In this document: positions 1 through 64,000 of the stretch, one piece after another
Numbering within the stretch: position 1 is the first letter of the stretch
How the letters are laid out: each line of letters opens with the position of its first letter
NCBI GenBank assembly: GCA_965644315.1
Contig: CBFFRQ010000081.1
Coordinates: 372,001-436,000 of the forward strand
Source of the DNA: Caecitellus pseudoparvulus
Lineage: Eukaryota > Protista > Bigyra: Bicosoecida
Direction: 5' to 3'
DNA length: 64,000 nucleotides
Made by a program: the position numbers and the translations under genes
Notes under the pieces: model-generated
The model's input: only the letters and a program-made list of their open reading frames with translations
What the model was told of the DNA's origin: nothing
The model's database searches: none

Positions 1-684
1 AGCCCTCAGCTGCACTCCCTCGGGGATTACAATGGATCCTATGTCAACATTCCCAGACTCTGCCTGCGCTGCACAGGCTTCACCGGCACGAGCATCGCTT
101 GGTGGTTCATGGCGTGCTTGGGTGTGTGACTTCATCAACACCTGCTCCGCAAGGTCTTGAGGCACTGCACCTGGCAAGATGGACACCTCACGCTCATGTG
201 GTTGCCTGCAGTCCACCAGCACAATTTGTCGGCCTTGGGCTTGCGCGTCGAATGCATCTGAGTCGGCGCCGCGATTGAATTCGGGCGAGTACGAAACGCA
301 CATTGTGGCCCCCACCCACGCACCTTGGGGAAAGATATCAATAGATGACATGAAGGCCCACTTGTAGCGGTTGAACATCGTGGCGAGCGTGGCCACCTTG
401 CTCTCTTCTGCCGGATACAGAGTGGTCCAACCTGGCGGTGCTTTGCTGTGAGGGAGCAGATGAAGACACGTGACCTACACGCGGGGTCACGTGGGTGGCA
501 ACTCGCAGTGTGAGGATCACACCTTGATGTAGTGCCCATCGTGGCAACACTTTTACGCCTGTCCTGTCCGCACTAGCCCAGCCTCAGCACCAGCCTCAGC
601 TGACCAGGGCTGACTTGCGTCCCAGCGCCCCCCGACCGCCCCAGCGAACAGGTAAGGCAGGTGAACAAACCAGTTGCAAGATGA

Positions 685-1910
685 ATGTCCAGCTTGTGGA
701 TCAGTTTCCTGCATCTGATTCTGATTGTTTATTGTGTTGCCAGTGCGCTTTGTGTGACGTTGCAGCCTGAAACGCCAAGCAGCGAAACTCTGCTGAGCGC
801 ACCGCCCAAGCGTGGGCCCGTTGATCTGCAGCGCGCCATGGCAGCTGAGGAGCCTGCCTCTTCAACACCAAAGGTGCCAACGTTGCGATGTGTGCGCTGC
901 ATTCCGATCGCAAGTGCCACCACGCCGCTGCCGCAGACGGTGGATGGAGATGAGCAGGCGCCAGTGGCCGGCATCACTTACGTCGAGCGCAGTTTGGGGG
1001 GCTGGAACTTCCTGGGGTGCGCACCCGCCTTGGCTTTGCGCATGCCCACACATGACACACTCCGCTCCTTCCACACTTTGTGCACAGGGACGACAGCAGC
1101 GCTCGAGCGGCCCAGGCAGCCTCCAGGCCAGTGTGGGTTCGAGCGGGACGGAAAGGCTCCATCGGCGCGCTGGGCATGTCCCACACCGCCTCCCAGCGCC
1201 AGCAAGTCAACACACGGCAGCGCAGGCGCCGCACAGGCTCCGGCTTCGTCGTCTTTGCGCCCAGCAGCCCAAACACACCGGCCGTAGCCCGAGCCCTGCA
1301 GCCATGGCGGGCTGCCGCCACAGCCATGCTGCTCATGGCAGCAGTGACATCCATTGTGGCCCTGGCCGAGACGGGGCATGCAGTTGCGACGGGGGCTGCC
1401 TTGCAAGCTGCTGCCAGCCAGCCAGCTCCGCTGCTGCCGCCAGACGCCTCTGCTGGCGTGCCACCCACTGCAGCTCGAGCGTTGTACCCTGTATTGTGGC
1501 GGGCGACGACTCCCGTGGCTGAGAATGCGTGGGTGCGGTGGTGGTGGCAGTGGGGCGCCCCAGCGGCAGAACGACAGGCTGCAGGCGTTTCCGTTGACTC
1601 GGCCCTGCAGTACGCTCAGTACGAGGCAGGTGATGCCAGCTGGAGTTGGTGCGTGGGCATCAGCTCCCTGCTGCTGTACTCAGCATGTGGAGTGGCCTTG
1701 TATCTCAAGCATGCTCGTGGCCTGTCCGTGTGCTCTGCTGCTTTGCTTGTCCTGTTCATCGTGGTGTGTGCGTTTCCGCCCCGGGGACCTTGGGGGCTTG
1801 TCGCCGGCATCAACAATGCTGGCAGCTTCCTGTGCTGTGCAAGCGCTGCGTCACTGCTGGGTCCAGCTTTCTTCAAGGTTGGCCGACGGTCCATGTTTAG
1901 CTTGATGTAG
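685..1910 (+). CDS. Hypothetical membrane protein; exon structure uncertain
   Basis: ORF 685 begins with a signal-peptide-like stretch (MSSLWISFLHLILIVYCVASALC). Overlapping ORF 1080-1910 has several hydrophobic TM-like segments (WCVGISSLLLYSACGVALYL, VCSAALLVLFIVVCAF). No family recognised. Confidence 0.3.
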
Positions 1911-2184
1911 ACATCAAAGTCGAGTCAACCTGTGCGGGGCATGGTCTGCGGGGGGGTGGGGGGGGGGCACTGGTGAAGGGCCTGCACACAAGGTGCACCT
2001 GAACAGTAAATGCAAGTTCATGATCTCGTCCCGCCTCCGTTAGTGTGGGTCGGAGGCCAAGCAGTGTGCTGCACTGCACCAGCCGCTTGTGAGATCAAGG
2101 AAGCGCGGCACCGCGAGGCAGAGGCGAGCCTAGCCAGACGCAGCTGTGTGCGACTAGTTCTGCCCTGGGCTTCAAGCGTCAGTC

Positions 2185-5100
2185 ATGTCGGCCGGCAGCA
2201 TCCGCAGCCGCGTGGTGCAGGAGATACTGTCCAGTGAGCAGGTGGGTGATGTTTGCATCGCTTGCGACGAGCAGGCGTGTGCATCTCCCGCACCGCCAGC
2301 GCTATCCTGTGCTGCCTGCCACGCGTTTCTCGAGCCATTAGCATGGCATTTATCTGCTTTCCTTCCCAGTCCTACGTCGAGGACATGGAACGGCTGTGCC
2401 TGTTTTTCCTTGCGCCGCTGCGACGCTTGGCCAGCTCCTCCAACCCAGTGCTGACTGCACCCCAAGTCAGCACGATCTTCGGCACAGTGGACCAACTGGT
2501 GAGTGCTTCACCACATCAGGGGTGGTTCCATTCCCCAACTGCCGCGTTCCAGACCAGAGCACTCTCAGTGCCGCGTGCTTGCCCTTGCATTGCCGGCTGG
2601 CGTGGCACTGGCGTTGCAGCCTCGCTCCCGCCTGCCTGATGCTCACAGCCCCTGCCGCTCGCATCGCACAGCTGGAGTTCAACCGTAGCTTCTTGGCAGA
2701 TCTGTCAGCAGAGGTGAACAATACCGAAGGGCGTGACCCCCAGCTGGGCCAGCTCTTCGTTGACTTCGGACCGTACCTGAAGATGTACTCAGGTGCGGCT
2801 GTGCCGGTTTGCATCCTCGCCCTGCTGCCGGAGTCCAACCAGCGCACGCTACGCTTCCGCAGCTTTCGTGGACAAACATGACGTAGCGTTGCGGGCGCTG
2901 GAGGAGGCAGAGGTGAACTCTGCATCTTTCCGCTCCTTCATCACCAACATCTACGCACTGAACACGGTGCGGGGCCAGACCCTGCGCTCCTTCCTCATCA
3001 TGCCTGGTGCGTCGCCAGCTCCCTGCCAAGCCATGCACAGTTATACAACGCTCTTTTTCTCGCCTTGCGCAGTGCAACGGGTCCCACGGTACCGCCTGCT
3101 TCTGAAGGAGTTGCTGTCCCATACCCCCGAGGAACATGCCGACCGGCGTGCGTTGGAGAAGGCACTGGGAATTGTGGAGCAGGCCGCCACGCACATCAAT
3201 GAGGGCATTCGGCGGCGCGAGAACATGGAAAAGATCCTCGAAGTTCAGCAGGATGAGGGTGTGTCTCTCGTCCAGCCCAGTCGTGTGTTTATGAAGGAGG
3301 GCACTCTGTTCAAGCTGTGTCGGCGCGGGTTCAAAGAGTTCACGTTCTACCTGTTCAACGACAGTGAGTGAGCCAGCTCCATGCAGCCCATGCCATGTGT
3401 CACACTGGCCACACCACCCCCCCTTGCGCAGTCTTGCTGTATTGTGGCGCCGGGCAATTCGGCCGCTCCAGCCGGGTGTTGCAGCTGGCTGGAGTGTACG
3501 TTGCGGACGTGGGCGCGACTGCCGTGCGCAAGTCGCCACGAGGGTCCTTCTGGATTGGTGCCGGAGGTGGCGGCACCCCTGCAGCTCCCGCACCTGCTAT
3601 GGCAGAGTACAAGTACTTGCCACAGGCCCAAGCAGGCGGAGCAAAGCTCGCACCTCCAGGAACTGAAGATACTCCTGATGCCCGGGCAGGTGTGGACTCT
3701 GCAGGAGCCGCGGCAACCAAGGACGTGGATGCAACCCGGTCTTTCCTGCTGCAGTCTTCCACCAAGAGCTTCATTGTGCAGGCAGCTGACGCAGGGAAGG
3801 CTGCAGAGTGGCGCTCTGCAATTTCCGGCGCAGCAGCGGCTTGCCGCCGCTCAGCTGGCGGCAGTGCAGGCGAGCAAGACGCAGCACCGGTGTGGGAAGT
3901 GGACTCCGAAGTGCCTGCGTGCCGCCTATGTGCAGTACAATTTGGCATGCTGGTGCGCAAGTGAGTTGTCACAGCGGGCCCTGGTCACACCGCTCCGAAC
4001 ACCCACCTGCACCTTTGCACACGCCTCCGCCTTCTTCTCTGCACAGACACCACTGCCGCAACTGTGGCAGCATTGTTTGCAATGCCTGCAGTCCTTACCG
4101 CTGGCCGCTGCCCCGTATTGACCCTGATCGCCCCAGCCGTGTCTGCACATCATGCTACCAAAGCCTGGTCGCGCCCGGCAGCTCAGAAGCTGCCAGCGCA
4201 GCGACGGCTGCCGCTGCAGCTGCCGCCCGCGGCGAGGCGAACTCTGGCAGCAGCGATGACTCCATCGTGCGCAGCGTCGCTCGCAGCATCCGAAAGAGCA
4301 TCACAGGGCTCGCCGCCCGTGTGCGCAACTCTTCCATAGGCGAGGCGTCAGATTTGGAAGAGGAGTACACTCCCAGCCGCCGGCGCTCCGTTCCCAACCG
4401 CAAGCCCTCCGTGACGCCCAGCACCAGCCTCGCAGACGTGGATGCGGTCGTGGACGCGGAACTCGCAGCCAAGCGGGCTGTGGCAGCCGTGCAGGCTGCC
4501 CAGGCGAGTGGGCAGCCGGTGCTGCCAGCCACACCTGCCCGGCCCTCAGCTGCATCAGGGCCCCGTCCACGGCGTGACTCTTACCACCGCACGGAGCGTG
4601 TGCCCTTCGAGCCAGTGGCGCGGGACAGTGTGACGGTGCCCGCTGCTGCAGGTAGCACTCCCCGTTCCTCCCCGCCTGTCCCACCCCCCCGCCCTGTTTC
4701 CACGGGGGAAGTGCCCGGCGCCAAACACCCCAACACCTTCCCAGACAAGCGCCCGCCTGTGCGGGCCAGCGATGGAGCCGTGCTTCCGGCGTCCTTCTTG
4801 CATGGCTGTGTGGTTTGCGGCGATTTCGACGTTGCCGGGTTGCCCGACAACTGGTTCGCGTCTGGGGACCCAGATTCAGGACGGGTGTATTACTTCAATG
4901 ATGTCAGCGAGGAGACGGCCTGGGAGCCACCGCCCGGCTCAGACCCCACCCTAGTGGCCACCACGGCTGTGAAGCTGCCATCTCCCTGGGAGGCGGTGCG
5001 AACGGATGAGGGCCACCTGTACTTCGTCCGGCCCCGAACACCCCCGCCAGGACACACTGGCGACGTATGGCAGTCTCAGTGGGGCCTGCCAGTGGGCTCT

Positions 5101-6108
5101 GTGAAGCTGAGACCGTACGAGTCCGGTGCCGCAGGCAGTGGCCCCCCGGCACTGCAGGGCGGCGCCGCAATGGCGCCCCTTGCCCCAGGGGAGGTGGAGC
5201 CGTTGTCCCGAGAGGGGGCGGTGGGTGTGCGCATCCTGCGCGACATTTCGTCACCCACCTCGGGCGTGGCCAGTGCTGACGGCAGCAGTCCCCAGGCACG
5301 CCAACAAGGCGTCGGAGTCACCATGGTTGGCAGTCGGGGCGTGGACGGGGAGGGCTACGCCTCCACGGCACCTGTGGCGCCCACCGAAGAGTGGACCCCC
5401 GCCAGCACCCGCCTGCAGAGCAACACGTCCCTGGCACAGTACGCCGCACAGGGCGACGGGCGGCGCCCAGGAGACAGCTCCCCAGCATCCGGCACCACAC
5501 AGCGCCCCTTCGCAGGCATGCTGACAGGGCGGGCACTGCCACCTGTGCCAGTGGACGCGTCGGGCGCCCCCCCTGTGCCCCCCCGACACACAGCCCCCAC
5601 ACCAGCACCAGCGACCACTGATGGCGCCGACACACCCCCGCCAGTGCCGGCACGGCGTCGAGGTGGCGGCGCCCCCCCAACACAGCAGCAAGGCTTGACC
5701 GCAAGCCAAGTGAAGGAGATCCGTGCGCTGAAGGAGCTGGAGGACTCACACACCACGCCAGACGGCGCCGTGAACGTCCGGGCTCTGGTGGGCAAGTGGG
5801 CGGGTGGCGGCGGCGGTGCCTCACGGGCTGTGAGGGTGAAACGCACCAGTGGAGTGGGCATGCTCCCCAGCATGGTGTCTGACGCCAAGGCCACCCAAGG
5901 CCCCATCTCCAGCTCCAAGCGCCCCTCCTGGATGGCCATGCGCAAGGGCGGAGGTGCCAGCCTGGCAGGCAGCAGTGACGCCACGACAAGTGCCAGGGCC
6001 GGCGGGGGCGTCACTCCCACACGCCCGCCTCGGCGCAGCAAGGTGGGCGCTGCGCAGGGCGCCAAGGTGAGTGCGCTGCTGGCGAAGTTCGAGGGCGCGA
6101 AGCGGTAA
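2185..6108 (+). CDS. FGD/frabin-like RhoGEF (DH-PH-FYVE plus two WW domains and a Pro-rich tail)
   Basis: Exons with phase-consistent GT-AG introns: 2185-2241, 2370-2498, 2672-2792, 2863-3006, 3073-3363, 3432-3960, 4047-6108. DH motifs EILSSEQSYV and FLIMPVQRVPRYRLLLKELL; PH motifs KEGTLFK..FYLFNDILLY and AEWRSAI; FYVE WEVDSE..CRLC..RKHHCRNCG..VCNACS..RVCTSC; WW motifs LPDNW..GRVYYFN..TAWEPP and LPSPW. Confidence 0.9.
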
Positions 6109-6472
6109 GCAGCCTGGAGCTTGCACCGTGGGGCGCGTGGGGACAATGCAGTGATTGGGCGGGTGTCAGGTCGTGCATGGGGCTGGGCGGTGGAGGTGGT
6201 GGCGAGGGGGGGCGCCACGGCGTGGGTGGCACTGTACGCGTCATGGGTCATGTGCCTGAGCTGTGGGCAAGGAGGAGTGAGGTCCAGGCTGTCACGCAGC
6301 TTCGCAGGTGCGACATTGAGGCGGCTGTGTCAAAATGAACGCCCTCCTTCACCTCGTTGCACTAAATAGTGGAAGCCAGCTTGTTGTGTGCTTCTGTGCT
6401 GTGCCACTTTTGCTGTTGTGCAGTTGAGTTGGTTGGCGAAAGCAGTTGCGCCATTTGCAACACCACCACGCC

Positions 6473-8434
6473 ATGGCTGCTGAGGTCGACAAGCAGACAG
6501 GAGCGCGGCGATGGCAGGCCGCCTGTGATGCTGAGCAGCCAGATGTACTGCTGAGCATGCTGGAGGGGCGTGGCGATGGTGTGGGTGCGGAGGCGGGGAG
6601 GTTGTCGAGTGCTGAGGCAACCGCTGGCTTTGTTGTTGCTTGCAAAGCAGGGCATGTTGGCTTATTGCGTGGATTGCTCGGGTTGGAGGGTGATCAAGCT
6701 GTGGATGTGCACGCTGGAGATGAAAGTGGTCCTGAGGCTGGCTTCCGACATGCCTGTCGCAACGGGCGCATTGATGTGGTGCGAGAGCTGCTGACTCTGA
6801 CGGGTGCTCGTGAGGTGGATGTGCATGCTGGACCTGAGGGTGAGCCTGAGTACGGCTTCCAGGCTGCCTGTTGCTATGGTCATGTAGATGTTGTGAGGGA
6901 GCTGCTGACTTTGACCGGGCATCGTGAGGTGGATGTGCATGCTGGGCCTGATGGCAAACTTGAGGATGGGTTCCAATGGGCTTGTCAGAATGGGCACATT
7001 GATGTGGTGCGAGAGCTGCTGGCATTGACTGGTGCTCGAGAGGTGGATGTGCATGCTGGACCTGAGGGTGAGCCTGAGGCTGGCTTCAGACTTGCTTGTC
7101 AGAGCGGACACCTTGATGTTGTGCGAGAGCTGCTGGCGCTGGGCGGGCATCGCGAGGTGGATGTGCACGCTGGGCCTGAGGGCAAGCCTGAGACTGGCTT
7201 CAGACTTGCTTGTCAGAACGGGCACCTTGATGTGGTGCGAGAGCTGCTGGCGCTGAGCGGGCATCGTGAGGTGGATGTGCATGCTGGAGATCCGAACAGT
7301 CCTGAGGCTGCCTTCCAGCTTGCTTGTCAGAACGGGCACATTGACGTGGTGCGCGAGCTGCTGGCACTGACGGGGCATCGTGAGATAGATGTGCATGCTG
7401 GGCCTGAGGGCGAGCGTGAGTATGGCTTCCGACTTGCCTGTGAGCATGGGCACATTGATGTGGTCCGTGAGCTGCTGGCGCTGACTGGTGCTCGAGAGGT
7501 GGATGTACATGCTGGGCCTGAGGGCAAGCCTGAGGCCGGCTTCAGACTTGCTTGTCAGAACGGGCACATTGATGTGGTGCGAGAGCTGCTGGCGCTGAGC
7601 GGGCATCGTGAGGTGGATGTACATGCTGGGCCTGAGGGCAAGCCTGAGGCTGGCTTCAGACTTGCTTGTCGCTTTGGGCACCTTGATGTTGTGCGAGAGC
7701 TGCTGGCGCTGACTGGTGCTCGGGAGGTGGATGTACATGCTGGGCCTGAGGGCAAGCCTGAGGCTGGCTTCAGACTTGCTTGTCAGAACGGGCACCTTGA
7801 TGTAGTGCGAGAGCTGCTGGCGCTGAGCGGGCATCGTGAGGTGGATGTACATGCTGGGCCTAAGGGCTGGCCTGAGGCTTGCTTCCGACTTGCCTGCGAG
7901 TATGGCCACATTGATGTGGTGCGAGAGCTGCTGGCGCTGGACGGGCAACGTGAGGTGGATGTGCATGCTGAAGATCCGAACGGTCCTGAGGCTGCCTTTC
8001 AACTTGCCTGTCAGAATGGGCACATTGATGTAGTTCGAGAGCTGCTGAAGCTGACTGGTGCACGTGAGGTTGATGTTCATGCTGGGCCTGAGGGCTGGCC
8101 TGAGGCTGCCTTCCTGGCCGCTTGTTGGAAGGGGCATTTGGATGTGCTGCGGGAGCTTTTGGCATTGAGCGGGCATCGTGAGGTGGATGTGCATGCTGGG
8201 CCTGAGGGCACACCTGAGTTTGGCTTCGTGGCCGCTTGTTGGACGGGGCATTTGGATGTGCTGCGGGAGCTGCTAGGCCTCACTGGCCATCGGGCCATCC
8301 CCCTGCACACACGACTCGCAGCGGGAACAGCAGCTGTGCAACCTGCCAAAGATGCCGCCTGGCACGGCACCAGCACTCGACGTGGGCGGCGTACCATGGT
8401 GCTGCTGCGTGCTGGCCGGACAGCAAGGAAGTGA
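6473..8434 (+). CDS. Ankyrin-like repeat protein ANK-1 (653 aa, 15 units of 38 aa), intronless
   Basis: ATG in the ccacgccATGg context shared by all four copies. Unit consensus AGFRLACQNGHIDVVRELLALTGHREVDVHAGPEGKPE matches the ankyrin A-x-x-G-H..VV..LL pattern with an insertion. Confidence 0.9.
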   Translation: MAAEVDKQTGARRWQAACDAEQPDVLLSMLEGRGDGVGAEAGRLSSAEATAGFVVACKAGHVGLLRGLLGLEGDQAVDVHAGDESGPEAGFRHACRNGRIDVVRELLTLTGAREVDVHAGPEGEPEYGFQAACCYGHVDVVRELLTLTGHREVDVHAGPDGKLEDGFQWACQNGHIDVVRELLALTGAREVDVHAGPEGEPEAGFRLACQSGHLDVVRELLALGGHREVDVHAGPEGKPETGFRLACQNGHLDVVRELLALSGHREVDVHAGDPNSPEAAFQLACQNGHIDVVRELLALTGHREIDVHAGPEGEREYGFRLACEHGHIDVVRELLALTGAREVDVHAGPEGKPEAGFRLACQNGHIDVVRELLALSGHREVDVHAGPEGKPEAGFRLACRFGHLDVVRELLALTGAREVDVHAGPEGKPEAGFRLACQNGHLDVVRELLALSGHREVDVHAGPKGWPEACFRLACEYGHIDVVRELLALDGQREVDVHAEDPNGPEAAFQLACQNGHIDVVRELLKLTGAREVDVHAGPEGWPEAAFLAACWKGHLDVLRELLALSGHREVDVHAGPEGTPEFGFVAACWTGHLDVLRELLGLTGHRAIPLHTRLAAGTAAVQPAKDAAWHGTSTRRGRRTMVLLRAGRTARK

Positions 8435-8612
8435 CAGCAACTGTAGGCCGACTCAGTCCTGGCGTCTCCAGCTGGGAAGGCTCCACGCTGTGAGTGAGTG
8501 AGGCGACACAGGTGAGGGCTCCACGTGACACTGCTCCCATCGCATCGACCAGACACGGTGCAGGCGCGCGCACTGTGCTGCGGGCTTGGACTGGGTCGTG
8601 CTCTTGGACGAC

Positions 8613-8698
8613 ACCCCCCACGACAGCCTCGATGGTGGGTGACCCTGCTTCCAACGCGTCGACTGCGTGCGGCAGCCGCGGTATCATCAGCTCAGTCT
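8613..8698 (-). pseudogene. Diverged remnant of the start of the CSN6 last exon
   Basis: The minus strand reads IPRLPHAVDALEAGSPTIEAVVG versus CSN6 IPVPYKVDALEAESLTIEAVVG. Confidence 0.75.
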
Positions 8699-8699
8699 G

Positions 8700-9269
8700 A
8701 TGGGCAGTGTGGGGGATGCGTCTGGCGCCCCCCCTGTGCCCCCCCGACACACAGCCCCCACACCAGCACCAGCGACCACTGACGGCGCCGACACACCCCC
8801 GCCAGTGCCGGCACGGCGTCGAGGTGGCGGCGCCCCCCCAACACAGCAGCAAGGCTTGACCGCCAGCCAAGTGAAGGAGATCCGTGCGCTGAAGGAGCTG
8901 GAGGACTCACACACCACGCCAGACGGCGCCGTGAACGTCCGGGCTCTGGTGGGCAAGTGGGCGGGTGGCGACGGCGGTGCCTCACGGGCTGTGAGGGTGA
9001 AACGCACCAGTGGAGTGGGCATGCTCCCCAGCATGGTGTCCGACGCCAAGGCCACCCAAGGCCCCATCTCCAGCTCCAAGCGCCCCTCCTGGATGGCCAT
9101 GCGCAAGGGCGGAGGTGCCAGCCTGGCAGGCAGCAGTGACGCCTCGACAGGTGCCAGGGCCGGTGGGGGCGTCACTCCCACACGCCCGCCCCGGCGCAGC
9201 AAGGTGGGCGCTGCGCAGGGCGCCAAGGTGAGCGCGCTGCTGGCGAAGTTCGAGGGCGCGAAGCGGTAA
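8700..9269 (+). pseudogene. Duplicated 3' fragment of the RhoGEF last exon (open frame with a junction-derived ATG; pseudogene or mini-gene)
   Basis: Near-identical to about 5551-6108. Similarity continues into the 3' flank to about 9396. In-frame ATG at 8700. Confidence 0.8.
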
Positions 9270-9614
9270 GCAGCCTGGAGCTTGCACCGTGGGGCGCGTG
9301 GGGACAATGCAGTGATTGGGCGGGTGGCTGGTCGTGCATGGGGCTGGACGGTGGAGTTTGTGGCGAGGGGGGGGCGCCACGGCGTGGGTGGCACTGCACG
9401 TGTCAGCTGCGTTTCGGGACTTGTGACCCAGGTAGCAATGCAGCCTTGACAGGTGTCACACTGTCATGTCCCGGTCAAAGTCAATACCGATGCCTGCATC
9501 GTACACCTCTTGTGTACATTGACCAGCACATGCCCTTGCTGTACCGCCTGTGCCTCTGTGCCGGGGGTGTTGCTTTGTGAACGTGGCAGGTGCGGAATCA
9601 GGGTCCACCACGCC

Positions 9615-11069
9615 ATGGCTGCTGAGGTCGACAAGCAGGCAGTAGCGCGGCGATGGCAGGCCGCCTGTGATGCTGAGCAGCCAGGTGTACTGCTGAGCAT
9701 GCTGGATGGGCGTGGCGGTGGTGTGGGTGCGGAGGCGGGTGGGTTGTCGAGTACTGACACCACTGCTGGCTTTGTTGTTGCTTGCAAAACAGGGCATGTT
9801 GGCTTGCTGCGTCGATTGCTCGCATTGGAGGGTGATCAAGCCGTGGATGTGCATGCTGAGGATCGGCATGGGCCTGAGGCTGGCTTCCGATACGCCTGCT
9901 GCTGTGGCCATCTTGACGTGGTGCGAGAGCTACTGGCGCTGAGCGGGCATCGCGAGGTGGATGTACATGGAAGGGTAAACGGCATTCCTGAGGGCGGTTT
10001 CTTTCTTGCCTGCCAAAATGGCCATCTTGGTGCGGTGCGAGAGCTGCTGGCCTTGACTGGTGCTCGTGAGGTGGATGTGCATGCTGGGCGTGTTGGTGAG
10101 CCTGAGATTAGCTTTCGGCTTGCCTGTCGCAACGGGCATGTTGGCGTGGTGCTTGAACTGCTGGCATTGAGCGGGCATCGCGAGGTAGACGTGCATGCTG
10201 GGCGTGAGGGCGAACCCGAGAATGGCTTCCACCTTGCCTGTGAAAGGGGGCATACTGATGTGGTTGTTGAGCTGCTGAAGCTGACTGGTGCTCGTGAGGT
10301 GGATGTACATGCTGGGCCTGACGGTGATCCTGAGGCAGGTTTCCAGCTTGCCTGCCAGAACGGTCATGTCGAGGTTGTACGTGAACTGCTGGCGCTGACT
10401 GGGCACCGTGAGGTGGATGTACATGCTGGACCTGAGGGTAAGCCTGAGTACGGCTTCCGACTTGCCTGTCAGAATGGTCAGGCGGGTGTGGTGCGGGAGC
10501 TGCTGGCATTGAGCGGGCATCGTGAAGTGGACGTGCATGCTGGGTCTGATGGTGTGTCGGAGGCTGGCTTTCAGCTTGCGTGCCGCAATGGGCACTCTGA
10601 TGTCGTGCGAGAGCTGCTGGCGCTGACCGGTGCTCGAGAGGTGGATGTGCATGTGTCGGTTGTGGGCATTCCCGAAGCTGGATTCCGATCAGCCTGTCGC
10701 TTTGGGCATGTCGAAGTGGTGCGAGAGCTGCTGGCGCTGACTGGGCATCGCGAGGTGGACGTGCATGCTGGGCCTGAGAGCAATCCTGATGCCGGCTTCC
10801 GGGTGGCCTGTCGCTTTGGGCATGTCGAAGTGGTGCGAGAGTTGCTGGGCCTCACCGGTCATCGGGCCATCCCCCTGCACACACGACTTGCAGCGGGAAC
10901 AGCAGCTGTGCAACCTGCCAAAGATGCCGCCTGGCACGGCACCAGCACTCGATGTAGTCGTGCGGCCATGGTGCTACTGCTGGCTGACCAGGAGGGAAGG
11001 AAGCGACCGCGACCACAGGCCGGCTCACTCCTGGCGTCTCCAGCTGGGAAGGCTCCACGCTGCGAGTGA
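9615..11069 (+). CDS. Ankyrin-like repeat protein ANK-2 (484 aa, 10 units), intronless
   Basis: Same N-terminal leader and C-terminal cap as ANK-1, with the most divergent repeats. The stop seen in the paralogues (aggaagTGA) is CGA here, which extends the tail. Confidence 0.9.
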   Translation: MAAEVDKQAVARRWQAACDAEQPGVLLSMLDGRGGGVGAEAGGLSSTDTTAGFVVACKTGHVGLLRRLLALEGDQAVDVHAEDRHGPEAGFRYACCCGHLDVVRELLALSGHREVDVHGRVNGIPEGGFFLACQNGHLGAVRELLALTGAREVDVHAGRVGEPEISFRLACRNGHVGVVLELLALSGHREVDVHAGREGEPENGFHLACERGHTDVVVELLKLTGAREVDVHAGPDGDPEAGFQLACQNGHVEVVRELLALTGHREVDVHAGPEGKPEYGFRLACQNGQAGVVRELLALSGHREVDVHAGSDGVSEAGFQLACRNGHSDVVRELLALTGAREVDVHVSVVGIPEAGFRSACRFGHVEVVRELLALTGHREVDVHAGPESNPDAGFRVACRFGHVEVVRELLGLTGHRAIPLHTRLAAGTAAVQPAKDAAWHGTSTRCSRAAMVLLLADQEGRKRPRPQAGSLLASPAGKAPRCE

Positions 11070-11536
11070 GTGAGGCGACACAGGTGAGGGCTCCACGTGA
11101 CTTTCGTCCCGTCGCAATGAAATCCCACAGTGTGTGCATGAGCGCTGTGCTGATGGGGGTTGAGTGGCCGCGTGAGCCTTGCGACCATGGGGGCTTGGGC
11201 TGGGCCGTGCGCTTGGTCGGCGGGCAGCGTGGCTGCTGCGCTGAACATGCGCCAAAGCTGCGGCGATGCAGCAACTGACACAACGAGGGCTTCACAGCAA
11301 TACCACACAACGCCACACTGAGCCGATGCCGGGGCGGGTGCCTGTGTCGTGGTCGGTGGGCGGCGTAGGTCCTGGGCGGCAACGAGAGTCAAGGCCGGAC
11401 TGGATCGGCCCCCAACTGCGGTGTGCTGCACACCAAGTGCCCCACTGCAGGCGCCTCCGCATGCGACCTGCACAAACAATGCAGTGACTGGGCGCTTGCC
11501 GCCGAGGGCAGGACACGATCAGTGCATTGCCAGACG

Positions 11537-11995
11537 TCAGTGAAACGCCGACGGCCCACCCGACGCCAACCTCGCCGCACTGCTCGACTGCAACGCCAGC
11601 CCTAGCTTGTCAAATGCTGTGTTAGCCGTGTCCACAGCCCTCGTCATGGCTGATAGCATGGCGATGACCTGGCTGTCTGTCACCTCCTCTGTGAACGCTG
11701 TGTGGAAGGCGGCGCTGTCTGCCGCCGGCAGCTGGTTCCCCACCGCCCTGCACAGGCGCAGCAACTCCCGGTCGCCCTCCACGCGCCCCTCCTTCACCGC
11801 CCGCACATACTCCCGCACGATGTGCATGCGCTCACGTGCGATGCGTACCGCCTTCAGGGAGCCTTCCAGGTGGGGGTTCACGTCGGAGTCAGTCTCCCCG
11901 CGGCGCTGCCCTGCCCCCACGACGGCCTCGATAGTGAGTGACTCTGCCTCTAGTGCATCGATTATGTGCAGCAGCAGCCGCAAGCACGACTCGGC
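11537..11995 (-). pseudogene. Duplicated last exon of CSN6 with its 3' flank (11383-11536)
   Basis: Near-identical to 16953-17370. Only the first dozen or so codons are diverged (AESCLRLLLHII vs AESWIPVPYKV). The CAG acceptor is retained at 11996-11998, and the upstream exons are absent. Confidence 0.85.
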
Positions 11996-12000
11996 CTGGC

Positions 12001-12781
12001 GGGCAGTCGGGGCGTGGACGGGGAGGGCTACGCCTCCACGGCACCTGTGGCGCCCACCGAAGAGTGGACCCCCGCCAGCACCCGCCTGCAGAGCAACACG
12101 TCCCTGGCACAGTACGCCGCACAGGGCGACGGGCGGCGCCCAGGAGACAGCTCCCCAGCATCCGGCACCACACAGCGCCCCTTCGCAGGCATGCTGACAG
12201 GGCGGGCACTGCCACCTGTGCCAGTGGACGCGTCGGGCGCCCCCCCTGTGCCCCCCCGACACACAGCCCCCACACCAGCACCAGCGACCACTGATGGCGC
12301 CGACACACCCCCGCCAGTGCCGGCACGGCGTCGAGGTGGCGGCGCCCCCCCAACACAGCAGCAAGGCTTGACCGCCAGCCAAGTGAAGGAGATCCGTGCG
12401 CTGAAGGAGCTGGAGGACTCACACACCACGCCAGACGGTGCCGTGAACGTCCGGGCTCTGGTGGGCAAGTGGGCGGGTGGCGGCGGCGGTGCCTCACGGG
12501 CTGTGAGGGTGAAACGCACCAGTGGAGTGGGCATGCTCCCCAGCATGGTGTCTGACGCCAAGGCCGCCCAAGGCCCCATCTCCAGCTCCAAGCGCCCCTC
12601 CTGGATGGCCATGCGCAAGGGCGGGGGTGCCAGCCTGGCAGGCAGCAGTGACGCCTCGACAGGTGCCAGGGCCGGCGGGGGCGTCACTCCTACACGCCCG
12701 CCTCGGCGCAGCAAGGTGGGCACTGCGCAGGGCGCCAAGGTGAGCGCGCTGCTGGCGAAGTTCGAGGGCGCGAAGCGGTAA
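12001..12781 (+). pseudogene. Duplicated 3' fragment of the RhoGEF last exon (longest copy, frame open)
   Basis: Near-identical to 5329-6108. The 3' flank matches to about 12950. First in-frame ATG at 12191. Confidence 0.85.
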
Positions 12782-13134
12782 GCAGCCTGGAGCTTGCACC
12801 GTGGGGCGCGTGGGGACAATGCAGTGATTGGGCGGGTGTCAGGTCGTGCATGGGGCTGGGCGGTGGCGAGGGGGGGCGCCACGGCGTGGGTGGCACTGTA
12901 CGCGTCATGGGTCATGTGCCTGAGCTGTGGGCAAGGAGGAGTGAGGTCCAGCCTGTGCTGCTGCTTTGGCAGGTGCGACATACTCATGGCTGAGACAATA
13001 TCAACGCTCCCTTCACCTTGTTACACTTAATATAGGAACTTAGCTTCTTGTGCGATTCTGTGCTGTGCCACTTGTGCTGTTGTGCAGGTGGGTTGGTTGG
13101 CGAGAGTGGATGCGGAATCTGGCTCCACCACGCC

Positions 13135-13956
13135 ATGGCTGCTGAGGTCGACAAGCAGGCAGTTGTGGGGCAATGGCGGGCAGCCTGTGCTGCTAGGAAG
13201 CCAGATGTACTGCTGAGCATGCTGGAGGGGCGTGGCGGTGGTGTGGGTGCGGAGGTGGGAGAGTTGTCGAGTGCTGATACCACTGCTGGCTTTGTGGTTG
13301 CTTGCAAAACAGGGCATGTTGGCTTGCTGAGTCGATTGCTCGCATTGGAGGGTGATCAAGCCGTGGATGTGCACGCCGAGGATCGGTATGATCCTGAGGT
13401 TGGCTTTCGACATGCCTGTCGCAACGGGCACATTGATGTGGTGCGAGAGCTGCTGGCGCTGACTGGTGCTCGAGAGGTGGATGTACATGCTGGGCCTGAG
13501 GGCAGTCCTGAGTATGCCTTCGTAGTTGCTTGTCAGAAAGGACACATTGATGTGGTACGCGAGCTGCTGTCTTTGACTGGTGCTCGTGAGGTGGATGTAC
13601 ATGCTGGGCCTAAGGGCTGGCCTGAGGCTGCCTTCCTGGCCGCTTGTTGGAAGGGGCATTTGGATGTGCTGCGGGAGCTTTTGGCATTGAGCGGGCATCG
13701 TGAGGTGGATGTGCATGCTGGGCCTGAGGGCACACCTGAGTTTGGCTTCGTGGCCGCTTGTTGGACGGGGCATTTGGATGTGCTGCGGGAGCTGCTAGGC
13801 CTCACTGGCCATCGGGCCATCCCCCTGCACACACGCCTTGCAGCGGGAACAGCAGCTGTGCAACCTGCCAAAGATGCCGCCTGGCACGGCACCAGCACTC
13901 GACATGGGCGGCGTACCATGGTGCTGCTGCGTGCTGGCCGGACAGCAAGGAAGTGA
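13135..13956 (+). CDS. Ankyrin-like repeat protein ANK-3 (273 aa, 5 units), intronless
   Basis: The N-terminal part is nearly identical to ANK-4. The last two units, tail and downstream flank are nearly identical to ANK-1. Confidence 0.9.
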   Translation: MAAEVDKQAVVGQWRAACAARKPDVLLSMLEGRGGGVGAEVGELSSADTTAGFVVACKTGHVGLLSRLLALEGDQAVDVHAEDRYDPEVGFRHACRNGHIDVVRELLALTGAREVDVHAGPEGSPEYAFVVACQKGHIDVVRELLSLTGAREVDVHAGPKGWPEAAFLAACWKGHLDVLRELLALSGHREVDVHAGPEGTPEFGFVAACWTGHLDVLRELLGLTGHRAIPLHTRLAAGTAAVQPAKDAAWHGTSTRHGRRTMVLLRAGRTARK

Positions 13957-14134
13957 CAGCAACTGTAGGCCGACTCAGTCCTGGCGTCTCCAGCTAGGAA
14001 GGCTCCACGCTGTGAGTGAGTGAGGCGACTCAGGTGAGGGCTCCACGTGACACTGCTCCCATCGCATCGACCAGACACGGTGCAGTCGCGCGCACTGTGC
14101 TGCGGGCTTGGACTGGGTCGTGCTCTTGGACGAC

Positions 14135-14220
14135 ACCCCCCACGACAGCCTCGATGGTGGGTGACCCTGCCTCCAACGCGTCGACTGCGTGCGGCAGCCG
14201 CGGTATCATCAGCTCAGTCT
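14135..14220 (-). pseudogene. Second copy of the diverged CSN6 exon remnant
   Basis: Almost identical to 8613-8698 (offset 5522). Confidence 0.75.
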
Positions 14221-14221
14221 G

Positions 14222-14791
14222 ATGGGCAGTGTGGGGGATGCGTCTGGCGCCCCCCCTGTGCCCCCCCGACACACAGCCCCCACACCAGCACCAGCGACCA
14301 CTGATGGCGCCGACACACCCCCGCCAGTGCCGGCACGGCGTCGAGGTGGCGGCGCCCCCCCAACACAGCAGCAAGGCTTGACCGCCAGCCAAGTGAAGGA
14401 GATCCGTGCGCTGAAGGAGCTGGAGGACTCACACACCACGCCAGACGGCGCCGTGAACGTCCGGGCTCTGGTGGGCAAGTGGGCGGGTGGCGGCGGCGGT
14501 GCCTCACGGGCTGTGAGGGTGAAACGCACCAGTGGAGTGGGCATGCTCCCCAGCATGGTGTCCGACGCCAAGGCCGCCCAAGGCCCCATCTCCAGCTCCA
14601 AGCGCCCCTCCTGGATGGCCATGCGCAAGGGCGGAGGTGCCAGCCTGGCAGGCAGCAGTGACGCCACGACAGGTGCCAGGGCCGGCGGGGGCGTCACTCC
14701 CACACGCCCGCCTCGGCGCAGCAAGGTGGGCACTGCGCAGGGCGCCAAGGTGAGCGCGCTGCTGGCGAAGTTCGAGGGCGCGAAGCGGTAA
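14222..14791 (+). pseudogene. Duplicated 3' fragment of the RhoGEF last exon (open frame, junction ATG)
   Basis: Near-identical to 8700-9269 and 5551-6108. The flank matches to about 14970. Confidence 0.8.
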
Positions 14792-15156
14792 GCAGCCTGG
14801 AGCTTGCACCGTGGGGCGTGTGGGGACAATACAGTGATTGGGCGGGTGGCTGGTCGTGCATGGGGCTGGGCGGTGGAGGTGGTGGCGAGGGGGGGCGCCA
14901 CGGCGTGGGTGGCACTGTACGCGTCATGGGTCATGTGCCTGAGCTGTGGGCAAGGAGGCGTGAGGTCCAGGCTGTGCTGCTGCTTTGGCAGGCGGGACAT
15001 ACTCGTGGCTGAGACAATATCAACACCCCCCTTCACCTCACTGCACTTGGGATTGGAACCCAGCTTGTTGTGTGCTTCTTTGCTGTGCCACTTGTGCTGT
15101 TGTGCAGGTGGGTTGGTTGGCGAAAGCAGTTGCGCCATTTGCAACACCACCACGCC

Positions 15157-16778
15157 ATGGCTGCTGACAGCGACAGGCAGGCAGTGGTGGCAGGATGGCG
15201 GGCAGCCTGTGCTGCTAGGAAGCCAGATGTACTGCTGAGCATGCTGGAGGGGCGTGGCGGTGGTGTGGGTGCGGAGGCGGGTGGGTTGTCGAGTGGTCAC
15301 ACAACTGCTGGCTTTGTGGTTGCTTGCCAAACAGGGCATGTTGGCTTGCTGAGTCGATTGCTCGCATTGGAGGGTGATCAAGCCGTGGATGTGCACGCCG
15401 AGGATCGGTATGATCCTGAGGTTGGCTTTCGACACGCCTGTCGCAACGGGCACATTGATGTGGTGCGGGAGCTGCTGGCGCTGAGTGGGCATCGCGAGGT
15501 GGATGTACATGCTGGCCCGATGGATAAGTCGGAGGATGGATTTCGAGCTGCCTGCGAAGAAGGACACGTTGATGTGGTACGGGAGCTGCTGTTGCTGAGT
15601 GGACATCGGGAGGTGGATGTGCATGCTGGACTGATGGCAAGCCTGAGGCTGGCTTCAGACACGCTTGTCATTTCGGGCACATTGACGTGGTGCGAGAGCT
15701 GCTGGCTCTGACAGGGCATCGTGAGGTAGATGTGCATGCGGGGCCTGAGGGTGGGCCTGAGGCTTGCTTCCGAGCTGCCTGTCAGAACGGGCACCAGGAT
15801 GTGGTGCGAGAGCTGCTGGCTCTGACAGGGCATCGTGAGGTGGATGTGCATGCTGGAGATCCGAACGGTCCTGAGGCTGGCTTCCAGCTTGCTTGTCAGA
15901 ATGGCCACATTGGTGTGGTGCGGGAGCTGCTGGGGCTGAGCGGGCATCGTGAGGTGGATGTGCATGCTGGAGATCCGAACGGTCCTGAGGCTGCCTTCCA
16001 GCTTGCTTGTCAGAATGGCCACATTGATGTGGTGCGAGAGCTGCTGGCTCTGACAGGGCATCGTGAGGTGGATGTGCATGCTGGAGATCCGAACAGTCCT
16101 GAGGCTGCCTTCCAGCTTGCTTGTCAGAACGGGCACATTGGTGTGGTGCGGGAGCTGCTGGCTCTGACAGGGCATCGTGAGGTGGATGTGCATGCTGGAG
16201 ATCCGAACGGTCCTGAGGCTGCCTTCCAGCTTGCTTGTCAGAATGGCCACATTGGTGTGGTGCGAGAGCTGCTGGCTCTGACAGGGCATCGTGAGGTGGA
16301 TGTGCATGCTGGAGATCCGAACGGTCCTGAGGCTGCCTTCCAGCTTGCTTGTCAGAATGGCCACATTGGTGTGGTGCGAGAGCTGCTGGCTCTGACAGGG
16401 CATCGTGAGGTGGATGTGCATGCTGGAGATCCGAACGGTCCTGAGGCTGCCTTCCAGCTTGCTTGTCAGAATGGGCACATTGATGTGGTGCGAGAGCTGC
16501 TGGCGCTGACCGGGTATCGTGAGGTAGACGTGCATGCTGCTGACAGGTGGGGTGAGCCTGATGATGTCTTCCGGCACGCCTGTCGCTTTACACAGGTGAA
16601 TGTCGTGCGTGAGCTGCTAGGCCTCACTGGCCATCGGGCCATCCCCTTGCACACACGACTTGCAGCGGGAGAGACTGCTGTGCAACCTGCCAAGGATGCC
16701 GCCTGGCACGGCACCAGCACTCGACGTGGGCGGCGTGGCATGCTGCTGCTGTGGGCTGACCAGGAGAGACGGAAGTGA
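15157..16778 (+). pseudogene. Ankyrin-like repeat gene ANK-4 (12 units) with a 1-bp frameshift
   Basis: Split into ORFs 15157-15711 and 15687-16778. At 15628-15635 the sequence is ggactgat where the repeat pattern predicts ggacctgat (GPDGKPE). This is either a pseudogene or a sequencing error. Confidence 0.8.
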
Positions 16779-16952
16779 CAGCGACCACGGTCTGGCTTCG
16801 AGAGTCAAGGCCGGACTGGATCGGCCCCCAACTGCGGTGTGCTGCACACCAAGTGCCCCACTGCAGGCGCCTCCGCATGCGACCTGCACAAACAATGCAG
16901 TGACTGGGCGCTTGCCGCCGAGGGCAGGACACGATCTGTGCATTGCCAGACG

Positions 16953-18196
16953 TCAGTGAAACGCCGACGGCCCACCCGACGCCAACCTCGCCGCACTGCT
17001 CGACTGCAACGCCAGCCCTAGCTTGTCAAATGCTGTGTTAGCCGTGTCCACAGCCCTCGTCATGGCTGATAGCATGGCGATGACCTGGCTGTCTGTCACT
17101 TCCTCTGTGAACGCCGTGTGGAAGGCGGCGCTGTCTGCCGCCGGCAACTGGTTCCCCACCGCCCTGCATAGGCGCAGCAACTCCCGGTCACCCTCCACGC
17201 GCCCCTCCTTCACCGCCCGCACATACTCCCGCACGATGTGCATGCGCTCACGTGCGATGCGTACCGCCTTCAGGGAGCCTTCCAGGTGGGGGTTCACGTC
17301 GGAGTCAGTCTCCCCGCGGCGCTGCCCTGCCCCCACGACGGCCTCGATAGTGAGTGACTCTGCCTCCAGTGCGTCAACCTTGTACGGCACCGGGATCCAC
17401 GACTCAGCCTGGTGCGCGGTTGGGGAACGGGTGTGTGGGAAGGCACGTTGGCAGGTTTCGTGTGCAGTGCCCACGCACCCCAGACACGAACTCCGACATG
17501 AACAACGCAATGGGCAGGTCCTTGGCAGTATCCACTGTGGCAGGTGCAGCGTCCAGGCACAGGAACAGGGGCGCCTCTGTCATTGCCTTGACCTGCGAGA
17601 AAGGAGGAGGAGCACAGGCGTGGGAGGGATGGCCAGGCAAGGCGAAGCTGCTGCCGGCGCACCTGGGAGTGGAAGGCGAAGTCTTCTTCCGAGGGCCTTC
17701 CGTTGGGGCAGACAGCATACCATCCAAGCACTTCGTAGGTTGGGTACACATCAGCGACTGCGACGGCGTGGGCGTCGAGGGTGCCGCGCAGCGGTTTGGC
17801 GTGGTGCGGAGCGGCGGTTCTGCCTGCTGCCATGAGGCCGGCGCGCCTCACCGATTTCCACGTGTTTCTTGGTCAGAGGCAAGTTGAACCCCGCCTTGCC
17901 TTCCTCCAGGCTCACCAGTGAGTCTGCTGTGAGGATGATGTCCACGCTGTCCTCGCTCTGCGTGCCAAACAACACGCCAGCTGCCCGGGTGTGGCCTGGA
18001 GCCTGCCCTGCCTGCAGCCGTGTGTGGTGATCTGCCACGCCCAGCAGCGCCATCTGTGGTGCAAGGAAGGCAGCGAGGTGCGTTGGATGCCTGGTTGCCG
18101 CTGGCGGGGTGCTGCACGCACAGGGTGCAAGGACACAGCCTGGGCTGTGCCTGCTGCGCCAGTGTCGTCCGGTGACACTTTGCTCTCGCTTGCCAT
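16953..18196 (-). CDS. COPS6: COP9 signalosome subunit 6 (MPN domain)
   Basis: Exons 18196-18122, 18053-17852, 17757-17663, 17592-17479, 17408-16953. Motifs VSLHPMALLGVADHHTR, GVLFGTQ, VYPTYEVLGWY, DLPIALFMSE, HLEGSLKAVR, LLRLCRAVGNQLPA. Confidence 0.85.
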
Positions 18197-18342
18197 GGTG
18201 ACTGCAGAGTCGTCGTTCGGGTGTCCAAGAGGAGAAACCCGCAACACAAGCGGTGGAAGTGTCCGGCTTCCAGCTTGAGCGTGTTCGGTGTTTCCGATTC
18301 ATTAGGAATTAGCCAGGACAGCGCGCTGGCGCACGCTGCGTT

Positions 18343-19356
18343 TCAAGGGGCAACGCTGGTGCCGCTTTCTCGCAGGTCGGTGGGGGACACCAGCTCCAGG
18401 TCCCCGCACTCCTCCTCAGAGACAACACTGCCAGTGTCTAAGATGAGGCCACCCCCCTCCTCCTCCTGGGAGCCACCCACTGTGGGCAGGTGGCCAAAGC
18501 CGTCCCCTGGCGGACTGGCCCTGCGTCGCCAGCGCAAGAACAGCACTGCTGGCAAGGACCAGCCAACAACTGCCACCGCCCACGCGGCAGCAGCGGCCCA
18601 TGCAATGCCAATTTGGGGTTGCAGTGCCCCAAACAGCGTCGCATACGCCGACACACTGCCTCCTCCCAACACCATGGGCCCAACAGCGCCAAGCGTCACG
18701 CCCTGGCCCTGTGACACCCACAGTGCGACCATGGTCGTGGCGAAGATCGCGGGAAAGGTCGACAGCAAGCCCCCCAGCGTGACAGACGCCTGTGTCGCCA
18801 GCACAGACACGGTGATGGCTGCGCCTGCGAAGAGCCCCCGGCTGGCCAGCGTGCAGGGTTTGACGGGGTTGCTGCCTGGGGGCGCGGGCGGCAACACCCA
18901 GCAAGCAGCCATACCCGCGACGGCGGTAAGGGCCATGCCACCCACGCCCAGGCTGCGCAGGGCCAGTAGGCCGCCGGCCGCTGCGACGGCAGAGGTGAGG
19001 GCCAGGGCGGCGGCGGCGAGGAGGAGCCAGGTAAGGGTGGTGAGCAGCAGGATGAGGGGGAGGTGTGTGCTGGCGGGCCACGAGGGCGGGATGCAAGCGG
19101 GGATGTACCTCCACTGCAGCAGGTACAGGCCGTCCATGGCCATGCCGATGGGCACTGTCGCCATGGCCGCCTGCACTTGCTGGGAGGAGGTGGAGGCCAG
19201 CGCGATGCCGATGGAGGCTGGGATGATGGTGCTGGGGGTAGTACCGAGCACACCGCCAATGAGGCCGCCTGTGCGCTCAATGGCCACTGTGACCAGTATG
19301 GCGACAGTGCCTGCGATGAGGCCTGACAGCAGCGCGGTGCTCCAGTTTCCGTCCAT
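18343..19356 (-). CDS. Multi-pass membrane protein with a two-fold internal repeat, unknown function
   Basis: Intronless ORF with about 8-10 hydrophobic segments. Repeated GGLIGGVLGTTPST / LGGLLSTFPAI motif and an acidic tail. Confidence 0.7.
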   Translation of the reverse strand: MDGNWSTALLSGLIAGTVAILVTVAIERTGGLIGGVLGTTPSTIIPASIGIALASTSSQQVQAAMATVPIGMAMDGLYLLQWRYIPACIPPSWPASTHLPLILLLTTLTWLLLAAAALALTSAVAAAGGLLALRSLGVGGMALTAVAGMAACWVLPPAPPGSNPVKPCTLASRGLFAGAAITVSVLATQASVTLGGLLSTFPAIFATTMVALWVSQGQGVTLGAVGPMVLGGGSVSAYATLFGALQPQIGIAWAAAAAWAVAVVGWSLPAVLFLRWRRRASPPGDGFGHLPTVGGSQEEEGGGLILDTGSVVSEEECGDLELVSPTDLRESGTSVAP

Positions 19357-19755
19357 GCCACTGTTGGTTTGGTTCAATTTCCGCAGAATGCCCTGTGGCG
19401 CCGCCCCCGACGCCCTGTCGCTGCTCAGAGCGGATCAAGGCAGAACGTAGGCTTCGTAAAGCGGTGTTCTAGTGAAAGTTCTTTGATTGATCACATTCAG
19501 GGGTGGCCCGATGACTCTCCCTGCCCGCTGAGAGGAGGTTCAGGGCCTCGCCCAATTCGCCAACAAGGCCGCCTTCTCAGGGGGGGGGTGGCCGTGCACG
19601 GTGCACCACTGTAGTCAATAAAATTCTAGCTAAGAGGGAAAGTTTTCGTTTCTGAGCTCTTGCGCAGCTTTGCCACTGCTGCTCAAGGTGGGCACGCCTC
19701 GAGACGCAGCGCCCCTCGCCCAAGCTCCGCCTGTTCACATCACCCGCACGCCAGC

Positions 19756-20680
19756 ATGGCTGGGAGGGTGGCCGCCATGGCTGCGCCCTGCCGGGAACCG
19801 TTCAAGCGTGGCCAGCGTGGTTTGTTCGCTGGCAAGCGCATTCGCTTCGGCAACAACGTGTCACACTCTGAGCGCAAGTGCGTTGAGGCTGGGGCGCGGA
19901 AATAGGCCACCCCCTGCATGCGAGGGCGGCTGCCGCTCCCCGCTGGCTGCACTGCCGTGCGCACCCGCCTTTTGCAGGACCCGGAGGTCATGGAAGCCCA
20001 ATGCACAGGGTGTGTCTCTGTGGAGTGACATCCTGGGGGAGAAAGTGCCGCTGCGTGCGTCCACCACCGCCCTGCGCTGGGTGGACAAGGCTGGCGGCCT
20101 GGACAACTACATCCTGTACACCCCTGAGCGCAAGCTGCAGTCCAAGTATGCCGTGCAGCTGAAGCAGCGCTTGGTGGCTGTGCGCGCTGAGAAGCGCCGC
20201 GTCGCAGCGGCAGGGGCTGCCACGTCACCGAGTCAAGCGGCGGCCGTGGACCGCGCAGCCATCCTGGCGGCCGACGATGCCGCCTTCCCTGGCAGCTTGT
20301 GGGAGGACCAGGTCCAGGAGGGTGAGCTGCCACCACTGCGTGTGTCCAAGCCCACGACGCACCACGTGGACTTGCCGCCCGATGTGCACGCCCAGCAACG
20401 CGCCGAGGCTGGCGTGCAGGACACCTGGCGAAACGCATGGGAGGAAGCAGAGGCGGCAGGTGCGGGGGAGCCAGATGCCGAGCAGGCAGCGCACATCAAG
20501 CGTGCAGATGGCTGGTACAGGTGGGTGGTGCCGTCGGGGCGGGTGATGCTGCTGACTGCAGAGCAGTACGCTGTGCGGGCAGCGGCAGCAGCAGCGCTGA
20601 AGCGCAAGCGCATTCCGGTCCTGGGGTCGCCCTTGCGCCCTGCTGTCCCAGATGTAGTGCAGTTTGGTGAGGAGCGGTGA
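19756..20680 (+). CDS. MRPL28: Mitochondrial ribosomal protein bL28m with a C-terminal extension
   Basis: Exons 19756-19877 and 19978-20680. RGLFAGKRIRFGNNVSHSERKTRRSWKPN..LWSDIL..ALRWVDKAGGLDNYIL. Confidence 0.88.
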
Positions 20681-20804
20681 GGGTGCGGCTTGGGACGGCA
20701 TTTGCCGAGCACAAGTGTCCCGTCCGGATCACAAACGAATGCACTGCACAAATCCGTGATGCACCCAACTGTTCTACTGAACATCCCTACTAGCGGATTC
20801 ATCC

Positions 20805-21563
20805 ATGGAGTCCTCTGCCTCTGGCGCTGTGGCGCACGGGAGTCGTGGATGCGCCGTGTGCGGCAGTGCGGAAATTGATGCCCAGCTCCACGGCACCTTT
20901 GGCGTGACGGTGTGCACGGGCTGCGCTCGGGATGGCGACGACTACAAGCTCCTTTCTCGAACACGAGCAAAGGAGAAGTTCTTGTTGAGTGATTCAGACC
21001 TGGCCATGCTGCAGTTTCTCAGCAAGCCCAACCCCCGCAATGAAGCGTGGAAGCCTGTGAAGCTGTACTTGCTGCGCCAGTGCCGGGCGCTGTCCTGGAG
21101 TCGATGGGGGGACGCCGCTGGCTTGGAGCAGGAGCGTCTGGCGCGGGCTGCTCGCCGAGAGCAGCGGCAGGCTGCCAGCGCAGGTCACAAACGCCACCGT
21201 CTGGAGGCACTGGCCACCGGCGGCGGCGTGGGGGAAGTGCTTGAGCTAGGGGGTGTTCGCAGCGCCACCGGCGCCACTGGGAGCAGCAAAGTGCAGAAGC
21301 ACCCCGCCAAACGCAGTGCGAGGCACCGGCCCAGCGCGGCCCTTCTCGGCAGTGATGCTGCGTTGTCCAGTGGTGACTCCCTGGTGGCGCGCGCGTTCGG
21401 GCTGTCCTTGGCGGCCCCGCCAGTGACAGAAGGGTATGTGTCTGCGGCACGGGGCACTCCCCAAGGCCAACAAGCCGCCAAAGGTACGGCTAGTGAGGGT
21501 ACAGCAGAGGCAGCGGCAGGTGGAGGTGGCAAGGGCATGCAGAGTGAATTCGAGGAGCTGTGA
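20805..21563 (+). CDS. XPA: XPA/Rad14 nucleotide excision repair protein
   Basis: C4 zinc finger CAVC..FGVTVCTGC followed by YKLLSRTRAKEKFLLSDSDL..KPNPRNEAWKPVKLYL..RWG. Confidence 0.88.
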   Translation: MESSASGAVAHGSRGCAVCGSAEIDAQLHGTFGVTVCTGCARDGDDYKLLSRTRAKEKFLLSDSDLAMLQFLSKPNPRNEAWKPVKLYLLRQCRALSWSRWGDAAGLEQERLARAARREQRQAASAGHKRHRLEALATGGGVGEVLELGGVRSATGATGSSKVQKHPAKRSARHRPSAALLGSDAALSSGDSLVARAFGLSLAAPPVTEGYVSAARGTPQGQQAAKGTASEGTAEAAAGGGGKGMQSEFEEL

Positions 21564-21573
21564 CGCATGCGGC

Positions 21574-23487
21574 TCAGGCAGGAGAGGAGGCTGCAGCGGC
21601 TGCTGCAGTGGCCGCGGGAGGCGGCGGACCTGGACGCACAGGCGCTGATGCGGCCGTGATGTGCCCATCCACCATAGCGCGCAGGAGGCTGGTGAAGGGG
21701 GACAGGCCCAGGGTCAGCTGCAGGTGCCCAGGCCAGTCCTGAGCGGGTGAGAGGTGAGGGTGGGTGGGAGGAGGGGGGGACCAGGCCCCCCCCGCAGCCG
21801 CCTTGGCAGCCTCCACCACTGGAGTGGGCAGTGTGTCCAGAACGTCCATGAAGTGCAGCTTGCGGGGGACGAAGGTGTCGCTGAGGTAGTGGCAGGTGGG
21901 CCGCACCTTGGCGCCCAGAGCCGCCGCGGTGGTGAATGCAGCTGTGGCCACTTTACCAGCCACGCCCCCGCCTCTGGCGGCAGGGGGCACCACTGTCGTG
22001 AAGCAGTCCATGATGGGGGGCGAGCTGGCCGTGCCAGGCACCCAGGTGTACTTGATGCGGGCACGGGCATCCACGGCAGACTGCCCGCCCGACCTGAGGT
22101 CGTGCAGGATGCCTTGAACATCTGCGTCTGGCGCGACAGAGGCTGGCTCGAGCAAGAACACGCCCCCTGTTCCGTCTTGTGCCGGCAGGTGCACGATGCC
22201 AGCGGGGTGCACTACCCCTGCCGTGGCGTGGGGGACTGTCACATGCTCTCCCTTCTCAACAGCCTGCACCCAGGCTGCAGTGGTGGCCACTGCCTGTGCG
22301 TGAAGTTCGTGGGGCAGTGTGCCGCTGCCATGCGCCCATGCGGCGGTGGCGGTGGGCCCATCCTGCGCCTGCTGCAAAGCACCTGACATCACATCTGCGG
22401 GCAGGAGCAGGTGTGTCACGGGGAGGAACATGCGTGATGTGCTGCTGATGCCGGCACCTGACCAGGCTGCCAGGGTGGCGAGGCTGGGAGCGGCCAGGCG
22501 TGTGGGGTGGCCAGCGCCCTCTGCACACTCCAGCAGCACCTGCCGCACTGTTCCGTGCAGAACACCTTCGGAGGGCGTGACGAGGCTGCCGCCTGCCACG
22601 ACGCTGAAGTTGGTCTGCAAGCCCTCGAGCAAATGCCCAGCATCTGTGTGCAGAACGACCTCCTCCAGCCCTCGGGTCAAGTGCTCCTCCAGCGCCGCTC
22701 GCTCCCGCACCCACGTCGTGGACTTGGCTGCTGCGTTGTGCCTGGCCTTGCCCTGCACAAGCACTCTCGTGTCCCCTTGTGGGCGGAGAGGCAAGGCGGA
22801 GATGTGCAGGAACATTGCGCTGGTGCCGGAAGGCGGCGCAGGGGCGGGCGGCTCCCCGTCCGCCTTAGCTCCAATGGCAGCCTCGGGCAGGGGCGGGATG
22901 CGCCAGCCATCGCCGCTTGCGGAGCCCTCTGAAGGCGGTGCCTTGGCGCGTTGAACTGCCTCTGCTGCGGCAGCGGCCATGCCGTCTGCCCACGCCACCA
23001 GAACAGTCAGCCGCGTGTCAGAGTCGGGCGCGCTGCCGTTGTGCTCGTGGAAGTCGTCCAATGCACGGGCGAGCTCTGCACACAGCTGCGAACGCAGAGC
23101 CTGAGATGACTCCAGCCATCCTGGAAGCTGTGCTGTCTTGCTGCTAGCGTCCACTCCCTCCCCTGCACTGCGCATGCCGCTGATGCTGTCCACTGTGAGG
23201 GAGCAAGCCACCACGCCAGCGTAAGCCAGCCTGTGCGCGTCTCGCAACTTCGCATGAACGCACGCAGACGCTGGACATGCATGTCAAGCTGGAAAACATG
23301 GTCCCCGTTCACTGTACGCGCAGTGGTGTAGGCGCCTGTGTGACGAAGGGACGAGGGGGTGCGTGGCCAGCTGACGTCACAAAACGCCGCCGAAACGCGC
23401 ACCTGTTGGCCCCTGCTTCAACAGCTCCTTGGCAGACCACTGGACAGGGTAGCTGGCCCCATCATACGCAAAAATGCAGGTGCTCAT
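21574..23487 (-). CDS. Class IV (D-amino-acid/ADC-lyase-like) PLP enzyme fused to a NATD1/YjdJ-type GNAT domain
   Basis: Exons about 23487-23403, 23335-23264, 23192-21574. Class IV motifs GAYTTART..HVQRL, AKSTTWVRER, LLEGLQTNF, VLHGTVR, ISSTSRMFLPV. C-terminal IKYTW..MDCFTTVVPPAARGGGVA..VRPTCHYLSDTFVPR. Confidence 0.75.
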
Positions 23488-23721
23488 GCTTCGTTTTGCT
23501 TGGGAAAGCGCCTGCCTCAGCTGACCACGACTTGCAGTTGATGCAGCACCACACAGCATGCCGGCAGCTGACCGATTCGGCTTGCTGCAAGCCGCCAGGC
23601 ACAGCCTGTGACTGAACGACAATTGGGGCCTTCAGTGGTGTGAGGCGTCCGTTGGGAGGTTAGGGATTTTGCTCTTGCCTCCCCACTGACACCAGTGAAC
23701 TCCTGCATCCAGTCTGCATTC

Positions 23722-26700
23722 TCACCATCCATCCATGTCCATGCCTTCCAAGTCAGCGATGAGGTTGGCGGCCTGCTCAGCAGACATGTCCGCAGCTGAA
23801 CTCGCTGCAGCGGGTGTTGCTGCAGGCACAGGTGCTGGTGCAGCTGCTGCGGGTGCCGGGGCGTCAAATCCACCCAAGTCATCACCACCCCAATCATCAC
23901 CAAAATCATCAAAGCCACCAGCCGCTGGTGCTGGTGCTGGTGCTGGTGCTGGTGTTGGTGCTGGTGTTGGTGCTGGTGTTGGTGATGCTACTGGCACCGG
24001 TGATGCAGGTGCTGGTGCAGGTGATGCGGCTGCCGGTGAGTCGAATCCGCCCAGGTCGTCGCCACCCCAATCGTCACCAAAATCATCGACACCGCCAGAC
24101 TCAGGAGCTGGTGCTGGTGCAGGCTCGGGAGCTTGAGCTGGTGCAGGCTCGGGAGCTGGTGCTGGTGCAGGCTCGGGAGCTGGTACTGGAGCAGGCTCGG
24201 GAGCTTGAGCTGGTGCAGGCTCGGGAGCTGGTGCTGGTGCAGGCTCGGGAGCTGGTACTGGAGCAGGCTCGGGAGCTTGAGCTGGTGCAGGCTCGGGAGC
24301 TTGAGCTGGTGCAGGCTCGGGAGCTGGTGCTGGTGCAGGCTCGGGAGCTGGTGCTGGAGCAGGAGCGGGCTCGGGAGCTGGTGCTGGTGCAGGCTCGGGA
24401 GCTGGTGCTGGAGCAGGCTCGGGAGCTGGAGCTGGTGCAGGCTCGGGAGCTGGAGCTGGTGCAGGCTCAGGAGCTGGAGCTGGCTCGGGAGCTGGTGCAG
24501 GCTCGGGAGCTGGAGTTGGTGCAGGCTCAGGAGCTGGAGCTGGCTCAGGAGCTGGTGCAGGCTCGGGAGCTGGTGTGGGTGGTGAAGGCGGAGACACTGG
24601 TGCAGGGGACGTTGCACGGGCAGTGGCCTTGGGAGCAGGGGCGGAGGAAGTGGTGGTGGGGGCAGACCCTCGCAGCTGGGGTGTGGATGCGAAGAGCGTT
24701 GGCAGGGACGCCGCCGAGGTGCCTGTGGTGCTGGCGAGGGACACCGCATCCAGGGGCATGAACAGGGCGCCTGGGGCTGAGAGGGCAGCGTGCTCCTCCT
24801 CAGGCAGGGAGCCGCCTTCGGTCTGCGCCTTGGCCTGGGCAGCCTGCACACGCAGGGCAGCGACTTGCTGCGCCTGAGCACCATATGCGGTGGCAGGGGG
24901 CAAGGTGTCCAGCGGGCGGGTGTGCACACCGGCAGGGACCAGGCCTGGCGTGGAGTCTGCCGTGGGCACGCCAGTAGCAGAGGCCAGAGCAGCCTCCATC
25001 TCCAGTGCCTCCTTGAAGCCTGGGAACAAGTTGCCGTAGGCGGCAGGGTCGGCGAGAGCCTCCGCAGCCTTGGCGCTGGTGCGGGCCAGCGTTGCGCGCC
25101 AGGGCTCCACGAGCCCCTGCACAAAGCTTGGGCAGTACGAGCGCGCGAAGAGGGCTGCCTCTGGCAGACGCCCTGCCGCTGCCAGCAGCGCCGCGGCGGC
25201 CGGCGCGTCGCCGAGGAGGAAGAGGCAGTTGAAGGCAATGTTCACCCGGCCCGCCAGGACGGCGCGGGAGGCGAGGGCAGCCAGGCCAGCGGCGTTGCCC
25301 GTGGAGGAGTACAGCAGGAGCAGGGCAGGCAGGTCGCCGCCCTGCTTGGCGCACTGCTCGGCGAGGCGCAGGTTGGAGGTGGCCAGGGCCAGGTCCGAGA
25401 GCTGCTTCCAGCGGCCAGCCATGTCGGCGGACAGCTCAGCAGCCTCGGTGGCGCCTGCCGCAGATGCGACGGCTGAGACTTGAGGGGACTGGCCTTCGCC
25501 CGTCGCCTCTGCGAGGGTGTCCACGGGTCCAGTGCCGGCAGCAGCCCCCCCGCTAGATGCGGCTTCGGACAGCTCGCCTGTGAGCAGAGCATACGCCGTG
25601 TCCAGCTGCTTGAGCTGCAGAGCCAGGTCAAATTTGTGCTCGGGATCCTGCGTGACGGCGAGGGCCTCCTCCTGGTACCCCTGCGCCTCCAAGAACTTGG
25701 CGACGTTGGTGTGCTGGTCGACGGGGATCTGGGGCAGCACGGTGTTGGCTGCTGCAAAGTCCTTGCGCACAACGAGGGTCTGGTACTGCACCATGGCCAG
25801 GTGCAGCTTGTAGGTGATGACGCTGCCCTTCTTGTCCAGCAGCACCACGCGGTGCTCTCGGGGCAGGTACCCCAGCAGGAAGTGCGGGCCGGCCATGTGG
25901 GCGACGGTGATGACCTGCCCGCCGACGAAGTAGTTGAGGCGGGACGAGGCGGTCGTGTACAGCAGGACGTCCCCCACCCACGTGGCGCCGGTGACCTTCT
26001 CTGCCAGCTCGCTCTGCAGCTCGAAGGCGTTGGCAAAGCCGCTGTCGTCGGCGGCGGCTTGCCCCGCCGACGCAGCCGCGACGGCCTCTGCGTTCAGGGC
26101 CAGGACGTACACCGTGTCAGCCATGACGAGGGCGGCGAGGTCCCCCGACTCGGACCAGTGCACGGCGGAGGGCTTCTCCTCGATGCGGCGGACAAGGGCG
26201 CCCGTCTTCCAGTCGTAGAAGGAGACGGCAGAGCTGCCCGCCACGCCCAGCAGGTGCCCGCCGAAGATGGCTTCCGCGGCGAAGGGGGGGCGGAAACTGA
26301 CCGCCTCCTTGAAGTTGCGGTAGATGACGACCTTGCTGCTGGACTCCCGGGTGGCGTAGTCGCCAGTGCCCAGGGCAGACCAGACGAAGTCCAGGGCAGG
26401 CCCGAAGGCCTTGTTGCGCAGGGCCTGGGAGGTGTAAATGACGTAGTCACCGTCAGCCACAGTGGCCACGAAGCGGCCGTTGGAGTTGTGCGCCAGGGAC
26501 GCCGGCTGCACCTCCGTGGACCCCAGCTCCCGGCTGGGCAGGGTCACCTTCTCGCCGTCCTCCGCTTCCACCCCCCGCAGGGTGGCCACCGTGACCACGG
26601 CATTCACGGCGATGAGCACCTTGCCGGTGCGGTCCAGGGACGCGACGGGCTTGTCGTTGCCCAGGCGCAGCACCACTGCACCCTCGTCGAAGCCGATGGC

Positions 26701-27683
26701 GACTTGGCTGCGGTCGGGCGCCGCTGCCACCGTCCACACGCGCTTCATGGAGTAGTTGAGGGAGGACTGCAGCTTGTAGGTGGCGGAGTGCCAGAGGCGC
26801 ACGGAGCCGTCCTCGCCGCCAGAGATGATGAGGGGCAGGGTGGGGTGGAAGGCCACCCCCGTCACGTTGCCCGTGTGCCCTTCCAGCGTCATCACGCAGG
26901 AGCGCGTCTGGTAGTCCCACACCTTGACCGTCGCGTCGTCTGCGCCGGAGATGAGGTAGGGCTTGTCCCCGCCGTGGTAGTAGTCCAGGCAGTTGACGCC
27001 CTCCCTGTGGCCGTTGGCGCCGTCCAGGGAGTAGTGTGGCGTGACGGCGTTGAGGCCCCACACCTTGACCGACATGTCCAGGGAGGCGGTGGCGAAGGTG
27101 TTGGGGTCCTTGGGGTTGAAGCGCGCCTGCATGACGTAGTGCGCGTGGCCCTCGTGGGTCTGGGTGCACTTCCAGCCCTTGGACCAGTCCCACTGGCGAA
27201 TGGTCATGTCGTCAGAGGTGGACAGCAGGATGGGCTTGGAGGGGTGCACTTCCAAGTGGCGGATGTAGTCGTTGTGCGCCTCGGGGATCTCCTTCACGCG
27301 CTCAGAGGTGTTGTAGTTGAAGACGCGAATGGTCATGTCGTCCGAGGCCGTGACGATCCACTGCATGCGCGGCACAAAGCGTGCGCAGCGCACTGGCTCC
27401 GCGTTGGAGGTGACCTTGAAACTCTTCCAGGTGGAGCCAGTGGTGGTGTCCCACACGACGACCTTGCCATCGTACAGGGCAGCCAACACCCATGGTTCAC
27501 TGGGGTGAATCTCAACGCACTTCACCCGCTCGGTCTGCTTCAGCAGCTCCTTCTGTGCAGGGGGGCGCGGGTGGCGAGTGAGGCGGGTGGCGGCACTGCA
27601 GCATGGTGTGGCGCTCCACGTGGGCGGGCCTCTGCAGGCCCCAGCGCATCAAGCACACGCACCTTGATTTCCAAGCGCGACAT
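23722..27683 (-). CDS. COPB2: Coatomer subunit beta'
   Basis: Exon 1 27683-27663 (MSRLEIK), exon 2 27552-23722. [82 protein letters not shown]. Confidence 0.96.
23920..24575 (-). repeat. Coding minisatellite (PAPAPE)n and (PA/PT)n in the beta'-COP tail
   Basis: Tandem 18-24 bp units such as gcaggctcgggagctggtgctggt. Confidence 0.9.
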
Positions 27684-28462
27684 GCTGAATCAAGGGATGA
27701 AGCACTCGTAGGTGGGTGTGTCAGTGCACACCTGCTGCCTCGCAGTGTGCAGCGGGGACGCTGCTGGCCGCTTGGCCTAGCGTTTCACCTGAGGGGGCGG
27801 CGCCAGCTGCTCCCGAGCACAGAGGGCGCGGGCAGGGTATGCAGTCCGGCTGGGGTGAACTGCTAGGTGCCGACGCTTTGTGGTATCGTGTTTTGTGGTG
27901 CATGCCTCGACTGGCGGCGCTGAAGCAGGGTGGCAGGGGGACGGCATGCCCACACGCTGTGGCTCGGCCTGCAGCCTTTCCCCCTTCCAGTGTGCGGGCT
28001 AGCGAGACCCCCTCGTGTGGCACAGAAATCATAGGGGCCGTGTCTGTACATTGGTGGCAGGCGTGACCAGGCTAGTGCACCTTGCGCGCGTCTGTTACGG
28101 CGACTGCTGCCCTCACAGACCATTGCGCATGCGAAGGTTGGCACCAGGCAAGGCCGCTCTCGGGCGTGAACAATGGACCCCATATTACACACACCACGCC
28201 CCTCCGATCAGCAGCGCAGCCTTGCGATTCGCCCGGCACACACTTCAAGTGCTTAGTGGGGGGCAGTTACGCTCATCAAGGGGCTGCTGCGCCAGACCCA
28301 ATCGAGCAGGGTGCCCGGGCACAGCGACGGCTACCGAGCTGGCCCGGGCGGAAACCGTGGGAAAGACAGGGAAGTGACCCTCCCTGTGTGTGCTGTAGAC
28401 GCGCGAGCCAGTGCCGGCTGGGCTCTCGCCCTGCGGCAGGTTTGCGGCGACACTCGCCGAGA

Positions 28463-31400
28463 ATGGCAGCCTCAGGCACTCAACGCCGCACCAGCGGCCT
28501 GCTGTACATCCCCGCCGCCATCGTGGAAGCGGCCATTGGGGCGGTGGGCTTGGACATGGCAGTGCGACAGGCCATGGCAGGGGAGGACGCTGGGGAGGTG
28601 TCTGTGGCAGACGGGGAGCAGCACATGGCTTCAGCCGCGCAGGCCTCCGAAGCCGTGGCAAGCCAGAGCCCCCACAGGAAACTGCTCACGCCCATCCCAG
28701 ACTTGCCTGCCATGACGACAGATGTGCTCATGGGCTGCAGCTCCAGGCCGAACCGCAAGCACTACGTGCTGTCGCCCCGCATGTCGCCAGGTGAGTCATG
28801 CTGCCGCCGCGTCGCATGCAACGCGTGCACGAGAAACTGTGCAGCGGCGTTTCCGGGGCAGGCCGCAGAGGGCACCAAGAAGGCCGAGTTGGCAGCTTCA
28901 CAATGTGCTGTTGCTTCCCTTGCGCAGGCTCCCGGGTGTTGGCACGCGCAGCAACCCTGACACAGTGCTCTGCACACTCAGTGGCGCTGCTGCTGTGTGT
29001 CATGGCCGTGGTGCTGGTGAACTCGGCAACAGTGTGGGGGCTGTACACATTCATGCCCACGTCCAGGGTGGGCGACGTGGGCACGCTGGGGACGTGGCCC
29101 ACGTCGCCTGCCGTGTGGGGCGAGATCGCGGCCTGGTACACCGTGCTGCTGGTGGTGGTGATGATGGTGGACTCCCTCACGGTGCTGGCTGTGGGGCTGT
29201 ACTCCCCCGCCTTCTCCCCCACCGTCATGTTCCCGCCGCTCTCCTTCCTCAAGGCCGTGTGGCACATCGCCCTGCTGGACACCATCCCCCGCACGCTGGC
29301 TGTGTACCCCGTGCCCTGGCTGGCGGTCGGCCTGGGCTGTGCGGGGGAGGTGTTCGTCATGTGGGCCACCATGCGGTACGTGTGGGCAGCTGAGCTGCGC
29401 CAGCATGCACATGACGTGGTGCTGGGCCGGCTGTACCAGTTTGTGCGGGACGCCCGGCGGTGGGGGCGGCGGTGGGGGTATGGCGTCGCAGCGCGGCGGC
29501 GGCGGCAGCTCGCACGTGGGCAGGCTGTGCCCACTGCTGCGCCAGGCGACCAAGCGGACCAAGGCGGCACACTGCCGCCGGAGGAGCCAGCACAGGAGGA
29601 CTTGCCTGAGGAGGTGCGGCGTGCCGCTGGGCCTGCGGCCTGCCACTGTGTGTGCAGTTTCTGCGTGCCGAATTGCTGCACGTCAGTGTACGTGGACTTC
29701 TCGCGGCAGTACCTGTACGAGCCGCTGGCTGAACCAGACACAGAGCCACCCCAGGGCTGCTGCAGCGTGAGCTGCGCTGCCTGCATGCACAGCACGTGCT
29801 GCCGGCCCAGCTGGCTACCCATCGGCTTGGAGCAGCTGTTGACAGAGCGAAAGGGCGGGGTGGGGAGTGACGACCATCCCCTCAGTCCACCCGCAGAGTC
29901 CACGCAGCAGGATGCCGGCAGCAAAGAGACGGGGAAGAGCCCCGCACCTCCCACGCCCTCCGCGAGTGCCAAGGCAGGCCCGGCGGCAGAGACGCCCCGC
30001 GCTGCAGCTCTGCGCCTGGCGGGGGAACTGGCCACCCCACAGGAGGGGGCCGACTCAGCCCTGCAGCTGAGCATGGGCAAGCTGCGTGCCGTGAGCATGG
30101 GCGTGCGCAGCAGCACCCCTGGCAGCGCCCCCCTCTCTTCCACCGGCTTGCCCAGCACTAGCAGCCTGCCCGGCAGCGGCAGTGCCAGCCTGGCGCCTTC
30201 CCCTGCCACTGCCTCGGATGCCGCCGACAGCGCCAGTGGCTTCAGCAAGCACATGCGCACGGGGGGCGTGGCCGACAGCAAGCTGCAGCACGCACTGCAC
30301 GCCATGGGCGTGTCGCTGTCCCTGCCACAAGCCGTGGCGGACGACTTGTCGGGGCTGGGCACGGCCGTCCTGCGCCGACGCCGTATCCAGGTGCTGCTGC
30401 TGCTCATGACCTGGATCCTCATCTACGTCGCCTGCTGCTTCGTGTTCCTGGAGCTGTTCAAGGCGTACGAGAGCTCTGGCCTGGCGCAGATGGCGCTGGG
30501 CATGGTGTACTCGGGCTTCGCCTTCTCCATCAAGGCGTTCACGTACCGCATCTTCCGCTTCGCACAGGACGGCAGCAACCTGCTGCCAGAGTCCCTCCTG
30601 CGCCCCATGGAGTGGGTGCGGTGGGCGCTGGCCTGCATCTGCCCCCGCCCCAACGGCATGGGCGTCACCACCAACGCCAGCGACATGACAGTGAAGGGTG
30701 GCGGCGGGGCGGGGTTGCGGCTGGGCACGCCAGCAGCGCATGCGGCAGACTTGACCAGCCCAGTGCAGGAGGTGCCGACGCGGCAGGCCTCCAGCAGCAT
30801 CAGCAGCGGGGGGCAGTGGGGGGGCGGCGACAGTGCCCGGCGCGGCGGGGCGGGGCTGCCTGTCGCCACCATGGTGCAGCTGCAGGCGGGTGCTGACTCC
30901 GCCCGCAGTGCAGCCCGCCGGGCCTCCCGCAGTGACAGCCAGGACGCGTCGGCTGGTCACAGGGCGTCGGCGTGGGCTGCCATCCTGCAGGGTGACGAGG
31001 AGGGCGGGGAGGACGCCTCCCCGCGCTTGGGCGTGGACCCCCAGCCAACGGAGGATGTCAGCATGGGGCTGCCAGGCGTGGGGGTGGGGGGGGGCTTCTC
31101 CACAGGCAGCTTGGAGGGCAGTGCCGTGCCGTCTGGGCCGCCGCCCCTGGCCACCGTGTACAGCGTGAAGGACGCGGAGGAGGTGGGGGCGTTTGTGCAG
31201 GAAGACGACATCATGGCGCTGGGCAAGCTGGTGGCAGTGGGGGACACGATCATGTTCAACCCCCGCCCCACCCCCGTCGCGAACGTCATGCACGATGTGC
31301 TGCGCAAGCACGCTGCCGTGACTGTGGCGCGCCAGCACAGGGCCTGGGAGGAGGGCGCCCTGGACGAAGAGGCTGGCGCCGTGGCCGTGACGGGGTACAC

Positions 31401-32886
31401 GCAGCGACCAGACGACGTGTACTACACGGGCTGGGGGCGGTGCTGGTGGTTCCAGGGCGGCTGCTGCTGCTGCGATGCGCTGTGCGCCTGGGCGTACGGC
31501 TTCCGGAGCACTCCGCCGGACCTGGAGGACGACGTCATCGTGGTGGACCCCTTCGTGTCCGCGCACATGGAGCGGTTCATGGAGGCCTTCAACACCTTCG
31601 CGGGGGAAGCCTTCCTGGCCTTCGCCAACCCCTCCCTCGCCTCCAACGCCGTCTTCGGCATGCTGCTGGTGGTGGAGGTGGCCCGCATCCTGTGGGCGCG
31701 GGGGCTGTGGGTGTTCTTGCCCCGCATCGTCTTCGGCTTCAAGCAGCCCCAGCAGGAGTCCGCCGCCTCCCCGGCGCCGTCCCCCGCTGTGGCGCCGGGG
31801 TCCCCCTCCCTGCCCCAGCGGGTGCTGGATGACACCAAGGCGGGCTCAGGGTCGCCTGGCCTGGCGCCTGGGGGCAGCGACCTGCCCAGCAAGCCCCCCC
31901 GCCCAGTGGCAAGCAAGGCTGTGGGGCCAGCGCCCGCGCCGGTGCTGCTGACCAGCGCGCAGTCCGCCGCCGACGGGGGCGGGGGGGGAGGCAGTGACTG
32001 GATCACGGGGTCGCAGCGAGGCATTCTGAGCGTGGGGGAGCTGCCCCCTGCCAACACCTCCGAGGGCGGGGGCATGCTGGGCGGCGGCAGCGCCGGCCCC
32101 CTCGCTCGGCACACGGCGTCGCCCGCCGGCCAGCGGTACTTGACGCCTGATGGCCGGCCCCTGCGTGCTCGCTGCTGTGGCTGCCTGTGCCCGGCTGCCT
32201 GCACGCCGTGCTTGCTGTCGTGGGTGTGCGCCTGCTGTTGCTACCCCTGCCTGCAGCCCAGCGCCACGCTGCAGTCGCTGGCGGGGGTGCCCAGTGTGGC
32301 GGAGACGCGCACACTGGACGCGCGCCTGCGGTACTTGCTGGTGCAGTGGCAGACAGCAGAGGGCCTGTACCGGCATGAGGAGCGGCTGGTGCGGCTGCGG
32401 AGGGAAGAGGGGGCCGCCGCGGGGGCCAAGCTGCAGGCGGCGCATGATGCGTTTCGGCGGCGTTTTGAGCCCCCCGCACCGTGGGGCCTGGTGACCCGGC
32501 AGCCCCTTCTGCGGCTGACGACACACCGGCAAATGTGGCTGCTGGGGGCTGTGCAAAGCTTGCAGAGCCACCTCGCCGCGCAGCTCATGGCGTCCGTGTT
32601 TTTCCTGGTGGTGTTCACCATGATGACGCACTCCAGTGAAGGCAGCCAGTTCCCGTACAGCGACCTGAAGCCTGGTGTGTACGAGCGCAGCATGGTGTAC
32701 TCGGGCATCACATGTGCCATGCTGTTGCTGCTGCACAGCGGCGTGTCCCAGGTGGTGCTGTGGCGTTTCAAGATTCGCATGGACACGCTGGGCCTGGTCA
32801 TGGTCAGCCGGCCAGGTGTTTTACTGGTTGTCTGCGTCATCCTGCAGTCTGTCTTCACCCTCATGTACATTATGACTCGGGGGTGA
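28463..32886 (+). CDS. Large multi-pass membrane protein, unknown family
   Basis: Exon 28463-28790 (GT at 28791) joins in phase to 28928. Clusters of TM segments are separated by low-complexity, Cys-rich linkers. The 3' end may splice further (gtgagc near 32883). Confidence 0.65.
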
Positions 32887-33325
32887 GCGGGGAGGGGGGG
32901 TCCGTGCACCCCGGGAGGGGGGGGGTTGGCTTGAATGCACCACACGCCTGCACGCTGCAGCACCCTGGCACAGCTACTACCTCTCACCACGAAGAGCCCA
33001 AGCCCGCCACGCGGCACACGTGCTGTCTTCCATGCCCACAGGCTGCCAATGCCCTGGCGGCGTTCGCCTGCAGGCTTGAGGCGCAGACGGAAGGGAGCCC
33101 TGTTGCTGCCCGCTCAGGCTGTGAGCCGTGCCAGCGTGCACTCGCAGGTCGCTGCTCCACGCCCAGGAGGCCCTGTCGTGCCGAGGTCTTGAGCGTTTGA
33201 CGCATAGGGCTGTGTTCATTGGGTTCGAGGTTGGTTCTTTCCCAGCCAGGTGGTTTCGCGTGGACGGCACAGCCAGGCAGAGCAAGGCGGCCAGGTGAAA
33301 CGCCAGGAGCCCGAACCCCAGCACC

Positions 33326-36300
33326 ATGGCGGCCGTGAGCTCCCCTCCAGAGGACGTGGATGAGACAAGCGAGTACATCGAGTACAGTCCTGACGGGGTG
33401 TATGGAAAGGTGCGTTGGGGGCAGTTGGCGACCCTCAGCGCATGGACAGCCAGGCTGTGCACGGCTTCTTCACTGCCTCCGCGCCGGTGCACAGAGGAAC
33501 GCCTTGCTAGGAAGCGGCGCCCAGAAGCATGTGTACGTTGGCGCTGTGTGGGAGCGGCTGCGTGGGCATGCCGTAGCACGTGAGACCCTGTGCTGTGCTG
33601 GCCTTCACAGGTACAAGGCCTTCGACACGGAGGCGTGCCGGGAGGTGGCGTGGTGTGAGGTGGACCTCACGCGCATGGACGCCGAGGCACGGGAGCAAGT
33701 GCAGGAGGAGGCGGCGCTGCTGAAGGAGCTGCGGCACCCGCGCATCCTGCGCTGCCTCTTCGCGTGGGCGACGGAGACGAAGCTGGTGCTCATCACGGAG
33801 CAGAAGCGGGCGGGGACGCTGTCCAGCTTCGCCGCAGCGCACCAGCCGACGCTGAAAATCATCAAGCGCTGGCTGTACAAGGTGCTGGAGGGGGTGCAGT
33901 ACCTGCACAGCCTGGACCCCCCCGTCGTGCACCGGGACATCAAGGGCAGCAACATCCTCTTTGACAGCGTGACGGGGGACATCTTCATCTCGGACCTGGG
34001 CATGGCCACCCGCATCGCCCCAGGCAGCTCCCGCCTGGGGCAGTTCCGCGGCACACCCAACTTCATGGCACCCGAGCTCTTTGACGACACCTATGACGAG
34101 CGTGTGGACGTGTACTCTGTGGGCATGCTGCTGCTGGAGCTGGTGTCGGGGCGCCTGCCGTACTGCGAGTGCCACGGCGAAACGCAGCACATTTACCGCA
34201 AGGTGCGGGACGGGGAGCCCCCTGCCGCCCTGCAGCACGTCGTCCACGCCAGCGTGCGGGACTTCATCACCTTCCTCACGCGTGTCCAGCCAGACACCGG
34301 CCGGCGCCCGTCTGCCGCCGACGCCCTGGCACACCCATTCCTGGCCAAGGCGGCGCCCGGCACACCTGTGCCCGGGCCCACCGCGACACAGGCGGAAGGG
34401 TCAGCCTTGTCCCCCACCCTGGGTGCGCCGGAAGACCTGGACCATGTGCTCATGGACGAGGCCTGGCTGGAGGCGTGTGTGTCAGAGGCAGGTGACACGG
34501 GCACCCCCCCCGCCACCTCCGTCGTCCTGCGCTCCGTGACACGGACGGAGGCAGTGGACCGCCAGGGGCGCGTGCAGTCCCTGCTGGACCCCAGCGAGGA
34601 AGGCGGGGATGAGTCTGAGACTGACTCGGAGAGTGAGGTGGTGGCAGTGGCTGGGGCGGAGTCCACGGGGCTGACCAGTCGCCTGGGCACGCCTGGCTTC
34701 GTGGACCGCGCTGTGTCCACGAGTCCCCGCAGCGGCAGCCACTTCAGCAGCGGCGGCGGCAGCCACAGCAGCGGTGCCGAACGCGCCTCCACTCAGCCGG
34801 CTCCGTCCCAGGAGGACGGCACGCCTGTCCCTTCGGATGAGGAGGAGGAGGAGGAGGAGGAGACGGTGCCTCTGCTGCCGCCCAGAACGCCCGTCGGCGG
34901 CGGCGTGGCGGCGGACCAGGGCACCGTGGCGCTGGGCCCGCTGCCTGATCGGGCTGGCAGCCTGGCGTGGGAGGGGGGGGAGGGCGGGCGTGGCACGCCG
35001 GTGGAGCAAGCGCCCCGCTCAGAGGCAGGGGGGCCCCCCTCCCCACGGCAGGAAACCGCCAGCATGCGCTCGGCAGACCACGTGGGGGAGTGGGCAGGCG
35101 GCGGCACAGACCTGCCCTCGGGCACGAGCCCACGAGGGGCCGCCAGCCCACAGTCCCAGCCCCCCTCTGCCGCGTCTGCTTCGCCAGGCATGCAGCGCAG
35201 CCAGTCCGTGGGCGTGGGGCTGGCGAAGGGGGGGGGCAGCAGCCCCACGTCGGCCATGGCGCGCGTGAGCCACTTCGAGTTCCTGCCGGGGCAGGAGGCT
35301 GCGTACCGCCTGCGCCGGTCCGCCTCATGCCTGACCCTGCACCACCACCACCGCCCGGCGGAGCGGGAGGGGGGGGAAGGGGGGGGTGAGGGGGGGCAGT
35401 TCAGCCCCCTGTCCAAGCTGGAAGTGCCGCCGTGGCGTGCGGAGAGTGACTTCGCCGACGTGTCCCGCGCAGTGACGCCAGCTGTCGCACAGCAGAGCCC
35501 AGAGCACAAGGCCCAGAGCACAGCGCCAGCGCGCGCGGCGTCGGCGCCGGAAGCGGACTTCTTGCCCGTGCGCCTGATCCTGACGTACTACGGGCGCCCC
35601 CCCCCCGACGTGACGGAGGGGCGGGGTGGCGCACCCCTGGATACGTCCCCCGGCGTCGCCTCTGTGGATGCCGTCCTGCAGCTTCAACGCGTGCCGGCGC
35701 CGCCTGTGCCGGCAGAGCCCGTCCTGGACATCCTCCGGGAGAAGCTGCAGGGCGTCGTGACGCTGAACGAGGCGCCACTGCTGCTGGCCCTGCAGCAGGC
35801 CCTCAACGCCATCCTGCTGGCGTCCCCCGTCACCGTGACCTTCCAGGACTGCCACCGCTTCGGCCTGGAGGGCCTGACGCTGGCGACACCGGAGCCGGCG
35901 CGAGGGCTGCACAGCCCCGCCCAGAGCGAGAGTGCCGCGGCCGCCGCCGTGTCGGCACCTGCGCCGACCCCGTCGCACGCGTCGCCGACGAGCCCGGCCT
36001 CCCCAGGCCGACACCGTGCGATGTCCCCCGCCGCCACGCCAGCCATCGTCGCACAGCCCTCGCCCATCATCACGTGCCGGGACCGGTCGGTGACCCCCAC
36101 CCGCCTGCAGCTGCCGCCTGCGACGGAAGCGCCCCCGCCCCAGGACGAGCACGCCAGCCACGCCCTTCGCAGGGCTGTGCCTCGCAGCACAGCTGGCAGT
36201 GAGGGCAGGAGTCTGGCTGGTGGCGGTGCGCGTGCGCCACGGGGGGCTGGGGACTCCACGCCGCACCTGTCGGCATCCTCGGCCCTCTCGACCCTGACAC

Positions 36301-37595
36301 CGCCCCACACACCAGCCCAGTCGCCGGCCACAGCAACCGAGCCAACTGCGTCGCCCCCTCCAGGCTCATCCCCAGCTCCTCCCCCAACTCCATCGCCAGC
36401 ATCCACACTTGCGCCTGCTCCTGCTCCTGAGCCTTCTCCTGCTCCAGCACCTGCGCCACCCAAAGCCCCAGCGCCAGCGCCAGCCCCAGCGCCAGCTCCC
36501 AAGCCTGCACCAGCTCCAGCTCCAGCTCCAGCGGTGGAGCTGGCGCCACCCTGGCCTTCCAGGCTGGTCAGCCCCATCGTGCCCAAGACGTCCGCTGCCA
36601 GCACCCGGCAGGCCGCCACCCAGCTGCCCACCTCCAACTCAGCCATATCCCTGGATGGCCTGGCTAGCTTGGCTAGCCTGGTGTCCAGCCCGAGTCAGGA
36701 TGCCCGGGCGGCGGGCGGGTCAGAGGCCGGCTCCAGGCCAGGCAGCCGTGCAGGCACTCACAGCGCCGGCCGCCCTCGCACTGGCACTCAGACCAGTGAC
36801 GGGGGGCTGGCGCTGGATGGGCCAGTGGCCAGGACGGTGCCCGAGAGCCCATCCTCCTCGACCTCCAAGGCGCAGCTGGACTCGCCCGGCAAGCCGGTGG
36901 CGCGGGGGGGCATGGTGCAGCCCCGCCCTGGGCACCACTCGCACTCCACCTCCATGGGGTCTGGCTTCCCAGTTTCCGCCATGCGCCAGGCGGGCATGGG
37001 CCCACAGGGCGGGGGCATGGGCCCATCGGGCCAGGGCGGGGGCCTCCTGCGTGTGATGACGGCCCCCGACAGGACAGGCCCGCACCCTCAGCTGTCCATG
37101 TCATTCCACGGCCAGCAAGGGGGAGGGGGGTCTGCCACCACCCCCCACGCGGCAGAGGGCACGGGGGGGTTGGCGGCACTGGGGTGGGGAGACAAGCCAC
37201 TGACGCACTTTGCAGGGCCTAGGGGCGAGCCCCCGTCCCAGCCAAGCACTGGCGCGACGGGCGGGGTGAGTGGGAACGGGATGGGGATGGGGGCGGAAGG
37301 TCTGGGTGGAGCGTACCCCCCCTCCATGGGCATGACGGGAGGGGGGGTGCGGGCCCCCCCCCTCGTCATGCAGGCGTACCCCCCGCGGGTGGGCAGCGGC
37401 GGTGTCATGCTGCAGAACATGCCGTATGGCATGCCACTGCAGCATGCGCCTGGCTTCGGGGGGGGTGGGCCCATGCAGCCCGTCGTGGGGGGGTGGACCA
37501 ACCTGCACCCGCAGGGGGGGGTGCCCCCCCCCCTCCCGCAGGCGACAGGCCGCGGCCTGGATGCAGTGATGCAGGCCAGCCAAATGGGACAGTAG
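33326..37595 (+). CDS. WNK: WNK-family Ser/Thr kinase with a long disordered C-terminus
   Basis: Three 5' exons give IEYSPDGVYGK|RNALLGSGAQKHV|YKAFDTEACREVAWCEV: Lys after the G-loop and VAWC in beta3, the WNK hallmark. Also HSLDPPVVHRDIKGSNI, DLG, GTPNFMAPELF, LPYCEC. Confidence 0.9.
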
Positions 37596-37681
37596 GCGCG
37601 GACGATGCCTGCGCCGTGCAATGCAGCGTCACTTGTGCAGGCTGGCGCGACACGCGGCAGCACCGCCGGCTCGGCACAACC

Positions 37682-40600
37682 ATGCGGGAGGTGCTGTTTC
37701 TCTTCGATGCCGCAGGGGCACACGCTGTCGCAGAGGCGGCTGGCAGCCAGGCCGCGGCACAAGAAGCAGTGGCGCAGTACGCCACTGGGTGTCTGCAGGC
37801 GGCGGCGTGGCACGTGCTGCGGTGCCAGGATGGTGCCGAGACGCGGTGGGGGTGCGTTGTGCTGGGCCAGAGTGCGTTGGCGGGCTCCGGTGCACCTCCC
37901 ATCCCGCCACACGCAGGTACGAAGTGGCGGACAGTCACTCCTCTTCCCTCATGAGCTCGTCTGCCGTGGATAGGCATGTGAGGGGTGCATTTGTACCTGG
38001 CCCGGTGCCTGACATGGACGAAGTGGCGTTTCGTGCGAAACGGCACGCTGCAGGCCGCCTCTTCCTCACGCGGTGGAGCAGTGCCAGCGTGCAGGCTGCC
38101 TGGGTGGACCTTGTACTGTGCTTCTCCATCCTCACTGGCGTGCACGCGTTGTCCGTCCCTGCTGCAGGCGCGGGGTCGGCAGCTGACGACGGCCTGTCGC
38201 CAGCCGAGGTGTTGCGCGAGTCGGCTCTCGCAGGTGTGTCAGCGACGGCGTGGACCCAGCTCATGTCCCCCATGCGGTCTGGCCGCTCGAAGCGTCCTGT
38301 GCGCGCACCTGCAGGCCTGCACGCAGCGCGCTCTGTCGTCGTGTGCGCGCCAGCTCTGCCGGCGTTGCAGACGGCAACGGCAGCCAGCGGCACGAGTGAC
38401 TCGCCCGGGCGACTGGGCCGGGGCCTGGCTTCTGCAGGGGCATCCCAAGACGCAGGTGTGGTGTGGTTGGACCCATCAGTTAGGCTGCAGGGGGGGGGCT
38501 GGCCCCAGCACTGCGCCGAAGCCCTGGCAAGCGCTGGCGTGGCAGTGACCTCTGCAACGCAGCATGCTGCAGCCTTGGCTGGTGTGCGGGAGCAGGGTGG
38601 CGACGCACAAGTCTCAGTGGGTGGCGTGACACTGCGCGTGTCGTCCGCTGATGCAGCTCGAGTGAAGCAGGCGCTGCGCTCTGCAGTGGCTGGGAGTGGG
38701 CCCCCCCCCTCCCTGTGGCAGGAGGGGGGGTGGGCAGCCCCCCTCCGAGCGGCAAGTGCTGCACGCCCTGCCAACGAAGCTGCAGACACCTGCACGTCCC
38801 AGCCCGCTCCCCGTGCTGCACCCCGCACCTCCACACGCACTGCCACAAAGGAGCTGCTGGCGTCTCAGTTGGACAGCGAGGGGGGGGAGGGGCGGGGCAG
38901 CTCGGAACACGAGACGAACAGTGTTCCGATGCGCCGCTCCAGAGGCAGCTCTGGCGAGCGTGGCAAGGTGGGCTTGGCTTCCAAGCTGCAGGCCCTGATG
39001 AAACGCACCAGCGACGAAACGCAGCTGCGGAAGTTGCTGGCAGGCCTGCTGCAGGAGCCAGCGGCGGGGACTGCGCCAGAGCCACCCCCCCCCTCTCCCA
39101 CCGCCTCCCCCACACCAGGCGGCAGCAGTGCCGTGTCACCTGAGAAGGTGGAGGAGGGTGGGGGGGGACACGCCCCCCCTCCGCCCCCCACACCTCCACC
39201 CGAGACAGGCTTGCCGGAACACATCCTCCGCCGCATGCGCAGGCGGTGTTCCACGCAGGCGGCCGCGTGGGGCAGCGTGTTCCGATCCATCGCGGAAGGG
39301 GGGGGCTCAGGGGGGGTCTCACACCCCCTCCTCCGCAGCCTGCCACCCCCCCTCGGCCGCCCCTTGCAGGCGGTGCTGGTGGCACATGACGCCTTGTTGC
39401 GGGGGGTGGACCCCCTGGTGGCAGTGCAGGCGTGGTGGGGGGGGGACGCCGCCCCCGCCCCCGCCCCTCGCAAGGCGTGTGACCCCGTCCTGTTCCACAC
39501 TGCTGTTCTGCCTGCGGCATCCAGTACCATCGCCAGCATGACCACCCTGGGTGTCCTGCGAGGGGGGGGGGCAGGGGCAGCGCCTGCGGTGGGGGGTGGC
39601 GTGTGGGGAGGGTGTGTGGGGGGGTGGGCCGGGTCGGGAGGGGGAGCCTCTCAGGGTGGGGTGGGTGTGGGGGGGCAGCACCCGCCCCCCCCTGCGCCCC
39701 CCCTCTGCTCTGCGCAGTCGCCTGACGTTGTCGGCGCAAGCATTGCAGCGGGCGGCGAGGGAGGGGGGATGACACCCCCCCCGCCCTCGCCGCCCTCCTC
39801 GTCACTTCACCCTCTGCCCAGCAACGGGTGCGAGCAGCGCTGGAGGCACCGCTGGGGCAGGCAGTTGCAGCGAGCGTGCTGGCGCATGTAGTTGCGACAG
39901 CCCTGGTGGTGCAACCGGCCACCCTCATTCAGTGCTCTGTGGCGTGGGCGAGGGGTGGGCCCACGCCGCCAGAAGCTGTGGCCCAGTGCGTCCCAGCGTC
40001 GCTGCCGCCCCACATGCCGGCACGGGTCCTGCTGGCACGCCTGGCAGTGTTGCAGTTGCACCACAGGTTGCACTTGGCGGCCTGCCGGGGCCAGCAGGAC
40101 CCCGGCCCAGACTTGCCTCTGCTGCTGCAGCCCCTGCTCACAGCCAGCGCAGGGGGGGGCAGTGACCGTGGACACCCCCCCTCCACCAAGCCCACCCCGC
40201 CAACGCATCACGCGACTGTGGCGGCATCGTTGGTGGGGGGGAGCGGCGGCGGAGACCGCCCAGGCTCGCCCACCACCACCACCACCCGCATCCTGCTGCA
40301 GTGTGTCGGGTACCCCTTCAAGCGGGTGCTGCCTCAGCTGCTGCGAACAGTGCTGGTGGAGTGTGGGGTGGAGGTGGGGGGTGGAGGGGGGGGTGTCGAC
40401 CCCCCCCCCACCTCGGGCATGGCCATGCCCCCCCCCCGCCCCCACGCTGCACTGCAGGCGATGCGAGAGCGCCGGGGGGGGGAGCAGGGCGCCGCCGATG
40501 CGCCGCCACCCCCCTCCAGCGAAGCCCCGAGGGGGGGGGGTGGTGGCCCGGGCACGGCAGGCGACTGGCTCCTGCAAGTGGTCCGGGGACGCAGCAGTGC

Positions 40601-41180
40601 TGCGTTGAACTCACGCATGGCACAGCTGCGCACTGACCCGTCTGCGTCACGGTACCATCTGCAGGATGGCGCGTCCAATTTGAGCGGCAAGGGCCACGTC
40701 ACTGTGGCCAAGCGGCGGCGGGGGCGGGGGCCTGGCCGCGTGAAACGCATCACGCCCACGGCCGTCGCGGCCCCTGGTGCGGAGGGTGAGCTGCCGTCCA
40801 GTGCCGCAGTGGAGGGGCGTGGACGCCGCAAGCGACCTCGGGCGCGATCTGGGGTCGGCTCCCCTGCCAGGCGCACCCCCCTGACCCCCCCCCCCGTGGG
40901 GGGTCTCTTCACCCCCACCCGACCACGGCGCGGCAGTCGCCTGGAGGGCCAGGGGGGGCAGGAGGTGTCTGTGGCGGGGCTGGGGTCATCCCTGCACGCT
41001 CGCCTGGCGGACGCGACGCCTGAGGTGGGGGGGGGGCGCCGAGGTGCGGGAGGGGGGTCCCGACCCCCCCCCTCCTCGGCCCTGCTCAGCCCCGGCAGTG
41101 TCGCCAGTGCCCACGCCGCGAAGCGCAGGCGGCGTGGAGGGCAGTCCCGTTCCCTGGTCACTTCTCTCTTCGCCAGCTGA
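37682..41180 (+). CDS. Large low-complexity protein, possibly Treslin/TICRR(Sld3)-like
   Basis: MREVLFLFDA..ETRWG|YEVADS resembles my recollection of the Treslin N-terminal LLLD..W-x-F-x-F-x-D-S pattern. The C-terminus is basic and rich in S/TP sites. A frame change near 39600-39830 is unresolved (intron or homopolymer error). Confidence 0.35.
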
Positions 41181-41186
41181 CGCGGC

Positions 41187-42817
41187 ATGCTCTCGACTTC
41201 GCCTCACACCGCCACGCCAGCCAACGGCAAGTCCACAGCCAGGGCAGCGGGCGGCATGGCGAGCCAATCCGCCGCCAGAGAAGATGCGCAGGAGGGCAGG
41301 GCAAAGGCCCAGCAGCGTCGTGTGACGCGGGAGGCCCTGCGCAGCACGACAGAGTACTTGCATGGTGCGTGGGAGGCGGCCGTGCGCGGGCGTGTTTGAG
41401 TGTGGTGCGCGGGCCGCAGGCGGTGATCGGGGCACGTGTGCGGGCCTTCGCATGCGCAGAGCACCATGAATCCATCCGAGATCCCAGTTCCAGCCGACTG
41501 CGCGACGCTGTGCGGCGCAGCGATGCGACATTTGTCGAGAATGAGGAAGGTACGGGTGGCACGCGAAACGCCGGCGCAACGCGGCGCACCCACATGCACG
41601 CCTGCCGCCGCAGTGTTCCGTGTGCGGGAGCTTGGCATGGATGGAGGCAACATGGCTGTCATGACAGACGCTGCCAACGCGCAAGCGTCACACATGAACA
41701 CCTTCGTGCGTTGGCCGCCTCGCAGCGGTGCGCTGCGTGCTGCACCTGCCCACACTGCCCGCCTGCACAGCTGAAGGAGAGCAAGGTGCTGGAGGCCCTG
41801 CAAGCCGCGTATGGCCCTTCTCGTGTGGACCGTGATGCCCAGGTGGGTTCCCGGGGTGAAGCGCCCTTTGACTGGGCGGGGCTGGGCAGCAACATGTCTG
41901 CGCTGTGGCGGGGGGGGCCAGTGCTGGACCCACTTCTGGGCACCCTCACTGGGCTGGAGGTGGAGCTTGAAACGCAGCAGGGCAAGTTGGCAGGGAAGGG
42001 CAAGGCCCCCCGCACTCCCCGGCTGAGTGCGCCCAAGATGGCGTCAGGGGGGGCTGCCGCCCCCACCCTGGTCACGGGCGGCACCACCGCCGACAAAGAC
42101 GGCGCGGCGGTGGCACGGCGGGCCCAAGGCCTGGCCAGGCGCCTGGGGGAGCTGCTGCGTGATGCGCCGCTGGTGCGCACGATCGGAGGTCGCGCCGTGC
42201 GTGCCCTGGGGCTGGTGCAGACGCTGTTCAACCCGTGGAGCTTCACGCAGACGGTGGAGAATTTGTTCCTCCTGGCAGACCTCGTCAAGAAACGCTCTGC
42301 CGCCGTCTCCACAGACAGTGCCGGGAACGCCATCGTCACGTACGGCCTGGCGCGGGCGGTGGAGGGGACGGGCGCGCCCCCCCCCAAGCGCTCCCGAAGG
42401 GGGGGGTCAGCCGCCCCCTCCACACCCCCCTCCTCCCCCACTGACTTGGAGCCCCGGCAGTTCGCGTGGACGCTGGACCGGCCGTCATGGCGGGTGGCCT
42501 GCGAGGTGTACGGCGTCAACCGCCCAGCCCTGCCACACCTGGACTCCACTGACGACAGTGCCCCCCCCGGGCAGGCACGGCAGACATTCTACGGCGGGCT
42601 GTCTCACCGGCAGGGGGGGGGCACCGAGCCCAGGGCTGGTACACCCGAGACGCCTTCCGCCGCCGGCGCCCTGCCCGCCCCCCTGCCGGACCTGCCCTTC
42701 CTGTCGGCAGACATGGACACCGAGTCCGAGTCCAGCGGCGAGTCAACCGACGGCGAGGCAGCGCTGCCCCTTCCCGGGCGGAAGTCCACCCGCGGCACAA
42801 AACGCAGACGCAGCTGA
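41187..42817 (+). CDS. NSE4: SMC5/6 kleisin Nse4 (NSMCE4/EID family)
   Basis: Multi-exon. VFRVRELGMDG, FDWAGLG..LDPLLGTL, LFNPWSFTQTVENLFLLADLVK, QFAWTLDRPSW..EVYGV. The start could alternatively be 41256. Confidence 0.85.
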
Positions 42818-42892
42818 AGTGCCGTGGACGTGCAGTAGTAATGCATGGCACCGTGGCTGCCGGGTGGCACGCCGGGCTGCGCTGGAGGCACC

Positions 42893-43186
42893 ATGGCAGA
42901 GCAGGGTGCGGAAATCGAAGCCGCCGCCGCCCAGCAGATGCTGGCAGCGCTGGAGGCCCAGATTCAAGCTGCCGAGCACAAAGTCGCCGCTGCAACGCAG
43001 GCTGTGCAGGCCAAGAGTGTCCTCGTGGCCGATGCAGTGGCAGAGCACGCCAGTGCCGGGCACGTAGCCGGGCCGGTGCCCGGCGTCGTTGCTGCGCATG
43101 AGGCTGGCATGGCCAGCGAGCTGGCGGCCGCCTTGCACAGCTGGGCAACGGCCCAGCACACGGCGCTGCAGGCATCACAGGGCTGA
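42893..43186 (+). CDS. Small Ala-rich coiled-coil hypothetical protein (97 aa)
   Basis: ATG in accATGg context and heptad-like sequence QMLAALEAQIQAAEHKVAAATQAV. No family recognised. Confidence 0.4.
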   Translation: MAEQGAEIEAAAAQQMLAALEAQIQAAEHKVAAATQAVQAKSVLVADAVAEHASAGHVAGPVPGVVAAHEAGMASELAAALHSWATAQHTALQASQG

Positions 43187-45428
43187 TGCATTGTCCTCGC
43201 TGTCTGTGCGTGGCGGCAGCGTGGCAGCCAGGCCACTGGTCGGGTGTGGCACAAAGGTGTGCAGGGCGGGGTGTGCCAGGCACCGCCCCTCGGCGTCCAG
43301 AATCGCCCCCGCCTCCTCCGCCACGAAGCGGCCGCTGGACCAGGCCTCCGCGCCGGGGTACGTCGGGGCGCCGGCCCAGTCCTCGGGGTGACAGGGCGTG
43401 CCACCACTGGCCGAGGCGCCACCCGCCGCCGCCAGCGACGCCTGCAGACCAGCGAGACCCCCCTCCCCCAGCCACCCCTCGCCACCGGCGCCTGGCTGGT
43501 CCTGGCTGAAGGGCAGGAGGGGCACGGCGCCTTTCTGGGAAATGTCCAGGAGGCGCTCCGCCAGCGCCCTCCCCAGCTGGGCTGCGTGGCTGGGGGCCGC
43601 TGGCAGCACCAGCTGGGCGTGGGCCGTCGCCTGGGCGGCACGTGGCGCCACCTCGGCCGCACCCAGCGGCACACCTGTGCCCACCTCCTGCAGGCAGACG
43701 ACGGCAGGTGCCAGGGCCGCCGCCAGCCACGTCGCGTCGGCGGGGAAGGTTAGGCTGGCCACTGACTGGTGGGGGGGGCTGTAGGTGACACCGCCGCCGC
43801 CGCCGCCGCCCAGGCGCGCACTGCCCAGCACGTGCCCTGGAGTGAGCAGGGCCATGGGCAGGCCTGCCTGTGCGGCCTTGTGCAGGCGGACGCGGTGAGG
43901 CAGCTTGGTGCGGGTGACGCTCCAGTTGCCTGAGGGGCGGGATGACCGCAGGAGGGTGTCGCTGGGCATGCCTTGGGGGGGGGCTGCCACCCCGTGGGGA
44001 GGGGGGGTCGTGTGCCGTTCTCCCAGCCAGTCCCACTTTGCAGGGGGGGGGGTGCTCTCAGCCGCTGCCACCACCAGCTGCAGTGCGCGCGCCAGCGTGC
44101 CGGGGGGGGTGTCAGGGGGGGGTGGCTTGGCCAGCGCTGCCTGCAGCCCCGCACTCAGACCCGGCATCATGGCAGGCAGCTCCAAATTCACTGGCAGCGC
44201 CACCATGCGGTGGGCAGTGGGCGTGAAACGCGCCAGAGCCCGTGCCCGCGCCGGGGTGGGTGGCTGCGCCGCCTCTCCTTCCTCTTGTGGTGCTGGCGCC
44301 TGCAGCGCCGTCAGGCTGTCTGTGGCTGCAGCCAGCAGGGCGGCAGCGGCGGTGGAGGGGGGTGCGGTGGAGGGGGGCGGGTCCACCCCCACCACGCTGG
44401 GCCGGCTGCCCCGCACCAAAGTGTGCAGGAGTGCCAGCACTGCTGCGTTTCGCCAGCCTGAGCACTGCGACGGGTCTGGGCGTGGGATGGGGGGCGGCGC
44501 CCGGCGACGCCTGCCTGTTGGCGCGGGGGGGGGTGGCAGGGTCTGAGGGGGGGGTATGTCTGCCGCTGGCCCGCCGCCGTCCCCAGGTCCACACGCCAGC
44601 TCTGTCGCCACCCGGGCAGTCAAGGCGTGCGCTGGGTCAAAGGCGGCGGCAGGGGTGGACGTGGTGCCCCCCTCCTGAGGGGGGGTCTGGGTCTGGACAG
44701 GGGGGGGGTACGGCATGCCCAGCTCCCGCGCCGCTGCCCGTGCGATGGCAGGCAGCCCCACCGGCCCCCTGTACGCGGCAAAGACGAGGAGGTCGAAACG
44801 CAGCATGTGCTGCACCACCGCCAACGCATCACGGGCAGGGTGCGGCGTGCCCCGTGCCTGCACCGCCCGCACCGCTGCCAGCCCCGTGCACAGCGCCGTG
44901 ATGCGTTGCCATGCGGGCGGGTCAACGCGCACGCGACTCAGGTGCGCAAAGGGCTGTGTGGCCACCAGCGTGTACAAGGCGAACAGTGCCGCCAGCTGCC
45001 ACTGCACGTGGGCAGCTGCCAGCTGGTCTGTGTGATGGGTGGCAAGGGGGGCGTGTGCAGTGCCTGTGTGCCGCCCTGTGGCCGTGCCAGAGGGCTGGCT
45101 GCCGGCACTCACCCAGGTAGTGCCGGAAGACCTCTTGGTACACGCGTTCACGGGTGCGGTAGCGAGGAGATGCGAGCACGCGGTGTATGAGGTGCATCTT
45201 GCACTCCTTCCACACGCCGCGGAAGTCTGCAAAAGCCATGCGCTGCGGCACATGGGGCGGCAGGCGTGTGCATGTGGGTGGGGGGGGAGGGCAATTACCG
45301 CAGGCTGGCAGGCTTGGGCGCACCTTGAGGCGCTGTGCCCGGCGGCAGAACGCAATGAGAGGGCGGTCAAGATCATGGTGTATGAGGGCTTGAATGGTGT
45401 CCATGCCTGGCGCCGCAGCCGAAGCCAT
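43175..45428 (-). CDS. SNAPC1: snRNA-activating complex subunit 1 (SNAP43 domain)
   Basis: Spliced N-terminus HHDLDRPL..|MAFADFRGVWKECKMHLIH..YQEVFRHYL|..WQLAALFALYTLVATQP..RVRVDPPAW, then a long Pro/Ala-rich tail. Confidence 0.75.
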
Positions 45429-45605
45429 GCGTGCCCACCGCCCACTCAGCTGCCTTACAGCTTTGCTGCTGCTGGGCACAGCTGGGCGTGCCGGCGCACG
45501 TGCCCCGCCAAAACCCCAACCCAGCCGCACTGTCGCTTGCAACATGTGCGTTTTGAGCAACTGGTTGTGCTGCACCTGTGCCCCCCCCGCACCACCACCA
45601 CCAAC

Positions 45606-47403
45606 ATGTCCGCGGGGGATGCGTCTGCCACGGTGGCCAGCTCCAGTGGCAGCGCAGCGACGCCCCCAGGCCTCGTGCAGGTGCGCCTGGGCACGCTGCG
45701 CCGTCCAGCTTGCCCTGCGCTCACGACGGATCCCCTGGCCACTCCCTGCACAGGCGCACGCACTGCTCAGCCAGCTGGGTCAATCCAGCGACAGGGTGGT
45801 GCGTGCGCGTTTCGGCAGGTAACGCCAGCGTCCCCTCCTGGCCCACGCCGCGCCTTGCGCGCCTGTCAACACAGGCGACAGCTCAAGTGTTTGGGGACAT
45901 TCTCAGCTTGGTGACGCCCTTGGAGGACCAGCAGCACCCCCTGCCAGTGCGCTCTCGTGCGCTGCTGCTGCACGGCTTGGCCACGCTGCGCGTGGCAGGC
46001 AGCCCCCCCACCACGCCTGCAGGGTCCAGCGGTGCGCCATCCCCCGCCCCGCAAGGCGGCGTGCCAGAGGGGCACCCAGGCATCTCCGCGCAGACCCAGG
46101 CAGATGCCGTGCAATTGCTCCAGCAGGCCTGCAAGCTGGACCCCGGCAACATGCACGCGTGGGACGAGCTGGGCGTGGCGCTGTACGGGCAGGGTGACTT
46201 GCTGGGCGCCCGGGCCTGCTTCGAGGGCGCCGTGCAGGCGGGCGGCGGGGCGGAGCATCTGGGCCGCCTCAGCACTGTGCTGCGGGGTCTGGCCAAGCAC
46301 GTCGGGCAGCGGGACGCGGCGGAGGCGCTGGTGGCGGAGAGCGTCGTGCGGGCCAAGGAGGCGGTGGCGGTGGCGCCGGGCAACCCCACTGCGCTGCGTG
46401 AGTGGGCGCGGCGGCGGCGGCGGCGGGTGCGGCGGCAGCCCAGGCCGCGCGTGCACTCCACTCACCCCTCTCGCTCCCTCTCTCCGCAGAAGCGCTGGGC
46501 AACGGGTACATGACGCAGTACACCACCACCCGCACCCTGGACGCTGCCAGCCGCAGCGTCAAGGCGTACCAAATGGCCCTGAAAGCGCTGAGCTCAGGGA
46601 GCGATGGCGGGAAGGGGGGAGAGGGGGGGGTGCGCCCCCCCCCCCCCCGCATCCCAGCGGACGAACAGGTGGCGCTGTACATCAACTGTGGCCAGATGCT
46701 GCGCGCCGTGGGGGAGCGTGAGCGGGGCGTGGGCATGTTCCGCCTCGCCGCCAAGCTGGCGCTGGAAGCAGGGGACACCCACGGCAAGGCCTCCGCTGTG
46801 GCTGCCTGGGGCGAGTCCGTGCGGTGGGTGGAGGGCGCCGCGGCGGAGGTGAGTGCCGCCTTGCGTGGGCAGCGGCGGCAGCGGGCGTCCCGGGCCAGCG
46901 GCATGCCGCCTTGGTACGTGGCTGGCGGCAGCGTGGCCCTGAGCACCCTGCTGGAGGGGGGCGGCGGCGCGGGTGCTGCCGACACCCAAGCGACAGTGGT
47001 GACACTTGAAAGCCTCGTCAGCAGCGGCGGTGGTGGTGGGGGGGGGGACACCATCACTGCCGGGCGCGTGCTGGGGCAGGTGGCGGCCAGTGGGGATGGG
47101 CAGGACCCCACGACGCTGGTGCTGGGCGACGGCAGGGCTGCGGTGGGCTTGGCGCTGTACCACATGCGGTCAGAGGACCAGGTGCCTCACCTGCGCCCCA
47201 GTGATGTGGTGGTGGTGCTGGCGCCGCGGGTGACGGTGGCGCGCCCAGGCGTCCTGAGGCGGGGGGCGGAGGGCGCCGAGGTCAGCCCCCCCCTCACCCT
47301 CCTGCACGTGTACGAGGCGCGGGAGGTGCTGGTGAACGGGTCCCCCCTCCGGCGCGTCGTGCCCTCCACGGCCATGGTGGATGATGCCACCTCACGCAAG
47401 TAA
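45606..47403 (+). CDS. TTC5: TTC5/Strap-like TPR protein with a C-terminal OB fold
   Basis: LQQACKLDPGNMHAWDELG..GARACFEGA..LGRLSTVLR..ESVVRAKEAV..LGNGY, then C-terminal GLALYH..DVVVVLAP..EVLVNG. Several short introns. Confidence 0.75.
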
Positions 47404-47573
47404 TGCAGAGTGCCCACCCCGCCACATCCCCCGCCCCTCCCTGCACGCTGCCATGTCACACAGTGGTGGGTGTGCTTGACGTGTCGGTGCGCTGTGCACT
47501 TGCGTGCCTGCTGCCCAGAGCGCCCCGCTGGCGCAGTCTGTTGGACGGGCTCTATTTCCGCACCAGACCAACC

Positions 47574-49335
47574 ATGGCCGCTGACATTGCTGCGCAGCAG
47601 GCCCAGGTGCAGGCGATGTTTGGCTCCGACTCTGATTCAGAGGAAGATGCCGTGGGGGTGGGAGTGGGCACTGCGCCGGCGGCGCCGGCGCCTAGCGCGG
47701 CAGGTGTGGCGGGCTTGCTGGGCGACAGCGACTTGGAGGAGGATGAAGCGCCCGCGCCCACTCGCTTGAAGTTGAAGGTGAAGGGGGTGCGTCCCGTGCC
47801 CCGTGGCATGCGCTGCGTGTGTGGGTTGCTGCAGCACCCGCGCCCCCCACCCCGCAGAGCAAGGGAAGCAGGGGCAAGAAGCGTGCTCGGCAAGGTGCGT
47901 GAGCGGCAAGAGGGCGGCAGCCCCCACTCAACCCCCCCCCCCCCCACACACACACACACACATCCCCGCCTCTCACTTCGCAGAGTCCCCCAGGCGCAGT
48001 GGCAGCGATGCAGCACCAGCGCCCAGTCCTGCCGTGGCGGAGGGTGACGAGTACGACTCCGAGCCTGACGATGGCCCCACCGCGGAAGATGACGCGTTTC
48101 TGGACACAGCCGAGGACGACGCGGAGCTGCTGGCAGAGTACTCCAAGCAGAAGCAAGACTTCAAGGATGTCCGGCCCGAGGGCGAGGCGCCCCAGCGCGA
48201 GACGCAGGCAGAGATCGTGGAGCGCGTGTTTGTGCGTGGCGCAGCGGCACGGCGCACGCTGCACGCACAGCACACACCCGCCACCCCAAGCGCACGTGCG
48301 CAGAGCAAGAAGAGCAAGAAACGCCGCAAGGCAGAAACAGATGACGAGCGACATGCGGCTGCGAGGGAGGTGATCCTGCTCATGCTGGAGAGTGCGGAAG
48401 CTGACAAGGCCGCACGGCAACGCGGCATGCCGCAACTGCACAAGCTGCAGGTGCTGGACAAGGTGAGCAGCGCGTGCAGGTCAAAAAACATCCAGAGCAT
48501 TCTGCTGGATGGGCCCCGCGAGGCAGGCGGCAATGGCGGCACGACGCCGCTGCTGGTGGCCATGCGGGACTGGCTGGCACCAACGTTGCAACGCAGCGCC
48601 GACGGCACGCAGCGCTTGCGCCTGCCCCCTGCCCGCATCCGCACGGAGTGCTACGAGTTGTTGGACCAGTTGGACCTTGAGCCGTTCCACCTGCGCATCA
48701 GCCACCTGGGCCAGGTGCTGCTGGCGTTTTACAAGAGCCCTGAGGAAACGACGCAGAACCGTGCCAAGCTCAAGGCCCTCATTGAGAAGTGGCAGCGGCC
48801 CATCTTCCACAAGCGGGCAACCTACAAGGGCTCGACGAACGACTTGTTCAAGGAAAGCATCGCTCGCAGTGCCCGGGCGGCCAGCGCGTGGAAATCTGCG
48901 CGTGCAGACTCCGCTGCTGCGGCGCTGGGCGCACAGGCCACCGGCATGGAGGCATATGCCGCAGCGGCCAAGGCAGACGCGCTGGCGCCTGCCTTTGACC
49001 TGGGCGCTGCCATCAACACAGGCGCGACGGAGTACGGCTCCAAGTCCAAGTCGTACCGTGCCTATGTGCCGCAGCCCGCCAACGTGCGCTTCCGCACCGT
49101 GCCCAAGGCCAGCATCGCAGCGGACCGCCGAGCAGCGGAGGAGGCGGTGGATGCCGCCGACCGCATGGCGGGCGTGGAGGAAGCGATGGAAGTGCCTACT
49201 GCAGGCAGTGGTCGCAAGGTGTCTTCCGCCAACGCCACGAACGTCGCTCGGCGGCGCATGGTGGCCAAGGCCAAGGCTGCACAGCGTGCCGGCAGCTTCC
49301 GCGCCAACATGAGCATTGAGGGCAGGGGTCTGTGA
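47574..49335 (+). CDS. IWS1: Transcription elongation factor IWS1/Spn1
   Basis: Acidic N-terminus. TFIIS-N-type domain LHKLQVL..MRDWLAP..LP..IR..HLRISHLGQVLLAFYKSPEETTQNRAKLKALIEKWQRPIF. Ends MSIEGRGL. Confidence 0.9.
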
Positions 49336-49371
49336 AGCTGTGTACAGGTGCATTGGTGGCGCCGCCAGGCA

Positions 49372-50856
49372 TCATGCCTTGCCTTCAGCAGGCGCGCTAG
49401 GGGCAGGCGGTGGCGCCGACGCGGCCTGCAGCGCAGCAGCAAGTTCCGCACGCGTGCTGGGCGCCGTGGGTTCATCACCCTGCTCCTCCGGCGTCAGGGC
49501 TGACCACAGGGCGTCAAACTCAGCCAACTGCTTGGCGGCTTCTGCGTCTTGTCCGTGGTTGTACAAGGACACGGCCCAATTCAACCGCGTGATGGGTGAG
49601 GACGGGTCCAGCTTGGCAGCTTGCGCGTAGGCAGCGGTGGCGTTGGCGACGTCACCCAGTCGAGCCAGCGCCACCGCCAACAACTGCACTGGCGCCGCGA
49701 CATCCTTGCTGAGGTTGACGCTGGCAGAGAGGTAGTGGAAGGCAGAGGCGTACTGCTCCGAGGCCAGGTGCAGCAGGCCCAGGTTGTAGCTGACAATCCA
49801 CTCGAAGGGGTCCAGGTACTGCGCTCGCTTGAGGCAGGCGATGGCGGCGACGAACTTGCCCTTGCCGTAGAAGCACATGCCGATGTTGTTCCACAGGTGC
49901 GGCGAGTGCGGCGTGACGACGGCCGCCACCCTGTACTTGGACAGGGCCACGTCATACTCCTGGTGGTCCTGGATGATGCTGCCTGCCGCCAGGATGGTCT
50001 GTGGCGGGGGGGAGGGGGGGCATGCACGCAGGCACAGCCAGCGTGTGGACGACGGCGCCGCGGCCTCACCTTGGCATCCCGCGGGTCCAGGGTCAGGCTG
50101 GACCCCAGGAACTCGAAGGCCCTCAAGTTGTCCTCCAAGTGCAGGTGCAGCAGGCCAAGCTGGGTCAGCACGGCGGGGCTGTCAGGGCAGAACTCCAGCG
50201 CTTCCTGCAGGATGCCCACCGCGTCAGCAAAGTGACCCTGCACAGCCTGGGCGTTGGCCATGGCCAGGAATGTGCTCTCGTGGCGCTGGATGCTGTTGGC
50301 GTCCTCGAAGGCAGCCATGGCCTCATCGTAACGCCGGAGGTACACCAGGCACATGCCCTGAGCATGGTACACCTCCCAGTCCTCATCACCGTCAGGCAGG
50401 GCCAGAACGTCCCTGTACACATCCACGGCGGCCTTGTGCTTGCCCATGAGGTACCTGCGCGCATGCGGCATGCGCAGGCTGCACAACGGCAGCGGGCTGG
50501 CGTTTCAGCGTTTCAGGCACACACAGTGACCGAGCCACCTGCTTCAAATGCACGGGGCTCTTGGGGTTCAGGAAGTTCGCAGCTTGGAAGAGCTGCATGG
50601 ACTCTTGGATTTCCCCTCGCTGGCGCAAGACGAGGCCTGTGCCGTGCGTGGCAAGCGGAGTGCCCTGCAGCGGCCTGGCCTGCGGTGCCGGCACCTGCTC
50701 ACCTTTGATGTACAGGGCATGCTCAGACAGGCCCCGCGTCGCATGCAGCTGCTGCTCGATCAGCTCCAAGCACTCGTCGAAGGCCTTGCGCACGTAGAGC
50801 TGGTGAATGAGCCAGTTCCGCTTCTCGAGGCGCGTCGCGGCTGCCACAGCTGCCAT
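49372..50856 (-). CDS. BBS4: BBSome subunit BBS4
   Basis: EKRNWLIHQLYVRK..ALYIK|GLVLRQRGEIQESMQLFQ..LKQVARSL|YLMGKHKAA..DWEVYH..LWNNIGMCFYGKGKFVAAIACLKRA..QYASAFHYLSA. Confidence 0.95.
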
Positions 50857-51246
50857 GCTGGCGCACGCCCTGAGCCGCGGCAGGCCAGGCGCCCGTGGCG
50901 GCACCCTCGGCAGGCGGGAAGTCGTAGTCGGACCACGGGGGGAGGGGAGGGTGGCGAGGCGGCGGCGGGGGCAGTGCAGTGCCCAGCTTCCCGGCGTGGG
51001 GTTGACGGCGGCGGCAGCGGGGTGGCGACCGGTGCGAGTTTTGCGCCAGAGAGCCTGAGCCAGCGCCAGAGCCACCACCCCCCCCCCACACACACACACT
51101 GCCGACCAAGCAAGCGAACAAACAGCCGGCCCTGCATCCACGCCCCCCCTGCACTTCCCCAACCCCAGTATCTCCTCGCCCCTGCTCACAGTGAGCGCAC
51201 TACACGCTGCCACAGCGCTGTACCGCCACCACCCCGAGCATCAACC

Positions 51247-52737
51247 ATGTTCTCATCTCTGTACAAGGAGCTGCCCGGCGCAGCCTCCCTGCTGCCCGGT
51301 GCCGGCCGCAAGGATGCCAAGAGTGACTCCACCGCCCTGGTGGCTGCCCGCAAGAGCGTGCAGGCGTACTCTGGCTCTGAGGTGCACGATTCGTGCGTAT
51401 TCCCCGCCGGGGCGCCTGCAAAGTTCCGCACCATCACGGCCGTCACGCACCATGGCCCCCGCGCCCCCGCCCCATCACAGCACCTACTACGCCAAGTGCA
51501 TGGTGGGCGGCATCCTCTCGTGAGTGCTTTGGGGGACCCTGCGCGGCGGCGCCGCGCCACACGGCGTCAGCACCAGGGCGGTGCGTGCCAACCCCGCTTG
51601 AAGCCAACGCGCACCCTGCACGCCACGCGCCCTTCCCAGCTGCGGTCTGACTCACGCTGCCATCACCCCTCTGGATGTGGTGAAGTGCCGCATGCAGGTG
51701 TGTCCCGACTGCGCGCCTCTGAGCGACTGGTGCCGTGTGCTTGCAACCCAATTCCGCCGCCGCCTGCGCAGACCAACCCCGAGGTGTACACCGGCGTCTT
51801 CAAGGGCTTCAACATCATCAGCAACATGCCCGGTGGCCTGTGCGTGATGAGCCTCGGGTGCCAGAGCGCCAGCGTCGCTTTTCACACTTCCCGTCGCATG
51901 CCTGCTGTGGTCCTTGCACCCGTCACCCGCCGCCGCTTCACTGCAGGGTCGCCAACGGCACCGTCGGCTTCCTGCCCACCTTCATCGGGTACTCGTGCGT
52001 GCCTGGCTGTCCCGTGCGCACACGTTGTTGGCGCGGGCCTGCACGCCCCCCCCCCTCCCTCTCACCGCAGCATGCAAGGCCTGTTCAAGTTCGGCCTGTA
52101 CGAGATCTTCAAGGATGTGTACGCCGGCGTGGTGGGCCCCGAGAACGCCTTCAACTACCGCACCTTCGTCTTCCTGGCCGCCTCTGCCTCCGCCGAGTTC
52201 TTCGCCGACATGGCGCTGTGCCCCATGGAGGCCGTCAAGGTGCGCATGCAGACGTCCCCCCCTGAGGCCAAGTTCCCCACGGAGCTGTCCGCCGCCATCA
52301 ACAAGATCAAGAGCGCGGAGGGCACCAACGGCTTCTTCAAGGGCCTCACGCCGCTGTGGGGGCGCCAGATCCCCTACACCATGGTCAAGTTCGCCGCCTT
52401 CGAGCGCGTCGTGGAGTTCTTCTACAACAACGTCTTCACCGCCGGCCGCGAGAACTACGGCAAGAGCACGCAGCTGGGCATCACCTTCGCCTCTGGCTAC
52501 ATCGCGGGTGTCTTCTGCGCCATCGTGTCCCACCCCGCCGACACCATCGTGTCCAAGCTGAACCAGAACTCCGAGGGCGGCATCGGCGCCATCGTGAAGG
52601 AGATGGGCATCTGGAACCTGGCCACCAAGGGCCTGGGCGCCCGCATCTTCATGATCGGCACCCTCACCGGCCTGCAGTGGTGGATCTACGACACCTTCAA
52701 GGTGGCGGTGGGCCTGAAGACCTCTGGCGGCAAGTAA
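51247..52737 (+). CDS. SLC25A3: Mitochondrial phosphate carrier
   Basis: Multi-exon. QGLFKFGLYEIFK, ASASAEFFADMALCPMEAVKVRMQT, PLWGRQIPYTMVKFA, CAIVSHPADT, MIGTLTGLQWWIYD. Strong C-ending codon bias. Confidence 0.96.
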   Translation: MFSSLYKELPGAASLLPGAGRKDAKSDSTALVAARKSVQAYSGSEVHDSCVFPAGAPAKFRTITAVTHHGPRAPAPSQHLLRQVHGGRHPLVSALGDPARRRRATRRQHQGGACQPRLKPTRTLHATRPSQLRSDSRCHHPSGCGEVPHAGVSRLRASERLVPCACNPIPPPPAQTNPEVYTGVFKGFNIISNMPGGLCVMSLGCQSASVAFHTSRRMPAVVLAPVTRRRFTAGSPTAPSASCPPSSGTRACLAVPCAHVVGAGLHAPPPPSHRSMQGLFKFGLYEIFKDVYAGVVGPENAFNYRTFVFLAASASAEFFADMALCPMEAVKVRMQTSPPEAKFPTELSAAINKIKSAEGTNGFFKGLTPLWGRQIPYTMVKFAAFERVVEFFYNNVFTAGRENYGKSTQLGITFASGYIAGVFCAIVSHPADTIVSKLNQNSEGGIGAIVKEMGIWNLATKGLGARIFMIGTLTGLQWWIYDTFKVAVGLKTSGGK

Positions 52738-53231
52738 GCGCTGGCGTGGAGCTGTGGCGGGCCGCTCTGTGCGCCAGAGCCGCCCAGCAGCCCCTGCTCA
52801 CAATGCACGAGGCTGCCATGTCAGTGGCGTGCAGTGTGTGTTGAGAACAGTGCATTGAGGAGTGGGAGCGCAAGGCGGGGGTGGCTACGCACCGAGTGAG
52901 GCTGTGGGCTCCACGGCCACACGCCACAACACCTGCACAGGACGCGGCCAGGCACACAGGTGAGCGGGGCATGGACAGCAAGTGGACTGCAGACTGTAGG
53001 ACGAGACGCAGTGCCCTCAGCACGAGGTTTGTCAGCAGCATGGCTAAGTTCTCAAAGATTATGTGTACCATCAACGGGCAGCGTGTCAGTGCATTTTCCG
53101 CTGCAACACGTACCTTGAACGGGCCGTCGCAGCGGCGCGCTGCCCGGCATCATCCTGCCTGCATGCCCAGAACATGCCTGTGTGAACCTTCCCGGCATTG
53201 GAGTAAGTTTTGTGAATTGTGCAGAAGCGTG

Positions 53232-54026
53232 TCAACTGCTGGAGTGGCTCCGGGCCGCCAACTGTGCCGGCCGGGACAGCGGCCGCGCATCTGGCACCAC
53301 CGGCACTTCTGTTGGCCGCCGGTCCAGGTTGTTGTGCAGGTAGTCAGCATACCTCAGGAAGGGTCTCTCGGCGAGGGCTGTCTCCACGGCGCTGGGCACA
53401 GGGGCCAGTGTCAGGGTGGACGGCACGCCAGGGAGGCGGGAGCGACCCCACTTGGCAGCCACGTCAGGGGGCGCCACGTACCGCACAGACGCGTACGCTG
53501 CCGTGCGTGGTAGGGCCCACGTCGAGGGGGCTGTGTCTGCCAACGCACCGCCCCTGACCCGGGCGGCCTCCCAGGCCATGTGCCCCGCCCAGCCAGGCCG
53601 GGCCGCCTGCACGGCACGTGAGCCATGGCCACGCGCTGATCCAGGCAGATGTGTGTGGTTTGACGCCTTCCCAGGCGCCTGGCCTCGCTGTGCACCTGTT
53701 TGACGGGGTGCAGAGGCGTCGCGCCACGCGTGCTCAGATGCCTGTGGCCCACCTCGAGCCACAGCACACTGGGAGGACGCCCCTGCGCCACAAGCCTCCA
53801 GGCCTGTGTGTCGTGTACTTCTGGCTCTGTTGTCACCCTGCGCTGCTGCACCTGGAGCCACTCCTGCAGGCTGGTGGGAGCTGGAAGCACTATGTGTGGA
53901 AGGCGGCAAATTCCGCAGGCGTTGCTCTGCGACGCGGGGAGTCCACGGATCTCCCAGCGCCGCAGACACTGCCTGCAGCCTCTTCAAGAATGCCTCGCGG
54001 AGGTCATCACGTGGACAAGCCGCCAT
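53232..54026 (-). CDS. Hypothetical protein
   Basis: Open frame from an ATG at 54026 with protein-like segments (DDLREAFLKRLQAV, ERPFLRYADYLHNNLDRRP). It fills the gap between known genes. The 3' end is uncertain. Confidence 0.35.
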   Translation of the reverse strand: MAACPRDDLREAFLKRLQAVSAALGDPWTPRVAEQRLRNLPPSTHSASSSHQPAGVAPGAAAQGDNRARSTRHTGLEACGAGASSQCAVARGGPQASEHAWRDASAPRQTGAQRGQAPGKASNHTHLPGSARGHGSRAVQAARPGWAGHMAWEAARVRGGALADTAPSTWALPRTAAYASVRYVAPPDVAAKWGRSRLPGVPSTLTLAPVPSAVETALAERPFLRYADYLHNNLDRRPTEVPVVPDARPLSRPAQLAARSHSSS

Positions 54027-54434
54027 GCTGGCAACGGCACCCAGGTGCTCCGGCAACTCAGCTCCTGCGTCGCGTGGCGCCGAATTGCCCTGCCTCTGAC
54101 ACAGGAACGGCGCTGAAGCAGCCCTGAGCACGTCGTGTGTGCCACGGGTACCTAGCGTACCCTTCGAAGAATTGAGTGCGACGCACCATCTCCACGCCAA
54201 CGGCAAGCAGCCCCTCCCCCCCCCTCCTCGCCACCACTGCTCCCTCCTGAACGTTGGACAGGGCTTGAGCCAAGCCGCAGTGCGAGATAAAACGCACCCC
54301 CAACAAGGTGTGCCAATGCCACAGGAATTCCAAGTTTGCCCTGCTCCGACTGCACACCCATGGCTGCTGCCCACTCGGCTTGAGCCTGCCGTGTCGCAGA
54401 AGCTTGCTGGTCACCATTTTCCGCAGCTGGCAGC

Positions 54435-56379
54435 ATGCAAAGGGCAGGCCTTGCCGCAGGCCCAGTGCAGCCAGCGCGCAGCCTTGGCGGCAAGACGCCC
54501 CTACCACGCCGAGTGCGCCCGCAGTGGTGGGCTCAGCCCTTGCGGTGCTGCTTCCTCCTCCTGCTGTGTGCCGGGTGGCTTGCAGTCTGGCCAGGGGGGC
54601 TGTGGCCTGGCGCTGGCTCACGCCAGCAGCCCCTGGCGCACTCGGTGCTGCTGGCGCTGAACCTGTTCAACAGCGGGGACATCCTGCGCGCACAAATGCC
54701 TCACATGCTGGAGCTGGTGCGGCGCATCGGCGTGGACAATGTCTTTGTGTCGGTGTTTGAGAACGGTGCGTGGGCCGCGCTGCGGAGCGGGCGCCACACC
54801 CACACGCTCCCGCCACCTCCCTGCCGCAGGCTCCCATGACGACACGAAGCAGCTGCTGGAGGAGCTGCAGCACGAGCTCTCTGGCCTCGGCGTGCGACAC
54901 GCCATCACCACCTCCAACGCCACGTGGCGAGACTACCTGCCGACGCTGTACGGGCCACAGGCAGCACCTGAGTCAACCTCCTCCGCCGCCGCCGCCTCCA
55001 CACGCCACAAGCGCCTGGACCTGCGGGACATCTCCAGCACTGCCCGCATCCCAGTCATGGCTCGTGTGCGGAACCAGGCCTTGAAGCCGCTGTGGGCGGC
55101 GCCGTGGGTGCTTGCCGAGGGGGGCGGAGGGGCAGGTCGCGCTGCGACGACCGCCGGGTCAGGCCCCCTCCGTGTGGCCAACCCACTCGCAGGAGCACTG
55201 GGCGCAAGCGACACGGGTGCAGGGGCGTCCCTCCCGGAGTGGGCGCAGCGCGCAGTGCGGTCCCTGCTGTCCTTGGGCCCAGGCACGCCGCCCCTGCAGC
55301 GGCAACCAGGCAACCTCGGCCTGCCGGCACCCATCAAAGTCCTGTTCCTGAACGACATCCTTCTGCGCGCAGACGACGCGCTGGCACTGTTGGCGACGCG
55401 TGGCGGGCAGTATGACATGGCCTGTGCCCTGGACTTCGACTTGCTGCAGCTGTACGACACGTGGGTGGTGCGGGATGCTGCGGGGGGCACGCTGTCCCCG
55501 TGGTGGCCCCACCTGCGGCAGGCGGACGCCCAGGCGGCCCTCCGAGCTGGGAAGCCTTTCCCTGTGTCCCAGTGCTGGAATGGCATGGTGGCGCTGGATG
55601 CACCGGCACTGGTGGCCTCTGCAGCGCTGTTCCGGCCGTGGTACCCGGGCGAGCCTCGAGGGTCGCCGCCACCCCGCAACGCCAGCGACGCGCCGCCCCC
55701 TGCACAGCCCTGGATGCAGCACCTGCTGACATTGTGGCAGACAGTGCGCACTGTGTGGGTGCGGCCGCCGGGCGGGGGGCACTTCCCCCCGCCCCCAGCG
55801 TCGGAAGGCGAGTGGACGGCAGCAGTGCGGGCGGGAGTGACCAGCACCTCCTCCGCGCCCCTCATGCCGCCACCGCACCCCGTGGCGGATGCCGTCGCAC
55901 TGCGGGAGGGTGTGTACGGCGCCCGCACCTGTGCCGTGTCGGAGTGTGCATTGCTGGGGCGGGATTTGGCGCAGGCAGGCCACCCGCGCATCCTGGTGAA
56001 CCCGTCCGTGCGGGTGTACTACAACACCCTCACCTGGTGGCTGCAGCGGGGCCTCATGGAGCCCCTGGTGAACCCCCTCCTGCTGGCGTGGGCCAATCAG
56101 CCTGCCAGGGCGGTGGGCACCCTGCGTGGGTGTGGGCAGGTGGGCGACTGTGGCCGCGTGCCGCCCCAGGTCGCCCCCGGCACACCGGTGCCTCACACTG
56201 CCTGGTGGCGTGTCCTGGCCGACGACAGGGGTGGCGGCACGTCCCAGGCCACTACCCTGCAAATCACGACAGATTGGCCCCCGGGGCCCGCCTCTACGCC
56301 TTGTGGACTGAGCGGGGGGGAGTTGCTGGTGCCGCCGACCCCAACTCCGCCCGTTGTGGCTCCTGCTCCGAACAGCTGA
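54435..56379 (+). CDS. CAP59/CMT1-like glycosyltransferase (GT69), type II membrane protein
   Basis: Exons 54435-54765 and 54830-56379. TM anchor, then [84 protein letters not shown]. Confidence 0.88.
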
Positions 56380-59335
56380 CAGGCACTGCCCGTGGCACGG
56401 CCATGCTCTGCACCGCTGCTAGCATGTCCTCCCAGGTCACTGTGGGGGTGATGTCGGCTTGTGGCAGGCTTGCTGCCAGTGCGTGTGCGGCGGCGTTGGG
56501 CGCGGCACGAGGCAGGCGCCCCTCCAGCACTGCTGTCGTGCGATGCAGGGCGCGGGTGCCGGCGGCGGTGATGACCCCCCGGATGTCAGCGCCTGTGCAG
56601 GGCGTGGGCAGGAGGGCAGCCAGCCGCTCCGCCGTCACGTCCTGCGCCGCAGCCAGGGGTGTCAGTTGGGCGGCCACCACCTCCAGCACTTCCGCTGTGC
56701 TAGCCAGGGGCCCCACGAACACCTGGCGGTCCAGGCGCCCCGGGCGCAGCAGGGCGGCATCCAGCAAGTCAGGGCGATTGGTGGCCCCCAGCACGAAGAC
56801 GAGGGGGGGGGGCGTGGCGTCCTCCGCCCTGCCCTTGTGCCCCCGCCCCCCCAAGCCACTGATGCCGTCCAGCTCCGTCAGCAGCTGTGCGACGACGCGG
56901 TCTGAGACGCCCCCACTGTCGGCGCCTGCGCCCCGTCGCGGCGCCAGGGCGTCCAGTTCGTCGAAGAACACGACACAGGGCGCCGCAGCCCGTGCCCGTG
57001 CGAACACGCCCCGCACGTTGGCCTCGCTCTCCCCAATGTACTTGTCCAGCAGCTCGGGGCCCTTGACGGAGATGAAGGCCGCACCACACTCACCCGCCAC
57101 TGCTTTCGCCAGCAGCGTCTTGCCTGTGCCGGGCGGGCCGTGCAGCAGCACCCCTGACATACGGTGCGTCAAGGCTTTGCCTGCTGCCGCCGCTGCTACG
57201 GGCAGCGTGATCAGGCGCTGCAGCTGCGCTTTGGCCTCGTGGCATCCGCCCACATCTGCCCACCGGACTCCAGAAATGGGTGGTCCGCGACCCGCACTGC
57301 CTGCTCCCAGCACCGCCTGCCACGCCGGCTTGGTGCTGCAGGTGGGCGCCAGCGGCGAAGGGGTGCTCTGCCGCCCAGCGCTGGCGGCGAGCGCGGCAGG
57401 CAAGGCCGCCTGCAGTGCCGAGCTGGCGTCCACGCCGTTCCCGCTGCACTGAGTGAGGAGTGCCCACGCCTCCCAGGGCGTGAACTTCGTCATTTGCTCC
57501 AGAACGCTGCGTGGCAAGGGCTGGTCGCACAGCGGCGAAGCCTGCACCAGCGCACGCACGCCAGCCAGCGGCAGGATGTCGCCGTCGCTGCTCACCCAGG
57601 TGCACGGGGCAGCAGAAGTGGGGAACACGCCTTCATGGCAGGCAGAGCACGCCATCCGAACCAGCGGCTGGTGTGCGCTACCGGCGGTCGTTTCGTGGCC
57701 GCCAACGCCGCCCGTCACTTCAGGCGTCGAAGCATCGTCAGTGTCGTCGGGGAAAAACTGCCACTGCCCCTGCCCAGCACCCCCCCAGCCGCGTGCCTGG
57801 GTGTGAGGGGGGCAACACACACTGTTTGCTGGCAAGAGCACCTCTTCCCACACGCACCCTGCAAGCCAGGAGCGCGCAGTGGCCGCTTGGGCAGGTGTCG
57901 CGTTGTCGCTCAGCAGGGGCGCGTGGCCCAGCATGGCGGTCCACTCTGGCTGGCTCTGCGCCGCAGCAAAGAAGAACGCTTCGCAGTGGCGCACGTGCAG
58001 GAGGCACCGCTGCCCCTTGCTCACGAGAGCCTGCACGTGGGCCTGCAACACCGCCCCACAACGGCGCAGTGCGCTGGAGGGGGACCCTGCCGCTGACGCT
58101 GCGCTGCGCACGACCTGCCACCCACTCAACTCCAGCACTGTCGCGCCCAGCAGGGCACCAGCAGCAGCAAGAATGGTGCGCTTGCCACAGGCTGGTGGCG
58201 CGACGAACGTGCTGATTGCCGCCGGCGCCCCGCTCACAGCACGGAACGCGGCGTTCGCGCTGCCGCTCCAGGACAGCAGTGGCGGTGCAAGGGGAGCCCG
58301 TGGGCAGGGTGCAGCCGCCAGCGGGACGGCGGCGCCTGAGTCAGAGCTTTGCAGCGTCAGTGTGGAGAAGCCTTGCACCACCAGTGCTGCCGGCGTCGGG
58401 AGCGTGCTGGCAGGGGCAGTGCTTGCATGTGGTGGCGCGACACGGGAGGTGCTGGGCAAGGTGCCCTGCCCCGGCGCCGCCAAGGAAATGACTCGGAAGA
58501 AAACCACGCCCCCCCCAGCGTGTTCTTCGTACACATTCCGCCCTGCCTGGTGCAGCTGCAGGGGTGGCGCTGCCGCTAGGGCGCTCGTGTCAGTGTCTTT
58601 CCGCTTCTCACCTGGCGTGCCACTGCCATGCGGCACGTGGATGCCCACCACCTGCCCCACACACAGCAGGCGCGGCTGCGCGAACCAACTGGACAGCGCC
58701 GATGCAAGGTCCAGGCTCTGCAGTGCACTGGGTGGGGCGCCGGGGCGCTGGGCGGGGTGAACGTGGCGCTGGGGTCCCGGCATGCTGGGCAGAGCGGCCA
58801 GGCATGCCTGTGCGGCGGGGGGGGGCATGAGGGCCCCTCCCCCTGCAGAGGGCAGGGGGCAGCCGACCAGGTGCAGGTGGGAGGCAGCCAGTGCGGGGGC
58901 GACCCACGTGGGGGGCTCCGGCGCTAGCGCCAGCGCCAGCGAGGCCAGGCGCAGGGGGGTGCAGGCTGGCGTGGACAGGGCCCACGCCGTGCCCAGGTCT
59001 GGCACCTGCACGTGCTTGGCGGCGCCGAGTGCTGCTGCAGCCAGGGAACCACTGAGGTCCAGGGCTGCCGCACAGCCGGGCGAAAGCAGGACGCTGCCGG
59101 GCGGCAGGCCAGCCGGCACAATGCGCACCTCGGCCACGAGCAGGCGTGTCGCGTGCTCCAGCACGCCGTACAGCGCATCATCGGGTGAGAGGCTGGCGGG
59201 ACGCAGGGTCACTGCCAGGGAGGAGGGCACCCACGCCACCGCGCTCTGCCTCCATGGCCCGACAGCCTGGGCGAGTGCCCACGCCTGCAGGGGTGCATGC
59301 GGAATTTGGGCGCCGCCACCAGGCGCACCTTCCAT
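56294..59335 (-). CDS. PEX6: Peroxisomal AAA+ ATPase Pex6
   Basis: D2 domain [99 protein letters not shown]1 is degenerate. Confidence 0.9.
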
Positions 59336-59475
59336 AGTCCACGCGGGGCAGTTGTCACTCTGCAGCAAACTCAATCACGCGCCAACTCCTCCCTGCAATC
59401 CGCTCTCGTGCGCTTCTTTTGCCGTGCCGCACCAACTGTCCACCGAGCCCCGCCTAGCCGCCAACAGGTGTCACC

Positions 59476-60048
59476 ATGAAGACCGGCTTCCTCGCCATCC
59501 TGGCCCTGGCCGTCATGGCCGTGCTTGGCTCCGCCAACACAGTCACACTCACCACCGACAACTTCGAGAGCTCCATCGAGGGTGTGTGCGGCTCTGCGTC
59601 GCGCGGCGGCGCTGCTCGTGGCGAACGCTGCGCACCACGCCAAGGCGCCACGTTGCAACACGACTGCGCCTCGCTCCCTTCACGTCAGCTGGCGGTGTGT
59701 GGATGGTGAAGTTCTACGCACCTGTGAGTGGCACCTGTCTGCGTGCGATGTGCGCGGGCACGGCTGCATTGCCCCACGACACACGCTCGCTCCTCGCAGT
59801 GGTGCGGGCACTGCAAGCGCCTGGCTCCCACGTGGGAGAAGCTGGCCGACGAGGTGGCAGACAACGAGGGCGTGCATGTGGCCAAGGTGGACTGCACCAC
59901 CCAGCGTGATGTGTGCTCCGCCCAGGGCGTGCGTGGGTACCCCACCCTGAAGCTGTTCACCGGCGGCGACGCCAGCAACGGCAAGAAGTACGCCGGCAGC
60001 CGGGACCTGGCCAGCCTCAAGGACTACCTCGCCACCCACTCCGAGTGA
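59476..60048 (+). CDS. Secretory single-domain PDI-type thioredoxin
   Basis: Signal peptide MKTGFLAILALAVMAVLGSA. Three exons give VTLTTDNF..|GVWMVKFYAP|WCGHCKRLAPTW..VAKVDCT..VRGYPTL. Confidence 0.9.
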
Positions 60049-60092
60049 GCCCCTCCCCCGGGCAGCAGCGCAATGCACCTGCAGCCGCCGCA

Positions 60093-61619
60093 TCAGTCCT
60101 CCTCGAAGCCCGTCGTGTCCTTCACCGTGCCGGGTTCGTCGTAGTTCAGCCGGGCAGCCTCGGGGCCGCGAGGCTGGCCGAGCTTGCGCACGGGCGCCGC
60201 ACCAACCCCGCCCCGTCCCCGCCGTGCCGCCCCCGTGCTGTACCCTGCGTCCAGAGCAAAGTCCGCCCACAAGGCGGCGTTTTCATCTGCCTGCTCCCCC
60301 CGCAGCTGCGCGTCCACGTGCTTGTCCACCTTGGCAGCGAACACCTTGTTCATGGCGCGCTTGTTGCGGAGCAGGGCGCGGTACTGCTCCGTCGTCATCT
60401 TGTCCCGCGCGACGGCCTGCTTGATTTGCTGCAGGCGGAGGGAGGCCAGGAAGGCGGCCTCCTCCACCTGCTCTGGGGCGATGGGGGGGAAGTACCGGAA
60501 GTCCTCGCTGGACACCTGCAGGGGCACGTGCGGGACGTCCAGCGCCCGCCAACTGACTGCCTCCCAGTCCACGCCGAAGAACCAGGAGTGCTCCATGATG
60601 CCAGCCGGCGTCTTGAGCCGCCGCGTGAGGGCGGGGTTCAGCAGGCGGCGGACGAAGTCCCGGCAGTCGGCCGTGAGGCGCAGCCAGGGCACGGGCAGAG
60701 CCTGCTTCTGTGTCGCACGAATGGCCGTGTAGATGGCGTAGGGCGACGAGGCGAGGGACACGCCGAAGGGCCGCTGCCCCGTCAGCAGGTGGTACGCCAT
60801 GCACCCCATGCTCCACCAGTCCACGGAGTTGGTGTAGCCGTTGAGGTTGGAGTCGCGGTGGAGGAGTTCTGGGGCACTGGAAGTGCGAGCTGGGACAGAG
60901 CTGTAGGCACGGCCGTCCCGCGTCGCGCGGATGCTGCAGCTGAAGTCCACGAGGGCCAAGTGCCCCTCCCGGTCCACACACACATCCTCCAACTTCAAGT
61001 CCCGCAGAATGATGTTCTTGGCATGGATACCACGCAGCATGACCACCAGCTCTGCCATGTAGAACTTCACTTCATCCTCGTCCAAGTACCCCGCCTCGCG
61101 CTGCTGCAGCACCTGCAACAGCGTGTTGCCGGGCTGGTAGTCCATGGCGATGAACGCCATGCGGTCTGTCTGGGCACAGCCGCGGTACTTGACGATGAAC
61201 GGCAGGTCCTGGCACTCCACCAGCATGTCCTGTGAGCCAGTGGGGGGGGGGGGGGGTCAGTTGACGGCAGGAGACGGCACTCGAGCCGGCCGCAGGCACC
61301 TCACCCGCTCCCGGGTGAACTTGATTGCTTGCACGCAGCTCTTGTACACAGACTTGACCGCGAGGTACTGTGGGGAACCATCCTCGTTCTTGCGTTTCTT
61401 GTGTTTCATGAGCTGCACAAAGCCATCCAGCCCCACGCCCAGGATGCGAACTGGCGCCAATGACTCAATGTAGTCCAGCGTGTATGGGACTTGCCACGGG
61501 AACTCGTACACCTTGCTGTCCTTGGCCAGCTGTGCCTCCTGCAGCGCCTCCACATCCTCCGCAGACAGTTCCTTGATGTCCATGAAGTATGTTGTCGTCT
61601 TGAAGCAGGCAGCCCCCAT
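60093..61619 (-). CDS. AGC-like kinase with atypical catalytic motifs
   Basis: MGAAC N-terminus; LGVGLDGFV, LAVKS, RER|DML (one intron about 61232-61304), VKFYMAEL, LRDLKLED, DFS, SSAPE, VDWWSMG, WFFGVDW, EDFRYF. Confidence 0.85.
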
Positions 61620-61971
61620 CCTGGGCACTGGGCTCTGCAGGCTGGCTACAGAAACGCCGGCGCACGAAACGCAACCAGTGCTGGCAGGAATGGCGCCGCG
61701 CAAGCTGCCGTCAGGGACCCTGTGCCAAGCGCGACCGCGTGGGAACTTGATGTCAAGGTGAAGGCACGGACACTGGCAGTGGCGACGGGGTTGCGGTGCC
61801 TAACACGCTGCAGGCCTGGCTGGCACAGGGACGGCGTGCCTCGACAGTCCAGTGCAGGGCAGAGCGCGGGGCGATCGCTGAAAGGTGGCCCTTGGGAGTG
61901 CAGCTAGAGTGCATTTTATTGATACTGCTTGCAGCGCTGCAAGTGCTGTCGTTGCTTAAGAGGGGCGAGAC

Positions 61972-64000
61972 TCAGACTGCCAAGTTGGGCAGGAAGCCGT
62001 ACTCCGTGAGCAGGTTCTGCGCCACGAACACGCCATACAGGAGGAACATAGCAAAGCCCAGCGCTTTCGTCATGCGCCAGCCGTACGCGACGATGGTGAT
62101 GACCACCGCCAGCAGCATGATGAAGAGGACGATGACGGACGTGAACAGGCCGTCTGCCTGCACGACCTTGGCCTGCCCCATGTGCGCGAAGGACCACAGC
62201 AGCCAGGGAATGGGCAAGCCAATGGTGACATCGAAGATGTTGGAGCCAATGGACGACGAGACGGCCATGTCCCCGAGGCCCTTGCGTGCCACTGCCACCG
62301 AGGACAGGAGGTCCGGCACGGAGGTGCCTGCAGCGAGGAAGGTGAGCCCCATGACCTCGGAAGGAATGCCCAGCACAAGCCCAAACATCTCAGCCCACCA
62401 CACCATCCAGTACGAGAAGAAACCAATCCATAGAATGCTCATGAGGAAGGTGAGGGTGAAGTGCGGCCGCATACGGCGCTTGTGCGCTGGTTTGGCCAGC
62501 TCAGTGGCTGTGAAGGGAGCTGGGTCTGGAATGGTGTACCACAAGGCAGCCTTGAGGGGCAAGCTCGCGACATGGTAGGTCAGCTTCAAGGCGTACAGGA
62601 AACGCTGCGTGCCGGTTGCTTGGCGTGCTGTAACGTCTTGTCGCGTGATGGGCAACTTTGCTTCTCCGGCGTCGCCTCCGACGTCTTCCTCGTCGTCATC
62701 GTCAAACAGACTCGGCCACTCCCAGAAGTCCGTGGGGAGCCCCTCTGGGATTTCATCCTCCTCCTCCCCTTCTTCCTCTCCTGCCGCTGAAGCAGCCATG
62801 TCAGCTGGTGCTTGTGTCTTGCCTTCGGCAGAGCCTGGAGCTGCGTGACTGGGGGCGGGCTCACCGCCAGCCAGGCCATCGTCTTGGCCTACATGTGCCG
62901 GCACTGCTTCATGCACAACAGGCGAGGCTTGAAGTGCAAAGCCTGACCCTTGAGAGCTAGGCGCTGGCCCTGCCTTGCTTCCGAGAGGCACAACTCGTGC
63001 TGACCTTTGCCCTGCCGACTTCAGGGGAGCCGCAGGGTGGCCAGCGTCGCTGACAACGGAGTTCGTCGGGAGGGCCGCTGGCTGCTGGTCGTCTGCGGCG
63101 AGAGTGCCCTGACCATCATGCTGGTCAGCTTCAAAGGCACCCAGTGCTGTAACTTCGCCCTCGGGAAAGGTGAACGTGCTGCCGTCTTCCATTTCCACAC
63201 CAACAGTCCCGTTCCCTGTGCGGGCATCCACGCTCCAGGACACCACGGCGCCCCTGCCACGCGCCGTGACAACAACTTTGCCCAGGCGAGGGCGCCCCTG
63301 CTCCAGCACGTTGCTGGTCACAAGGCGAGCAGCAACCTTGAAGCGCGCAAGGGCCAGCTGTTTCAGCGTCTGCTGCAGTGCTCCCGTGGCGGCTTCATCT
63401 TGGCTGGCGAGCGCTTGAGCCCGCACGACAGCCATGCGCTTCGCCAGGAGTTGCAGTCGTATCTTGAATGCTGCCTCGGCAAAGTTCCCCATGCCCTGCA
63501 GCCTCACAAGAGTGCGTGTGCGGGGTGAAGTGCCGGGGTCCGCGGGGACACGGGCAGGCTCGGTTTCAGTGTCCAGGCCCGGTTTCGGAGTGGGCGCCTC
63601 GGCTGCCTTGTCCACCCACTTGCTCAGAAAGTCCTTAAAGCCGTGTTGCTTTGCGTATGCGATGGTGGCCGCTCGTAGGTCATCCGGTGCGGTCGGCCAT
63701 AGAATGCCTGGCAGGCGCACAGTGCACCACGCAGCCCACTCCTCGTTCTTGAACATGATGCCAATGTACACCGTGTACGAGAGGAACATAATGAGGGATT
63801 CGTACCACTCAATACGCCGGTCGGCAAAGGAGGCGACGAGGATGAGCAGGGTGAGGCTGTAGTACAGGGAATCCCGGAACAGTGGCCAGGCAGTGAGGGC
63901 GAGGACGCTGTCTGCCGGGTTCTTGGGGTTCTTGGACATCAACGCGCACATGCCAATGACGAAGAGGACGTTGAAGACGGCTGAGCCGACGATGGTGCCG
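61972..64000 (-). CDS. K+-dependent Na+/Ca2+ exchanger (NCKX/SLC24 family), 5' part outside the window
   Basis: Alpha-1 repeat [30 protein letters not shown] and alpha-2 repeat [29 protein letters not shown]. Confidence 0.95.

Follow-up and report, generated by a model that had tools for sequence, protein, structure and literature searches.

What keeps the captured pieces of two neighbouring genes nearly identical to one another, when the ankyrin-repeat genes lying among them have diverged, and is this likeness a device for exchanging those genes or a by-product of duplication? In the window (the whole stretch of 64,000 nucleotides that was analysed), four tandem ankyrin-repeat genes (ANK1 to ANK4) are bracketed by a RhoGEF-FYVE-WW gene and, facing it, a CSN6-like gene in convergent orientation, and leftover pieces of both neighbours, RhoGEF and CSN6, lie between the ANK genes. 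The host of the array is a marine microbial eukaryote.

Two parental genes flank the array

We identified the flanking genes by profile and structure-database matches. The 3′ part of the RhoGEF-FYVE-WW parental gene lies on the forward strand (2793..6108), with the RhoGEF domain (Pfam PF00621, E 5.5e-19) in the open reading frame 2793-3371 and the FYVE (PF01363) and WW (PF00397) domains in the frame 3808-6108, whose stop codon is at 6106-6108. The 3′ end of the parental CSN6-like gene lies on the reverse strand (16799..17510) and carries a MitMem_reg domain in the frame 16953-17510; all PDB matches of this gene were CSN6, and its block homologous to the internal fragment c′ spans 16799-17425. 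Both identities agree with those proposed in the initial annotation. An MPN domain was searched for at the N-terminus of the CSN6-like gene and not detected, and the gene is therefore only putatively intact.

The ankyrin genes share a 38-residue unit and form a local mosaic

All four ANK genes lie on the forward strand and have a repeat unit of exactly 114 bp (38 aa). ANK1 (6473..8434; N-cap, 14 full units, C-cap; Ank_2 E 5e-73), ANK2 (9615..11069; 9 full units and caps; E 3e-35) and ANK3 (13135..13956; 4 full units and caps; E 6e-18) are uninterrupted open reading frames, with Ank_2 profile scores of 242, 121 and 66 bits (cut-off 27.3). In ANK4 (15157..16778), a −1 frameshift near 15631 separates 3 register marks from the final 9 units, which are open only in a different frame in the assembled sequence. 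The counts of 15, 10, 5 and 12 (3+9) units reported earlier match our register marks, the final mark of each gene being the C-terminal cap and not a full repeat; the four genes are intronless, as had been described, with the correction that ANK4 carries the frameshift. Each of the four genes has its own ATG and a family-type upstream leader.

The local ANK genes were each other's closest relatives (81-93% DNA identity vs at most ~81% elsewhere in the assembly), and the ANK2 array matched the other local units at no more than 70-86% identity. We found that ANK3 is a mosaic, with a 5′ part resembling ANK4 (93-99%), one unique unit, and final units and tail 98-100% identical to ANK1, and that ANK4 has recently expanded at 15837-16520 by multiplying a single unit type similar to ANK1 unit 6.

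The proteins are predicted to fold as a stacked helix-turn-helix ankyrin solenoid. An AlphaFold2 model (pLDDT 81.9, pTM 0.79) showed two helices per unit, phmmer matches in the PDB were ankyrin proteins, and the best Foldseek matches were FEM1B/C, DARPins and AnkB (probability 1.00; DARPin target TM 0.77-0.82). The likeness to such proteins lies in the profile match, the predicted solenoid, and the placement of variable residues in the loop and first helix. The canonical unit has ~33 residues, whereas the period here is 38 in all four genes; the extra residues fall after helix 2, where the model has a short helical turn, and in the loop. On a fixed scaffold, ~16 positions per unit are variable and coincide with the sites randomised in DARPin libraries. 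Their pN/pS was ~0.84 overall and up to 4.4; the overall value is common among ankyrin proteins and agrees with selection that is relaxed or diversifying. The proteins are cytosolic-looking, and their fold suggests a binding function.

RhoGEF-derived anchors are more alike than the genes they precede

A copy of the RhoGEF 3′ end, 97-100% identical, precedes each ANK gene on the forward strand, as had been claimed. By self-BLAST and sliding identity, the parental anchor 1 (5329..6287) comprises the last 780 coding bases of RhoGEF and ~180 bp downstream. Anchor 2 (8714..9405) is a copy of RhoGEF 5553-6243 at 97.4% identity; anchor 3, a long form (12002..12960), copies 5329-6287, with 9 substitutions and one 9-bp deletion relative to 5329-6193; and anchor 4 (14236..14980) has variants in common with anchor 2 in its 5′ part and a 3′ end like those of anchors 1 and 3. 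The four anchors were pairwise 97.2-98.8% identical, with 9-19 substitutions per ~690-735 bp (anchor 1 taken as 5329/5553-6287), and 5329-5598 was 100% identical to 12002-12271.

Identity dropped abruptly at the 3′ edge of the anchors, from 98.2-98.8% to 77-84% in the U1, U3 and U4 spacers (Fisher p 1e-12 to 1e-22), and no alignment was possible between the U2 spacer and the other spacers. The ANK1 upstream spacer or 5′ leader (6288..6472, forward strand) contains ~165 bp common to family members elsewhere at 72-86%; the first ~130 bp of the ANK2 upstream spacer (9406..9614, forward strand) had no match anywhere else in the genome. Equal synonymous divergence of anchors and cassettes, which the initial annotation had named as contrary to its reading, was not what we found: dS was 0.02-0.06 in the anchors (dN/dS 0.06-0.5) and 0.09-0.29 in the ANK caps. 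Genes and spacers are thus more diverged than the anchors, as that annotation held.

CSN6-derived fragments carry a sharp identity step

CSN6-derived sequence had been described after each ANK gene. This holds in part: a long fragment, c′, follows only ANK2 (11383-12001), and ANK4 precedes the real gene, but ANK1 and ANK3 are followed merely by a degenerate remnant of ~100 bp, c″, 74-78% identical. The converted part of c′ (11383..11956, reverse strand) copies the 3′ end of CSN6 (16799-17372), from which it departs at 7 of 574 bases, and its unconverted end (11957..12001, reverse strand) is homologous to CSN6 17373-17414, with 14 of the 42 aligned bases different, plus indels. Identity inside c′ therefore steps from 98.8% to 67% in the adjoining 45 bp (Fisher p=4e-13), and this marks the edge of a conversion tract within an old fragment.

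The first c″ copy (8615..8713, reverse strand), 74-78% identical to both CSN6 and c′, precedes anchor 2, and the second (14137..14235, reverse strand), 99% identical to the first, precedes anchor 4. The internal junctions (c′/anchor 3 at 12001/12002; c″/anchors at 8713/8714 and 14235/14236) unite truncated copies of both array-flanking genes. We found that c″ and c′ have derived states in common, and that both junction types retain the start of RhoGEF 5329-5339. Since c″ terminates in ~11 bp of 5329-5339, it would derive from the same ancestral CSN6/RhoGEF junction by internal deletion.

Word depth and bridging contigs agree with the assembly

A collapsed or chimeric assembly was another outcome named as contrary to the initial reading. 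We checked for it by word depth and bridging contigs, and the copy numbers agree. Contig word depth in run X1 was ~48 in unique sequence, 112-121 in two-copy parts and 159-174 in the anchors, which matches the assembled copy numbers. Contigs bridged 8713/8714 in X1 and 14235/14236 in X5; the unique c′/anchor 3 junction (11951-12001) was covered by depth and was absent among the listed bridging contigs. Error-free contigs of independent runs, marine metagenomes included, extended over the unique spacers and over junctions of two types. By both measures the assembly is sound; long reads do not span the locus, and the order of the modules is therefore that of the assembly.

Short contigs from 4 runs showed that the junctions are present in other samples, these contigs being too short to count modules. 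In a second sample, X6, whose relative depth was below that of X1, ANK2 pieces differed at only 5 per ~950 bases (~99.5% conserved), so the ANK cassettes do not appear hypermutable. In a partial-length comparison, a single metagenome contig over the ANK3 N-cap differed at 15 of 250 bases.

Exchange tracts are not confined to the flanks

Informative anchor sites backed all three possible groupings, in a ratio of 5:2:1, a set of incompatible patterns, and the 5′ regions formed a block mosaic. Painting showed ANK3 to be chimeric and related the ANK4 units to ANK1 unit 6. Starting points of recent exchange tracts were as frequent within the ankyrin arrays as at the edges of anchors, and high-identity tracts also started and ended inside arrays and N-caps, so recombination was not confined to the flanks. 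Because 16 of the 22 differences in coding sequence across the anchors and c′ fell at third codon positions (p=2e-4), the RhoGEF and CSN6 fragments appear to behave as passive copies that track selected parent genes. The excess at third positions suggests conversion from parent to fragment, although it could be inflated if mutation is biased at these GC-rich positions. At three anchor sites the parent differed from all three fragments, which shows that the fragments also exchange sequence with one another or that the parent has changed recently.

Related loci elsewhere in the genome

The ankyrin family has at least 238 matches in the 30.6-Mb genome, often in tandem clusters. On contig C94 we identified a relic of an ANK-CSN6 fragment-RhoGEF fragment junction, 70-77% identical, with a match extending into the U2-specific tail. 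Its breakpoints differ (CSN6 ~17186, RhoGEF ~5638), and a separate, older duplication could be its source instead of the present junction. The check for other loci with captured flanks gave a divided answer: in the C67 cluster, every unit carries 738 bp of the 3′ end of an upstream ORF, but no excess homogenisation was found there, and repeated flank capture is thus a simple outcome of tandem duplication. In the dense C205 cluster, the intergenic gaps of 200-300 bp are too small to hold a captured piece of a gene. Throughout the assembly, no possible donor resembled the divergent segments more closely than the local copies did.

Origin of the array and competing explanations

The tract edge in c′, the degenerate c″, the C94 relic and the incompatible anchor sites bear out two claims of the initial annotation, namely that duplication of equal age cannot yield this pattern and that the anchors, together with the CSN6 fragment, are homogenised by gene conversion or unequal exchange. 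The locus is probably an old tandem array of duplication modules like those of human RCCX, with fragments homogenised by recombination with the parent genes. From an ancestral order of RhoGEF, ANK and convergent CSN6, a tandem duplication with breakpoints in both flanking genes would have joined a truncated CSN6 3′ end to a truncated RhoGEF 3′ end, and more duplication and internal deletion would have produced four modules. The sequence pattern shows that general homologous recombination, including gene conversion and probably unequal exchange, then repeatedly copied sequence between the fragments and the intact, selected parents and from fragment to fragment, and the fragments remain 97-100% identical because of this copying. 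The spacers and much of the ANK genes lack a constrained master copy, may be under relaxed or diversifying selection, and have diverged by 10-30% with only patchwise exchange. The homogeneous anchors would then be a by-product that also favours unequal exchange, not a dedicated device.

The initial annotation had proposed that the anchors act as homology arms for the gain, loss and swapping of whole ankyrin cassettes; if selection kept them for this, the outcome would be a rapidly evolving set of intracellular binding proteins, for example for recognising viruses or parasites. Homogeneous flanks on either side of the ANK genes, unit numbers varying as 15/10/5/12, the chimeric ANK3, pN/pS up to 4.4 at DARPin-randomised positions, and the size and tandem clustering of the family (at least 238 matches) all speak for this model. 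We nevertheless consider it improbable, and whole-cassette swapping through the anchors did not find support: exchange tracts start within the arrays and not at anchors only, the fragments resemble passive copies of selected parents, the C67 flank was captured without extra homogenisation, the C205 gaps leave no space for a captured fragment, ANK2 is stable (~99%) between samples, and each gene has its own family-type leader and ATG rather than an expression-site/silent-cassette layout. A related idea, that the converted flanks make this and similar loci copy-number-variable hotspots of the RCCX type with selection on the architecture itself, seems equally doubtful; if true, such loci would let an abundant marine picoeukaryote rapidly change a very large set of hypervariable 38-residue ankyrin binders, for example in an arms race with viruses.

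That the duplications are recent, with the anchors giving their true age and the ANK genes and spacers later overwritten by paralogues located elsewhere or mutating unusually fast, is a disfavoured and very unlikely account. The anchors, tails and c′ are indeed all ~99% identical and the large family holds many potential donors, but the local copies are nearest to the divergent segments, with no closer locus in the assembly, the step from 98.8% to 67% in c′ and the degenerate c″ show old fragments, and ANK2 is not fast-evolving between samples. We give still slightly less weight to an assembly artefact, the repeats being collapsed, chimeric or over-polished: the 215 contigs of the genome include many small ones made up solely of ankyrin arrays, and a consensus error could explain the frameshift in ANK4, yet word depth scales with copy number, error-free contigs from independent runs cover unique spacers and two junction types, and polishing is unable to make 99% out of 70-85% identity. 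Just as slim is the chance that the captured RhoGEF tails are expressed mini-genes kept alike by purifying selection. Their open frames (8667-9269, 11966-12781 and 14189-14791) and the anchor dN/dS of 0.06-0.5 would fit, but protein selection would not keep synonymous sites and part of the 3′ UTR at 95-100%, c′, a truncated antisense fragment, has the same synonymous bias, long open frames are frequent by chance in this GC-rich DNA, and no Pfam domain was found in the RhoGEF tail.

Comparison with known systems

The locus is a clean example of a known process, with no new mechanism or special diversity-generating machine. It records the growth of a very large gene family in the small genome of a marine eukaryote, by tandem segmental duplication that dragged along pieces of neighbouring genes and was followed by patchy gene conversion. 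The 99%-to-67% step in c′ marks a conversion-tract edge with unusual clarity for a natural sequence, and shows that duplicates of this kind are older than their identity alone would indicate. Of the biology seen here, what the ankyrin family itself does most deserves further study.

The human RCCX module (RP-C4-CYP21-TNX) of MHC class III is a tandem module with breakpoints inside both flanking genes (PMC3595039, PMC8362596). It is the closest analogue of this locus. In both, each internal junction fuses a truncated copy of the downstream gene (TNXA in RCCX, c′ here) with one of the upstream gene (RP2 in RCCX, the RhoGEF anchor here), copies are highly identical, gene conversion and unequal crossover act between modules, and the length of the cargo gene differs; here, the c′ edge, the 5:2:1 sites and the mosaic blocks reflect conversion among the modules and with the parent genes. 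In contrast to RCCX, the cargo here is an ankyrin-repeat gene changing in length by 114-bp units, its paralogues are far more diverged than the flanks, and the module measures ~2-3.5 kb instead of ~30 kb.

In concerted evolution, an established concept of population genetics, duplicated genes or pseudogene fragments are converted by a selected master copy. The sharp tract boundaries, the mosaic of site patterns, the fragments following the functional copy, and the escape into divergence once identity is too low are all shared with that process, of which the locus is a new instance in a marine protist. Antigenic variation, the model implied by the initial annotation, employs variable coding cassettes between conserved flanks able to guide homologous recombination, as in trypanosome VSG genes (70-bp repeats and conserved 3′ ends), Borrelia vlsE and Neisseria pilS. 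Unlike those systems, the present locus has no single expression site with silent promoter-less cassettes, each ANK gene having a leader and start codon; its flanks are accidental pieces of neighbouring housekeeping genes, and exchange extends beyond them.

The ankyrin locus and its proteins

The genome is GC-rich (30.6 Mb in 215 contigs), and DNA of the window (C81:372001-436000) was also found in marine metagenomes; none of the runs containing the window stretch was recorded as RNA. Across 2.8-17.5 kb, a RhoGEF-FYVE-WW gene on the + strand contributes its 3′ part (RhoGEF in ORF 2793-3371, FYVE and WW in ORF 3808-6108), followed by four ankyrin-like genes on the + strand and then by a CSN6-like gene in convergent orientation (- strand), of which the 3′ end lies in this interval; MitMem_reg was identified in 16953-17510 of this gene, and all its PDB matches were CSN6. 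Searches with Pfam on the ORFs, a six-frame scan of the genome and PDB phmmer found no MPN/JAB domain upstream of this C-terminal domain (window 17510-18400, - strand); introns may split the N-terminal half, or it may be strongly divergent. GC content was 61-69% over the first 30 kb of the window and rose to 70-73% over 30-48 kb, and GC skew was strongly positive over the ankyrin arrays.

ANK1 (6473-8434, +), ANK2 (9615-11069, +) and ANK3 (13135-13956, +) are unbroken ORFs with 15, 10 and 5 register marks, respectively, and ANK4 (15157-16778, +) carries 12 marks and a one-base deletion near 15631. The unit counts and the 114-bp repeat of the initial annotation were thus recovered (the unit is exactly 114 bp, or 38 aa, in all four genes), with the qualifications that the last mark of every gene is the C-terminal cap and that the frame of ANK4 is broken. 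Inspection of 15620-15640 showed that the loop codons lack one C, a loss that shifts the frame after three units and leaves the nine remaining units open only in the shifted frame. In the assembled sequence, this deletion would point to a very recent pseudogene or else to an error of the consensus.

Pfam Ank_2 matched the genes strongly, and the AlphaFold2 model of ANK3 (pLDDT 82, pTM 0.79) showed two helices per unit and matched FEM1B/C, AnkB and DARPins. Comparison of 36 units gave a pN/pS of 0.07 at 22 scaffold positions and of 0.84 at 16 variable positions, with single positions reaching 4.4. The variable positions presumably map to the loop and first helix, judging by the ankyrin consensus; DARPin libraries are randomised in the loop and first helix. 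Such a pattern is compatible with relaxed or diversifying selection on candidate binding proteins, yet ankyrin repeats usually show it. In this genome the family reaches at least 238 matches, spread over more than 30 contigs, and as a whole it is more interesting than this locus. The longest member seen, a single ORF (C54:236804-242362; L038+L039 4805-10363), encodes 1852 aa and has 46 repeat marks. The relatives in public data were marine metagenome proteins at no more than 68% identity; an exact-protein look-up with ANK3 gave no match and scanning metagenomes with the CSN6 C-terminus gave no relative, in both cases by searches that may hide the window's own species.

Homogeneous anchors beside diverged spacers

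Every ANK gene is preceded by a copy of the RhoGEF 3′ end (anchors, all +): the parental copy, anchor 1 (5329-6287), the long copy, anchor 3 (12002-12960), and the short copies, anchor 2 (8714-9405) and anchor 4 (14236-14980). The near-identity attributed to these copies was borne out, with pairwise identities of 97.2-98.8%, and anchors 1 and 3 are 100% identical over their first ~270 bp; Pfam gave no matches to the anchor-encoded tail. At the anchor 3′ edge identity falls within a few bases, and the spacers between anchor and ANK gene in modules U1, U3 and U4 share only 77-84% (drop versus anchors, Fisher p 1e-12 to 1e-22), with the U2 spacer unalignable to the others. Upstream of ANK2, the initial ~130 bp of the spacer (9406-9537) had no match elsewhere in the genome. 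At synonymous sites the contrast between anchors and ANK genes is smaller, but real: dS was 0.02-0.06 for the anchors, 0.09-0.18 for the ANK N-caps and 0.05-0.29 for the C-caps, so that synonymous divergence is unequal between anchors and cassettes, and the equality that the initial annotation had named as a refutation of its proposal was not seen.

The claim that each gene precedes CSN6-derived sequence needed narrowing. A long fragment (c′, 11383-12001) follows ANK2 only and downstream of ANK4 lies the CSN6-like gene itself, not a fragment, whereas after ANK1 (8615-8713) and ANK3 (14137-14235) there is only a remnant of ~100 bp (c″) with 74-78% identity to CSN6 or c′. The first ~11 bases of the RhoGEF copy (5329-5339) are present at both junction types, indicating that the short anchors arose from the long form by internal deletion and that one CSN6|RhoGEF fusion is ancestral to all junctions. 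We had considered the anchors as retrocopies, that is, 5′-truncated copies of mRNA 3′ ends, and dropped this origin because the common junction of the short anchors retains 11 bp of the long-anchor start; the absence of poly(A) after the anchors also speaks against it.

To check the assembly, window 8400-14399 (6,000 letters) was compared with contigs of four runs. Word depth in run X1 was ~48 in unique parts, 112-121 in two-copy parts and 159-174 in the anchors. Contigs span 8713|8714 (X1) and 14235|14236 (X5, a marine metagenome), and further contigs link anchor 2 to the ANK2 spacer and the ANK2 tail to c′. At the c′|anchor-3 junction, a 51-bp unique piece, depth was present and no bridging contig was among those listed. 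Altogether, the locus observation was confirmed with two corrections.

Old fragments, probably kept alike by gene conversion

The likeness of the fragments to their parent genes could reflect either recent duplication or conversion of older copies. Over the 574 bases up to 11956, c′ and CSN6 disagree at 7, and in the adjoining 45 bp to the junction at 14 of 42, plus indels (p=4e-13 for the step). A young duplicate would be alike throughout, so this step marks c′ as an old, partly overwritten one. The remnant c″ is an old, unconverted copy of the piece found in c′, and has derived states in common with the unconverted end of c′. Contig C94 has a relic with 70-77% identity in which an ANK gene is followed by pieces of CSN6 and then RhoGEF, as in the window, and its match extends into the U2-specific tail (11348-11382), indicating that it was copied long ago from a U2-like module; its breakpoints differ from the present junction, and it may be an independent older duplication. 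Within the anchors, informative sites back all three possible groupings (5:2:1), which implies that sequence moved among the copies. These four observations, the c′ step, the old c″, the C94 relic and the incompatible anchor sites, rule out the equal-age duplication that the initial annotation had argued against and strengthen its suggestion of gene conversion, which is supported at the sequence level for the anchors and c′.

Third codon positions hold 16 of the 22 coding differences in anchors and c′ (p=2e-4 if one third is expected; p=0.013 under a model of drifting fragments), and anchor dN/dS was 0.06-0.5. In the simplest reading, the fragments would be repeatedly overwritten from, or exchanged with, intact parent genes under purifying selection, a direction of conversion that we infer; part of the codon-position pattern may stem from mutational bias at GC-rich third positions. 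Ectopic donors were also sought genome-wide, using the anchor, the ANK1 tail, the CSN6 fragment and the U2 spacer plus N-cap as queries, and local copies were always the nearest. The local ANK genes are 81-93% identical to one another and at most ~81% identical to any other locus.

The dispersed C94 copy (C94:173135-175159; L031 7136-9160), with its CSN6 fragment and 147 bp of RhoGEF fragment attached, has an open ANK ORF of 397 aa with one irregular unit and adjoins an unrelated 571-aa ORF.

No sign of a dedicated exchange device

The initial annotation had proposed that the anchors act as homology arms for cassette exchange. We found no sign of such a dedicated device, and several results speak against it; cassette exchange and an immune repertoire stay hypothetical. 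Each ANK gene has its own start codon and a leader common to family members elsewhere. The ankyrin genes exchange sequence too, in patches only: ANK3 is a mosaic whose 5′ part resembles ANK4 (93-99%) and whose 3′ end is that of ANK1 (98-100%), with one unit unique to it, ANK4 gained its internal units by recent expansion of a unit near ANK1 unit 6, and the ANK2 array is unique. Tracts end within arrays and caps, and also at anchor edges. ANK2 pieces in a second sample, X6, differ at 5 of ~950 bases, indicating cassettes without intrinsic fast mutation.

Captured flanks were found at one other cluster, on contig C67 (C67:827000-845000), where five tandem ANK genes of 272-285 aa recur with a 2.69-kb period and every unit includes the last 738 bp of the upstream ORF. 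These flanks share 94-98% identity and are no better conserved than the genes, which makes captured flanks a plain consequence of the duplication-breakpoint position. The cluster on contig C205, with gaps of 200-300 bp, has no space for captured gene fragments. The human RCCX module is the nearest known counterpart: truncated TNXA and RP2 join at every one of its internal junctions, and it undergoes frequent conversion and unequal crossover (PMC3595039, PMC8362596). The ANK locus is a fresh example of an already known locus type, and of modest interest.

The C67 upstream ORF is 689 aa long (L033 1211-3280), and Pfam on the upstream and intergenic ORFs of this cluster gave no matches. C205, a contig of 16.4 kb, consists of ten family genes head to tail, several of which open with an extra N-terminal extension (MSVSKATLGFSTYW...) absent from the C81 genes, and many small assembly contigs are solely ankyrin arrays of this sort. 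An X5 contig over the ANK3 N-cap (window 13124-13373) differs at 15 of 250 bases, far above the rest of the locus, and may represent a different cassette or a related population.

What the first reader, a model, noticed from the sequence alone, without database searches (positions are those of the whole stretch)
6620..16640. Repeat variation is focused on the predicted ankyrin binding surface, like a natural DARPin library
Seen across about 42 units: the frame F-x-x-A-C-x-x-G-H-x-D-V-V-R-E-L-L-x-L-x-G-x-R-E-V-D-V-H-A is nearly fixed. Variation falls in the loop (GPEGK, GDPNG, GPKGW, RVNGI, SVVGI, GPMDK, EDRYD), the residue after PE (A/Y/D/T/F/G/I/N/V), the pair after F (RL, QA, QW, LA, VA, FL, HL, RY, RS, RV) and the pair after AC (QN, CY, EH, RF, EY, WK, WT, CC, ER, QK, EE, HF). 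Established: the beta-turn and helix-1 positions form the ankyrin binding groove and are the ones randomised in DARPins. Inference: diversifying selection on target recognition.
Basis: partly seen in the sequence, partly recalled or inferred. Interest (0 to 1): 0.82.

Follow-up and report, generated by a model that had tools for sequence, protein, structure and literature searches.

The report
Variable-surface 38-residue ankyrin gene family
Four neighbouring genes of an unnamed marine protist belong to a family of at least 150 genes built on a rigid 38-residue ankyrin repeat; its predicted binding face varies freely, but mostly at about the neutral rate, and only a few sites show positive selection.

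Summary
The window carries 42 units of 114 nt (38 aa) in four tandem paralogues of 15, 10, 5 and 12 units. About 20 positions are fixed. Variation is concentrated at unit positions 3, 6, 7, 10, 11 (one face of helix 1) and 34-38 (loop tip).

Pfam, an AlphaFold model (pLDDT 85) and Foldseek matches to DARPins (TM about 0.8) confirm an ankyrin solenoid. Five of the six DARPin-randomised positions map onto the nine most variable positions (p = 0.0014).

The inference of diversifying selection is only partly supported.
- The scaffold is under strong purifying selection (omega 0.01-0.1) although its silent sites are heavily diverged.
- In the window's units the fast class has omega 0.94, and M8 is no better than M7.
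- Family-wide, site omegas at the variable positions are 0.55-1.5.
- Sixteen five-unit paralogues do show a small positively selected class (3-9% of sites, omega 2-4.5; p about 5e-6 with segment-specific trees). Within the repeats it lies only at these surface positions.

The family has at least 150 genes in a 30.6 Mb genome, all sharing a conserved C-terminal tail of unknown function. This scan has noted the same 38-residue ankyrin theme on other DNA of this genome. Ligands and function are untested.

The parts
6473..8434 (+). Paralogue G1: N-terminal cap helices, 15 units of 38 aa (array 6617-8326), conserved tail from 8291; 653 aa, intact
   Evidence: Pfam Ank_2 E 1e-75
9615..11069 (+). Paralogue G2: 10 units (array 9759-10898), tail from 10863 with a longer C-terminal extension; 484 aa, intact
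   Evidence: Pfam Ank_2 E 2e-33
13135..13956 (+). Paralogue G3: 5 units (array 13279-13848), tail from 13813; 273 aa, intact. This is the protein that was modelled.
15157..16778 (+). Paralogue G4: 12 units (array 15301-16670), tail from 16635. The frame shifts by one base in the loop near 15630, and there is one extra codon between the units at 16440 and 16557. Units 6-11 are nearly identical.
   Evidence: reads inconclusive on the frameshift
6617..16670 (+). The 42 units of 114 nt. In each unit, positions 3-11 form helix 1, 12-13 the G-H turn, 14-21 helix 2, and 25-27 a short 3-10 turn; 28-38 plus 1-2 of the next unit form the long loop. Variable surface: 3, 6, 7, 10, 11 and 34-38.
8291..8434 (+). 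Conserved C-terminal tail (about 47 aa, starts with the RAIPL motif). Equivalent tails lie at 10863-11069, 13813-13956 and 16635-16778. No known family matches.

Best explanation
These are four members of a very large, lineage-specific family of stand-alone ankyrin-repeat proteins. Each has an N-terminal cap, 4 to more than 40 copies of a non-canonical 38-residue repeat, and a conserved tail of about 47 residues.

Shown:
- The repeat scaffold (core of both helices, the G-H turn, the REVDVHA stretch of the loop, and the outer face of helix 2) is held by strong purifying selection.
- Ten positions per repeat, on the groove-facing side of helix 1 and at the loop tip, change at roughly the neutral rate. 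A few of them (chiefly 3, 10, 35 and 38) show bursts of positive selection.
- Diversity arises by ordinary point mutation together with unit duplication and recombination in tandem arrays. No dedicated diversification machinery is seen.

Inferred:
- Each paralogue presents a different concave binding surface, so the family is a germline repertoire of protein binders.
- The invariant tail and outer face connect all members to something common, such as a partner or a location.
For: Ankyrin identity:
- Pfam Ank_2 at 250.8 bits against a cutoff of 27.3.
- AF2 model with pLDDT 85.2 and pTM 0.80.
- Foldseek matches to DARPins at TMt 0.76-0.85, rmsd 2.6-3.0, and to FEM1B/C.

Surface mapping:
- HMMER alignment to the consensus ankyrin 1N0R gives the register.
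- On helix 1 the entropy moment is 0.59, with positions 3, 6, 7, 10, 11 on one face and invariant F5, A8, C9 on the other.
- Five of six DARPin positions are among the top nine entropies (p = 0.0014).

Purifying selection rather than homogenisation:
- Silent-site divergence at invariant codons is high (pS 0.9-1.1 at F5, C9, H13; overall 0.42).
- Framework omega is 0.04-0.10 and 0.008-0.19.

Near-neutral surface:
- M3 fast class omega 0.94 at 27% of sites; M8 not better than M7.
- Site-wise omega 0.55-1.5 in two independent sets of 120 units.

Subset under positive selection:
- 16 paralogues: M2a over M1a p = 7e-4, M8 over M7 p = 2e-6.
- With six segment-specific trees p = 5e-6, 3% of sites at omega 4.5. 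Within repeats, 3.83 of 4.01 of the posterior mass lies on the surface class.
- Three null simulations gave LRT at or below 0.
- Branch-mixture LRTs of 34/54, 19/21 and 21/29 at positions 3, 10 and 35, against a simulated null maximum of 7.3.
- The array in locus L022 shows position 3 at omega 5 (p = 0.04).

Family size and tail:
- All 150 tails scored (of 1158 candidates) match without internal stops.
- The full protein gives 234 or more matches.
- The same architecture occurs in metagenomic relatives.

Recombination:
- Flanks of the paralogues are 95-98% identical while collinear internal units differ at pS 0.19-0.48.
- Segment-specific trees raise lnL by about 355.
Against: - No ligand, expression level or localisation is known.
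- The only RNA hint is a pair of exact short contigs in a library labelled metatranscriptomic, which the tool itself rates as probably DNA.
- Burial and exposure were inferred from helical periodicity and homology, not computed from coordinates, because the tools do not return coordinates.
- The positive-selection signals rest on my own implementation of the codon models. It was validated only by reproducing IQ-TREE's M0 likelihood.
- Those signals could be inflated by recombination within segments, multi-nucleotide changes or alignment error. Three of the eight best sites lie in the poorly modelled tail.
- In the window's own units no omega above 1 is detectable.
Confidence: 0.55

Rival explanations
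1. Pervasive diversifying selection. The family would be an arms-race recognition repertoire, for instance against viruses or other non-self, with the whole variable face driven by positive selection.
For: The variable sites lie at canonical binding positions. Gene-level M2a and M8 tests are significant. Branch-wise bursts replicate in both family sets. The family is expanded in tandem to at least 150 genes. Mean posterior omega is 1.1-1.5 at positions 7, 10, 11, 14, 35 and 38 in the five-unit paralogues.
Against: Average omega of the surface class is not above 1 in any unit-level analysis: 0.94, 0.79 with CI 0.70-0.90, and 0.87-1.21 uncorrected in collinear blocks. No site exceeds 1 in both family sets. 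Only 3-9% of sites fall in the positive class. The closest unit pairs show no excess of replacements.
Confidence: 0.2
2. Relaxed constraint only. The groove-side positions are simply free of structural constraint and drift; the variation has no role in recognition, and the positive-selection signals are artefacts of recombination and multi-nucleotide changes.
For: Omega is about 1 in the window's units, with no gain from M2a or M8. Recombination is evident. Hypervariation at these positions is generic to ankyrin repeats (PMC1261162).
Against: Exposed outer-face positions 15, 18, 19 and 22 are constrained (omega 0.02-0.33), so exposure alone does not free a site. Composition at the variable sites is far from a mutational expectation (N, Q, K, H, Y, E and D enriched 2- to 15-fold; V, C and S depleted). 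The LRTs survive segment-specific trees and null simulations. At least 150 tail matches contain no internal stop codons.
Confidence: 0.2
3. Artefact of concerted evolution. The 'fixed frame' would reflect recent homogenisation of repeats by gene conversion rather than selection, with the variable sites being what conversion has not yet erased.
For: Gene 4 holds six nearly identical units. The flanks of the paralogues are 95-98% identical.
Against: Silent sites inside the invariant codons are strongly diverged (overall pS 0.42, up to 0.9-1.1). Tree length is 13 substitutions per codon over 34 units. The same frame is kept in metagenomic relatives at 50-68% identity.
Confidence: 0.03

Closest known systems
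Designed ankyrin repeat proteins (DARPins)
   Same: Same fold (Foldseek TMt 0.76-0.85, rmsd 2.6-3.0 A). Both have a fixed scaffold with variation at the loop tip and the end of helix 1. The positions equivalent to 33, 2, 3, 13 and 14 are among the most variable here.
   Different: This family is natural and germline-encoded. Its period is 38 residues, not 33. The TPLH motif is replaced by x-G-F-x-x. The position-5 equivalent is an invariant Glu. Extra variable positions (equivalents of 1, 6, 9, 10 and an inserted residue) give about 10 variable sites per repeat instead of 6. There are 4 to more than 40 repeats and a conserved non-ankyrin tail.
Canonical ankyrin repeats (Pfam Ank, Ank_2), as analysed by Magliery and Regan 2005 (PMC1261162)
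   Same: Helix-turn-helix-loop repeats whose most variable positions (2, 3, 5, 13, 14, 17, 32, 33) mark the ligand-binding surface. Position 14 here (canonical 17) is also variable.
   Different: That pattern was seen across unrelated ankyrin proteins. Here it is seen within one young, tandemly expanded paralogue family with an otherwise almost invariant repeat.
Ankyrin substrate receptors with a C-terminal adaptor box (FEM1B/C, ASB SOCS-box proteins, poxvirus ANK/PRANC)
   Same: An ankyrin array followed by a short conserved C-terminal element. FEM1B/C are the best sequence and fold matches among natural proteins.
   Different: The tail matches no Pfam family, including SOCS-box, F-box and PRANC, and the Atlas feature search gave nothing above 0.89. 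An adaptor role is only an analogy.
Germline repertoires of repeat-based recognition proteins (highly variable plant NLR LRRs, PMC8226289; lamprey VLRs)
   Same: A rigid solenoid scaffold, variation focused on the concave face, and tandem arrays evolving by birth and death.
   Different: Ankyrin rather than LRR. No signalling domain in these four genes. No somatic assembly. Average omega at the surface is about 1 rather than clearly above 1.
Other 38-residue ankyrin gene sets noted by this scan in the same genome (ANK-only 'binder' family; helical domain plus pseudokinase plus ankyrin arrays)
   Same: The same 38-residue unit and the same variable positions, according to those notes. Long ANK-only relatives were confirmed here in loci L010, L022 and L029.
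   Different: The four genes here carry no kinase-like or other domain. Those notes report surface sites evolving faster than silent sites; that is not reproduced for this window's units.

Membership tests
Ankyrin repeat (Pfam clan Ank) | Significant match to the Ank / Ank_2 profile HMMs | tested here: met
   Ank_2 scores 250.8, 115.2, 65.6 and 186.2 bits for the four genes against a cutoff of 27.3
Ankyrin repeat (Pfam clan Ank) | Helix-turn-helix-loop units stacked into a solenoid | tested here: met
   AF2 model pLDDT 85.2 with two helices per unit; Foldseek probability 1.00 to DARPins, FEM1 and AnkB
Ankyrin repeat (Pfam clan Ank) | 33-residue period | tested here: not met
   Period is 114 nt, or 38 aa. 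The five extra residues lie after helix 2 and in the loop (alignment to 1N0R)
Ankyrin repeat (Pfam clan Ank) | TPLH motif at the start of helix 1 and G-H turn between the helices | tested here: inconclusive
   The G-H turn is kept (G12 34/34, H13 32/34). TPLH is absent; its place is taken by variable-G/A-F-variable
DARPin-like binder library | Variation confined to positions 2, 3, 5, 13, 14 and 33 on a fixed scaffold | tested here: inconclusive
   Five of six equivalents are among the nine most variable positions (p = 0.0014). The position-5 equivalent is invariant, and five further positions vary
Repertoire under diversifying selection | dN/dS above 1 at the binding-surface sites | tested here: inconclusive
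   Window units: omega 0.94, M7 against M8 p = 0.62. Sixteen paralogues: 3-9% of sites at omega 1.9-4.5, p from 7e-4 to 2e-6
Cullin-RING substrate receptor with ankyrin array (SOCS-box, F-box, PRANC) | Recognisable adaptor box C-terminal to the repeats | tested here: not met
   No Pfam hit for seven tails even at E up to 10

The most novel reading that the evidence does not exclude
The family, at least 150 and perhaps several hundred genes in a 30.6 Mb genome, is a germline-encoded recognition repertoire of a unicellular marine eukaryote. Each array would read a different non-self or cellular target with its variable groove, and the invariant tail and outer face would couple all members to one common effector or location. 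This would be an ankyrin-based counterpart of LRR receptor repertoires.
Probability: 0.15. Interest if true: 0.8.

Novelty: new variant of a known kind. Interest (0 to 1): 0.5.

Why it matters
If the variable groove does bind diverse targets, this would be a natural experiment in ankyrin binder design. It has a longer repeat, no TPLH motif, about ten variable positions per repeat and hundreds of solved 'solutions'. It would also hint that small marine protists keep large germline repertoires of recognition proteins. The measured result is a caution: a library-like pattern of variation on a repeat scaffold arises here mostly at the neutral rate, so the pattern alone does not show an arms race.

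Tried and rejected
Family analyses therefore rest on 30 loci plus the window.
- Laying public runs on 13000-15800 gave only short contigs swamped by paralogues. It could not settle the gene 4 frameshift, expression, or strain polymorphism.
- Counting-based (Nei-Gojobori) dN/dS on nearest unit pairs is biased both ways: within-class dS is inflated by multi-hit codons, and framework dS is deflated by the way pairs were picked. I therefore relied on likelihood models.
- Collinear unit comparisons between paralogues are not orthologous, because the flanks are much younger than the arrays.
- The tail matched nothing in Pfam or in the Atlas feature search.
- Three literature searches found no description of this family.
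- A housekeeping gene in the window (coatomer beta') has its best named hits in stramenopiles at only about 55% identity. The organism is left unplaced.
- The large representative-protein search was not used, because no claim here rests on the absence of relatives.
Full report
**What is there.**
The stretch holds four + strand genes in a segmental tandem duplication (self-BLAST):
- G1: 6473-8434
- G2: 9615-11069
- G3: 13135-13956
- G4: 15157-16778

Each gene starts with two cap helices and runs through 15, 10, 5 or 12 units of exactly 114 nt (38 aa). Each ends in a conserved tail of about 47 residues that begins with RAIPL. An HMM built from the units finds 42 in the window and none outside this stretch. 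G4 is one base short in a loop near 15630, so its frame shifts, and it has one extra codon before its last unit. Public contigs neither confirm nor refute that missing base.

**Check of the observation.**
Units are numbered from the P of the PE motif. Among 34 internal units, 14 positions are invariant and 6 more are at least 32/34. Amino-acid entropy is concentrated at positions 3, 6, 7, 10, 11, 14 and 35-38. Rate differences among sites are overwhelming: M0 -1861.6, M1a -1745.9, M3 with three classes -1733.9. My M0 likelihood equals IQ-TREE's, which validates the code. The same pattern holds in 334 units taken from 30 other loci of the genome.

**Is it ankyrin, and are the variable sites on the binding face?**
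- Pfam Ank_2 scores 65-251 bits against a cutoff of 27.3.
- An AlphaFold2 model of G3 has pLDDT 85.2 and pTM 0.80.
- Foldseek matches DARPins at TM about 0.8 and rmsd about 2.7 A, and also matches FEM1B/C.
- In each unit, positions 3-11 form helix 1, 12-13 the G-H turn and 14-21 helix 2. The rest is a long loop.
- The HMMER alignment to the consensus ankyrin 1N0R places the five extra residues after helix 2 and in the loop. It maps positions 34, 36, 37, 10 and 11 here to canonical 33, 2, 3, 13 and 14.
- Those five of the six DARPin-randomised positions lie among the nine most variable of 38 (hypergeometric p = 0.0014). The sixth, canonical 5, is an invariant Glu here.
- The equivalents of canonical 1, 6, 9 and 10 and one inserted residue also vary. 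The TPLH motif is gone.
- On helix 1 the variable residues (3, 6, 7, 10, 11) occupy one face and the invariant F5, A8, C9 the opposite face (entropy moment 0.59).
- The exposed outer face of helix 2 (15, 18, 19, 22) is conserved (omega 0.02-0.33). Exposure alone therefore does not explain the variation.

Coordinates are not returned by the tools. Burial was therefore inferred, not computed.

Variation at canonical 2, 3, 5, 13, 14, 17, 32 and 33 is a general property of 15,497 ankyrin repeats (PMC1261162). The pattern is therefore expected of any ankyrin family with diverse partners.

**Selection.**
The scaffold is not merely homogenised. Silent sites inside invariant codons are strongly diverged (pS up to 0.9-1.1, overall 0.42), and framework omega is 0.008-0.19.

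For the variable class the results depend on the data set.

Window units:
- The fast class holds 27% of sites at omega 0.94.
- M1a and M2a are identical.
- M7 -1732.90 against M8 -1732.43 gives p = 0.62.

Independent nearest unit pairs across the family (140 pairs):
- Omega is 0.79 (0.70-0.90) for the ten surface positions and 0.10 for the framework.
- The highest single position is 38, at 1.37 (1.02-1.78).
- These counts are biased in both directions, as explained under 'tried and rejected'.

Site-wise likelihood on two independent sets of 120 units:
- Omega is 0.55-1.5 at the variable sites.
- No site is above 1 in both sets.

**Signals of positive selection at a minority of sites.**
- A branch-mixture (MEME-like) test gives LRTs of 34/54 at position 3, 19/21 at position 10, 21/29 at position 35 and 16/11 at position 7 in the two family sets. 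In the window the maximum is 9.6.
- Simulations under omega at or below 1, with the tree re-inferred each time, gave a maximum of 7.3 in 33 site-replicates.
- Sixteen paralogues with the same five-unit architecture as G3 (256 aligned codons) give M2a over M1a p = 7e-4 and M8 over M7 p = 2e-6, with 9% of sites at omega 1.9.
- Allowing a separate tree for each of six segments raises the likelihood by about 355 units, which is itself evidence of recombination. It leaves M2a over M1a at p = 5e-6, with 3% of sites at omega 4.5.
- Three null simulations through the same pipeline gave no gain.
- The sites with posterior above 0.5 are unit positions 10 (twice), 34 and 38, one N-terminal loop residue and three tail residues. 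Within the repeats, 3.83 of 4.01 of the posterior mass lies on the ten surface positions.
- A young array in locus L022 gives position 3 at omega 5 (p = 0.04).

Recombination within segments, multi-nucleotide changes and alignment error in the tail remain possible inflators.

**Context.**
- The genome is 30.6 Mb in 215 contigs.
- The full protein finds 234 or more matches.
- All 150 scored tails, out of 1158 candidates, match without internal stops. The family therefore has at least 150 genes, many in tandem arrays and on short contigs.
- Members range from 4 to more than 40 units and are ANK-only.
- The only relatives in the large protein collection are unnamed proteins on metagenome contigs, at 68% identity or less, with the same cap, unit and tail.
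- Words from the locus occur in marine metagenomes and in libraries labelled metatranscriptomic.
- A coatomer beta' gene in the window is about 55% identical to its best named relatives, which are stramenopiles. That does not place the organism.
- The flanks of the four paralogues are 95-98% identical, while collinear internal units differ at pS 0.19-0.48. Arrays and flanks therefore have different histories.
- Composition at the variable sites is enriched in N, Q, K, H, Y, E and D and depleted in V, C and S relative to a crude mutational expectation. This fits an exposed functional surface rather than free drift.

**Verdict.**
'Diversifying selection' is supported only for a small subset of sites, and only at family level. 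Most of the surface variation is statistically indistinguishable from neutral change on a strongly constrained scaffold.

The family is an uncharacterised, massively expanded variant of the ankyrin repeat with a conserved tail of unknown role. Earlier notes of this scan describe the same 38-residue theme elsewhere in this genome, including fusions to a kinase-like domain, and report faster-than-silent surface change. I confirmed the ANK-only relatives but did not reproduce omega above 1 for this window.

Noticed in passing
window 15600-15660 and 16548-16556: Gene 4 is one base short in the loop after its third unit (near 15630), which shifts the frame. There is also one extra codon before its last unit. 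One contig from the likely source run carries an extra G at 15630 (92 of 318 depth), but paralogues cannot be excluded.
   Followed up: partly
window 5329-6470, 8435-9405, 12002-13125, 13957-14926, 14236-15150: The flanks of the four paralogues are 95-98% identical, while the repeat arrays between them differ at silent-site distances of 0.19-0.48. The flanks include open copies of the 3' end of the upstream FYVE/WW gene (ORFs 8667-9269, 11966-12781, 14189-14791).
   Followed up: partly
window 11383-11956 and 16799-17372 (minus-strand ORFs 11537-12382, 16953-17510): Two 98.8% identical copies of a minus-strand gene fragment lie downstream of G2 and G4. They are part of the duplicated block.
   Followed up: no
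window 6000-16800: Four-fold degenerate third positions of these genes are G 50%, T 25%, C 14.5%, A 10.7%. This strong strand asymmetry matches the GC skew of +0.28 at 6-8 kb.
   Followed up: no
window 6446-6475, 13108-13137, 15130-15159; alignment A1 columns 40-52: The roughly 10 codons upstream of the start ATG (reading ...HHA-M-A) are conserved among the paralogues and in metagenomic relatives. This suggests a conserved 5' leader or start context.
   Followed up: no
G3 residues 239, 260, 269 (window about 13849-13941): Three of the eight sites assigned to the positively selected class lie in the C-terminal tail. Two of them (260, 269) lie in the stretch with pLDDT below 50; 239 lies just before it. 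This could be real or an alignment effect.
   Followed up: no
L022 1462-3633 (genome contig C54, about 236.8-238.9 kb): A very long ANK-only relative (open frame 1867 aa) is built from a few unit types repeated in a regular alternating order. This points to recent multi-unit duplications.
   Followed up: partly
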